64,000 nt of DNA, from contig NW_027362763.1 of the NCBI RefSeq assembly GCF_046119375.1, positions 236,716,001 to 236,780,000 of the forward strand, in the 5' to 3' direction. Under the pieces are notes generated by a model that saw only the letters and a list, made by a program, of their open reading frames with translations, did no database searches and had not been told where the DNA came from. Both the position numbers and the translations under genes were made by a program. This document shows, one piece after another, positions 1 to 64,000 of the stretch. The DNA is from Phyllobates terribilis. Lineage: Eukaryota. Position 1 is the stretch's first letter; each line of letters starts with the position of its first letter.

Positions 1-445
1 CAGGTTTTGGAGTGCCCATGATGTTTGTGCAATCTCAAGCAGCCAGACACACAGGTGAACTTGTAAACATAACAATTTTACTGAATGAGGTAACAGGGTA
101 CAGTCTCTCTTACAGGCAAAGTTCACAGTATATTGTACATATGAAAGTTATGTTTTTCTCCACAACTGGTTTGTACCAGCGTTCTAGTCAGGGTGAGAGC
201 CCTGAGCTGAGAGACTCCTCCCAGCCGTTGCTATGGCCACCGCTTGTTGTGAGGAGAATAATCATTACTTCATATACACACATTGGCCAGCAGATGGCAG
301 GAAAGTACAATTTACAATACAAGGAAGTACAATTTACAATGTAATGTATTATATCCCCTAATTCAGTGCACAAAATGGAGCAAATCTAGTACAACACTAC
401 AACTGTCTCATTTAGCAGTAGCAGAACGGGTACCGGGATGCTACA
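1..445 (-). repeat. 3' LTR of old Gypsy element A (runs off the left edge of the window)
   Basis: Aligns with 25260-26139 at roughly 90% by eye, lacking about 480 bp found in that copy. On the minus strand it starts TGTAGCATCCC directly after a polypurine tract. Confidence 0.9.
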
Positions 446-465
446 TACTCCCCCTCTTAAGAAAA
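446..465 (-). other. Polypurine tract of Gypsy A
   Basis: Minus strand TTTTCTTAAGAGGGGGAGTA abuts the TG start of the LTR at 445. Confidence 0.8.
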
Positions 466-898
466 GCTGTCCTTAGCGAATAGTTAGAGGGTGAAGCCTT
501 GTACAAATGACAAAGTTAGGGATACAGAGGAAAAAGTGCTATACACAAGTGCATGGCAAAATGGAATAATTACTAGCAAAACCAACATAGGTTGTGAACA
601 TGAGAAATATTCAGAAACATTGTTGGGAATAGAGTCTCTAGGTATTTGATGTAAATGTCCATACCTAGGAAAATGCAATAGCAGATAAACATGAGCATAA
701 ACAACATTCTTAGTAATAACTATAATACTGTTACATGTAAATGGGGTTAATGAAGTTTAAGATTTCTTGGCTTTGTGAGCCAGGCACAATCCTTGAACTG
801 TTATATTAACTAGAAAAAAAAACACATATTAATCTGGTAAATCTGAGTATATAAATGTCAAAAGGGATATAATTCAAGAAGGATATATGGTGAAGTAA

Positions 899-3058
899 CT
901 AGTCCCTGTACCTAGCAGGTAGGATACCTTTGGTACTCCGCTCAGATCGCCTCAAAGGTACTGTCCATTGACTGCAGATTAGTTCAGGTTCTATGGTTTC
1001 TTCAGGTGGAAGAAAAGTATTCTCTGTTGAGGTAGGAATGAACTGACAATAGCCAGGAAACGCAAATTGTGGAGCAAAGATAAGTTCAGCGAGGCTCGGC
1101 AGTCTTTCTGATGAATCTGGAGGATTCTGTGTTCTAATCAAAGTTGACTTGGGTAGTGGTGACTCTCTCAGCAGTTCTTCCTTGAGACACAGTTTTAGGC
1201 GGTTTCTGTGTACTGTCAGGGGTTTCCAACCAATTTGGGATATCTCGTACACATAAGATGATGAAAAGGGTATAGCTGTTTTTGTGTACGATTCAACTTC
1301 CCAAAGTGGATCCAATTTTAAAGGCCAATGGTTGTTTCAGAGCCAGACTCGGTCACCAATTTGTAGGGGTTTGACATGGGAATGTTGATCACAGTCTTCT
1401 TGTTGTCTTCTTTGTGCTTCTTACATGCGAGAATCAACAGTTTCCTTGGCTTTCGCCATGCGTCTGCAGTGTTCAATCACCCAGTCTGTTTGTAGAAAAA
1501 GATTAATGGTGTCAGGTACTTGTACACTTAGAGCCTAGTCTGAAGGCAACTGGCCTTGTTGGCAGAACATCAGATAAAATGGAGTATGATCAGTTGAGCA
1601 ATATATGGTGTTATTGTAGATGTGGACAAGATCTTTCAGAATGTCAGGCCACACAGTTTCTCTTGTTGCAGAAGGAGTGCACAGCATACTGATGATAACT
1701 TAGTTCACTCTTTCACAGAGGCCATTACCTTGTGGATGGTAAGCAGTGGTATGCAGTTTCTTGAAATCTCTGTACTTGCTCAGCTCGTGGAAAAGTTCAG
1801 ATTCAAAGGCAGGTCCACGACCAGTGAGGATGTGGTCTGGACACCCATAGTGTTGGATAAACTCGGTATAGAAGAATTCAGCTGCAGTTTTGGCTGCAAG
1901 ATCTATGACAGGAGCAATAGCGGCAAACTTTGTGTAATGGTCCACCATTGTGAGGGCATATATATAGCCAGAGTGAGTTGGGCACAATTTCACATGATCA
2001 AAGCAAAAATTTCTCCTGGTTTTTGTGACTTAATAGGGTGTAAGGGTGCTTTTTGATCTCTGCATCCATCTTTTGTGATGTTACATGCGGAACATTCTCG
2101 GCACCAACTTTCAATGTCTCCTCTCATACCGACTCAGTAGAACCTTTGGCAGATGGTAGCTTCAGTTTTCTGGACACCGAAATGGCCAGAGTGATCATGA
2201 AAGGCTTCAAGGATGACCCGTGAATGAGTATTTGGTGAAGTCTGTCACCTGAGATAGGGTCCAAAGCATTTCTCATTATGAGCCCTTTCTGGACAAATAG
2301 GCATTCTCTCTGTCTCCAGAGGCGGGTAAATTCCACATCAGGATGAGCTTGTCTTAACCTGGAACTCATTGGAACTCGTCCAGTAGTAGGGAAGTCATGG
2401 AGTTCCCCCAGGACTCTGCTCTCTTCTTGTAATTTCTTCCACAGGGAAGGTTCTTGAAGATGGCTTGGAATGAGATTCCCCCTTTTCAGCAGAGGCAGTG
2501 ATCGCACTCTGCTGGGGAAAGGAGTAGAAAGGAAGCATTTATACCTCTTCCCAGTCATCTCAGGGTGGTTCTTCTCCAACTGGCAGCAGGGACAACGCAC
2601 CGGCATTGACATTTGATTGCCACTGTGGTATTTGACTGTGAATTTGTAGTTCGCTAGGCTTGAAACCCACCATTGCTCCATGGCTCCCAGCGGGGAGGAA
2701 TCCAGTTGCGCTAGTGGGTTATTGCCTGTGTAGACAGTAAAGGGCATGGCAGCCAGGTAATCCTTGAATTTTTCTATAACAGCCCAGACAAGTGCAAGCA
2801 GTTCAAGCTTGAACGAACTGTAGTTGCTGTCATTCTTCTCAGTTCCTCTGAGGCTGCGACTGTTGTAAGCAATCACACGCTTTTTATTGTCCTGGACCTG
2901 GGACAAAACAGCACCTAACCCTTGGAGGCTAGCATCTGTATACAAAAGGAATGGCTGAGTGTAATAAGGATAGGCCAGGATAGGTGGCTGGGTAAGAAGG
3001 TTTTTCAGTGTTTGGAATGCTTGTTCTTGATGATTTGTTCAGTCTACTGGAAGCCTTC
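899..3058 (-). pseudogene. pol: Gypsy A pol 3' half (connection, RNase H, integrase), broken by stops and frameshifts
   Basis: Motifs PILAYP..QPFLLYTDASLQGLGAVLSQ and YSSFKLELLALVWAV..F.DYL (RNase H). Integrase core TMVDHYTKF...ILTGRGPAFES...TTAYHPQGNGLCERVN. Tail PLRRSERSTKG. Confidence 0.92.
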
Positions 3059-3564
3059 TGTTGTAGTTTGCCTTGGATGGTAACTGGAGTTACGAACCCC
3101 AAGGGGTCATACAGGCTATTCACGAAGGAAAGAACTCCTCTGCGCGTGAAGGGTTTATCGTCTTTGTTAATCTGAAAGGTGAAGGCATCCGTCTTCAAAT
3201 CCCAAAGCAATCCTAGGCTACGCTGCATGGGAAGGGAGTCGATGCTTAGGTCTAATTCATTCAGATCACTGGAATAGTCTTGAGAAGGAAAGGCTTCCAT
3301 CAATTCTCTGCTGTTGGAGGCAATCTTATGTAGCCTCAGGTTAGACAGAGCAAGCATTTCTTGAGCCCTCTTCAGGAGGTTGATTTGGCAGAATTTCAGA
3401 GGACGTAGATAGCGACTCCTGGGGAGGGACTGTTCCCGAAGATGTGGACCCTTATCCGGTACTCTGTGATGTCCTTATCGGGGTCGTTATCGCGGTACCA
3501 GAAGAACCTCAAGTAGTTTCTGTGTTCCTCCTTGACGAGTAAACAGTGGAACATCTGTTGTATG
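3059..3564 (-). pseudogene. BEL/Pao pol fragment (RT into the RNase H-proximal region), joined directly to Gypsy A pol
   Basis: Minus strand reads IQQMFHC..VKEEHRNYLRFFWYRDND and LGLLWDLKTDAF...TRRGVLSFVNSLYDPLGFVTPVTIQGK, which are BEL/Pao motifs. It continues the frame broken at 20398. Confidence 0.9.
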
Positions 3565-4481
3565 TAGAGATGAGCGTTGTTCTACTCGAACTGTTCGCCA
3601 ATCTCAAATTTGAGCTGTTTTGGGCGGTGTTCGAGCCGTTCGGCGAACACGAACAATTTGAGAAAAATTCGGCTGTTCGAGGTTATGTTCGATAACTGTT
3701 CGTGCACCAAAATCATAACTGGATTTTTTCTCAGTAATGATGAAAATTAATGTTAATACGCAGTTTGAGTGTACAGCGGGGTGGGGGGAGGGGCAGGGGA
3801 TGGATCTCTGCAGGAACAATGAAGATCTCCATTTTTTTTTTCTCTTTCCCGCATTTACAGTGGGGAGGTGCAATCTGTCAGCCTATCAGCAGCGCACACA
3901 CGGAGCGAAGTGCTTTTTTTCACACAAGCAAGGGCATGTGTCATTGGCAGTGTATGTCACATGTCCTTGCCCTATAAGACCAAGCCATTTTCCCCGTCGC
4001 CACCATTTTCTCACTGCTGCAGCTGCGTGTTAGACGGCACCGCTGTTGCTGTGTGCGCTATACCTTGTTAATTTCAAGCCAATTTTCGCACAAATCTACA
4101 GATAGCTTGGGAGTAGGGAATAGTTGTGATTGCAGTCCTTTTAAGGACTAGGTTACAGCATTTACTATGACTTTTATCAGGCAGGTCTGTGCTCTTAAAT
4201 AGATAGGTTGTGGGAGTAAAGACTAATTGTAATTGGAGTCCTTTTCAGGACTAGGTTACATCAGTTCCTATCAGTTTTTGCCAGGCAGGTCTGTGCCAGT
4301 GCTGTGCAAGTTTTTTTCACAGCATTTGGCTGAATCTAGCAAAGCTAATCGTTTTTGGCCTATTGCAGAGTGTGTTAGTCAGTGGAGTAGCCTATCTGTG
4401 TGGCAAGATATACCACCTGTGTATAGAATACCAATTTTTTTACTGCACCTAGTGAAGTAAAATCTTTTGGGCATAGCATCA

Positions 4482-7180
4482 TTCTATTAGTCCATCTATA
4501 CTGACCTCCATCAGGTTGCAAATTGAATATAATTTTTTTCTGCATCTAGCTCTGAAAAAATATTGGGCTTCTAGCTGTGTGTGGGACTTGTTGTATTAGT
4601 CCATCTATACTGACCTCCATCAGGTTGCAAACTGAATATATTTTTTTCTGCATCTACCTCTGAAAAAATATTGGGCTTCTAGCTGTGTGTGGGACTTGTT
4701 CTATTAATCCATCTATACAGACCTCCATTAGGTTGCAAACTGAATATATTTTTTTCTGCATCTACCTCTGAAAATATATTGGGCTTCTAGCTGTGTGTGG
4801 GACTTGTTGTATTAGTCCATCTATACTGACCTCCATCAGGTTGCAAATTAAAAATATTTTTTATCTGCATCTACAGTACCTCTGAAAAAATATTTGGGCT
4901 TCTAGCTGTGTGTGGGACTTGTTCTATTAGTCCATCTATACTGACCTCCATCAGGTTGCAAATTGAATATAATTTTTATCTGCATCTAGCTCTGAAAAAA
5001 TATTTGGCCTTCTAGCAGTGTGTGGGACTTTCTCTATTAGTCCATCTATACTGACCTCCATCAGGTTGCAAATTCAAAATAATTTTTATCTGCATCTACC
5101 TCTGAAAAAATATTTGGGCTTCTAGCTGTGTGTGGGACTTGTTCTATTAATCCATCTATACAGACATCCATCAGGTTGCAAACTGAATATATTTTTTCTG
5201 CATCTACCTCTGAAAAAATATTGGGCTTCTAGCTGTGTGTGGGACTTGTTGTATTAGTCCATCTATACTGACCTCCATCAGGTTGCAAACTGAATATATT
5301 TTTTTCTGCATCTACCTCTGAAAAAATATTGGACTTCTAGCTGTGTGTGGGACTTGTTCTATTAATCCATCTATACAGACCTCCATCAGGTTGCAAACTG
5401 AATATATTTTTTTCTGCATCTACCTCTGAAAAAATATGTGGCCTTCTAGCAGTGTGTGGGACTTTCTCTATTAGTCCATCTATACTGACATCCATCAGGT
5501 TGCAAACTGAATATAATTTTTTTCTGCATCTAGCTCTGAAAAAATATTTGGCCTTCTAGCAGTGTGTGGGACTTTCTCTATTAGTCCATCTATACTGACC
5601 TCCATCAGGTTGCAAATTAAAAATAATTTTTATCTGCATCTACCTCTGAAAAAATATTTGGGCTTCTAGCTATGTGTGGGACTTGTTCTATTAATCCATC
5701 TATACAGACCTCCATCAGGTTGCAAACTGAATATATTTTTTTCTGCATCTACCTCTGAAAAAATATTGGGCTTCTAGCTGTGTGTGGGACTTGTTGTATT
5801 AGTCCATCTATACTGACCTAAATCAGGTTGCAAACTGAATATATTTTTTTCTGCATCTACCTCTGAAAAAATATTGGGCTTCTAGCTGTGTGTGGGACTT
5901 GTTCTATTAATCCATCTATACAGACCTCCATCAGGTTGCAAACTGAATATATTTTTTTCTGCATCTACCTCTGAAAAAATATTGGGCTTCTAGCTGTGTG
6001 TGGGACTTGTTCTATTAATCCATTTATACAGACCTCCATCAGGTTGCAAACTGAATATATTTTATTCTGCATCTACCTATGAAAAAATATTGGGCTTCTA
6101 GCTTTGTGTGGGACTTGTTGTATTAGTCCATCTATACTGACCTCCATCAGGTTGCAAACTGAATATATTTTTTTCTGCATCTACCTCTGAAAAAATATTG
6201 GGCTTCTAGCTGTGTGTGGGACTTGTTCTATTAATCCATCTATACAGACCTCCATCAGGTTGCAAACTGAATATATTTTTTTCTGCATCTACCTCTGAAA
6301 AAATATTGGGCTTCTAGCTGTGTGTGGGACTTGTTCTATTAATCCATCTATACAGACCTCCATCAGGTTGCAAACTGAATATATTTTTTTCTGCATCTAC
6401 CTCTGAAAAAATATTGGGCTTCTAGCTGTGTGTGGGACTTGTTGTATTAGTCCATCTATACTGACCTCCATCAGGTTGCAAACTGAATATATTTTTTTCT
6501 GCATCTACCTCTGAAAAAATATTCGGCCTTCTAGCAGTGTGTGGGACTTTCTCTCTTAGTCCATCTATACTGACCTCCATCAGGTTGCAAATTCAAAATA
6601 ATTTTTGGTCTGCATCTAGCTCTGAAAAAATATTGGGCTTCTAGCTGTGTGTGGGACTTGTTGTATTAGTCCATTTATACTGACCTCCATCAGGTTGCAA
6701 ATTAAAAATAATTTTTATCTGCATCTACAGTACCTCTGAAAAAATATTTGGGCTTCTAGCTGTGTGTGGGACTTGTTCTATTAGTCCATCTATACTGAAC
6801 TCCATAAGGTTGCAAATTGAATATAATTTTTATCTGCATCTAGCTCTGAAAAAATATTTGGCCTTCTAGCAGTGTGTGGGACTTTCTCTATTAGTCCATC
6901 TATACTGACCTCCATCAGGTTGCAAATTGAATATAATTTTTATCTGCATCTAGCTCTGAAAAAATATTTGGCCTTCTAGCAGTGTGTGGGACTTTCTCTA
7001 TTAGTCCATCTATACTGACCTCCATCAGGTTGCAAATTAAAAATAATTTTTATCTGCATCTACCTCTGAAAAATATTTGGGCTTCTAGCAGTGTGTGGGA
7101 CTCATTGTATTAGGCCATCTATACCAAGCTCCACCAGCTTTGAAATTAATAATAATTTTTAGCTGCATCTAGCTCTGAAA
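4482..7180. repeat. Tandem array of a 110-111 bp unit (about 24-25 copies) inside the hAT subterminal region
   Basis: Unit ATTAGTCCATCTATACTGACCTCCATCAGGTTGCAAA...CTGCATCTAGCTCTGAAAAAATATTTGGCCTTCTAGCAGTGTGTGGGACTT, repeated head to tail. Confidence 0.97.
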
Positions 7181-7513
7181 ATAATTTTTCCCAATAGTGG
7201 TAGCAATAGAAATATGGGGCGCGCGCCTGGCTAACAAAAATATACGCTTCATAACACAAAACACCAGCCTAGCGCACTGCATTAATAAGATGGCATCATC
7301 GTCTCTCCCAGTGCTAGGCCTACTACGCAGGCTAGTATTCCTGTGCCTAAAACACAATGTATGGGTCCGCACTAGCCACTATGCTGAGGGGTATAAAGCT
7401 GCTGCTAACGCTTTATAACAATTCAATTGGCAGATTTTCACAGAGCTCTTCCACAACGCCCACCCATCGGGCAACAGTTGCCCACCCTCCCTATGGGATC
7501 TAGTGGCGAATAG

Positions 7514-8401
7514 TTGATGCCATTAATCAGAGCGTCAGATGCCCCGTCAACGTGGCAAGCATACGGTAAGGCATGGGAAGAGTGGACACGACTAGTAGCA
7601 TGCAGACGGGTTGACCAATGTGAACAAGCCAGATCACAAGTCACCATAGAATTTCTCCACCAGCTAATGATGAGGGGCATATCAGGGGCGTCAGCGCAGC
7701 GGTGACTGACCGGAGTAGCATTTCACTTCCAACTACTGAATTGGGGAGATGTGACAAAGATTCATCATCAGACAATCCATAAAAGGGTGGAAAAGGGGTC
7801 AGCCAAGTCAGGAATGTAGACGTCCCGTCCCGTGTCACTAAAACTGATTTCTCACATCTTATCCCTAACACCATTAACATGACACTCACAATTTGAAGCA
7901 ACACTAATGTCTACTGCATTTGTGATCGCCTTCTTCGGGGCGCTATGTATAAGCGAATTAGTCCCTCAATCCAAAATTACCACCAGTGGACGCTTATTAC
8001 ACCAGGAAGTAGTCATAGCCAATAATGCAATACGTGTACGCATACACCAATCGAAAACGGTTCCAGCGGGCAGGGGTACTTGGGTACTTCTACAACCCAC
8101 AAACGGTACACTGAGTCGGGTAACAATAGTAAAAACATATCTAACCATCAGATCACAAAGTAATTTCTTCGTATCACACATTGATGGAACGCCATTATCA
8201 AGATACCTGTTCCAAGCTATATTTAATAAATGCATAACATCGGCAGGGAACCACCCCAAAGATTACGGGACACACTCATTCCGCATAGGTGCGGCCACGG
8301 AAGCAGCAAGAGCAGGACTGTCAGAAACGGAAGTTCAGAGGATAGGGAGATGGCGATCCACGTGTTTGGCGAGATACATAAGACCGGACTTGTTATCCTA
8401 A
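7514..8401 (+). pseudogene. Tyrosine recombinase of the Ngaro-type element (frameshifted)
   Basis: N-terminal APSTWQAYGKAWEEW. Catalytic region FFGALCISELV (the usual Arg reads as Cys), GTHSFRIGAAT, GRWRS..LARYIRP. Confidence 0.9.
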
Positions 8402-8422
8402 CTTGGTTTGTTTCTTTTACAG

Positions 8423-9051
8423 GTGACGCTAAGCCAACAGTGTGAGTGATAGGCCACTCGTATATATATTGGGCACAAAAAAGGGCGAAAGTCCGCCCAG
8501 GCGGGAGGAAATTAGAGTTTCATAACACATATTTCAACTGGAGAGGTATTAGAGGCCTGCTATGGCCACAGGTACTAATGGAGGTAATCAAGGTAGGGAG
8601 AGAGGCAAGAGGTCCGGTCATCTTAGTTATACAGGCCGGGGGAAACAACCTAGGTCATCACAAGAGCGCATAACTAATGGCAATAATGAAACTAGACACT
8701 GAGCGCTTCAGAGAATTTTTCACAAAATTAGCTATAGTATGGTCAGAGATTGTGCCGATAGCGGTATGGTAAGGTGCGCGAGATATCACGGCTATCGAAT
8801 GGACAAGGCGGGTAATAAATATTCGGATGGCAAAATTTAGAAGAGAGAGAGGCGGTGTAGTGATACGACACCGACAACTGGAAGGAGATAAAGCAGGCCT
8901 CATACGGCCCGACGGTGTTCACTTTATAGATATTGGACTGGACATATTCCTGTACGGACTCCAGGACGGAGTGGAACAAGCGTTAAGAGTGATGGGTGGG
9001 GGTCAGAGTCCTGCATACGAGTACGCTGGATCCTCCTTGGCCTGGAAATAG
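8423..9051 (+). pseudogene. SGNH/GDSL hydrolase-like ORF of the Ngaro-type element (in-frame stops)
   Basis: Motifs VIGHSYIYWA, VIQAGGNNLG and RPDGVHF match SGNH blocks I, III and V. Confidence 0.75.
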
Positions 9052-9619
9052 AAAGGACATGTTGGAGAGTTACACTTGTTGGCCAACTTGCCGGAGTGGG
9101 GACCCAGGGCATGCTGCAACAAGCTGAATTATTTTAGAAATAAAATGCCTTTCTAATGGAATGAGTATAAAGAGTTAATAAAGCTGTGACCGATCCTCAC
9201 CCATCCAGTTGTAAGAGTTACATTATTGGGTTGTCCATGAAAGGGGGGCGGTAGGGGGGCTGAGCATCTGGGTTTGGTTGGGGGTCCCCACAGTCTGCCT
9301 AGGCTAGATTAATTTAAAAATTCTTATTAGATACACAGGCGGTGCAGCTTGCTTCGCAGCTGGGCTACTATGCCCAAAGTATTGCCTAGGCTAGATGCAG
9401 TTAAAAATTCTACGCTGACTAGCAGACACTGAAGATTTGGAGCAGACCTCTGAGTAAACAGCTCTTCAGACTCAACCATCTGTGTTACCCCAAGCCATAG
9501 TGTATGTAGTTTCTTACAGTTAAAAGGGGGGGGTGCGACCCAACCCACCTGGAATTGACGATGCCAACGTCACGTAAGACACAGCAAGGGGACTCCCAAA
9601 ATTGTGGCACAGACACCAC

Positions 9620-9843
9620 TTAACCCTAGAACGCATACCTGTGGCCTTGCAGGCCCGCCCAGTTAATTGTTTTCTATTTTCTGCAAGATTGCTTTAGTTA
9701 GAATTTTGAAACTCTAGGTATTCTTCATGTATATAGTTGTTTGTCATTTGAGTTTGAGTTATTCCATGTTATTTGCACACGGGCCTAAAGGGCGCCAGGT
9801 ATGTGAAAGTGTAGATTTTTATGGTCATGCGTTCTAGGGTTAA
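9620..9843. mobile_element. TTAA-flanked MITE (piggyBac-like ends)
   Basis: Perfect terminal inverted repeat TTAACCCTAGAACGCAT ... ATGCGTTCTAGGGTTAA. Confidence 0.85.
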
Positions 9844-11771
9844 GTGGCATCAATTGCCCCACTGTTGCTTAAAACGGTTGGTGAGGTGATTTTACCAAAT
9901 CCCCAAGCTTTTAGTCTCCCAAGGATGACACAGGGGTAGAAATGTCCTTGCGAATCCATGATTTGATCATCTTTATGAACGTGAGTCTGTCTACATTGTC
10001 AGTGGACAGCCACGTGCGCTTATCTGTCAGCACACCACCAGCAGCGCTGAACACACGTTCAGAGAGAACGCTGGCTGCATGGCATGACAAGATCTCCAAG
10101 GCGTGAGTGGCGAGCTCCGGCGATTTTTCAAGATTGGAATACCAAAATGAGCAAGGGTCCAGTGACACAGTCATGGCTTCGATGTTCACTTGGAGATTCT
10201 CCTGTACCATCCTCTCTAGGCATTGACTATGTGTCAGACTTCTTGTCTCCTGTGGCCTTGCAAAGGATGGTCTAAAAAAGTGGTGAAACGATTCCACAAA
10301 ATTGCTGTTACCAGCAGATACTGTGTTACTGTTACTGTTTGAGTGATGAAGACTCGACAGTCCCACCGTTGGCAAGTTAGAATTCTGACAATCCGGGGGT
10401 CATGTTGCAGGTAGTGCAGCAAGAAGGCACTCATGTGTCTTGCGCATCCAGAAGGACCAAGTCCTTGTTTTGTTGGTAGCGAGGTAAGAATCATGCTTCC
10501 TTCCTCTGCCCTCTCCCTCCAACCTCGCACAACAGAAATGTGATCAAGGTCTCCCTCATCTGATGAGTCTTCCATGCCCATTGCCAGTTCGTCCTCCACT
10601 TATTCCTCGGCTCCTGCACCTTCCTCAACAGTTTGGCTGCTACCATGCGCCCTGGTTAATCCCTCTCCCCCACCCTCCCATGCCTGCCGCCTTGGTGCTG
10701 CCAACCGTCTGGACCTTGGAGATGTTATCCCTTCCGCATACGACTCCTCCTCTACTTCCTCCACCTCCTCTTGTCCCACCACCTGACTCCGAATTCTGTT
10801 TAACATGTGCTCCAGCATGTAAATCACCGTAATAGTCATGCTGATAATGGCATCGTCAGCACTAAACATCTTCGTCGCCATTTCAAGACTGTGCAGAAGG
10901 GTGCATAGGTCCCTGATCTGAGACCACTCCTCCAGCGTGATTTGCCCCACCTCTGGATCTCGTTGGCCCAGGCTATACATCAGAACGTATTGCACCAGGG
11001 CTTGTCGGTGCTGCCACAGTCGCTGCAACATGTGCAGAGTTGAATTCCACCGTGTCGGCACATCGCATTTCAGCCGGTGAACTGGCAGGCCCAACGACTT
11101 CTGTAGAGATGTAAGTCGTTGAACTGCGGGATGCGAACGGCGGAAGTGAGCACACAGCGACCGTGCACTCTGCAGAAGGCCATCTAGTCCGGGATAGTGG
11201 GCTAAAAATTGCTGGACAACCAGGTTCAACACGTGAGCCATACAAGGCACGTGTGTGACATTGCCCCGGCGAAGTGCCGCACCCAGGTTTGCAGCATTGT
11301 CGCACATGGCCTTCCCTGGTTGCAGGTCCAGTGGAGACAACCTTTCATGAAACTGGGTCTCCAGAGCTGACCAAAACTCCTCAGCTGTGTGACTCACATT
11401 TCCCAGACATTTCAAAGTAAACACTGATGCGTTGAGCCCTGCTGCCAGCATAGTAAGGAGGTGTGCAGGATTCCTTTGGCGCAGTTAGAAAGCAGGTGGC
11501 ATTACCAGACAGGCTTTGGGTGCAGGTGGAGGACCGAGAGGAGGTTGAGGAGGCAGAAGCAGTGGAGGAAGTTCGAGATAAAGAGGATTAACACACAACT
11601 CGTGGGGACGGTAAGACTTGGACAACAGCCCCTTGTCCTGCTGTCACCATAGTTACACAGTGCCCAGTCAGCGACATGTAACGCCCCTGTCCATGCCTTC
11701 TCGTCCAAGTGTCTGTGGTGAAGTGCACCCTGTCACACACAGAGTTTCTCAAAGAAGCGGTGATGTTGTGT

Positions 11772-12397
11772 TGTCACGGGTGTGTCGCCACGAAGATCGT
11801 CACGATTACACAGCCTGACTTCTCGCAGCTGACTTTTTGGTGCTTTGTGTTTTTCGGCAGTGAGGGAGTTAATTCTCTCTCTCTCTGTACTAGACGAGGT
11901 CCAGCCTCGCCCAGCTGCAATCAATGCTGCTGTAGTGAGACTCCTTCAAATGCCTGCTGGTCTGTTAGTGAAGTGTCGGTGAAAGCATTTCATGCAGACT
12001 AACAGAGCGGATCGTGGTATTTGGAGTTTCAGAGATAAGTGTATTTGGAGTGTTTTTTCCCTTCCTCGCTTTATCATTTATCTCCTTTCCTGTTGGTGTT
12101 CCCTCTGTTGTAGTTGTGTAGTTTTTGTATGCAAGGTGGTTTTGGTTTTTCCCTTGTACTGTCTCGTTCGTCTAAGTACTGCGTGTGGGCATATTATTAC
12201 TTGTCCCCTTTTGTTGTGATCGGGGTCCTTCTCAGGACTAGATTACTTAGGTGCAGGGATCCTCAGGAGGTAGGGGTTACGCTGGCGGCCTGGACCTCTG
12301 TACCTTTAACAGTACCTCCAGGTTGAGGGATTAGTCAGGGCCCCAGCTTAGGGTCAGCTTAGGCCCCCTACCTCCAGTATACAGAGACAGCGTGACA
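11772..12397 (+). repeat. 5' LTR of Gypsy B
   Basis: TGTCACGGG...CAGCGTGACA. Direct repeat of 16582-17207. Confidence 0.97.
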
Positions 12398-12408
12398 TTT
12401 TCACCGAC
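12398..12408 (+). promoter_or_regulatory. Non-tRNA primer binding site complementary to LTR 11975-11984 (putative self-priming)
   Basis: TTTCACCGAC (12399-12408) is the exact reverse complement of GTCGGTGAAA (11975-11984). There is no TGG tRNA-type PBS after the LTR. Confidence 0.8.
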
Positions 12409-12431
12409 CACTTAGTTTTTCTCCAGCTACC

Positions 12432-13271
12432 ATGGATCCAGTAGCCGGTCTAGCTCGGCAGTTGCAGAGTTTGTCCATGGAGCTGGCGGACGTTAGGTCC
12501 AAGGTTTTGTATCCTCAGGAGCAAGCCGGACCAGAACCTAAAGTAGCTCTCCCTGACAGGTTCACTGGGGGGCGGGACAAGTTTTTTGTTTTCCGGGAGG
12601 CATGCAAGTTGTACTTTCGGCTGCGGCCTCGGTCATCGGGGATTGAAGAACAAAGGGTGGGAATTGTCATCTCGCTCCTACAAGGGGACCCACAATCTTG
12701 GGCGTTCTCTCTTCCCCCGGGCTCCCCGGCTCTCCAGTCAGTGGATAGGTTTTTCGCTGCTCTGGGACTCGTATATGATGACCCAGATCGGATCTCCCTT
12801 GCTGAGTCTAAGTTACGTAGGATCCAGCAGGGAGATCGTCCGGCGGAGGAATTCTGTTCGGAGTTCCGTAGGTGGGCCACGGACACCCAGTGGAATGACC
12901 CGGCTCTTAGGAGCCAGTTTTGTCAAGGTTTATCTGACAAATTACAGGATGTGTTGGCACAGTATGACTCTCCAGCGTCACTGGAAGCCGCTATGGCCCT
13001 TGCTATTCGCGTTGACAGACGGCTTCGGGAGAGGTGCGGGATAACTCTACCCCCTGTGATGACTCCACCTCCTACAAGGTCCCCTCATATGGTGGTTCCC
13101 CTGGTCAGTCCAGAGGAGCCTATGCAATTAGGAGGGACATCATTTCGGGGGAGGGGACCGGTGGTGCGCCATAAGACAGGAAGGTGTTTCTTCTGCGGGA
13201 GAAAGGGACATTTTATTGGGGGGTGTCCATCCCGTCCCTTGCAGAGTGAAGAGTCGTCGGAAAACTGTTGA
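12432..13271 (+). CDS. gag: Gag of Gypsy B (capsid plus CCHC zinc knuckle)
   Basis: 279-aa ORF with PEPKVALPDRFTG, QGDRPAEEFCSEFRRWA and the knuckle CFFCGRKGHFIGGC. Confidence 0.95.
   Translation: MDPVAGLARQLQSLSMELADVRSKVLYPQEQAGPEPKVALPDRFTGGRDKFFVFREACKLYFRLRPRSSGIEEQRVGIVISLLQGDPQSWAFSLPPGSPALQSVDRFFAALGLVYDDPDRISLAESKLRRIQQGDRPAEEFCSEFRRWATDTQWNDPALRSQFCQGLSDKLQDVLAQYDSPASLEAAMALAIRVDRRLRERCGITLPPVMTPPPTRSPHMVVPLVSPEEPMQLGGTSFRGRGPVVRHKTGRCFFCGRKGHFIGGCPSRPLQSEESSENC
13259..13265 (+). promoter_or_regulatory. Putative -1 ribosomal frameshift site
   Basis: G GAA AAC lies in gag phase just before the gag stop. Pol is in the -1 frame, and that frame is open from 13250. Confidence 0.65.
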
Positions 13272-16200
13272 TCCCAGGTTGTGTGGTGGACGGCAATCTG
13301 GGAGTAGGTATTTCGTCCCTAGGTTCGTCTCAGTTTCTCGTACCGGCGGAGGTGGTGGTGGGTACGAGAACTGAGAGGATATCTGTTCTTCTGGATAGTG
13401 GGGCCAGGGCTAATCTGGTTGATGCTCGGTTTGCCCGGGTTCAAGGTATGCGATTGAGTGAGTTGGCTAAACCCATCCCCATATTCTCGATCGATGCCAG
13501 GCCTCTCAGTCAGGGAAGTTTTTTGCAAGCTGTGCATGACGTAAAACTTCAAGTGGGGGCGATACATAAAGAACTGTTGTCTTGCTACGTGTTGGAGGGT
13601 CTTCCCACTCCTATAGTGTTGGGCCTTCCTTGGTTAACTAAGCATAACCCGGTTATTAATTGGCAAACCAGAGAGATAAGCCAATGGAGTAAATTCTGTA
13701 ATAAAAACTGCATGAACACGGTCATCGGTGCGGTTACTCCTTGGGTCTTACCTCCATTTCTGGCGGACTTTGAGGATGTATTCTCGGAAAAAGGGTGCCA
13801 GGAACTACCTCCTCATCACGAGTATGACTGTTCTGTAAAACTGCTCCCTGAGGCCAAGTTACCTAAAGCTAGGTTGTATAACCTTTCTGGTCCTGAGAGG
13901 CAGGCCATGAAGGATTATATTTCAGAAAGTCTGGCTAAGGGGCATATTAGACCTTCATCTTCACCGGTGGCTGCGGGGTTCTTCTTTGTTAAGAAGAAAG
14001 ATGGAGGCCTACGCCCTTGCCTGGATTTCCGTGAACTTAATCGGATTACAGTCCGAGATCCGTATCCGCTCCCACTTATTCCCGATCTCTTTAATCAGAT
14101 CGTGGGCGCCAAATGGTTCTCTAAGTTGGATCTCAGGGGGGCGTACAATCTGATTAGGATGAAGGAGGGGGATGAGTGGAAGACGGCGTTTAACACTCCG
14201 GAGGGGCATTATGAGAACCTTGTCATGCCATTCGGTCTGACTAATGCCCCGGCGGTGTTCCAACACTTTGTTAATGACATTTTTCGCCGCCTGGTTGGAC
14301 AGTTTGTTGTCATATATCTGGATGATATCTTAATTTACTCGTCGGATCTGGTGTCTCATCAGGAGCACGTTAGGCAGGTGTTACAGATCTTGCGGGATAA
14401 TAAACTGTATGCCAAATGGGAAAAGTGTGTGTTCGCCGTACAGGAACTCCAGTTTTTAGGCTTCCTGGTTTCAGCGTCCGGTTTTCGTATGGACCCTGGG
14501 AAAGTGCGGGCAGTTCTTGAGTGGGATCGGCCTGAGAATCTTAAGGCACTACAACGTTTCCTGGGATTTGCTAATTATTACTGGAAGTTCATTCGTAATT
14601 TCTCGTCCATGGTTAAGCCTCTCACAGACATGACTAAAAAGGGGACGGATTTTTCTAGGTGGTCTGACAAGGCTTGTCAAGCATTCTCCTCCTTGAAAAA
14701 ATGTTTTGCCTCGGCACCCATATTCATTCAACCTGATGCGTCACAGCCATTCATTGTAGAGGTAGATGCTTCCGAGGTAGGGGTGGGAGCAGTATTGTCA
14801 CAAGGTTCGTCCCCTGGTAAGTGGCATCCGTGCGCCTTTTTCTCTAAAAAATTGTCGTCCGCTGAGAGGAATTACGATGTCGGCAATAGGGAACTCTTGG
14901 CCATTAAGTTAGCTTTTGAGGAGTGGCGCCATTTTTTGGAGGGGGCAGCCCATCCGGTCACCGTCATCACCGATCACAAGAACCTGCTATATCTGGAGTC
15001 CGCGAAACGTCTGAATCCCAGACAAGCTAGGTGGTCATTGTTTTTTACCAGGTTTAATTTTGTCGTTACATATCGTCCTGGGTCAAAAAATGTAAAGGCG
15101 GATGCCTTATCTCGTAGTTTCCCTGGGGCCGGGAATACGGACAACCCGATTCCTATCCTTCAGGAGGGGGTGGTGGTTTCGGCAGTATGCTCTGAGCTGG
15201 AGGAGGAGGTATTGGAGGCTCAGGGGGACGCCACTGTTGGACCTCCGGGGAGACTGTTTGTTCCAGATCAGTTGCGACAAAAGGTGATCGAGGCACACCA
15301 TAACTCAGTTTTTGCAGGACACCCGGGGAGTAGAGCAACTGTGGATCTCCTCTCGCGTCGGTTTTGGTGGCCTAACTTACATAAGGAGGTGGTAACTTTT
15401 GTCGCGTCCTGTGGGGTTTGTGCGCGCTCTAAGACCTCACATACCCGTCCGTCTGGGGCCCTCTTACCTTTGAAGATCCCGGAGCGTCCTTGGACTCATC
15501 TGTCTATGGACTTTATTACGGACCTCCCTCCGTCTTCGGGTAAAACGGTCATACTCGTTGTAGTGGACAGGTTCAGCAAGATGGCACATTTTATCGCTCT
15601 TCCGGCTCTCCCTAATGCTAAAACTCTTGCGCAGGTGTTCATTGGGGAGATTGTGAGGCTTCACGGGGTACCCTCCGAGGTGGTGTCTGATCGGGGGTCT
15701 CAGTTTGTGTCCAAGTTCTGGAAGGCGTTTTGTGCACGGCGGGGGATGCATTTGTCATTCTCATCGGCTTTTCATCCTCAGACCAATGGTCAGACGGAAC
15801 GTATGAACCAGAGCTTGGAGACATATCTCCGGTGTTTTGTGTCAGAGAACCAGGAGGACTGCGCTTCTTTCTTACCTCTGGCAGAGTTTGCTCTTAATAA
15901 TAGGCGGAGCGAGTCCACTGGTAAGTCCCCGTTTTTTGGGGCATATGGTTTTCACCCCCAGTTTTGTACTTTCAGTAGGGGGGGCTCTTCGGGGGTTCCT
16001 GAGGAGGAACGATTTTCCTCATCACTCGCTTCAGTATGGAGAGGGGTGCTGAAGAATCTGAATACTATGGGGAACCGATACAAACGTATGGCTGATAGGA
16101 GGAGAGTGTCTGGTCCGGACCTAAGTGTGAACGATCGGGTATGGTTGTCTACCAGGAATATAAAACTTAAGGTTCCCTCCTGGAAACTGGGTCCCAGGTT

Positions 16201-16642
16201 CATCGGGCCGTACAGAATCAGTTCTATTATTAATCCGGTGGCATTCCGTCTTGACCTCCCCCCTACGTTTAAAATTCACAACGTGTTCCACAGATCGTTG
16301 CTTAAGAGGTATGTGGCGCCGGTGGTACCGTCACCTTTACCTCCCCCTCCAGTGGTGGTCAAGGGTAACTTGGAGTTCCAGGTATCGAGGGTCATCGATT
16401 CACGCTTTAATCGCCGGTCCCTTCAGTACCTGGTTCATTGGAAAGGGTATGGTCCTGAGGAGAGGATGTGGGTTCCTGCGTCGGATATTAACGCAGACCG
16501 ATTAGTTCGGGCCTTCCACACAACTCACCCGGATAAACCTGGCCCTGAGGGTTCGGAGGCCCCTCGTAGAAGGGGGGGTACTGTCACGGGTGTGTCGCCA
16601 CGAAGATCGTCACGATTACACAGCCTGACTTCTCGCAGCTGA
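13268..16642 (+). CDS. pol: Pol of Gypsy B: protease, RT, RNase H, integrase, chromodomain
   Basis: Uninterrupted 1124-aa ORF. Motifs LLDSGA (PR), YLDDILIYS (RT), VEVDASEVGVGAVL (RH), HHCC plus SMDF...VSDRG...QTERMN (IN), GPY, and a C-terminal chromodomain (QYLVHWKGYGPEERMWVP). Confidence 0.97.
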   Translation: MIPGCVVDGNLGVGISSLGSSQFLVPAEVVVGTRTERISVLLDSGARANLVDARFARVQGMRLSELAKPIPIFSIDARPLSQGSFLQAVHDVKLQVGAIHKELLSCYVLEGLPTPIVLGLPWLTKHNPVINWQTREISQWSKFCNKNCMNTVIGAVTPWVLPPFLADFEDVFSEKGCQELPPHHEYDCSVKLLPEAKLPKARLYNLSGPERQAMKDYISESLAKGHIRPSSSPVAAGFFFVKKKDGGLRPCLDFRELNRITVRDPYPLPLIPDLFNQIVGAKWFSKLDLRGAYNLIRMKEGDEWKTAFNTPEGHYENLVMPFGLTNAPAVFQHFVNDIFRRLVGQFVVIYLDDILIYSSDLVSHQEHVRQVLQILRDNKLYAKWEKCVFAVQELQFLGFLVSASGFRMDPGKVRAVLEWDRPENLKALQRFLGFANYYWKFIRNFSSMVKPLTDMTKKGTDFSRWSDKACQAFSSLKKCFASAPIFIQPDASQPFIVEVDASEVGVGAVLSQGSSPGKWHPCAFFSKKLSSAERNYDVGNRELLAIKLAFEEWRHFLEGAAHPVTVITDHKNLLYLESAKRLNPRQARWSLFFTRFNFVVTYRPGSKNVKADALSRSFPGAGNTDNPIPILQEGVVVSAVCSELEEEVLEAQGDATVGPPGRLFVPDQLRQKVIEAHHNSVFAGHPGSRATVDLLSRRFWWPNLHKEVVTFVASCGVCARSKTSHTRPSGALLPLKIPERPWTHLSMDFITDLPPSSGKTVILVVVDRFSKMAHFIALPALPNAKTLAQVFIGEIVRLHGVPSEVVSDRGSQFVSKFWKAFCARRGMHLSFSSAFHPQTNGQTERMNQSLETYLRCFVSENQEDCASFLPLAEFALNNRRSESTGKSPFFGAYGFHPQFCTFSRGGSSGVPEEERFSSSLASVWRGVLKNLNTMGNRYKRMADRRRVSGPDLSVNDRVWLSTRNIKLKVPSWKLGPRFIGPYRISSIINPVAFRLDLPPTFKIHNVFHRSLLKRYVAPVVPSPLPPPPVVVKGNLEFQVSRVIDSRFNRRSLQYLVHWKGYGPEERMWVPASDINADRLVRAFHTTHPDKPGPEGSEAPRRRGGTVTGVSPRRSSRLHSLTSRS

Positions 16643-17207
16643 CTTTTTGGTGCTTTGTGTTTTTCGGCAGTGAGGGAGTTAATTCTCTCTCTCTCTGTGC
16701 TAGACGAGGTCCAGCCTCGCCCAGCTGCAATCAATGCTGCTGTAGTGAGACTCCTTCAAATGCCTGCTGGTCTGTTAGGGAAGTGTCGGTGAAAGCATTT
16801 CATGCAGACTAACAGAGCAGATCGTGGTATTTGGAGTTTCAGAGATAAGTGTATTTGGAGTGTTTTTTCCCTTTCTCGCTTTATCATTTATCTCCTTTCC
16901 CGTTGGTGTTCCCTCTGTTGTAGTTGTGTAGTTTTTGTATGCAAGGTGGTTTTGGTTTTTCCCTTGTACTGTCTCGTTCGTCTAAGTACTGTGTGTGGGC
17001 ATATTATTACTTGTCCCCTTTTGTTGTGATCGGGGTCCTTCTCAGGACTAGATTACTTAGGTGCAGGGATCCTCAGGAGGTAGGGGTTACGCTGGCGGCC
17101 TGGACCTCTGTACCTTTAACAGTACCTCCAGGTTGAGGGATTAGTCAGGGCCCCAGCTTAGGGTCAGCTTAGGCCCCCTACCTCCAGTATACAGAGACAG
17201 CGTGACA
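16582..17207 (+). repeat. 3' LTR of Gypsy B, preceded by PPT AGAAGGGGGGGTAC (16568-16581)
   Basis: Direct repeat of 11772-12397. Confidence 0.97.
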
Positions 17208-18083
17208 TGTGTGCGACATGCTAGTGGAGCGCAGGCACACCTTTCTTTGAGAAGTAGTGCCGACTGGGCATCTAGTACTGGGGCACTGTGACGGACATAA
17301 AGTCTTGAAAATCCTCTGTGTCCTCCAGGTGGAAAGGCAGCATTTCTGTAGCCAACAGCTTGCAGATGGTGAAATTCAACCTCTTAGCTTTCTCATGGTT
17401 AGGAGGAAATGGTCTTTTACTTTTCCACATCTGAGGGACCGAGGGCTGGCTGTTGTGCTTAGACGGTGTTGAGTAGGGTGTCCCCGGCAACTGCCGGTCT
17501 GTGAGGAAGATGCAGGCGGACATGTTAGGTTGCCTTGATCCAAAGGTGGTGCTCTCGATGTCGGAGAGCGCTCAACACTAGCAGGTGTTTCCACTTCCCA
17601 ATGAACTGACGACCTGCCAATCACACTGGCTGTTGCGGGTAAAGAGGTGGCAGGTCTGCGTCCAAAAACATGTGTGACTGCTGTCCCCCCAGTCACAGAG
17701 GATGAAGAGGCTGCGGATGCACAAGATAGGGCAGACGGTGGTTGGCCCAGCCGGCCAGGCCGCATTGTAGCACAGTGAGCTTCCCACTGCAACTTATGCT
17801 TCATATCCATGTGACGGTACATGCATGAAGTACTCAAACTATGTATTTTTTGGCCTCTACTTAGCTTTTGCTGACAAATATTACAGATAACACGAGTTGG
17901 GTCATCCTTATCGATCTGAATAAATGCCCAGGCTATGCAAGGCTTAGAGCCCATGTGACCTGAAGAGCCACTACGACTTGTGGTCAGAGGCAGAGTTGTG
18001 GTTGAGGATGCAGTTGTTGGCGTGCTTCCAGTACTCCGTCTCTGTTCAGGAAGGCGCAACCTAACCTTGTCGTCAATAGCATC

Positions 18084-19228
18084 TGTGATGCCCCGCTGTG
18101 CTTGGTATCACAGATCCTACAAGAGTGCATTGATGGAATCCTCCACAAGAGGCACCCATAAACATTCACACATCTCCACCTTCCACCTCAGACCAGCAGA
18201 GGGAGCCCGTTAGGGATATAAATAGGGAAGGTGGAGCTAGGCAGTTCAGTTCCTCTGAAGAGTTCCTGCAGTAGAGAAGCCTAAGAGAGGTCAGTCTGCA
18301 GTGGAGCTCAGTCTAGTCTAGAGAACGCAGTTAATAGTTCAGCAGTGGAGCACGAGGCTCCTGCTTGCTAGATTCAGGGAGCCCAGATAGAGCTTAAGGT
18401 GTGCCGGTGCTGTAAGATCAGTGAAGCGCGGCAAGCTGCCGTTAGTGTGTATAGCCTAGTGAGGGCCCGAGTAGGCCGAAGGCGAGTGGCGAGTTAGTAC
18501 ATAAGGGGCAGAGGAGCTTAACCAGCTCACCCCGAAGCATTTACCGGACACAGGATCCGAGCTTACCGGTATCTCTATGACCCAGTAAGTCATAACCGGA
18601 ATCCCTGGAGAACTACAAGTCCCAGGATCGCTAAGGTGCTGATATGTAACAGAGCCAGGAGACGCTTAGGCCCCGCATACTGGGAGCGTGAACTCCAAGA
18701 GAAGGCCCTACCACAAGGTCAGCCAGCGCAGGACAGAGACAAAGTTAGGCCTAGCTCCAGGCAGGTCAGAAACTTACTACGCAGAGGCAAGAAACAGGAG
18801 GCCCTACATCCGCTCATTGGGGAGGATCCTGATATGCACCCTTCACCCTACAGTGCTCCGGGATGTGCCTGAATTTCCACCAGTAAAAGGTACTGAAGTG
18901 ACTACCGTGTCCATTCCCGTTCTTGCTCTGACCCAGCTGGGTCTCGCCTGTCCTGCATTCCCCCTGCATACGCTGCCCTGAGACCTAGCTCCACCTGTGG
19001 GGAGCTATACCATCGAGCTGCCTTATCACCGGCCTCAGTGGACTGCTGCAGCGCTGGTGCTTGTCACCAGATACCACAGGTGGCGTCATGAACTCTTATA
19101 AAATTAACAATTATCCACCCTTTTAAAGAGAGACCCCAGGGTACGGTCCTGGGAGCCGACCACCGCGACATCCCCAAGGCCAGGCAAATGCCCGGGTACC
19201 GAGTCATCCCCATCCCCAGGGCTAGTCA
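18084..19228 (+). mobile_element. Solo LTR (Gypsy-type) inserted in the hAT transposase
   Basis: TGTGATGCCCC...GGGCTAGTCA with 4-bp TSD CATC. Removing it restores the transposase frame (VEKD-AIDDKVRLRLPE). Confidence 0.85.
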
Positions 19229-20397
19229 CATCCTTCTCCACCTCCTCTGCTGACCTCATCGACTGTCTGACTGTGGGTTGACAGTAAGTGGGATCTCCAA
19301 CCTCGTCATCATCACCCTGTGTGTTATTACACCCGTCGCCCTCAGAGCCAACCTCTTCCTGCCCTGACCGAAAAGTCAAGTTGTCGCTCCAATCAGGTAT
19401 TTGAGTCTCATCATCGTCTTCATCATTGTCTCCACCAACAGGAGTTACAGTTTGGGAACAAGGGTCTACATTATGCTCAGAACCTTCTTCATCTGGTCCT
19501 GGATCCAACTTATAAAGATTCTGGGCATCGGATCAGATCATTTCCTCATCTGGATTAACAGAAGCTCTGGAGCAGACCGCCGTTTCCCAGGCTATAGTAT
19601 GAGTAAACAGCTGGGCAGACTCAGCCATCTGTGTTACCCCATACTCAGACGGGCAGCTGGAGACTTGGGAGCTGTGAGGAAGCAAGTGCGATTGGGGTGA
19701 CACCTCTGAGGACTGGAGTATTTGTGATGTTGAAATTGAGGTGATGGAGAGCCCACTTGAAGGAGCACTTGATATCCGTTGAAGCACCTGCTGTTTTTGT
19801 GCCTCATCTAGAATTTGTAGCGATGGGCGTGTCCGTAAGAATGGGATCGTATCACATTGTCCACGAAAAGAAGTCGACATCTTAGTTTGGCTGGAAGATG
19901 GTCTTTCTTCTGCAGATGTTACTCCCCCCCCCCACCGTGGGGGGCCTCGACCCACCGGCGGACAGGCACCAGTATTGGGATAGGGGGGCTGGCCGTCAGG
20001 GTCCACCGCGGCTCTGGCACAAACCCGGCGACACAGAGGTGGCACAGGCAGGAACGGACTGGCCGTGTCGGCTTCTCACTTTTTGGATTTTAGAAGGGCA
20101 TGACATGCCTATATCTGTGTCTCCCCCTCCTTTTACTCCTCCACCTCTTTTCTTTTCGCATGACTATATGTACTTGTCACTTTTCCATGTGTTAGTTGTG
20201 TCTTCTGAGCAGTTTGTCAGCTTTTGGACACCTTTGAAGGTGTTTTCTATGTGTTTCTATGTGTTTTTGTTTGCCTGCCATTGGTTTTAACGGTGTTCGA
20301 AGGTGTTCGACGAACAGTTCGACGAACAGTTCGGCGAACACACGGGTGTTCGACGAACCGAACCGAACTCGAACACTACGGGGGTGGCTCAACACTA

Positions 20398-22514
20398 GTT
20401 GTATGTCAGCCATAAATGCCACCGTATCTCTGCGGAAACAGAGTAACACCTCTAGGAGCCTGTTGTTGAAGTCCGGGCCTGACAACAGGACATTGTTCAA
20501 CGAGACATCTTCACATTTGGCGCTTGAGTCGAATACCACTCTTATGTGACTTGGCTTCTTAGGATGGTACACTCTGAAGATGGGTAAGTACTAACACTCC
20601 TCTGAATGCCGAAGTGCAGGTGCAATCTCCGCATGGTTGTTCTGAAATATCTTCCCCATGAAGGTAAAGAAATGTTCCTTCATCTCAGGCGACTTCCGAA
20701 GCTTGTGTCCGAGGGAGATAAATCGACTGTAGACCAGTTCCCTGTTGTTGGGTAGACGTCTTCTCCGGGGTCGGAATGGTAGAGGTGAGACCCAACTTGT
20801 CTTTGACTCTCTCTCGATCCATGACGTCCAAGAACATCCTGTCTTCTATGGACATTGCTGTCTTGTTGTCTTCCTTCATCCTGAGGAAAACTGCACATCC
20901 TATGTGGTCTTGTTCACCTTCACAGGCGTGGTCTTTGTTGGAAAGAGATGAGAAAGGGCTAGGCAGGTGAGTGCTGCTCGGTAACTCCTTTACCAGCAGA
21001 CTATTTGGACATGAGGTGCCACTGGTGTTCTACTAGCTTTGACACCGGGGGCAGTGGGACATGACAAAGTGAAGTCGAAGCTAGGGTCATTTCTGATTTT
21101 AGCTTGTTGGGCGACAAAATCTACAAACACTGTAAAAGGGGGGAACGATACATTATGAGTCTGTTTATAACATGAACCATATGTAACCCACTTATCTACT
21201 AGGTTGTCAGGAAGTTTTTGAACGATCGGATTGACACCCCTGATGGTGTCCAGGAATGCCAATCCAGGTAAATCTCCCTCCACCTGAGCCACCTATAGCT
21301 CCGCTAACAAATCGCTTAGTTCCCTGAGCTTTTGGTAACCCTTAGACACTATTTTGGGAAAATCATCAATTCTCTTATATAAAGCATTTTCTATTGCTTC
21401 TATTGACCCATAAAACTCATCAACTCTTTCCCACACCTTTCGTAGACCTGTGTGTGGATGCTTTATATTAATGTTGCTTCCAAGCCACTTTACTAGGAGG
21501 TCTAACTCCTCGCTGTAAGAAAGGTCCAAACCTCTGATGGCATTCTGGAATGAGGCTCGCCATGACCTATAGTTCTCAGCTCGATCAGTGAACTTTACAA
21601 GTCCCTGTGTGATCAGCTCCCGGCGAGCAAGGAGCTTTACAAAGTCCATGGTGGCTTGGTTATCGCTGATACGAGCTGGTGTGTTATCGTCATGTCTAGT
21701 TTGTGGTGCATCACCATACCTGTCGGACGTTTCTGGCTTCAGATAGTCTTTATAATACTTCTCTGGAGAGGAAGGTGTCTCTTTGAGGCGTGACAGGGGC
21801 TGTACCTTGTGCTCGGCGGTACTGTGGCTGTGGCCGACATCTCCATGCTGGATGTCTTCTCGTTTCTAGTAGCAAAGTTCGGGGTTGAATCGCTGGTAAT
21901 CGGCGTAGGCTGGTCAATGTAATGCGTGAGGTCTGTCATCTCTTCCGTGATGTCGATTGACGTACTCTGAGATGCGCTGTACTGGGTCCTGCTGATCTAG
22001 ATCTGGTCCCAGAACGTTGCTGCATTTCTCATAATCAGGATACTCCATTGCTTCCAAGTACTCTGCCTTGGCTATTGCGGCCGCTGCCTCTCTGTCAGTG
22101 GCAAGTCTTTCCAGAGACACTCGCAGATGCGCACTCACTGCTTCTTGCTCTGCTTGTCTCAACTTTAATTGCATCTCTTGCGCGGCAAAGGAGGATCTCA
22201 CTTTGGCCACCTCGGCTTCGGCGTGAGCGACTGCAGCAAGCTCTGCAATTGATGACTTGCTAGAGCCTTCTCGTGACCTCATTTTCAGTGAGGATGTAGC
22301 GCTTCGAGACATAGCGCGCTTAGCTGTAGACTGCTGAATACTTTGGCGGGAAACTGAGTCTATATGCAATGTGTTAGCAATCCCGTACAGTCTGTTCAAC
22401 CGCCGCCTGCGGCCAGGGTCCGTTTTTACTGTTCTGCCTTCCTCCACGTATGATGCTGTGGGGGATTTAACATACAGCTTAACCCTCATTCATACTCAAT
22501 TAAATACACTGTAG
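20398..22514 (-). pseudogene. BEL/Pao internal region: gag and start of pol, internally deleted
   Basis: Gag fragments 21914-22489, 21293-21649 (F.D.AENYRSWRASF) and 20990-21292. Pol fragments AMSIEDRMFLDVM and HPKKPSHIRVVFDSSAK...LNNVLLSGPD...ADIQ. The zinc knuckles and protease appear deleted near 20990. Confidence 0.9.
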
Positions 22515-23083
22515 TGTTCTGTAATCTTGTTTTAATGGTGATGGTATGAACTTGATAGTGTGGTTAAAACTATTACACAATACAGAATGATGACAGTCAG
22601 TACTGGGTACATTAAAGAAACTAGCACTAACATAGTGATAATACAGGTTACAGTAAACATGAGTAACTGAGGTAGATCACATCCACAGGCTCTATTCTAT
22701 ACAGAATGCATCAACCTGAGTACAGTGCAAGAGGCATTAACTGAATGGTGTATCTCAGAGCACAATACACTTCACTTTACAGTATTTCACACAAAACATG
22801 TAACTGTATTTGCTCTTACCGAAATCATCTGACAAGGGAAAAGTTGTAGAAAGTGTAGAGCCAGAAACACATCTTATCTGCTCCCTGAAAACCCTGGAAA
22901 ACTGATTGCAGGAACTCTTTCTCCCTGTGGAAGGAGGGGGGCGGTCCCTCTGAACACATTATTCTTAAAGGGGATAGACTCTTGTGACTATAAGAGTATT
23001 ACTAGATGATGTGTAGCTTCTAAACAACATAAACAGACAACTGGTGACCTCTACAGGTCATAACTAGAATAACTCTATGAACA
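22515..23083 (-). repeat. 5' LTR of the BEL/Pao element
   Basis: 569 bp bounded by TGTTC...GAACA, lying between the BEL gag and the interrupted Gypsy A pol. No partner LTR is seen in the window. Confidence 0.75.
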
Positions 23084-23088
23084 TTCCC

Positions 23089-24956
23089 TTAGCTGCTCAT
23101 GAGTAGACAGAACAAGGGGTCTGAATTAACCTTCTTACTGTCTTGGGCAGCTTGGGTAGAATGTTGTTTAGCTGTTACTTCACTTGAGATTATATCTTCT
23201 GGTGAGAGTTGAGACAACTGCGCTACTGGATGAAATATGTGAAGGTTAACAGGTGCCTCACTTAAATTAATCAGGCAAACTGGCACTCTTCCGTTGGAGA
23301 CAGTTACAATGCTGCGAGCAGCTTTCACTAATGGTTGTCCTTCTAGCAGGATTGGTTTGAGGAGAGCCTGATAATCTTGATTTTCAATACCTGGTCGGGC
23401 ACGGCACCATACCATGGTTTCTGAACTAGGCTGTAGGTCGGGTGTCTCGGATGCAGACACGACAAATTTCACCCTTGCTATTTGCAAACTTTTGCTGGGC
23501 GACAAGCACACGGATGACATGCTGAATGGTCTGCTGATCAGAAGATGTAGCTGTAGGGAGAGAGGCATGCAAGGCAGACAACACTTCTGGAAAACAATTT
23601 CTAAGAAAATTCATGCCTAGAACAATTACAGCAAAACCCTCATCCGATAGATCAGTTACAATGACACCCTGTTTTTGGAGCTTAATGTCCCCAATCCGAA
23701 TAGTGGGCTCCCAGTAACCCCGGTGAGGTATGGGTTGACCATTACCAGCTATAATGTTCATCCCGACATCTGGAGGGTTATTTAAGTCACTAAAGTGCCA
23801 ATGTTCAAGATATGCCCGCTTTTGCAAAGTAGTTACCTGTGAGCCGGTGTCGACGAGATCATCCAGAGGGACACCGTTTACCAGGACAGTTATGTGTGGG
23901 CAGGGCGAGATGAAGCGAGGCACCCACATGGATGCTCCATTTGGACCTTTTCTTCTTCCTCCCAAGGGGGGATCCTCAGCCTCGGGGGTGGCCCGTTTAA
24001 CTGATACCACTGGGCCTCGGTGTGTCCATATCGGTGGCAGTGCTGACAGAAAGGTCTATTATGGCGAGCAGCTTTGCCTGGAGGTAGACTTTTTGGTGGA
24101 GGCTCAGGAGAGAGAGTTCTGTCCTGGGCTTGCTCCATGGAGCGCATAGGTGAATTAATCAGATTTTTGATCTCCTGAGAGACTTGTTCGAGTCCTCTAG
24201 CAATGTAATCTACACGGGCCTCAAGTGATGGCTTGGAGTCCACAGCAGAAGTTTGCACAGCTTGTGTAGCTTGCATGGTACCTGGCGATGTCATCTGGAA
24301 AGATGGAGGGGCAGCAGGAATAGACCCAGCTAGAGGAGTAAAGGGGACATAGTTTCCCTGTACATATTCATTGCCAAGGACATGGATTGCTATGGTCTTG
24401 AAGTCTGCAAAGGTGAAGCTGGGATGTTGTGCAGCGAGCATGTAGAGTTGGCTCTGTGACAGTTCAGAGCGAGTCCCCTCTATGAAGCGGTCCAACAAGA
24501 TTTTGTCACACTTTTACGAGGGTCAACCTATAGAACAGCGGAGAAAGCCTCTTGGAGGGATAGAGAATAGTTCCGTAGGGTCTCACCTGGCTGTTGTCGT
24601 CTTTCAAAGAATCTCATCTTGACCTCAGAGATGGATGTAACCTCAAAGGCATCCTTCAGTTTCGCAAGGATTTGCTCAGACGTTTTCTTCTCTGTTGTGG
24701 GCCAGGATCGAACTTCCCTGGAAGCAGCACCCTCAAGCTGACCCAGCAGGATCTGCACTTGCTGTTCTCGAGAGAGGGGGTAAAACAGAAAGAGAGCAAG
24801 CAACTTGTCACAGAAGTCCCTGAATGTGTGCGGCTCCCCCTTGTAGCGTGGAAACCATAGTGTCCCAGGATAAAATGGGACAGGTAACGGCATGTTGCAC
24901 GCGATGGGCACACCAGGGCTGTTGGCACCAGCTTTGCAGTTGATGGGTTCAGTCAT
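23089..24956 (-). pseudogene. gag: Gypsy A gag, protease and post-protease spacer (frameshifted)
   Basis: Gag 24528-24956 and 23890-24498 (RRQQPGETLRNY; decayed knuckle CQHCHRYGHTEAQW). Protease VNGVPLDDLVDTGSQVT (23426-24010). Confidence 0.9.
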
Positions 24957-25017
24957 GGTTTAGATGCTGAGGTGACTGCTAACAATCGGACAGAGTCTCT
25001 GAGAGAGGCATACAGAT

Positions 25018-25037
25018 GAATCCTGTTCGTGACGCCA
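25018..25037 (-). promoter_or_regulatory. Primer binding site of Gypsy A, tRNA-Ser(CGA) type
   Basis: Minus strand TGGCGTCACGAACAGGATTC, 5 nt from the LTR end. It is complementary to the vertebrate tRNA-Ser(CGA) 3' end as I recall it (GAATCCTGTTCGTGACG-CCA); confirm against a tRNA database. Confidence 0.8.
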
Positions 25038-25042
25038 CAAAT

Positions 25043-26139
25043 TGTGGTGGGCCACTGGGGAGGCGACAGATGTTACAGAAGGGCCAGTTGGGGTGTGTAG
25101 CCTCAGTGGCAGCAGATAATGATGTCACGGTAGCTGAAGTTGGTCGCTGGACCCTTCAACACTTCCCTCGTGTCCACAAGAATTTAAAAAGCGAGAGGTG
25201 GCACTTGTGAAAGGTATAGGAACCCCCGGTAGCAATCCTGTAGCGGTGGTGTCTGGGTGCAGGTTTTGTAGTACCCGTGATGTTTGTGCAATCTCGAGCA
25301 GCCAGACACGCAGGTGAACTTGTAAACATAACAATTTTACTGAATGAGATGACAGGGTACAGTCTCTCTTACAGGCAAAGTTCACATTATATTGTGCATG
25401 TGAAAGTTAAGGTTTTCTCCTCATGAGACAAGCATTGTTATGGCCTCTCAGGGCGGCTGGAGCAGAGTTCTCTTCACTTGCTTGTACAGGAAATGCTATG
25501 TGCAGTCCAAGAAATATTGCACTGATGCAGAGACCTTCACAGATTGGCTCTCTGTGGAAACACACTAAAGTGTGGATGTACTCACAGTTTTAGCCCACCA
25601 TTCCCTCTTGCAGAGGGTAGATTTAAGCAAAGTCAGTGGCGTGGCAGCCACGTGGATCTAGTCCTGGCGAGAAGCGATCGGGATAGCCAGAGAGAAGGAT
25701 AGTCCACGTAAAGCTTCTCTCTCCTGACTAGAAGACACTTCACTCTTTTTGTGAATGAGATTATGTGAGGAAAAATGTCCCCTCAGTGTAGACTTGCATT
25801 GAAAACACTTCTCTGAGAGAATAATGTCTCTCCACAATCTTCCTGAGGCAGCAGGAGCAGCTCACAACTGGCTTGTACCAGTGTTCTAGTCAGAGAGCCC
25901 TGAGCTGGGAGACTCCTCCCAGCCATGTCTATGGCCACCACTTGTTGTGAGAATAATCATTACTTCATATACACACACTGGCCAGCAGATGGCAGGAAAG
26001 TACAATTTACAATACAAGGAAGTACAATTTACAATGCAATGTATTATATCCCCTAATTCAGTGCACAAAATGGAACAAATCTAGTACAACACTACAACTG
26101 TCTCATTTAGCAGTGTAGAACGGGTACCGGGATGCCACG
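25043..26139 (-). repeat. 5' LTR of Gypsy A
   Basis: Homologous to 1-445, and adjacent to the PBS and gag. Confidence 0.9.
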
Positions 26140-27340
26140 TAATGAGAGTGCATATCCATAGCATGCAAAAAAGCGTTGCCTTATAGTAAATTTTTAAGGT
26201 TGCAAAAAATTAATAATGATCAAATGACATTTAAATTGCAAGCTAAAGATCTAAAAGACAGGTTCACTAGAAGGTGTTATCCTCCTAATCTTCTGAATGA
26301 AGCTCTAAAGAAAGCAGAAAAAAACATTAAAAGATAGGTCAGTGAAACATGATCCTAATATAAAACAGGGAATAATAAACAGGACCACAAGTTTATCTTT
26401 AATTTCAAGCATAGCTCTATGGATAGCATAATAAACACAGCCATTAAACGAAACTGGCATTTGATTGAAAGCGATAAGGAGTTGCATAATGTAGCAATTC
26501 ACAAACCCATTTTATCATATAGAAGAGGATGTAATATAGGGGATATTCTCGTACACAAAAGGATGGATTCTGATTTAAATAGTTAGATTGATAAAAACAG
26601 CTATAAGGCAGCCACAAATGTGGAAATTGCTCTTTTTCCCAGATGTATATAATTGATAAAGTAATAAGGATAGATCCAGTCCAGCACTAAGTAACCGATT
26701 TCATATTCTGCAGGACAACACATGTGGTTTATGTTAATATTTGTCTTTGTCACTATTATTATATCGGAAAAACTATTAGACCCCTCTTTATTCGGTTCCG
26801 TGAACATTTTAGATCCATTAGCACAGGAAAGGGCTCCCCAAAATTGATCAAAAATATCCAGGAATATCTTGGATCAGACCCCAAAACACTACGATTTCCA
26901 GGTCTGGAAAGGGTAAAATATCACTGCAAGTAGGAGACCACAATAAAATGTTACTAAGAAGGGAAACTAAATGGATAACGAAGACATCAGTGCAGGGCCC
27001 CTTGGGTTTAAACGATAGGTTTGACCTATCTATGTTTTTATAATGAATATAGATTGTTTGTACAATTTCAAATGTATTGTTCAATAATGTTGCTTTAATA
27101 ATAACGTTAATATTGCTTGTTTGGTGAGGTGTGGTAGTGCCAGACCGCCCTTAAAAAGGAATCACTCTCACGTCACCACACACCTGGACCTGTAGAAGCA
27201 CTAGACGGCCTCAAAACAGCTGCAGTCCACAAGATCCCCTTGCATCCCCTTGCACACCGCATAGATGTCTCAAAGATATATGAAATAAAGGAATTTCTAT
27301 TTTTATAGGAATGGTGAGTGCTGCTCGTTCTTCTTTATAT
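26140..27340 (+). mobile_element. Decayed Penelope-like element, 3' part (RT thumb, GIY-YIG endonuclease, tail)
   Basis: KKALPYSKFLRLQKIN...DLKDRF (RT C-terminus) and CHYYYIGKTIRPLFIRFREH (GIY-YIG, 26724-26933). Confidence 0.82.
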
Positions 27341-27546
27341 ACAAGACTGTTTAAATAATATGTTCCTGTGATGAGAAAATGTGCCCCTGCTATGTACTGT
27401 GTAATGGCCGTGTCTCACTGAGCGGGAGCATTGTATGATCATACTATAGAATCATACAATCATAGAATCATAGAATCATAGAATGGTAGAGTTGGAAGGG
27501 ACCTCCTGGGTCATCTGGTCCAACCCCCTGCTCAAAGCAGGATTCA

Positions 27547-30336
27547 CTAGATCATCTCAGACAGATGTCTGTCCAGCCTCTGTTTGAAGACGTCCATTGA
27601 AGGGGAACTCACCACCTCTCGTGGCAGCCTGTTCCACTCATTAATCACCCTAACTGTCAAAAAGTTTTTTCTAATATCTAATCTGTGTCTCCTCCCATTT
27701 AGTTTCATCCCATTGCTTCTAGTCTTTCCTTGTGCAAATGAGAATAAAGATGATCCTTCTACAATGTGACAGCCCTTGACATATTTGTAGACAGCTATTA
27801 AGTCTCCTCTCAGTCTTCTTTTTTGCAAGCTAAACATTCCCAAATCCTGCAACCGTTCCTCATAGGACATGGTTTGCAGACCAGTCACCATTCTGGTCGC
27901 TCTTCTCTGAACTTGCTCCAGTTTGTCTATGTCTTTTTTAAAATGTGGTGCCCAAAACTGTACACAGTATTCCAGATGAGGTCTGACCAAAGAGGAGTAA
28001 AGACCGATAATGACTTCACGTGATCTAGACTGTATGCTTCTGTTAATACATCCCAGAATTGTATTTGCCTATTTTGCTGCTGCATCACACTGTTGACTCA
28101 TGTTCAGTCTATGATCTATTAGTATACCTAAGTCTTTTTCACATGTACTGTTGCTTAGCTCTATTCCTCCCATTCTGTATATGCTTTTTTCATTTTTATT
28201 GCCCAGATGTAGTACTTTGCATTTTTCCCTGTTAAAAAACATTCTGTTGGTTGTTGCCCACTGCTCCAGTTTATTTAGGTCTTTTTGAATCCTCTCTCTC
28301 TCTTCTCTAGTATTAGCTATCCCTCCTAGCTTTGTGTAATCAGCAAATTTAATCAGTTTACCCTCAATTCCTTCATCTAAATCATTGATAAAGATGTTGA
28401 ACAATACAGGTCCCAGGACGGAGCCCTGTGGTACCCCACTTGAGACATTCATCCAGCTGGATGTGAAGCCATTTACAACCACCCTTTGAGTCCGATCACT
28501 AAGCCAGTTATGAATCCACCTAACAGTTGCCTGGTCCATTGCATACTTGGTCATTTTTTCAATAAGGATGGTGTGAGATACTTTGTCAAATGCTTTGCTG
28601 AAGTCAAGATATACTATATCTACAGCATTTCCCTGATCCACCCAGTCAGTGATTCTGTCATAGAAGGAAATTAAGTTAGTCTGACATGACTTGTTAGTTA
28701 CAAACCCATGCTGACTCTGGTTAATCACTTCATTCTTATCCATGTACTTACATACATGTTGTTTAATAATTTGTTCAAAGATCTTTCCTGGTATAGAAGT
28801 CAGACTCACCGGACTATAGTTCCCTGGGTCCACCTTCTTCCCCTTTTTGAAGATAGGAACAACATTTGCTCTTCTCCAGTCTTCTGGGACTTCTCCTGTT
28901 CTCCAAGAAGTTTCAAAGATTATGGAGAGTGGTTCTAAAATTTCTTCTACGATCTCCTTCAGTACTCTGGGGTGTAATTCATCTGGACCTGGAGACTTGA
29001 GCTCATTTATGTTAGCTAAATATTCCCTCACAATCTTTCTGTTTACAGATAACTTGGATTCCTCTATTCCTTTAAAAGGACAGTGAAGATCAGTTGATGT
29101 TACATTTTCTTTCTGAGAGAAAACAGATGCAAAATAGGAATTAAAAAGTTCGGCCTTCTCAACATCCTCTCTTACCATTTCTCCATTTTCATCCTGTAAA
29201 AATCCTATAGCATCTTTGACTTTTCTTTTACTTTTGACATACCCCCAAAATCCTTTTTTATTGCTTTTGACATCTCTTGCAAGCCTTAATTCATTGTCAG
29301 CTTTAGCTAACCTGATACGTGCCCTACAGGATCTGCAGACTGCATTATAATCTTCTTTAGATATGCCTCCCTCTTTCCATTTAATAAACATTTCTTTCTT
29401 TCTTTTTAGCATGTGTTTAAGTTCTGTGTTCATCCATCCTGGTTTCCTTAAATGCTTCCCATTCTTCCTACTTTTCGGGATTGTTAACGATTGTGCTTTG
29501 AGAATCTCATTTTTAAAAATTTCCCGTCCTTCCTGGACATTTTTGTCCTTAAGGACATCCAGCCATTGGATCCCTCCTATTCTCTTTCTGAGTCTCTTAA
29601 AATCTGCCTTTCTAAAATCTAACCTTGAAGTTTGAGTCTTCACATGTCTTCCTCCTCTAGTTATCCAAAATTCTATAATAGCATGATCGCTGCCTCCTAG
29701 GGTCCCAGCCACCTTTACCTCCTCAACCATTTCCTCCCTGTTTATAAGGATTAGATCCAAAGTAGCAGATCCCCTTGTTTTCTCCCCTACCTTTTGGAAG
29801 ATAAAGTTGTCAGCAAGAGAGGATAAGAATTTGCTTGACCTGTTAGTTTTACTTGAGAGAGATTCCCAACAAATGTCTGGATAGTTGAAATCTCCCATGA
29901 CCACTACGTCATATTTTTTGGAGAACTTGGTCATTTGATACATAAAGAGTTCATCCATATCTTCAGCTTGCCCAGGTGGCCTGTAGTAAATGCCTACAAT
30001 GGTGTCCTTTCCGTTGTTCTCTCCTTGTATTCTTACCCAAACAGTTTCCACAGAACTCCCAGTCTCTGAAGCTTCAATCTCTGTGCAGATATACGCTTTT
30101 CTAACATACAATGCAACACCTCCTCCTCGTTTATCAAGTGTGTTTCTTGCAAATAAGTTGTATCCTTTTAGCCTTTTATTCCAATCATGTGTATCGTCCC
30201 ACCAAGTTTCAGTGATTCCAATGACATCATATTCCTTTTTCTGCATTAGTAGTTCCAATTCTCCTTGTTTGTTGCCCATGCTTTGTGCATTTGTATAAAA
30301 ACATTTTAGTTTGTGATTGGTTTCTCTTCCTCCCAT
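27547..30336 (-). pseudogene. CR1 ORF2 (APE endonuclease plus RT) with one premature stop and a mutated RT motif
   Basis: Motifs YTNAQS..NK..EL, GITETWW, MGDFNYPDI.W, GVPQGSVLGP. FADYTKL replaces the usual FADDTKL. TAG at 28069-28071 is followed by an in-frame continuation (27547-27990). Confidence 0.95.
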
Positions 30337-30458
30337 ATTTTTATTATTTAGATTTTTTTGTCTTTGTTCTTCTTTTCCACTTCCAGTAGCAGAGATCTCA
30401 ATAGTATTTGTCAGCTGTATGGCTTTTTCTGGCCTTTTGCTTCCCTTCCCACATTGTT

Positions 30459-31421
30459 CTAGTTTAAAGCTCTTCTGATGAGTGTAGCAAGGCGACTTCC
30501 AAATACATGTTTTCTCGTCTTCGTAAGGTGCACCCCATCTCTAGCAAGTAGTCCATCGTATAGGTAATTCATTCCGTGATCCAGAAATCCAAATCCTTGT
30601 TGACGGCACCATCGACGTAGCCAGTTGTTCACCTGTAGAATCTTATTCCACCTCATTGTTCCATGGCCATCCACTGGGAGGATGGATGAGAAGACCACCT
30701 GCGCTCCCAATTCTTTCACTTTCTTGCCTAAGTCTTCAAAGTCACTGCAGATGGTTTCCAGGTCCTTTCCTGCGGTGTCATTTGTCCCCACATGTATTAG
30801 CAGGAATGGGTAGTGATCTGTAGGTCTGAAGAGTCTTGATATCCTGTCAGACACATCTTTAATTTTTGCTCCTGGAAGACAGCACATTTCTCTTGAGGTT
30901 ATGTCTGGTCTGCAGATAGCGGCCTCTGTTCCTCTTAACAGGGAATCCCCCATGACCACCACTCTCCGTTTTTTCTTCACAACATTCTTCTTTCTCCATC
31001 CAGGAGGATTCTGAGGGCTTACAAGGTTATTCATTGCTGGCAAAGTCTTATTTTGCTGTATTTCTTCATGGTTCTCCTGCATGAGAGCCTGGTACTGGTT
31101 CCTGAGCAGTATGGGTGCTGACTGCCTCTCGATCCTCCTGCTTCTGTGGGTCACATGCTTCCATTCCTCTGTTTCGTCAGGTGCAGTTCGAATTTCTTCT
31201 CTTTCTGAATCATGAAGAGATAATTCTGCTCTGTCTAAGAACTCTTCACCTTCCTTAATGATTTTCAAGGTAGTTAACCTCTCTTCTAGATTTCGCAACT
31301 TTTCCTCCAACAGGGACACAAGCTTGCATTTCTGGCATGTGAAGTTTGGCTTTTCCACTGGCAAGTCTGTGAACATGTAGCAGGATATGCAGCTCACCAA
31401 ATGGCTCCTGGACTCTTCCAT
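30459..31421 (-). CDS. CR1 ORF1: zinc finger, coiled coil and SGNH esterase
   Basis: 320-aa open ORF with CISC...CQKC, VVMGDSLLRG, IHVGTND and DGVHL. Confidence 0.9.
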   Translation of the reverse strand: MEESRSHLVSCISCYMFTDLPVEKPNFTCQKCKLVSLLEEKLRNLEERLTTLKIIKEGEEFLDRAELSLHDSEREEIRTAPDETEEWKHVTHRSRRIERQSAPILLRNQYQALMQENHEEIQQNKTLPAMNNLVSPQNPPGWRKKNVVKKKRRVVVMGDSLLRGTEAAICRPDITSREMCCLPGAKIKDVSDRISRLFRPTDHYPFLLIHVGTNDTAGKDLETICSDFEDLGKKVKELGAQVVFSSILPVDGHGTMRWNKILQVNNWLRRWCRQQGFGFLDHGMNYLYDGLLARDGVHLTKTRKHVFGSRLATLIRRALN

Positions 31422-32204
31422 GTTCTTATTGTTAATGTTCTGAAAACAGTGAAAAAAGCTTAAAAAAAAACTTCAAAATGCGCAGTTTACCGATGTCCTC
31501 TTTTCAGCTCCAACAGCCAAAATCCAGTGTTCTTTGAGCTCGCGGAGACTCTTCACTTACCCCAAAATGCAGTGGGAATATGCAAATTATCTCCTCAGGA
31601 CTCCTCCCCTGGTTTTATAGGGGGAGGGAAGCAAAAGAGAGTATACAGACATTACAGCATGGGATCGCAAATTATTTTTTCTTTGAGGTAAAACATTGTT
31701 TAAAAACAGGCAGGGAAATGTTTTGCCTCGCAAAAACAATGTTTTAACTCACAGAAAGAATCATCTGTGATCCCATGCTGTCCTGTCTGTATACTCTTTT
31801 GCCTCCTCCTCTGCCCAGGAGCTGTGGTATGATCAGACCACGTTCCTATATGATCAGACACAGCCATTACACAGTACACAGCAGGGACACATTTCTAAGA
31901 TTATCTCAGCACAGGAACATTTTATTTAAACACATCCAATTGAGGAAGTTATTATTATTCCAAGAACTGTTGATTAAAATGAACTCTTTGTAATGGGACA
32001 ACCCCTTTAACTAATGTTGGCTCATTAGGTGTAACAGTTTTACAAAAAACACACAGATAAATAAAAAAAACAATTTTGAACCGTAAAGGTTCACTAATAA
32101 GTGCTCATCAAACATACATTATAAAACTAGTCGATTTTGAGGTTTCGAAGAGAGAATTATACAGATTTTAGCTGGTAAAATAACTGCTGATCTGTCATCT
32201 GTAG

Positions 32205-35146
32205 GTTTTGCAACTAAATCTTGTGAAGCAAATAAAGTGTTGCTCGTAAATAATAGTACAATATAATCTCATACAGCTCTGTGAAATAGATGAATAGGTT
32301 TTTGATTTATCTGGTTTTCCTTCTGATCTTATATGAAGCTATAAACTGTTCTTTTCACCAAAGCAAATATACAGTGCTGTGTGCTTTGCTGACTGTCTCT
32401 AGGGAACCAAAGCTCTATTATGTGAAAACAAAGGGGCTTATTGTCTTCAAGGAAAATATTATAATCTACTCACAGACGAAGGCATCCAGTAGGATAAAGC
32501 TTCTTAGTTTTTTGTCAATATTAAATCAGTATATGTTTTTTAGAAAAATTATTTGTGAACTTTCCCAAAGTTTTTTTTCTAATATTACATTCATACAATT
32601 CTTGTACCCAATACATAAAACAAACAGATTATAAAGATTATGGGGATGATTTATCTAAGCTGTTACGCTACTAAAAAAAAATTAGCCTAAAATACTTTAA
32701 ATGGCCACACAATCGTTGCACAACGTACTGTAGAGAGAAAACATATCTGACTGCAAACATGATTGAAACACCAATCTTATAGGGAATATCCACTATTCTG
32801 ACAAGTTGCATTTTTTTAAATTGTGATTACTTCTGTCTGGTTCTTGTGAAGCCATTTTCCTGGTGATTGTAGTAAATTTTAGTAAACCAGTGATTTTAGT
32901 AAACTGGAGGCAAATGATTGTCAGCTGGATGAAAATTGTGTTTGACATTGTTTTATCCCTTTATGTGTTAGTTTTCAACATTTGCTGGGCCAAATGTTTT
33001 GCATATTTTGTCATGAGTAGTCGAATTTTGCCTTTTTTTTTTTTTCTTTTTATGTGTGTATTCTTAGGTTAAAACATGGCAAAGACAAAGCCAAATTAAT
33101 CACCAGATGTCAAGAGGTTATTATTCTGAGACTGAAGTCAGGTAGATATGGAATTCAACTGTTCCGGGGTCAAGTGTCACGCATATTAAAGAAAGACAAA
33201 GAAGATTATGGAAAAGCTGACTAACATAGAAGTGGTCGAACACGAAAAACTTCCTCCAGAGTTGATCACATTATTAAGAAAAAGTCAATATCTGATGTCC
33301 TTAAAAGTGCTGTACAGATTTTGCACAAAATGAAGGAGTAATATGGGGTCAAAGTGAGTCCTCAAATTGTGGTGCGACGGCTAAGAGCAGTAGGTTTGAA
33401 TGCACGAGTTCCTGTCAAGAAGCCTTTCATCTCTGCAAAGAACCAGAAGGTCTGACTTGAGTTTGCTAAAGAACACAGCCAATGGAAAGAGACAGATTGG
33501 TCTAAGGTGTTATGGTCGGATGAATCCAAGTTCAATCTGTTTGGTAGTGATGGCAGCACTATATATACCGCCCAATTGGAAAACGTAATGATGTCACCTA
33601 CAGTGAAACATAGTTGTGGCAATGTCATGGTTTGGGGCTGCTTTTCTGCATCTGCCATTGGCCCTCTGCATAGAATTGATGGAAATATGAACGCTACCAT
33701 ATGCAAGGATATACTGGAGAGTGTAATGCTGCCACATGGTAAAACCAAAGTAGGCAGGAGATAGAAATTCCAGCAAGACAATGATCCCAAGCATACATCC
33801 AATTTACTCAAAAATTGGCCAGTAAAGAAAAATGTTTGCCTGTTGCAATGGCCAAGCTAATCACCTGATTTAAACCCTATAGAGCACCTTTGGGATGCGT
33901 TAGGGTGACGGGTTGGGACCTGTACCCATAGCAATAACGATGAATTGTTTGCAGATTTGCAAATGGAATGGCACAAGATCCCTCAAGATGTCTTGAATAC
34001 CGTAGTGGCTTCAATGCCCCGTCGGTGTAGTGCAGTAATTAAAGCAAGAGGCTAAGATACAAAATACTAAGTTATGGCATTGTAAAAATGAACTACTCTC
34101 TATGTTATGATCAATAAATAGTATATGGGAAACTTTTGGCATTCAGTTTTTTTTTAATTAAATGACCATACCTATATTCAAAAGCATTTTGGTTAAAATT
34201 AAGGTCTTGCATGATGACAACTTTATGCAATTTCAATTCATCACCAGGGAAATGGCATCACAACAACCAGACAGAAGTAATCACACTTTTAAAAAAAATG
34301 CAAAACTTTTGGTCGCCACTGTATACTCACATCCAGTGGCAGCGCTGTTCCATTGATGTCGGCACTGGCTCTCCCTAGGCTTGCGTGACATTATTATGTC
34401 ACACAATCCTTGTGGCCAATCAGAGCTAGCTTCACTTTCCCCTCCTTTGGACAAACCAGACATCCAGAGAAAGTGAGCTGTGGCTACTCTCTCACTTCTT
34501 TCGGATGTCAATTACGTCCGAACGAGGGGACAGTGAAGCCAGCGCTGTTTGACTGCAGGTATTGTTATATCACGCGAGCCCCAGTAGAGACAGTGCTGAC
34601 ACCACTGGAGCAGCACTGGCACCAGAGGTGACTATAACTGTTATTATTTTTCCCTGGGGGGAAACATAGGGATTGAGACATGGTTCTCCACTTTAATGAA
34701 TGGAGCTAAGGATAGAGTTTCTCTTTTTAGAACTTTGATGTTTTCATTATTGTCTAGAACAGAGAGAATTAATTTACAAAAATTGAAGATATATTAAGCT
34801 GCCAGATTTGTATGTGAACAGTAGTATATTGATGTCTGTATTGTCTGAGGAAAATAATGCATGAATCTGCATTGTGAACCTTGTACAATATGCATGTAAA
34901 TTACCATAACTGATGCGAGGGATATATTGGGATATAAAGCATTTACTTTAAAGTGTGCTTTATATTGGTTCAGGGAAAGAAGGATATTTTCCACTAAATG
35001 GCATGCATTCATTTAAAGGAGTCTAATTACACAGTGTTAACATTTTTGATCATACATTCTAACTGTACAGCACCTGAAGCACTTATTGTGGATGCATCAT
35101 ATGTTGGCTGTAACAGGACACAATTTGCTTTTTCTCCCTTCTTCAA
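32205..35146 (+). CDS. Three candidate small host exons (32205-32245, 32403-32488, 35071-35146) of an unidentified gene
   Basis: Each has an AG acceptor and a GT donor, and two have branch-like CTGAC/CTAAC just upstream. They join in one open frame. They lie in non-repetitive AT-rich DNA. Donor sites are weak and the peptide is not recognised. Confidence 0.3.
32790..34150 (+). mobile_element. Decayed Tc1/mariner element
   Basis: WSDESKFNLFGSDG, PTVKH..G.VMVWGCFS, FQQDNDPKH and SPDL.PIEHLW form a Tc1-type catalytic domain with stops. TIRs not resolved. Confidence 0.85.
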
Positions 35147-37000
35147 GTACTGTGCATTGTGCATTATAGCAATTATGTTTGTTTGAAAAACTTCATATAT
35201 TTAGTATCACTATACATATAAAAGGAGTGATAGGATTATATTGTACTATTGAAAAAAAAAAGATTTTCTTTCGATATCAGATTAACCCCTTTACACCGAA
35301 GGTGGTTTGCACGTTAATGACCAGGCCAATTTTTACAATTCTGACCACTGTCAATTTATGAGGTAATAACTCTGGAGCACTTCAACGAATCCCACTGATT
35401 CTAAGATTGTTTTTTGTGACATATCGTACTTCATGATAGTGGTAAAATTTCTTCGATATGACTTGCGTTTATTTGTGAAAAAATCGGAAATTTGGCAAAA
35501 ATTTTGAAAATGTCCTTATATAAGAGTGATATGTCACACAAAATAATTAATAAATAACATTTCCCACATGTCTACTTTACATCAGCACAATTTTGTAAAC
35601 AATTTTTTTTTTTTGTTAGGGAGCTATACGGGTTAAAAGTTAACCAGCAATTTCTCATTTTTTCAACAAAATTTGCAAAACCATTTTATTAGGAACCACA
35701 TCATATTTGAAGTGACTTTGAGGGGCCTTTATGACAGAAAATACCCAAAAGTGACATCATTTTAAAAACTGAACCCCTCAAGGTGCTCAAAACTACATTC
35801 AAGAAGTTTATTAACCCTTCATGTGCTTCACAGGAATTTTTGGAATGTGGAAGAAAAAATTAACATTTTTTCACAAAAATGTTATTTTAGACCCCAATTT
35901 TTTTCATATTTGCAAGAGTTACAGGAAAAAATGGTCCCCAAACTTTGTTGTTCAATTTCTCCTGAGCACACCAATACCCCATATGTGGGGGAAAACCACT
36001 GTTTGGGCGCACAGCATGGCTCGGAATGGAAGGAGTGCCATTTTACTTTTTGAATGTAAAATTTGCTAGAATAATTAGCAGACACCATGTTGCATTTGGA
36101 GAGGCCCTGATGTTCCTAAACAGGGGAAACCCCTCAAAAGTGACACCATTTTGGAAACTAGACCCTTCAGGGAACTTATCTAGATGTGTTGTGAACACCT
36201 TGAACCCACAGGTGCTTCACAGAAGTTTATAACATTGAGCCGTAAAAATAAAATTTTTTCATTTTTCCAACAAAAATGTTTTTTACCCTCCAATTTTGCA
36301 TTTTCATAAGGGTAACAGGAGAAATTGCACCATACCATTTGTTGTACAATTTCTTCTGAGTACGCAGATACTCCATGTGGGAGAAAACCACTATTTGGGC
36401 GCACGGCAGATTTTGGAAGGGAAGGAGCGCCATTTGACTTTTTGAATGTAAAATTTGCTTGAATAATTAGCGGATGCCATGTTGCGTTTGGGGAGTCCCT
36501 GATGTGCCTAAGTAGTGGAAACCCCCCAACTTATCTAGGTGTGTGGTGAGCACCCTGAACCCACAGGAGCTTCACAGAAGTTTATAAAAATAAAAAAATC
36601 AAACTTTTTCCACAAAAATGATCTTTTAGCCCCAACAAGTTTTATTTTCAAAAGGGTAAGAGGAGAAAATTGACCCCAAAAACAGTTCTGCAATTTCTCC
36701 TGAGTACGCCGATACCCCATACGTGGGGAAAATACACTGTTTGGGTGCATGGCAGGGTTCAGAAGGGAAGGAGCACTGTGTGACTTTTTGAACACAAAAT
36801 TGTCTGGAATCGAGAGCGGACGCCATGTCAAGTTTGGAGAGTCCCTGATGCACCTAAATAGTGGAAACCCCCACAAGTGACCCCATTTTGAAAACTAGAC
36901 ACCTCAAGGATTTCATCAAGAGGTATAATGAACATTTTGAACCCAGAGTTACGACACAGAATTTGATAACATTAGGTCATCATATTGAATAAGTTGTCAT

Positions 37001-37300
37001 TAGTCTTGAGAGCAAGTGCTCGCTACTTGAGTTTGCATTGGGTACTCGGGTATGCACCATGTATCGCGGGTGCTCAAGTCACATGCTGAAGTCCCCGCCC
37101 CGCGTGTTTCATGGTTGTTAGACACCCAAAAAAAAACATGTGGAGATCGCTCGAGCATGGCAGGCAATCCCCGCAAGGTTTTTTGGCCATGAAGCATATG
37201 GGGAAGAGGCTCAAGCATGCCACTTGAGCACCCGTGATACTCGGTGCATACCCGAGAACCCGATGAAAACTCAAGTAGCGAGCACTTGCGCTCAATAATA
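37001..37300. mobile_element. hAT MITE
   Basis: Long inverted arms (GAGCAAGTGCTCGCTAC / GTAGCGAGCACTTGCGCTC). Termini resemble the large hAT TIR. Decayed 8-bp TSD GTTGTCAT/GTCGCCAT. Confidence 0.8.
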
Positions 37301-37344
37301 GTCGCCATATTGTCATAAAATTTTTTTTTTACTTTTGAAAAAAT

Positions 37345-37628
37345 TCCAACCCCAACACAACCATAACCCTAGCACAACCCTAACCCTAGCACAACCCTAA
37401 CCCTAACCCTAGCACAACCCTAACCTTAGCACAATCCTAACCCTAGCACAACCCTAACCCTAGCACAACCCTAACCCTAACCCTAGCACAACCCTAACCC
37501 TAACACAATCCTAAACCTAACCCTAGCACAGCCCTAACCATAGCACAACCCTAACCATAGCACAACCCTAACCTTAGCACCACCCTAACCGTAACACAAC
37601 CCTAACCCTAACACAACCCTAACCCTAG
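37345..37628. repeat. Telomere-like minisatellite of CCCTAA interleaved with CCCTAGCACAA
   Basis: Directly visible repeat units. Confidence 0.92.
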
Positions 37629-40014
37629 AGGGTTTTTTTCCACCATTCCTCATGCAGTATAAGTGATTAGATGACTTTATTCTTCGGGTCGGTGCGACAG
37701 TATTTTTTACCATGTTCACTAAAGGGGTTAACTAGTGGGATAGGTCAAATCGTTCCAGATGCGGTGATACCAAATACGTGTACTTTTTTTGTTTATTTTT
37801 TTTTTCGTAATAATATTTATTTATGGGTACAGTATATTTTAATTTTTTTTGGATTATTTATTTCATTTTGTTTAATATTTTTGCAATTTTTTAATTTTTT
37901 TTGTTCACTTTCTGACACTTTTCTTTACTTTTACACTTTGTCCCACTATGGGACTTTGATTTTTTTGCAGACTGATCACTTGCATAGCATAGAGATGCAG
38001 CAGCGTGTCAGCGCTGCACAGGCAGAAGTTACTTTGATGATGTACTGCGCATGATCAAAGTAACTTCCTGCTGCCTGGTGACCCAGATGTCGTCAGGACG
38101 ACATTGGGTCACCATGACAACTACTGGGACCCAACACAGATAGCACGGGATGCTTGAGAGGAGGTAAGTAGGTCACGCTTACCTCCCCTTGTTCCCGGAA
38201 TCCTGCGTGATCGCAGTGCGCGTAATAGTATGTACCTGGTCCAAGAGGCCCTGGTCAGTACGGCATACTATTACTGAGCACGTCAGAAAGGGGTTAAAGC
38301 CACATCTTTACGCAAAAATGAAAAAAAATCACCTTTTTAAATGTTACATTTACTGTGGCCTCTTAGACAACTAAAGACCCTGGCCCTAAAAGGAAAAAAT
38401 CTTACTGCTTATAAATTTCCAATTTAATAAGCCTGCTTGCCGTTTCTAGTATTACCACAAGTTTACCCATAAACTTGAGTGACACTTGCCATTGTATGTG
38501 GGTGTGGTACCCTACATGGAAACATATTCCAAGGCACCATGTACAAAGTCATGTTATAAAATGGCATAAAATCATAAAAGCGCTGAAATAGAGGTGTCTA
38601 TGGTACCTTTAAATGACTGTTATTTTATACAGAGGTATAAAGAGGTATTTTTATTTGAGTGTTCTAAAAAAGAGATCCAGGGAATTTGTCTGGTGGCCAT
38701 ATATCGACTCAGGAAATAATATTTCTCCTAATATGGGGCAATTAGCATCTGCCTCATGGGGTTTTTACCTTTCACTGAATCAACATGTTAGGTTATAGCA
38801 TGAACTAGATGGACTTGTGTCTTCTTTTAATCATAAAATATGCAAACTCTGGTATGCCCTTTGAGAAGATCTATGTACAAAGAATTCTCCCTTAGGAGTT
38901 TTGCTTTATGTGCCACCATGCCATATGCACGAGACCTAAGGATGAGCAAATATTTCTCATAGTAAAAATATTTAAACTCATTTTATGGGCAGAAGATTAC
39001 AGTTTAGGTGACGCTCGGCTGACACAATAGTAAGTGGTAGTTGTTAGATCAACTTCACTTGAAGGACGGAACGCGCTCAGGGATTGAGCAAGTTCACATT
39101 AAATAGAGGAATCGGCTAGGTGGTGGTGCGCTGCCTAGGAAATATATAAAGTGCAATATTCATCAAATTTTCTATTGAAGGCCACAAATTGACAGATCAC
39201 AAACCGTTTTTCGGCTCTGGACAGGAGCTTTCATCAGGCACATGTTTAGCATACTTATACCATATCATAAACACAATTCAGACCTGTGTATTGCAATGGC
39301 ACATATAAATTCAATGCATTGAATGAGACTTAATTTTATACAAAGTCCTTGTAACGGCAGGCTATTTTTATCAAGGTGCAGAAAATAAGAAATGTCCCTC
39401 TCAGCCCTTTCTTCTGTCCATACACAATACCAAGAACAATGCACTGAGCTATAAGGGCTGACCTACTTCTTACAAAAGACTTTTCCATCAATATTGCTTG
39501 GGCATAAAATGTTATTAATATTCTATGCAAACAAGTGTCAAGGCGAAATAAGTAAAATGCTCTGTTTGACTACTAATTGGAATTATATTCCTTATGGCAA
39601 TTTGAAATTTTTGTCAGAATTTATATTTTTTTCTTTCTTGATTATTCTAAAGATTATTGTAAAAAAAATAAATAAAGAATTAAAAAAAAATCCTAAATGT
39701 GTTATTTCATGTCTGAAAGGTTTAAATGTTAGTATCCTACTGTTTAACAGGCTCAAGTGCTGAAAGCTTTTTCATGCAATTACCAAACACTTCATTACAC
39801 GGAAGTTCTTTCACTTTTGTGTATTAATCGATGGCTTTGTCCTATCCTGCATTAGCACATTATTTTTCAGAGAGACCAACCAGAAACATTTTAATTAGCA
39901 TGATTTGCATATTTCACTGAATCACAGATGTAATCTTTTAAACTGGAAATGCTCCATGATAAGACTCCCAAAAAAGCAGATAGGTTCAAAGAAAGTTAAA
40001 GTAGTCTCAAAACA

Positions 40015-40483
40015 TTAAAGATGCACTCCTATCAAAGTTTTTATCCTTTTAATATATTGCAATCATATTATATTGCACTGTGTACTTACAATTGCTCAGT
40101 TTGCCTTTCTACACAGGTAATTGTTCTATTTTCCATTAGGTCTACGGCATCACTTGATTACAAACTGGTTAAATGAATCCTTCCAAGTGCTATGTAGAAG
40201 TAGAGAGTCTATATTCCCTGCATGAGAATTATAATTTTACATCACTGCAAAATCGCTGGCAGTCCAGCACCATCACGTATTCAAAGAGACTTAATGTTTC
40301 TACATAGAGCTTAGAAGAATCCAGCTAGTCAGTTTTTAATCATGTGATGTCATAGACCTAATGGAAAACAGAAGAATTAACTGGGAGAAGGGCAAAATGA
40401 GAAATTTTAAGTACACAGTGCTATATAATATGATGGCTGCAATATATTAAGAGAATAAAAATTTGATGGGAGTGTTTCTTCAA
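40015..40483. mobile_element. Decayed TTAA-type MITE with long inverted arms
   Basis: TTAAAGATGCACTCC...CTTACAATTGCTCA at the left. Reverse-complement arm at 40385-40483 ending GGAGTGTTTCTTCAA. Confidence 0.7.
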
Positions 40484-40587
40484 TGGGTTAATGTTACGAT
40501 CTTCCAGGAATGTCTCATTGGGGGGCATCCAACTCCCACTCATTGGACATCGATGTGATGTGCTACATGATAGCAGTGTTAGGGATT

Positions 40588-42450
40588 CGAGATGAGCAAA
40601 CCTTTCAAGGTTCGATTCAGTTCCGATCAACAAATTTCACGGAGTTCGTTGAACAGTTCGTATAACATATACAAATTCCTTTGCATTCAAACAAAATGCA
40701 TAGACAATACCTTTAAAGATGCAACAAAGCTTCTAAAACAGCTCAAATTAGGGGCAGACACCAGGAAAAGTGGCATCAATTGACCCACAGTACAAATTTT
40801 ATAATGGCACATCAGAAGTCAGCCATGGGCCATGCATGAGGTATCAGGGTCTGGACCAGCATTTACAGCTTTTAATTTAACTTCAAAGTAAGATGAGGTG
40901 AGAGAGGGATCGGTGTACGCCTGCTGTGCTGGGATCCCTGATACCTCATGCAACAGCACAAGCTGCTTTTCTGCTCAGCCACCCTCAGGTGGCACAAACA
41001 TCAGTTTCATAGAGTACTATTGGCAGAAAAATTTCAGGATAGTGGCACAGGTAGTTGACTGAAAGTAAGTGAAGGCCTGCCAGTCTGGGAGCCCTACTGC
41101 TATAGTCAACACACATTAAGGAGACCAAACTCGGAGTCTCCACATTTCATAAAATTAGGGTCAGAAACCACCAATGTGGCATCAATTTCACCAGAGTAGA
41201 AATAGTATAATGGGGACTGACACCCCTTCCACTACAGGAAACACACCAGATGGAGCCAAACCAGAAGTCTCCACATGTCAAAAAATTATTGATAACATCA
41301 GAAGCAGTAGCAACAGCAGGTACAGAAGACACAACAAAGATATCGCAGACTGCAATAACGCAAGATCAATGCAGCACACTAAAAATGACACCATTGCCTA
41401 GTCTGTACAGTTTGCGATTGGGGTGCAAAAGTCCTTGGAGATCCATGACTTGTTCATCTTGATGAACTTTAGGAAGTCTACACTTTCAAGACAGCCAGAT
41501 GCGCTTATCCGTCAGGACAACAACAGCAGCGCTGAACACTTGTTCTGAGAGAACGCTGGCCGCCGGGCATGACAAAATCTCCAAGGTGTGAAAGGCAAGA
41601 TCAGGCCACTCTTCCATTTTTGAAGACCAAAATGCAAAAGGGTCCAAACTCTCCCTGATGGCATTGATATTGAGCATGAGATACTCCTGAACCACCCTCT
41701 CTAGTCGTTCACTCCGTGTCAGACTTGTACTCTGTTGTGCTAGTGCACAGGCTGGTCTAAAAAATATGTGAAACTACTCACAGAAATTGCTTCTGCCACT
41801 TATACTGCTGCAGCTGTTAATGTTTTTGTGTTGACAAATTGATGTTACCGAGGTTGGAAGTTTAGAGCTGCAATGCACACTGTGTGCCTCACTGCTGTCT
41901 TGGGGAAAACCATTCTTAATGTTGTCTAAAAGCATGTTTCGATACTCCAGCATGCGCGCGTCCCATTCCAGGGTGGTAAGAATCTGGCCAAATTGACTTT
42001 TATATCATGGATCTAACAGAATGGCAACCCAGTAGTCAGCACTATTTTGACTCCTAACAAAATAGGGATCATGTTGCAGATAGTGCAGCAAGAAGACGCT
42101 CACGTGTCGGGCTCTTCCATGAAGTCCAAGTTCATGGTGTGTTGGTGGCAGGGTAACACTGAAGCTTGCTTCCTCCGGACCCTACTCCCAACCACGGACA
42201 ACAGAGAGGGTATCATTAACTAGAGATAAGCAAACATTTCAATGTTCGGTTCGGAAATGTTTGCCAAATATTTAGACATTCGCCGATTTTATTCGTCGAA
42301 TGTTTGTCAAACATTGCCGAACGCCATAGGATTCAATGGGGGGACAAAAAAAAAGCATATACAACATCTTCAAACGGGCCCAAAATCTGCCGAAACACAT
42401 CAAATAAGGGTTAGACACCAGGGAAGTGCCATCAATTGACCCAGAGTACA
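40588..42450 (-). mobile_element. Decayed hAT relatives: two TIR-like starts (about 40588 and 42221) and a C-terminal transposase fragment
   Basis: GAGATGAGCAAAC and TAGAGATAAGCAAAC, each followed by GTTCG motifs. DPFAFWSSK...LSCPAASVLSEQVFSAA at 41486-41695. Confidence 0.8.
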
Positions 42451-42454
42451 AGTA

Positions 42455-45400
42455 CTATAATTATTATTACTATTACAGCAACATTTATTCCGTGACGCAT
42501 TACATGTCAAAAGGGGTAGCTGACTGGTAGAAGAGGAGAGAGGATCCTGCCTGCCAGGGTGCACAAACAATGTACAAGGGATGGGTGAGGGTACAGTATG
42601 TCAGGGTACAGATAGTCGTGCAGCAGTATGCTGGAGCGAGGGTTACCGCAGATTGTACACTTGTCACAAGAAGTGGGTCTTCAGCTTCTTTTTTAAGGTT
42701 TCCATGGTAGGCGACAGTCTGATGTGTTGGGGTACAGAGTTAGACAGTAGGGGAGATGCACGAGACAAATCTTGTATGCGATTGTGGCAAGAAGAGATAA
42801 GAGGGAAGTAGAGAAGGAGATCTTAGAAGGATGGGAGGTTGCATGCAGGTAACTAGAACAGGGAGACTAGATCACACATGTGTGGCGCCCCTGATGGTTC
42901 GACCGCCACAGGGATGCTGCACCTCTTTAATGGGGTGTAGTGTTCCTCCTTTGAGGTAAGAACAGTGAGATGGTCAGGACTCTACCTCCACATCCAACGC
43001 CACACTTCTCCCACCAGAAGGGGCTAGTAGGCACTAGGTGCTGCCCCTACTGGAAATCGGGAGACTGGGGAACCAAGAGATAGGGGAACCAACTAGTGGG
43101 TGAGGGTGGAGGACTCACATTTTAGTGACACCTTAAATTTAATATTTAATACACAGCCATTTTGGTTCTGGGTTCTTTGATCGTGACCTCCCTCCCTGAG
43201 CGTGGATCCTGTGTGGACATGCAGAGGATGGAGGCACGGCCCTCGTACCCTGGCCTTGGGTCGAGGGGCAGGTTGCAGATAATGTATGTCTCAGCCCGGT
43301 CAAGGACCATGACCAAGAAGGCCCGAAGCTTAGGAGTGTAGCTTCACCGCAAATGGATCCCAGGGGTATGCAGACGGAGCGGTATACGCCACCTGTCCTC
43401 GCCAACCTGATCTATTCAGAGGGATTCCGGCTGCAAGAGGGGTACCGGCCCCCGACACCTGACCTTGCCACTCTACGTCCTGGTCAGGGAAGTCCGGTAG
43501 GCCCTGAGGATCCCACCGGGTAATGGAAGGAGAGGAGCGGCCACCCGTACCCTTTTTCTGAGTGAAGTTCAGAGGGAGACCCGGCCTATCTACACACACA
43601 CAGACAGGAAAGGACCCGGTCTGAAGTCTAGGAACACTCTGGTGCGGGGGCCTGATTGAACACTGGACTTACTCGGAGGTTGTCGGACCCCTCTGTCTCT
43701 GGTGACCGCAGAACTCCACGAGGAGCAGGGAGAAGCCTTTCAACTGCAATCTCCACCGTGAGTAAAAACCCTAGAAGTTAACCCCTATGGCCTCCGGACT
43801 CTTTATTCTGCATTACACGGCACTACACAGCACCAGACCTCCTAGACTAAAACCCCCTCCATCCTGGCTCTCTGCCCTGAGGCCCTGCTCCGCCTTTGGG
43901 GAGTAGTAACAATGACGGCTGCCATAACATCCTGCCTCAGCGGTCTGCAGCAGTGCTGGTGGCCTTCACCAGGTGCCACAGGTGGCGTAGTCGAGATCAG
44001 CCACTCAACCCGGATAAGCCCATACCACCTCTTTTTAGTGTGACGGCCCTGGGCACGGAGCGGGTCCGGGTCACGGCTGCACCCCATCTACAACACAGGA
44101 CCCGGCTCCGAGTCCCCCATCTCCCAGGGTAGGACTTCCAGCGTTGCACACATGTATGGAGGAGAAAGGTTTTCGATGGCTTGGTATGGCAAAGTTAGGT
44201 TTTTCAACTGGAGTCTCTGGGCAACAGGGAGCCAGTGCAGAAATTGACAGAGGGGAGAAGCCTGGAAATAGCAGGATGACAGGTGGATTAATCGACCAGA
44301 ACAGTTTAGGATAGATTGGAGGGGTGCGAGAGTGGTAGAAGGTAGGCCACAGAGCAGGAGCTTGCAATAGTCGAGGCAGGAGATGATGAGGGTGTGCACT
44401 GGTGTTTTTCTACATTCATGTTTGAGGAATGTGCAGATCCCCGAGATACTTTGGAGTTGGAGTCAGCAGCAAGTGGAAAGAGCTTGGATTTGCCGTTTTA
44501 AGGATAGATCAGAGTCAAGCTTGCGGGACAGGGGAGAGTGGGCAGCCATTCACTTTGATGGATAGGTCAGTTAAGGGTGATGAATGAGATGGTGGAAAGA
44601 TGATGCATTCTGTTTTATCCATGTTAATTTTTACAAATCTAGCAGAGAAGAAAGATTAAATATAGGACACACATTGTGGGATTCTGGTTAGTAAGGAGGT
44701 GATATAAGGTCCAGAGAGATAGATCTGTGTGTCATCAGCATAGAGGTAATACTAAAAGTCGTGAGACCATGAGCTGTCCCAGGCCGAATATGTAGATGGA
44801 GAAGAATCTTAGGGGACACCAACACATAGGGGGTGAGATGAGTAGGTGGTGTGTGAGTGGGAGATACTGAATGTCCTGTCGGTTAGGTATGAAAATATCC
44901 AAGAAAGTGCCAAGTCTTTGATGCCGAAAGATGAGAGTCTGTAGTAAGAGGGTATGGTCTACTGTGTCGAAGGCAGATGACAGGTCTAGGAGGAGGAAGG
45001 CAGTGTAGTCTGGCTTGGATTTGGCAGTTAGTATATCATTGGTGACTTTAGACAGGGCAGTTTCAGTGGAATGGTGAGGTTGAAAGCCTGATTGTAAGCG
45101 GTCAAAGAGGGAGCAGGAGGAGAGGTGGGAGGACAATTCAAAATAGATGTGTTTATCCAGTAGTTTGGAGGTATAGGGGAGAAGTGAGATTGGGCGATAG
45201 CTAAACATAGGATGGGTCAAGGGAGGGGTTTTGGACGATGGGTGTGAATGAGGTATGTTTGAATCATGATGGGAAGACACCAGTTGTTACTGATAGGTAG
45301 AAGAGGAGGGTTAGGTTTGGGATGAAGACTGTGCTACGGTTTGGAATGAGGTGGGATGGTATTAGGTCAAATTCACAGGCGGTGAGATGTGATTTGGAGA

Positions 45401-45720
45401 GTAAAGATGAAGTTCCGTAATGGCGGAGAAGCTAGTTTTGGAGGAGGAGAGTTGAGTCGTTATGAGAGAGAAGGGGCTGTTGGGACTTTAAACAAAAGCT
45501 TTGCCCTATGTTGTCAATCTTCTGCTTAAAGAATGAGGCTAAGTTTTCAGCTGAGATGAGAGGAGAGGAGAGGGAGAGGGAGATTGTGGACAAGGGAGGG
45601 ACTTGAAAGTACTGAATAGCTGTTTAGGGTTGTGAGACACGTATGATATGAGAAATGAGAAGTAGGTTTGTTTTGCTGCAGTGAGCAATTGTGCAGCATT
45701 TTGAAAACTTCTATTACTGG
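42455..45720 (-). mobile_element. Decayed L2-type LINE, interrupted by a solo LTR
   Basis: YRPISLLP...QSGF..HSTETAL.KVTND...LLLDLSSAFDTVDH and IISCLDYC..LL.GLP...LHWLPV. (ATT)n tail near 42455. Confidence 0.85.
42881..44150 (+). mobile_element. Solo LTR (Gypsy-type)
   Basis: TGTGGCGCCCC...GCGTTGCACA with 4-bp TSD CATG. Its 3' end resembles that of 18084-19228. Confidence 0.85.
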
Positions 45721-46129
45721 ACTGCACTCCCTTTCTTTGGCAGTTGCACAGTGGTACGCCTTGTTGATGATGGACAGTAAGAACATTTGCTCCAGTAGAT
45801 AACAAACGCTGCATCAAGTGGCTTCTGCTCCTCTTCCTCCACATTAACATCACACACAGTACAGTCCTCAGAAGAGGCACCCCAATTAGCCTTGTTTTCA
45901 CGCATGTCACAACTCTCCAACTTGCCAACTGATTGTGGAGAAGCACAGATGTGCAAGTCTGCAGAGCTGTTAACACATTCTATTCCGGAGCATCAGAGGT
46001 CAGATCCAAAGCTTCACAGACTCAAGAGGGGGAAAGCATGTGTAGCCATGTCCCAAATTTTTTTCAGTTGAACTTGGCCCAGGCGAAGTAGGGTCCAAGA
46101 AGAATCCAAACCCTTGTCACAAGACGCTA

Positions 46130-46420
46130 ACCCCTGGGGATGGGCATGGATGGGTTGGAGAAAGAAATAAATACACACCAGAACATGGAGAACTAAACTA
46201 ATATACAACAGGGGTTGCAGAACAAAACTACTAAACAACTAGGATTGGAGAATGAAACAAATACACACCAGAACATGGAGAACTAAACTAATAGAAAACA
46301 GGAGTTGGAGAACTAAAATAATATAACAACAGGGGTTGAAAAACTAACCTACTAAACAGCTAGGGCTTGAGAACTAAACCACTACACACCAGAACATGGA
46401 TAACTAAACCACTAGACACC
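46130..46420. repeat. Degenerate ~30-bp minisatellite
   Basis: Recurring GGAGAACTAAAC followed by either TACACACCAGAACAT or TACAACAGGGGTT. Confidence 0.75.
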
Positions 46421-46479
46421 AAGGTTTCACTACACAGCAATTGTTGGAATCCTCAAGGCTTGCAGGACAAACCTCTGTA

Positions 46480-46925
46480 TCTAACACTTCCTCCAGTGCC
46501 TCTGCATCCTCCACCTCCCCTAGGGCCTCCACCTGTGCCCTCAACCACTGTCTTACTGAGACTCACGTCCCAGCAGTGCAGAGAGAATCCCCCCACCTCT
46601 GTACTGCGCAGCCAGGTCTCACCGCAATCAGGCAGTGTTGAAATTAATATGCCTTGGAGATCGCAGTCATACAGCTGAAGAGTTGTGGACAGCTCCCCAG
46701 GCCGAGTTTGAACAATGGCTGTCTCCACTGAACCTGGAGCAAGGGAAGGCTATGTGCGATAACAGTGCAAACCCAGGGGTGGCCCTACATTGGGGAAACC
46801 TCAGACACGTGCCTTGCATGGCACGCATCCTCAACCTGATGGTACAGCAATTTCTCCGCCACTATCCCGGCCTGGGTGCACTGCTGCTGAAACCACAGTC
46901 TCTGCATGCTCACTCAAAACTATAA
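46480..46925 (+). pseudogene. hAT transposase fragment
   Basis: LICLGDRSHTAEELW...GKAMCDNSAN...VPCMARILNLMVQQFL, homologous to 10600-11451. Confidence 0.88.
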
Positions 46926-47390
46926 AAATGAGCAGGATCTTTAGTATAAAAGCCAGACTACTAGACAATGGGCAAACGCCTTCATGATGATAGAGGCCAC
47001 CATCTTCTTAGCTAGCTTGGACTTTTCTGTGGGAATGAGCTTGTCTCCAACCAGCCAGGAATATTCAGTGAATGGCATGCCATGGTTTGGTATTAGCACC
47101 CAGTACCAGAAGCAAAGCCATCCACAATTTCCGTACCTCAGGAATTTTATTTGGTAAACTGGCTGAGCAAGCATTAGTTTCTCACAAAGGAGCTGGAGAC
47201 ACTGAGTGGCAGTTGGTGCAAGTTTCACCAGCATGACTTGTCTGTTATTGTTAGATATCAAAGGGAGAACATAACTGGGCTTTGCCAAGGTGCCATATTG
47301 CATCTTAAGTCTTATAGTCCCTGCACTTGCGGCCTTACATTCTACAGGATGGTGGGGAAGGAGACAGTAGTTCGTGGGGTTGCATTAGCC

Positions 47391-47730
47391 TCAGTAGTGT
47401 TGAGGTGAGGTGGCAGGGGAGACAATAGCAGGCTGTAGGCTGTCTTGAAGAGATGGGTTTTCAGGTTGTGTCTGAAGGATCTGACTGTGTTGAGGCACAG
47501 AATTACAGAGGATGGGGGATATTTGGTAGAAGTATTGGAGGTGATTAGGTGAAGAACAAATAAGTGTGGAAAGAAGGAGATCTTGGGAGGACCGGAGATT
47601 ACGTAAGAGAATATATCGGGAGATTAGTTCAGAGATGTATGGAGAAGAAAGGTTAGGGATGGCTTTGTACGTCAGTGTTAGTAGTTTGAACTGGATATGC
47701 TGGGCAATTGGGAGCCAGTGAAGGGATCTT
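47391..47730 (-). mobile_element. L2 LINE 3' fragment
   Basis: LHWLPIAQHIQFKLLTLTYKAI..LSSPYISELI. Confidence 0.8.
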
Positions 47731-49489
47731 ATAGATTGCAATCTATAAGAGTGTCCGGGAACCTTCCCACACACTTTTCTTTGCCAAGGATGCTTCTCGG
47801 CAGGGTTGGACTGGCCCACCAGAGAATTGGAGACTCCTCCGGTGGGCCTTGGCTTCTCCATCAGGAGAGTTCATAGCACAAACCTTGCAGGTTGTGATGA
47901 TGATGGGCCATCCATCTCCTTAGTTTTCTATTACTTGGAATGCAAGTGCAAGAATGCAGCCAGCCACCCACCCACAGGCTTCAATACTAAACTGCCACAT
48001 TTCTGGACAGCTGCTTGCACTTGAAATGTTGCCTTTTAGGCTCGTGGAGGCGGAAGCTTTTCACAACCTCATGACGGCAACCGGGTCTCCATATTCGTTC
48101 CCCAGCCACCATTATTTGTCCCGGTGTTGTCCTTGCCTCCCACAAGCACGAGTCCCAGAACATTACCTGTGCCCTCCCCAGTGAACTTAGTGGGAAGGAC
48201 AGCCTAACCACAAACACGTGGACAAGTGAATGTGGCCAGGGATGGTACATCTCACTGGAGCCAGGCCACAGTAAAAAAGCAGACATAAAGTGTCAGGGAA
48301 CCTTCCTACAGACTTTTCTTAGCTTCTTGGCAGTATTGGACGAACCCACCAGAGTACTGGAGACTCCTCCGGTGGGCCATGGCTTCTCCTTCAGGAGAGT
48401 TAATAGAGCAAACCTTGCAGCTGCTATGGGGCTTTTTAGCAGGGAAGAAAGGTGGTCCCTTTGAATCGAATCCTCTGGTGGGCCCAATGTTCTTTAGTCT
48501 GACACTGCTTCTTGGTGAGAGTTGTATTTCACCACAGCCATATTCTTTAACTCAGTGAAAGGACAGGCATAGAGGGAACCCTTATCTACTCTGGAAGTCA
48601 TTTCTCCAAGGAAGTCCTCTAATGCAGCTTGTTGCAAAAGAAATGGCAGCCTGTCCAACATCAGCTTGCACTTGTCGGTGGTGCTTCGACACACAAACAT
48701 CTTTCTTTGCGCCTTTAATTTCATGACTACAGAGTTCGGCAATGGCCTGTTCTGCAATGCGGTTTGAGAAATAACATGCATAAGCACGTCCAATCCACAT
48801 TAAAAAAGCAGCCATAGAGTGTCCAGGAACCTTCCCACACACATTTCTTAGCCAACGATGCTTCTCGGCAGGGTTGGACAGGCCCACCAGATAACCGGAG
48901 ACTCCTCTGGTGGGCCCTGGCTTCTCCTTCAGGAGAGTTCATAGTGCCGAGGTGAGACCTTGATGATGATAGAGGCCACCATCTTAGTTTTCTGTTACTT
49001 GGAATGCAAGCGCTAGTATGCAGCCAGCCACCCACCCACCGACAGGCCGCAATACTAAACTGCCAGATTTCTGGGCAGTTGCTTGCACTTGAAAAATGGC
49101 CTTTTAATCTCATGGAGGTGGATGCTTTTCACAACCTCATGCCAGCGGCGGCCGGGTGTCCATACTCAGTCCCCAGCAGCCACTATTTCTCCCGGTATCG
49201 TCTCCGCCTTCTACAATCGCGGGTCCCTGAACATTACTGCTGGTACTTTTCTGTGGGAATCTGCTTGCCTTCTACCAGCCTGAAGTATTTCCAGTAAACT
49301 ATGGTACAACGCCATGGAATTAGCACTACTCCCAGTACCAGCAGCAAAGCCATCCCCAATTTCCTTCTCAGGAATTTTATTTGGTAGGCTGATTGGCTGC
49401 CCAAATACATTAGTTTCTCACAAAGGAGCTGAAGATAGAGTGGCAGTAGGTGTAAGTTTCTCCAGCCTGTTAGATATCAGAGGATGAAC

Positions 49490-49612
49490 GGCAGCACATT
49501 GGATCAGTGGTTAGCACTGAAGCCTTGCAGCGCTGGGATCCTGGGTTCAAATCCCAGCAAGGACAACATCTGCAAGGATGTTGTATGTTCTCCCCGTGTT
49601 TGTGTGGGTTTC
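49490..49612 (+). mobile_element. tRNA-derived SINE head (V-SINE-like), 3'-truncated
   Basis: Box A TGGATCAGTGG and box B GGTTCAAATCC, then GTATGTTCTCCCCGTGTTTGTGTGGGTTTCC. Confidence 0.8.
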
Positions 49613-50644
49613 CACCTCTGTAAAAAAGCAGCCATAGAGTGTCCGGGAACCTTCCCACACACTTTTCTTAGTCAGGACTACTTCTCGGCAGGGTTGGATG
49701 GTCACACCAGAGGATCCTCTGGTGTGCCCTGGCTTCTCCCTCATTAGAGTTCATGATTGCGCGAACTTTGCAGCTGCTATGAGGCTCTTGAGGAGGGGAG
49801 AAAGGTGAGCCCTCAGAATCAAATCCTCTGGTGGGCCCAATGTTTTTCAATCTGAAACAGCTTCTCAGTGGGAGCTGTATTTCACCACAGCCATATTCTT
49901 TAGCTTGGTGAAAGGACTAGCATAGAGGGAAACTGTATCTACTACGGCTGTCATTTCTCCATTACCAGGTTCCGCCCATTGTCACACACGACCATGCCTG
50001 GCTGCATGTTCAGCAGTGAGAGCCACAGATCAGGCTGCTGTGTTACAGCTTTCAACAACTCTGCAGCGCTGGGCGGTTTGTCACCTAAGCATTAAGTATG
50101 TTATCTTCAGCGCAGCCTGTTGCCGCTTGGCCATGGCAGTGTTGCAGTGCTTTCAGCTTGTGATTGATGTGGTCATTTCGGAGATGGAGGAGGAGGTGCA
50201 GGAGCTGAACAATGTGATTACTATTCTTAAAAGGCCAGCATTCGGCCCTCCCTATTGTTAGAAAACCATCAGCCAGCTATGCTTTGTTGTTCCCATTATT
50301 AACGAGCCGGTGTCCTATTCTGATATTTCGTATGCAGTGACTGCAAGGGCTGCCAAAAATTCGGATTCAACCCAATACCCGTTTGTAGAGACATAGAGGA
50401 GGGTCTCAGTAAAAAAAATGTTCCCATTTTAAAGGAGCGGGTCTCCTATACTGTTATTGCGTATGCAATGACGGCAATGGCTGCCAAAAATTTGGACGCA
50501 ACCCAATACCCCTTTGAAGAGACATAGAGGAGGGTCTCAGTTAAAAAAATGTTCCCATTATAAAGGAGCAGGTCTCCTATAGTGGTAATGCCCATGCTGT
50601 GACTGCAAAGGCTGCCAAAATTTTGGAAAAACCCCACTAACAAT

Positions 50645-51900
50645 TTAACCCCTTTCTGGCTAGGGGTGTATTACCCCCGGTTCAGTGAGGGCTCCAGCGG
50701 TGAGCCTGCACTGAACCGAGCACATGTCAGCTGATTATTACAGCTGACATGTGCCCGCAACAGCCGCGGGTGGAATCGCGATCCACTTGCGGCTGTTAAC
50801 TAGTTAAATGCCGCTGACAATCTCTGACGGCGGAATTTAACCGCACCGTGCCTGAAGCGCTGCCTTAGCCCCGCCAATCAGTGACCCCGTTACATGATCG
50901 CGGGTCACTGATAGGTGGGCATGACAACCCTGGGTTTGCAGAAGACCCCAGTGGTAGTCATGTAAAGATCGCTATGAGAGCCACCTAGTGGTCGGCGCTC
51001 ATAGCACAGGAGCATTTCTGCTACATAGAGGTGATCTGTTCATCACCTCTCTGTAGCAGAGGCGATCAGTCAGTTGCTGCTTCTAGTCTCCTTTGGAGCC
51101 TATAGAAGCAAGCAAAAAGTGTAAAAAAAAATTTTTTAAATATTTAAAAAAAATTAAAAAATATAAAAGTTTAAATCACCACCCTTTTGCCCCATTCAAA
51201 ATAAAATAATAAAAAATAAACCCCACATACACATATTTGGTATGGCCACATTCAGAATCGCCCGATCTATCTATATAAAAATAGAATTAATCCGATCGGT
51301 AAGCGGCGTAACGAGAAAAATATTCCAAGCTCCAGAATTAAGTTTTTTTGGTCGACGCAACATTGCAATAAAATGAAATAACGGGCAATCAAAACATCAT
51401 ATCTACCCCAAAATAGTATCAGTAAAAACGTAAGCATGGCGCGCAAAAAATAAGCTCGCACCCGGCCCCCGAACCCGAAAAATGGAGACGCTACTGGTCT
51501 CGGAAAATGGCGCCATTTTTTTTTTTTTTTAGCAAACTTTGGATTTTTTTTTCACTACTTAAATAAAAAAAGACCTATACATGTTTGGTGTCTACGAACT
51601 CGTAATGGAGAATAACAGTGGCAGGTCAGTTTTAGCATCCAGTGAATGTGGAAAGAAAGAAAAAAAAAAACAACTGTGGAATTGCGTTTTTTTTGCAATT
51701 TCACCGCACTTGGATTTTTTTCTCGTTCTCCAGTACACAATATGGTAAAACTAGTAATGGCATTTAAAGGTACAATTCGTCCTGCAAAAAATATGGGCAG
51801 ATTGCCCAAAAAAAAAAAAAGACACTATGGCTCTGGGAACAAAAGGAGCAAAAAAAACAAAATGCAAAAACAGAAAATGCTCTGGTCATGAAGGGGTTAA
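50645..51900. mobile_element. Non-autonomous piggyBac-like element, related to 35282-38297 and in the opposite orientation
   Basis: TTAA-CCCCTT ... AAGGGG-TTAA ends. The left part resembles the reverse complement of 37960-38297. Confidence 0.7.
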
Positions 51901-52070
51901 AGACACATAGAGCAGGGCCACAGTAAGGAGTGCGACATGTTTCCAATAGAAAGAAGAGGGTGTGCTATACAGTTATAGGGTATGTAGTGAGTCCAACGGC
52001 TGACCAAATTTAGGAAAAATCCCAATAAGAATTTAAAGACACATAGAGCAGGCAGGGCCACAATAGCGAG

Positions 52071-55000
52071 TAGAGATGAGCGTTGTTCGACTCGAACTGT
52101 TCGCTAATCTCAAATTCAAGCTGTTTTGGGCGGTGTTCGAGCCGTTCGGCGAACACGAACGATTTGAGAAAAATTCGGCTGTTCGAGGTTATGTTCGATA
52201 ACTGTTCGTGCACCAAAATCATAACTGGATTTTTTCTCAGTAATGATGAAAATTAATGTTAATACGCAGTTTGAGTGTACAGCGGGGTGGGGGGAGGGGC
52301 AGGGGATGGATCTCTGCAGGAATAATGAAGATCTCCATTTTTTTTTCTCTTTCCCGCATTTACAGTGGGGAGGTGCAATCTGTCAGCCTATCAGCAGCGC
52401 ACACACGGAGCGAAGTGCTTTTTTTCACACAAGCAAGGGCATGTGTCATTGGCAGTGTATGTCACATGTCCTTGCCCTATAAGACCAAGCCATTTTCCCC
52501 GTCGCCACCATTTTCTCACTGCTGCAGCTGCGTGTTAGACGGCACCGCTGTTGCTGTGTGCGCTATACCTTGTTAATTTCAAGCCAATTTTCGCACAAAT
52601 CTACAGATAGCTTGGGAGTAGGGAATAGTTGTGATTGCAGTCCTTTTAAGGACTAGGTTACAGCATTTCCTACGACTTTTATCAGGCAGGTCTGTGCTCT
52701 TAAATAGATAGATTGTGGGAGTAAAGACTAATTGTAATTGCAGTCCTTTTCAGGACTAGGTTACATCAGTTCCTATCAGTTTTTGCCAGGCAGGTCTGTG
52801 CCACTGCTGTGCAAGTTTTTTTCACAGCATTTGGCTGAATCTAGCAAAGCTAATCCTTTTTGGCCTATTGCAGAGTGTGTTAGTCAGTGGAGTAGCCTAT
52901 CTGTGTTGCAAGATATACCACCTGTGTATAGAATACGAATTTTTTTACTGCACCTAGTGAAGTAAAATCTTTTGGGCATAGCATCATTCTATTAGTCCAT
53001 CTATACTGACCTCCATCAGGTTGCAAATTGAATATAATTTTTTTCTGCATCTAGCTCTGAAAAAATATTTGGGCTTCTAGCAGTGTGTGGGACTTGTTCT
53101 ACTAGTCCATCTATACTGACCTCCATCAGGTTGCAAACTGAATATAATTTTTTTCTGCATCTAGCTCTGAAAAAATATTTGGGCTTCTAGCAGTGTGTGG
53201 GACTTGTTCTATTAGTCCATCTATACTGACCTCCATCAGGTTGCAAACTGAATATAATTGTTTTCTGCATCTAGCTCTGAAAAAATATTTGGCCTTCTAG
53301 CAGTGTGTGGGACTTGTTCTATTAGTCCATCTATACTGACCTCCATCATGCTGCAAATTCAAAATCATTTTTTGTCTGCATCTAGCTCTGAAAAAATATT
53401 TGGCCTTCTAGCAGTGTGTGGGACTTTCTCTATTAGTCCATCTATACTGACCTCCATCAGGTTGCAAATTAAAAATAATTTTTATCTGCATCTACCTCTG
53501 AGAAAATATTTGGGCTTTTAGCTGTGTGTGGGACTTGTTCTATTAGACCATCTATACTGACCTCCATCAGGTTGCAAATTCAAAATAAATATTTGTCTGC
53601 ATCTAGCTCTGAAAAAATATTTGGCCTTCTAGCAGTGAGTGGGACTTTCTCTATTAGTCCATCTATACTGACCTCCATCAGGTTGCAAATTAAAAATAAT
53701 TTTTTGTCTGCATCTAGCTCTGAAAAAATATTTGGCCTTCTAGCAGTGTGTGGGACTTTCTCTATTAGTCCATCTATACTGACCTCCATCAGGGTGCAAA
53801 CTGAATATATTTTTTTTCTGTATCTCCCTCTGAAAAAATATTGGGCTTCTAGCTGTGTGTGGGACTTGTTCTATTAATCCATCTATACAGACCTCCATCA
53901 GGTTGCAAACTGAATATAATTTTTTTCTGCATCTACCTCTGAAAAAATATTTGGGCTTCTAGCTGTGTGTGGGACTTATTCTATTAGTCCATCTATACTG
54001 ACCTCCATCAGGTTGCAAACTGAATATAATTTTTTTCTGCATCTAGCTCTGAAAAAATATTTGGCCTTCTAGCAGTGTGTGGGACTTTCTCTATTAGTCC
54101 ATCTATACTGACCTCCATCAGGTTGCAAATTAAAAATAATTTATATCTGCATCTAGCTCTGAAAAAATATTTGGCCTTCTAGCAGTGTGTGGGACTTTCT
54201 CTATTAGTCCATCTATACTGACCTCCATCAGGATGCAAATTAAAAATAATTTTTTGTCTGCATCTAGCTCTGAAAAAATATTTGGCCTTCTAGCAGTGTG
54301 TGGGACTTTCTCTATTAGTCCATCTATACTGACCTCCATCAGGTTGCAAACTGAATATATTTTTTTTCTGCATCTACCTCTGAAAAAATATTTGGGCTTC
54401 TAGCTGTGTGTAGGACTTGTTCTATTAGTCCATCTATACTGACCTCCATCAGGTTGCAAACTGAATACAATTTTTTTCTGCATCTACCTCTGAAAAAATA
54501 TTGGGCTTCTAGCTGTGTGTGGGACTTGTTCTATTAATCCATCTATACAGACCTCCATCAGGTTGCAAACTGAATATAATTTTTATCTGCATCTACCTCT
54601 GAAAAAATATTTGGGCGTCTAGCTGTGTGTGGGACTTGTTCTATTAGTCCATCTATACTGACCTCCATCAGGTTGCAAACTGAATATAATTTTTTTCTGC
54701 ATCTAGCTCTGAAAAAATATTTGGCCTTCTAGCAGTGTGTGGGACTTTCTCTATTAGTCCATCTATACTGACCTCCATCAGGCTGCAAATTAAAAATAAT
54801 TTTTTTCTGCATCTACCTCTGAAAAAATATTTGGGCTTCTAGCTGTGTGTGGGACTTATTCTATTAGTCCATCTATACTGACCTCCATCAGGTTGCAAAC
54901 TGAATATAATTTTTTTCTGCATCTAGCTCTGAAAAAATATTTGGCCTTCTAGCAGTGTGTGGGACTTTCTCTATTAGTCCATCTATACTGACCTCCATCA

Positions 55001-58000
55001 GGTTGCAAATTAAAAATAATTTATATCTGCATCTAGCTCTGAAAAAATATTTGGCCTTCTAGCAGTGTGTGGGACTTTCTCTATTAGTCCATCTATACTG
55101 ACCTCCATCAGGATGCAAATTAAAAATAATTTTTTGTCTGCATCTAGCTCTGAAAAAATATTTGGCCTTCTAGCAGTGTGTGGGACTTTCTCTATTAGTC
55201 CATCTATACTGACCTCCATCAGGTTGCAAACTGAATATATTTTTTTTCTGCATCTACCTCTGAAAAAATATTTGGGCTTCTAGCTGTGTGTAGGACTTGT
55301 TCTATTAGTCCATCTATACTGACCTCCATCAGGTTGCAAACTGAATACAATTTTTTTCTGCATCTACCTCTGAAAAAATATTGGGCTTCTAGCTGTGTGT
55401 GGGACTTGTTCTATTAATCCATCTATACAGACCTCCATCAGGTTGCAAACTGAATATAATTTTTATCTGCATCTACCTCTGAAAAAATATTTGGGCGTCT
55501 AGCTGTGTGTGGGACTTGTTCTATTAGTCCATCTATACTGACCTCCATCAGGTTGCAAACTGAATATAATTTTTTTCTGCATCTAGCTCTGAAAAAATAT
55601 TTGGCCTTCTAGCAGTGTGTGGGACTTTCTCTATTAGTCCATCTATACTGACCTCCATCAGGCTGCAAATTAAAAATAATTTTTATCTGCATCTACCTCT
55701 GAAAAAATATTTGGCCTTCTAGCTGTGTGTGGGACTTATTCTATTAGTCCATCTATACTGACCTCCATCAGGTTGCAAACTGAATATAATTTTTTTCTGC
55801 ATCTAGCTCTGAAAAAATATTTGGCCTTCTAGCAGTGTGTGGGACTTTCTCTATTAGTCCATCTATACTGACCTCCATCAGGTTGCAAATTAAAAATAAT
55901 TTATATCTGCATCTAGCTCTGAAAAAATATTTGGCCTTCTAGCAGTGTGTGGGACTTTCTCTATTAGTCCATCTATACTGACCTCCATCAGGATGCAAAT
56001 TAAAAATAATTTTTTGTCTGCATCTAGCTCTGAAAAAATATTTGGCCTTCTAGCAGTGTGTGGGACTTTCTCTATTAGTCCATCTATACTGACCTCCATC
56101 AGGTTGCAAACTGAATATATTTTTTTTCTGCATCTACCTCTGAAAAAATATTTGGGCTTCTAGCTGTGTGTAGGACTTGTTCTATTAGTCCATCTATACT
56201 GACCTCCATCAGGTTGCAAACTGAATACAATTTTTTTCTGCATCTACCTCTGAAAAAATATTGGGCTTCTAGCTGTGTGTGGGACTTGTTCTATTAATCC
56301 ATCTATACAGACCTCCATCAGGTTGCAAACTGAATATAATTTTTATCTGCATCTACCTCTGAAAAAATATTTGGGCGTCTAGCTGTGTGTGGGACTTGTT
56401 CTATTAGTCCATCTATACTGACCTCCATCAGGTTGCAAACTGAATATAATTTTTTTCTGCATCTAGCTCTGAAAAAATATTTGGCCTTCTAGCAGTGTGT
56501 GGGACTTTCTCTATTAGTCCATCTATACTGACCTCCATCAGGTTGCAAATAAAAAATAATTTATATCTGCACCTAGCTCTGAAAAAATATTTGGCCTTCT
56601 AGCAGTGTGTGGGACTTTCTCTATTAGTCCATCTATACTGACCTCCATCAGGATGCAAATTAAAAATAATTTTTTGTCCACATCTAGCTCTGAAAAAATA
56701 TTTGGCCTTCTAGCAGTGTGTGGGACTTTCTCTATTAGTCCATCTATACTGACCTCCATCAGGTTGCAAATTCAAAATAATTTTTTGTCTGCATCTAGCT
56801 CTGAAAAAATATTTGGCCTTCTAGCAGTGTGTGGGACTTTCTCTATTAGTCCATCTATACTGACCTCCATCAGGCTGCAAATTAAAAATAATTTTTATCT
56901 GCATCTACCTCTGAAAAAATATTTGGCCTTCTAGCTGTGTGTGGGACTTATTCTATTAGTCCATCTATACTGACCTCCATCAGGTTGCAAACTGAATATA
57001 ATTTTTTTCTGCATCTAGCTCTGAAAAAATATTTGGCCTTCTAGCAGTGTGTGGGACTTTGTCTATTAGTCCATCTATACTGACCTCCATCAGGTTGCAA
57101 ATTAAAAATAATTTATATCTGCATCTAGCTCTGAAAAAATATTTGGCCTTCTAGCAGTGTGTGGGACTTTCTCTATTAGTCCATCTATACTGACCTCCAT
57201 CAGGTTGCAAATTCAAAATAATTTTTTGTCTGCATCTAGCTCTGAAAAAATATTTGGCCTTCTAGCAGTGTGTGGGACTTTCTCTATTAGTCCATCTATA
57301 CTGACCTCCATCAGGCTGCAAATTAAAAATAATTTTTATCTGCATCTACCTCTGAAAAAATATTTGGCCTTCTAGCTGTGTGTGGGACTTATTCTATTAG
57401 TCCATCTATACTGACCTCCATCAGGTTGCAAACTGAATATAATTTTTTTCTGCATCTACCTCTGAAAAAATATTTGGGCGTCTAGCTGTGTGTGGGACTT
57501 GTTCTATTAGTCCATCTATACTGACCTCCATCAGGTTGCAAACTGAATATAATTTTTTTCTGCATCTAGATCTGAAAAAATATTTGGCCTTCTAGCAGTG
57601 TGTGGGACTTTCTCTATTAGTCCATCTATACTGACCTCCATCAGGTTGCAAATTAAAAATAATTTATATCTGCACCTAGCTCTGAAAAAATATTTGGCCT
57701 TCTAGCAGTGTGTGGGACTTTCTCTATTAGTCCATCTATACTGACCTCCATCAGGTTGCAAATTAAAAATAATTTATATCTGCACCTAGCTCTGAAAAAA
57801 TATTTGGCCTTCTAGCAGTGTGTGGGACTTTCTCTATTAGTCCATCTATACTGACCTCCATCAGGTTGCAAATTAAAAATAATTTTTTGTCCACATCTAG
57901 CTCTGAAAAAATATTTGGCCTTCTAGCAGTGTGTGGGACTTTCTCTATTAGTCCATCTACACTGACCTCCATCAGGTTGCAAATTCAAAATAATTTTTTG

Positions 58001-61000
58001 TCTGCATCTAGCTCTGAAAAAATATTTGGCCTTCTAGCAGTGTGTGGGACTTTCTCTATTAGTCCATCTATACTGACCTCCATCAGGCTGCAAATTAAAA
58101 ATAATTTTTATCTGCATCTACCTCTGAAAAAATATTTGGCCTTCTAGCTGTGTGTGGGACTTATTCTATTAGTCCATCTATACTGACCTCCATCGGGTTG
58201 CAAACTGAATATAATTTTTTTCTGCATCTAGCTCTGAAAAAATATTTGGGCTTCTAGCAGTGTGTGGGACTTGTTCTATTAGTCCATCTATACTGACCTC
58301 CATCAGGTTGCAAACTGAATATAATTGTTTTCTGCATCTAGCTCTGAAAAAATATTTGGCCTTCTAGCAGTGTGTGGGACTTGTTCTATTAGTCCATCTA
58401 TACTGACCTCCATCATGCTGCAAATTCAAAATAATTTTTTGTCTGCATCTAGCTCTGAAAAAATATTTGGCCTTCTAGCAGTGTGTGGGACTTTCTCTAT
58501 TAGTCCATCTATACTGACCTCCATCAGGTTGCAAATTAAAAATAATTTTTATCTGCATCTACCTCTGAGAAAATATTTGGGCTTTTAGCTGTGTGTGGGA
58601 CTTGTTCTATTAGACCATCTATACTGACCTCCATCAGGTTGAAAACTGAATATAATTTGTTTCTGCATCTAGCTCTGAAAAAATATTTGGCCTTCTAGCA
58701 GTGTGTGGGACTTTCTCTATTAGTGCATCTATACTGACCTCCATCAGGTTGCAAATTAAAAATAATTTTTATCTGCATCTAGCTCTGAAAAAATATTTGG
58801 CCTTCTAGCAGTGTGTGGGACTTTCTCTATTAGTCCATCTATACTGACCTCCATCAGGTTGCAAATTAAAAATAATTTTTTGTCTGCATCTAGCTCTGAA
58901 AAAATATTTGGCCTTCTAGCAGTGTGTGGGACTTTCTCTATTAGTCCATCTATACTGACCTCCATCAGGTTGCAAATTCAAAATAAATATTTGTCTGCAT
59001 CTAGCTCTGAAAAAATATTTGGCCTTCTAGCAGTGTGTGGGACTTTCTCTATTAGTCCATCTATACTGACCTCCATCAGGTTGCAAATTAAAAATAATTT
59101 TTTGTCTGCATCTAGCTCTGAAAAAATATTTGGCCTTCTAGCAGTGTGTGGGACTTTCTCTATTAGTCCATCTATACTGACCTCCATCAGGGTGCAAACT
59201 GAATATATTTTTTTTCTGCATCTACCTCTGAAAAAATATTGGGCTTCTAGCTGTGTGTGGGACTTGTTCTATTAATCCATCTATACAGACCTCCATCAGG
59301 TTGCAAACTGAATATAATTTTTTTCTGCATCTACCTCTGAAAAAATATTTGGGCTTCTAGCTGTGTGTGGGACTTATTCTATTAGTCCATCTATACTGAC
59401 CTCCATCAGGTTGCAAACTGAATATAATTTTTTTCTGCATCTAGCTCTGAAAAAATATTTGGCCTTCTAGCAGTGTGTGGGACTTTCTCTATTAGTCCAT
59501 CTATACTGACCTCCATCAGGTTGCAAATTAAAAATAATTTATATCTGCATCTAGCTCTGAAAAAATATTTGGCCTTCTAGCCGTGTGTGGGACTTTCTGT
59601 ATTAGTCCATCTATACTGACCTCCATCAGGAAGCAAATTAAAAATAATTTTTTGTCTGCATCTAGCTCTGAAAAAATATTTGGCCTTCTAGCAGTGTGTG
59701 GGACTTTCTCTATTAGTCCATCTATACTGACCTCCATCAGGTTGCAAACTGAATATATTTTTTTTCTGCATCTACCTCTGAAAAAATATTTGGGCTTCTA
59801 GCTGTGTGTAGGACTTGTTCTATTAGTCCATCTATACTGACCTCCATCAGGTTGCAAACTGAATACAATTTTTTTCTGCATCTACCTCTGAAAAAATATT
59901 GGGCTTCTAGCTGTGTGTGGGACTTGTTCTATTAATCCATCTATACAGACCTCCATCAGGTTGCAAACTGAATATAATTTTTATCTGCATCTACCTCTGA
60001 AAAAATATTTGGGCGTCTAGCTGTGTGTGGGACTTGTTCTATTAGTCCATCTATACTGACCTCCATCAGGTTGCAAACTGAATATAATTTTTTTCTGCAT
60101 CTAGCTCTGAAAAAATATTTGGCCTTCTAGCAGTGTGTGGGACTTTCTCTATTAGTCCATCTATACTGACCTCCATCAGGCTGCAAATTAAAAATAATTT
60201 TTATCTGCATCTACCTCTGAAAAAATATTTGGCCTTCTAGCTGTGTGTGGGACTTATTCTATTAGTCCATCTATACTGACCTCCATCAGGTTGCAAACTG
60301 AATATAATTTGTTTCTGCATCTAGCTCTGAAAAAATATTTGGCCTTCTAGCAGTGTGTGGGACTTTCTCTATTAGTCCATCTATACTGACCTCCATCAGG
60401 TTGCAAATTAAAAATAATTTATATCTGCATCTAGCTCTGAAAAAATATTTGGCCTTCTAGCAGTGTGTGGGACTTTCTCTATTAGTCCATCTATACTGAC
60501 CTCCATCAGGTTGCAAACTGAATATATTTTTTTTCTGCATCTACCTCTGAAAAAATATTTGGGCTTCTAGCTGTGTGTAGGACTTGTTCTATTAGTCCAT
60601 CTATACTGACCTCCATCAGGTTGCAAACTGAATACAATTTTTTTCTGCATCTACCTCTGAAAAAATATTGGGCTTCTAGCTGTGTGTGGGACTTGTTCTA
60701 TTAATCCATCTATACAGACCTCCATCAGGTTGCAAACTGAATATAATTTTTATCTGCATCTACCTCTGAAAAAATATTTGGGCGTCTAGCTGTGTGTGGG
60801 ACTTGTTCTATTAGTCCATCTATACTGACCTCCATCAGGTTGCAAACTGAATATAATTTTTTTCTGCATCTAGCTCTGAAAAAATATTTGGCCTTCTAGC
60901 AGTGTGTGGGACTTTCTCTATTAGTCCATCTATACTGACCTCCATCAGGCTGCAAATTAAAAATAATTTTTATCTGCATCTACCTCTGAAAAAATATTTG

Positions 61001-64000
61001 GCCTTCTAGCTGTGTGTGGGACTTATTCTATTAGTCCATCTATACTGACCTCCATCAGGTTGCAAACTGAATATAATTTGTTTCTGCATCTAGCTCTGAA
61101 AAAATATTTGGCCTTCTAGCAGTGTGTGGGACTTTCTCTATTAGTCCATCTATACTGACCTCCATCAGGTTGCAAATTAAAAATAATTTATATCTGCATC
61201 TAGCTCTGAAAAAATATTTGGCCTTCTAGCAGTGTGTGGGACTTTCTCTATTAGTCCATCTATACTGACCTCCATCAGGATGCAAATTAAAAATAATTTT
61301 TTGTCTGCATCTAGCTCTGAAAAAATATTTGGCCTTCTAGCAGTGTGTGGGACTTTCTCTATTAGTCCATCTATACTGACCTCCATCAGGTTGCAAACTG
61401 AATATATTTTTTTTCTGCATCTACCTCTGAAAAAATATTTGGGCTTCTAGCTGTGTGTAGGACTTGTTCTATTAGTCCATCTATACTGACCTCCATCAGG
61501 TTGCAAACTGAATACAATTTTTTTCTGCATCTACCTCTGAAAAAATATTGGGCTTCTAGCTGTGTGTGGGACTTGTTCTATTAATCCATCTATACATACC
61601 TCCATCAGGTTGCAAACTGAATATAATTTTTATCTGCATCTACCTCTGAAAAAATATTTGGGTGTCTAGCTGTGTGTGGGACTTGTTCTATTAGTCCATC
61701 TATACTGACCTCCATCAGGTTGCAAACTGAATATAATTTTTTTCTGCATCTAGCTCTGAAAAAATATTTGGCCTTCTAGCAGTGTGTGGGACTTTCTCTA
61801 TTAGTCCATCTATACTGACCTCCATCAGGTTGCAAATTAAAAATAATTTATATCTGCACCTAGCTCTGAAAAAATATTTGGCCTTCTAGCAGTGTGTGGG
61901 ACTTTCTCTATTAGTCCATCTATACTGACCTCCATCAGGTTGCAAATTCAAAATAATTTTTTGTCTGCATCTAGCTCTGAAAAAATATTTGGCCTTCTAG
62001 CAGTGTGTGGGACTTTCTCTATTAGTCCATCTATACTGACCTCCATCAGGCTGCAAATTAAAAATAATTTTTATCTGCATCTACCTCTGAAAAAATATTT
62101 GGCCTTCTAGCTGTGTGTGGGACTTATTCTATTAGTCCATCTATACTGACCTCCATCAGGTTGCAAACTGAATATAATTTTTTTCTGCATCTAGCTCTGA
62201 AAAAATATTTGGCCTTCTAGCAGTGTGTGGGACTTTGTCTATTAGTCCATCTATACTGACCTCCATCAGGTTGCAAATTAAAAATAATTTATATCTGCAT
62301 CTAGCTCTGAAAAAATATTTGGCCTTCTAGCAGGGTGTGGGACTTTCTCTATTAGTCCATCTATACTGACCTCCATCAGGTTGCAAATTCAAAATAATTT
62401 TTTGTCTGCATCTAGCTCTGAAAAAATATTTGGCCTTCTAGCAGTGTGTGGGACTTTCTCTATTAGTCCATCTATACTGACCTCCATCAGGCTGCAAATT
62501 AAAAATAATTTTTATCTGCATCTACCTCTGAAAAAATATTTGGCCTTCTAGCTGTGTGTGGGACTTATTCTATTAGTCCATCTATACTGACCTCCATCAG
62601 GTTGCAAACTGAATATAATTTGTTTCTGCATCTAGCTCTGAAAAAATATTTGGCCTTCTAGCAGTGTGTGGGACTTTCTCTATTAGTCCATCTATACTGA
62701 CCTCCATCAGGTTGCAAATTAAAAATAATTTATATCTGCATCTAGCTCTGAAAAAATATTTGGCCTTCTAGCAGTGTGTGGGACTTTCTCTATTAGTCCA
62801 TCTATACTGACCTCCATCAGGATGCAAATTAAAAATAATTTTTTGTCTGCATCTAGCTCTGAAAAAATATTTGGCCTTCTAGCAGTGTGTGGGACTTTCT
62901 CTATTAGTCCATCTATACTGACCTCCATCAGGTTGCAAACTGAATATATTTTTTTTCTGCATCTACCTCTGAAAAAATATTTGGGCTTCTAGCTGTGTGT
63001 AGGACTTGTTCTATTAGTCCATCTATACTGACCTCCATCAGGTTGCAAACTGAATACAATTTTTTTCTGCATCTACCTCTGAAAAAATATTGGGCTTCTA
63101 GCTGTGTGTGGGACTTGTTCTATTAATCCATCTATACAGACCTCCATCAGGTTGCAAACTGAATATAATTTTTATCTGCATCTACCTCTGAAAAAATATT
63201 TGGGCGTCTAGCTGTGTGTGGGACTTGTTCTATTAGTCCATCTATACTGACCTCCATCAGGTTGCAAACTGAATATAATTTTTTTCTGCATCTAGCTCTG
63301 AAAAAATATTTGGCCTTCTAGCAGTGTGTGGGACTTTCTCTATTAGTCCATCTATACTGACCTCCATCAGGTTGCAAATTAAAAATAATTTATATCTGCA
63401 CCTAGCTCTGAAAAAATATTTGGCCTTCTAGCAGTGTGTGGGACTTTCTCTATTAGTCCATCTATACTGACCTCCATCAGGTTGCAAATTAAAAATAATT
63501 TTTTGTCCACATCTAGCTCTGAAAAAATATTTGGCCTTCTAGCAGTGTGTGGGACTTTCTCTATTAGTCCATCTATACTGACCTCCATCAGGTTGCAAAT
63601 TCAAAATAATTTTTTGTCTGCATCTAGCTCTGAAAAAATATTTGGCCTTCTAGCAGTGTGTGGGACTTTCTCTATTAGTCCATCTATACTGACCTCCATC
63701 AGGCTGCAAATTAAAAATAATTTTTATCTGCATCTACCTCTGAAAAAATATTTGGCCTTCTAGCTGTGTGTGGGACTTATTCTATTAGTCCATCTATACT
63801 GACCTCCATCAGGTTGCAAACTGAATATAATTTGTTTCTGCATCTAGCTCTGAAAAAATATTTGGCCTTCTAGCAGTGTGTGGGACTTTCTCTATTAGTC
63901 CATCTATACTGACCTCCATCAGGTTGCAAATTAAAAATAATTTATATCTGCATCTAGCTCTGAAAAAATATTTGGCCTTCTAGCAGTGTGTGGGACTTTC
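52071..64000 (-). mobile_element. hAT transposon copy 2 (terminal part only; runs off the window)
   Basis: 52071-52987 is nearly identical to 3565-4482, starting at the same TIR TAGAGATGAGCG, but the left flank differs (ATAGCGAG). Confidence 0.95.
52987..64000. repeat. Expanded 110-111 bp tandem array (about 100 units in the window) with higher-order repeats
   Basis: Same unit as 4482-7180. Identical ORF-track hits recur at 880-bp spacing (54130, 55010, 55890) and at larger offsets. Confidence 0.98.

Follow-up and report, generated by a model that had tools for sequence, protein, structure and literature searches.

A young chromodomain Gypsy element of the frog Phyllobates terribilis with a primer-binding site that pairs with its own LTR: a candidate for self-primed reverse transcription

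Self-priming of reverse transcription has been proven for the retrotransposons Tf1 and Tf2 of Schizosaccharomyces pombe and predicted for Tj1, Tosmo1-3 and Tcry1 (PMC7175516, PMC4600332, PMC10085805). In Tf1, the transcript's first 11 bases are described as pairing with the primer-binding site, RNase H cutting between bases 11 and 12 (PMC7175516); about half of the Tf1 cDNA is reported to end in a retained primer-site copy (PMC11042837). Self-priming is presented as a trait that members of the Tf1/sushi group, vertebrates included, have in common, with reference to Butler et al. 2001 (PMC10085805, PMC6317226, PMC4600332). The preliminary description of the DNA studied here stated that such priming had been proposed for the vertebrate Tf1/sushi group, and these papers already contain that proposal. 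No experimental test of self-priming in a vertebrate element was found in the literature covered, from which subscription papers were mostly absent. In frogs, the Amn-san chromoviruses are described as the most abundant LTR elements (PMC4131045). Silencing by tRNA fragments is described as acting on tRNA-primed elements (PMC7472051).

The window, that is, the whole stretch of DNA that was analysed, is 64,000 nucleotides long (contig NW_027362763.1, positions 236,716,001 to 236,780,000, forward strand). It contains a complete LTR element spanning 11772-17207, in which the two LTRs differ by six substitutions over 626 bp. The main parts of the element are as follows.

11767..11771, plus strand: left target-site duplication (TSD) TGTGT, 5 bp, perfect
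11772..12397, plus strand: 5' LTR, 626 bp, with TG...CA ends
12432..13271, plus strand: gag, 279 aa, with Retrotrans_gag domain and CCHC knuckle
13250..16642, plus strand: pol, 1130 aa from stop to stop, with protease motif, reverse transcriptase (RT), RNase H, integrase, Tf2-type SH3 domain and chromodomain
13259..13302, plus strand: predicted -1 frameshift signal, with slippery heptamer (13259-13265) and hairpin (13273-13302), from reading frames and fold
16568..16578, plus strand: polypurine tract (PPT), ending 3 nt short of the 3' LTR
16582..17207, plus strand: 3' LTR, 626 bp, with TG...CA ends and, at 16785-16794, the primer segment once more
17208..17212, plus strand: right TSD TGTGT, 5 bp, perfect

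Public contigs join 11766 directly to 17208 in four of four runs, which confirms the boundaries of the element; this joint is not proof of an empty allele, because the flank is itself a repeat. The features of a Ty3/Gypsy chromovirus are present, including the protease–RT–RNase H–integrase order, a C-terminal chromodomain, LTRs with TG...CA ends, a PPT and a TSD. The open gag and pol, the chromodomain, the near-identical LTRs and the perfect TSD given in the preliminary description were all found in the element. The DNA around it is a decayed DNA transposon (window 10237-11771 and 17208-18107, minus strand) with a BED zinc finger on one side; motifs on the other side, which have no Pfam match, are presumably those of a hAT-like transposase. 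The window also contains, on the minus strand, a LINE at 28069-31472 that encodes an endonuclease-RT and an ORF1 with a GDSL-esterase-like domain scoring below the curated cut-off, an arrangement known from CR1-type LINEs. Fragments of other LTR elements lie at 2124-3038 (RNase H) and 23426-24513 (aspartyl protease), also on the minus strand.

The pol gene sits in the -1 frame relative to gag, and gag–pol expression by -1 frameshifting is predicted from the frames, the heptamer and the hairpin. A Gag with a CCHC knuckle and the production of Gag-Pol mostly by -1 frameshifting are features of the Tf1/sushi group outside fission yeast; the knuckle is present here, and the frameshift is predicted. 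The arrangement of gag and pol varies among relatives. In a subfamily of the window's family (L189, L190, L192 and L076; RT 98-99% identical), gag–pol forms one frame of 1418 aa; the junction, corresponding to window 13259-13271, has a run of A at the slippery site and retains the hairpin. Frames of 1405-1418 aa occur in 26 of 45 top matches, and gag–pol is one frame in families F8 (1499 aa) and F9 (1509 aa) too. Stop-codon readthrough, first suggested by an in-frame TGA, was dropped; the element concerned (L181) has one open frame of 1499 aa with its stop at the far end.

The window's family is large and young. All 150 scored matches to the window's gag in the 10.6-Gb genome are 99-100% identical. 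A search pattern joining PPT and LTR, dominated by this family, had 7,740 matches, compared with 19 for its control, and a broader version of the pattern had 19,569 compared with 16. Among the named relatives of Pol, most are frog proteins (about 50-64% identical), together with fish proteins (about 50%); the best match overall is 72% identical. The best relatives with solved structures are PEG10 for Gag (E 1e-12) and Ty3 for Pol. In a FastTree phylogeny of 26 genome loci and those members of the protein set P0001-P0060 that align over at least 230 aa, the window element branches within the frog and fish proteins and away from plant/algal-like and distant Gypsy sequences. The sequence features of the Tf1/sushi group that could be tested are found in the window element, the named members having been compared by description, and its earlier placement with this group is supported by the chromodomain with the Tf2-type SH3 domain, the PEG10 match and the frog and fish relatives.

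The top matches for the Retrotrans_gag and SH3_Tf2-1 domains lie on small contigs (C2755-C8306), and the Pfam gag search for further families returned small contigs with plant-like elements only. Three small contigs that were fetched (L048-L050) contain repeats longer than 2 kb and RTs outside the vertebrate clade. The contigs C2755-C8306 are possibly plant DNA contaminating the assembly.

The features on which the priming argument rests are as follows.

11945..11951, plus strand: TATA-like box TTCAAAT, beginning exactly 30 nt before 11975
11975..11984, plus strand: predicted first 10 nt of the transcript, the candidate self-primer, with the start site deduced from the sequence
12398, plus strand: 1-nt spacer (T) between the LTR end and the primer site, 1-2 nt in relatives
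12399..12408, plus strand: primer-binding site TTTCACCGAC, complementary to 11975-11984 and not of the tRNA type

The ten bases TTTCACCGAC at 12399-12408 are the exact reverse complement of LTR positions 11975-11984, as had been pointed out in the preliminary description. A match of at least 10 nt was obtained in 17 of 20,000 dinucleotide shuffles of the LTR (start offsets 0-3; p about 0.001). An 11th pair, G.U, is possible between 11985 and 12398. When 11975-12440 is folded, all ten pairs of the helix are formed with probabilities of 0.87-1.0. The distance from the primer start to the LTR end is 423 nt in the window element and 286-1616 nt in its relatives. Among 45 copies of the window's family, four are mismatched, two through changes confined to the 5' LTR and two through changes confined to the site.

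For comparison among families, 10-kb stretches were taken around Pfam, pattern and protein matches, and LTR pairs were located by script. LTR finders were run on 121 such stretches, and the 57 elements with a perfect 5-bp TSD were counted; stretches with no LTR pair, with broken ends or without a TSD were left out. The bases after the LTR pair over 9-11 nt with at least one of the element's own LTRs in 52 of these 57. The five with fewer than 9 nt comprise one copy in which the primer-site region is missing, one with a CpG change and three older copies. Since TSD-bearing copies are not independent, 11 family or subfamily representatives were chosen from the 10.6-Gb genome; their RTs are 56-76% identical to that of the window element where measured, and they amount to about six independent sequence types. 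All 11 have an own-LTR helix of 9-11 nt, with 11 different primer-site sequences, whereas cross-family pairings of at least 9 nt number 3 of 110, and two of these three involve F5 with its sister family F6. Covariation of the LTR segment and the site across related families, which the preliminary description put forward as a check, is thus observed.

Nine of the ten helix columns vary among the representatives, the fixed one being the first G-C pair, and 109 of 110 helix cells are Watson-Crick, a count that is partly a result of construction, as the helix defines the alignment. The close relatives F3, F5 and F6 are one or two compensated pairs apart, and two F4 subfamilies have an A/T pair swapped on both strands. 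The sister family F7 differs from the window element at up to three compensated positions, its representatives having been found with a designed pattern and picked because they matched. In 20 copies of this old family, exact matches number 5; differences at CpG-type positions are seen in 8, and 7 gave no match. In one further element (L032), the primer site does not match its own LTR segment. One pattern search was near background, with 489 matches compared with 279 for the control, mostly without usable elements. As sequence evidence, the comparative support for self-priming is unusually clean.

Abundant elements that lack an RT (L091, L092, L093 and L101) were also observed; they have LTRs of 1.7-1.9 kb and about 2 kb of internal sequence. 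They keep a matching primer and site of their own, one or two compensatory pairs away from those of the autonomous family F3.

The usual geometry of a core promoter comprises an A/T-rich box about 30 nt upstream of the start and a pyrimidine-G step. At the locus, the TATA-like TTCAAAT, which had been placed about 25-30 nt upstream of 11975, is present and begins at -30. Positions -30 to -24 from the first paired base are A/T in 69 of 77 cells across the 11 representatives, whereas random placement, drawn 100,000 times, averages 38.5 and never exceeds 56; this test of position is independent of the pairing. In all 11 representatives, a pyrimidine at -1 precedes G at +1. Within 80 nt, ten of them have their best TATA-like match beginning at -30 to -32, which in the window element is tied with one at -56; F9, with its best match elsewhere, is the exception. 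The box of the window element is weak (5 of 7), stronger variants occur in 14 of 45 copies, and in the sister family F7a the match to TATA is perfect, at -31. From this geometry, the transcription start is predicted at G11975. One contig links 11884 to 11974; as a lone record of low depth, it was set aside.

The predicted start also bears on the origin of the primer. The LTR segment could act as the primer but be released from its second copy, in the 3' repeat, or from a distinct LTR transcript instead of from the capped 5' end; this is improbable. The same ten bases do lie at 16785-16794, and a poly(A) signal was looked for without success: 10 of 11 representative LTRs lack AATAAA downstream of the primer, so that the R region required for strand transfer was not located. 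The sushi LTR models trained on zebrafish are described as having AATAAA near the 3' end (PMC3601003). However, in all 11 families the first pair of the helix falls precisely on the predicted +1, which would not be needed for an internal piece, and such a primer would require two cuts, not one.

A primer of host origin was considered against the same families. TGG is absent from the first 8 nt after the LTR, both in the window element, where the lack of a TGG-type site after the 5' LTR had been remarked on before, and in all 11 representatives; an unrelated Gypsy element (L128, RT about 39% identical) does have TGG after its LTR. Large arrays of tRNA-Lys(TTT) genes were found in the genome, at C1:816.9-817.9 Mb (with a spacing of about 1.05 kb) and C11:574.0-575.8 Mb. 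For the primer sites, the best matches to 35 variants of the tRNA-Lys(TTT) genes, the only isotype compared, are 4-6 nt long, compared with 9-11 nt for the own LTR. A scan of 11700-13400 with Rfam returned no relevant match. It is very unlikely that a tRNA half, an internal tRNA fragment or another small host RNA serves as the primer while the LTR match merely shields or regulates the site, even though priming by half-tRNAs is described for other LTR lineages (PMC6317226) and the tRNA comparison covered the single isotype. Besides the missing TGG, the short tRNA matches and the Rfam result, the 11 different sites each follow their own LTR, in a way that is impossible for a conserved host RNA. 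That the helix is due to chance, or is a long-range structural pairing used in packaging or translation control apart from priming, is very unlikely too: long-range leader pairings do serve other roles in retroelements, and priming here is deduced from sequence, but the shuffle p of about 0.001 in one element is accompanied by recurrence of the helix in every family, one strand is always placed 1-2 nt off the LTR end, the point at which DNA synthesis has to start, and the element has no primer site besides this one.

The favoured reading, with a probability of roughly 0.88, is that this young chromodomain Gypsy element, the primer site of which pairs with its own LTR, uses about the first ten bases of its transcript to prime reverse transcription, in the manner of Tf1. 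Self-priming instead of the use of a tRNA was the central proposal of the preliminary description, and it is supported by the covariation with the own LTR and by the A/T box about 30 nt upstream. Transcription would begin at G11975, and the capped 5' end of the RNA would fold back over a 414-nt loop onto 12399-12408. By analogy with Tf1, the element's RNase H would then cut after base 10 or 11, freeing a 3'-OH, from which RT would extend the primer across the 1-nt spacer into U5. Plus-strand synthesis would finally copy the primer back into the primer site. The primer may come from the same RNA or from a co-packaged one. Copying of the primer into the site would explain the ready joint drift of the two; that primer changes can be so copied is inferred from the terminal primer-site copy retained in about half of the Tf1 cDNA.

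Sequences next to the helix may form further duplexes, the strands of which are as follows.

12009..12041, plus strand: LTR strand of a candidate arm of the 'pretzel' type, pairing with the 31 nt after the primer site at -27 to -29 kcal/mol
12409..12439, plus strand: leader with the start codon of gag, the other strand of the candidate arm, from the fold

A four-base extension of the pairing (AAGT/ACTT) had been proposed with its end at 12412; the correct end is 12413. These four pairs appear in a fold begun at 11971. They lie upstream of the predicted start, their bulge is variable (of 45 copies, 23 have 1 nt and 22 have 2-3 nt) and they compete with the downstream arm; the extension was rejected as part of the primer. 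It is likely incidental, because the bulge varies among copies and contigs from three runs, coded as other organisms, have A at position 12413. Alternatively, the ACTT bases can pair with 12037-12040, inside the long duplex 12009-12041/12409-12439 over the gag start codon.

This duplex resembles one arm of the three-duplex 'pretzel' described for Tf1 (PMC10085805). In the window's family, the downstream arm has a shuffle p of 0.007, and its predicted energy lies between -24 and -35 kcal/mol in all 45 copies. Across the 11 representatives, the downstream arm is above shuffles in two and the U5 arm in none, in tests that are crude for short helices. For adjacent helices, the mean lengths within families do not exceed those between families (6.2 vs 6.2 and 5.8 vs 6.3), and the downstream strand of the window element pairs better with the LTR of another family (-36.6) than with its own (-29.4). 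Arms of the Tf1 'pretzel' type are plausible in the window element, while their general occurrence across families is not supported. Either the arms are so short and variable as to be past the sensitivity of the tests, or vertebrate elements depend on them less.

A more far-reaching interpretation, which is tentative and rather unlikely, is that self-priming in vertebrate elements of the sushi type takes a reduced form, with a capped primer of 9-11 nt, a loop of 0.3-1.6 kb and a spacer of 1-2 nt but without the conserved arms of Tf1. The priming key of each family could then drift freely, because the primer templates its own binding site. Such elements would have no dependence on host tRNA and no exposure to silencing by tRNA fragments, which may have helped the families studied here to reach tens of thousands of copies in the 10.6-Gb frog genome.

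Self-priming in this element is expected for its group, the mechanism has already been predicted in print, and the copy in the window is one of thousands; the surprise to a specialist is low. The value of the system lies in its testability, with many young families, different primer sequences and a start predicted to the base, and further in its possible differences from Tf1. Like Tf1 and Tf2, the window element is a chromodomain Gypsy with a primer site that can pair with the RNA 5' end, here a predicted end, and with a primer of about 11 nt cut by RNase H, which here is likewise predicted. Its helix, however, has 10 bp (9-11 in relatives) and lies 1-2 nt from the LTR, whereas the Tf1 site appears to abut the LTR, as far as is described in PMC11042837; the two flanking duplexes that are required in Tf1 were not recovered across families here. 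In contrast to Tf1 and Tf2, the window element encodes a Gag with a CCHC knuckle and has gag and pol in separate frames. The Tcn1 chromoviruses of moss and the TAR copia elements, as described in PMC6317226, resemble the present case in that self-priming is predicted from sequence alone; they differ in having plant hosts, and TAR belongs to the copia lineage. Compared by description, the vertebrate elements of the Tf1/sushi group share with the window element the domain order, the chromodomain, the predicted -1 frameshift and the predicted self-priming.
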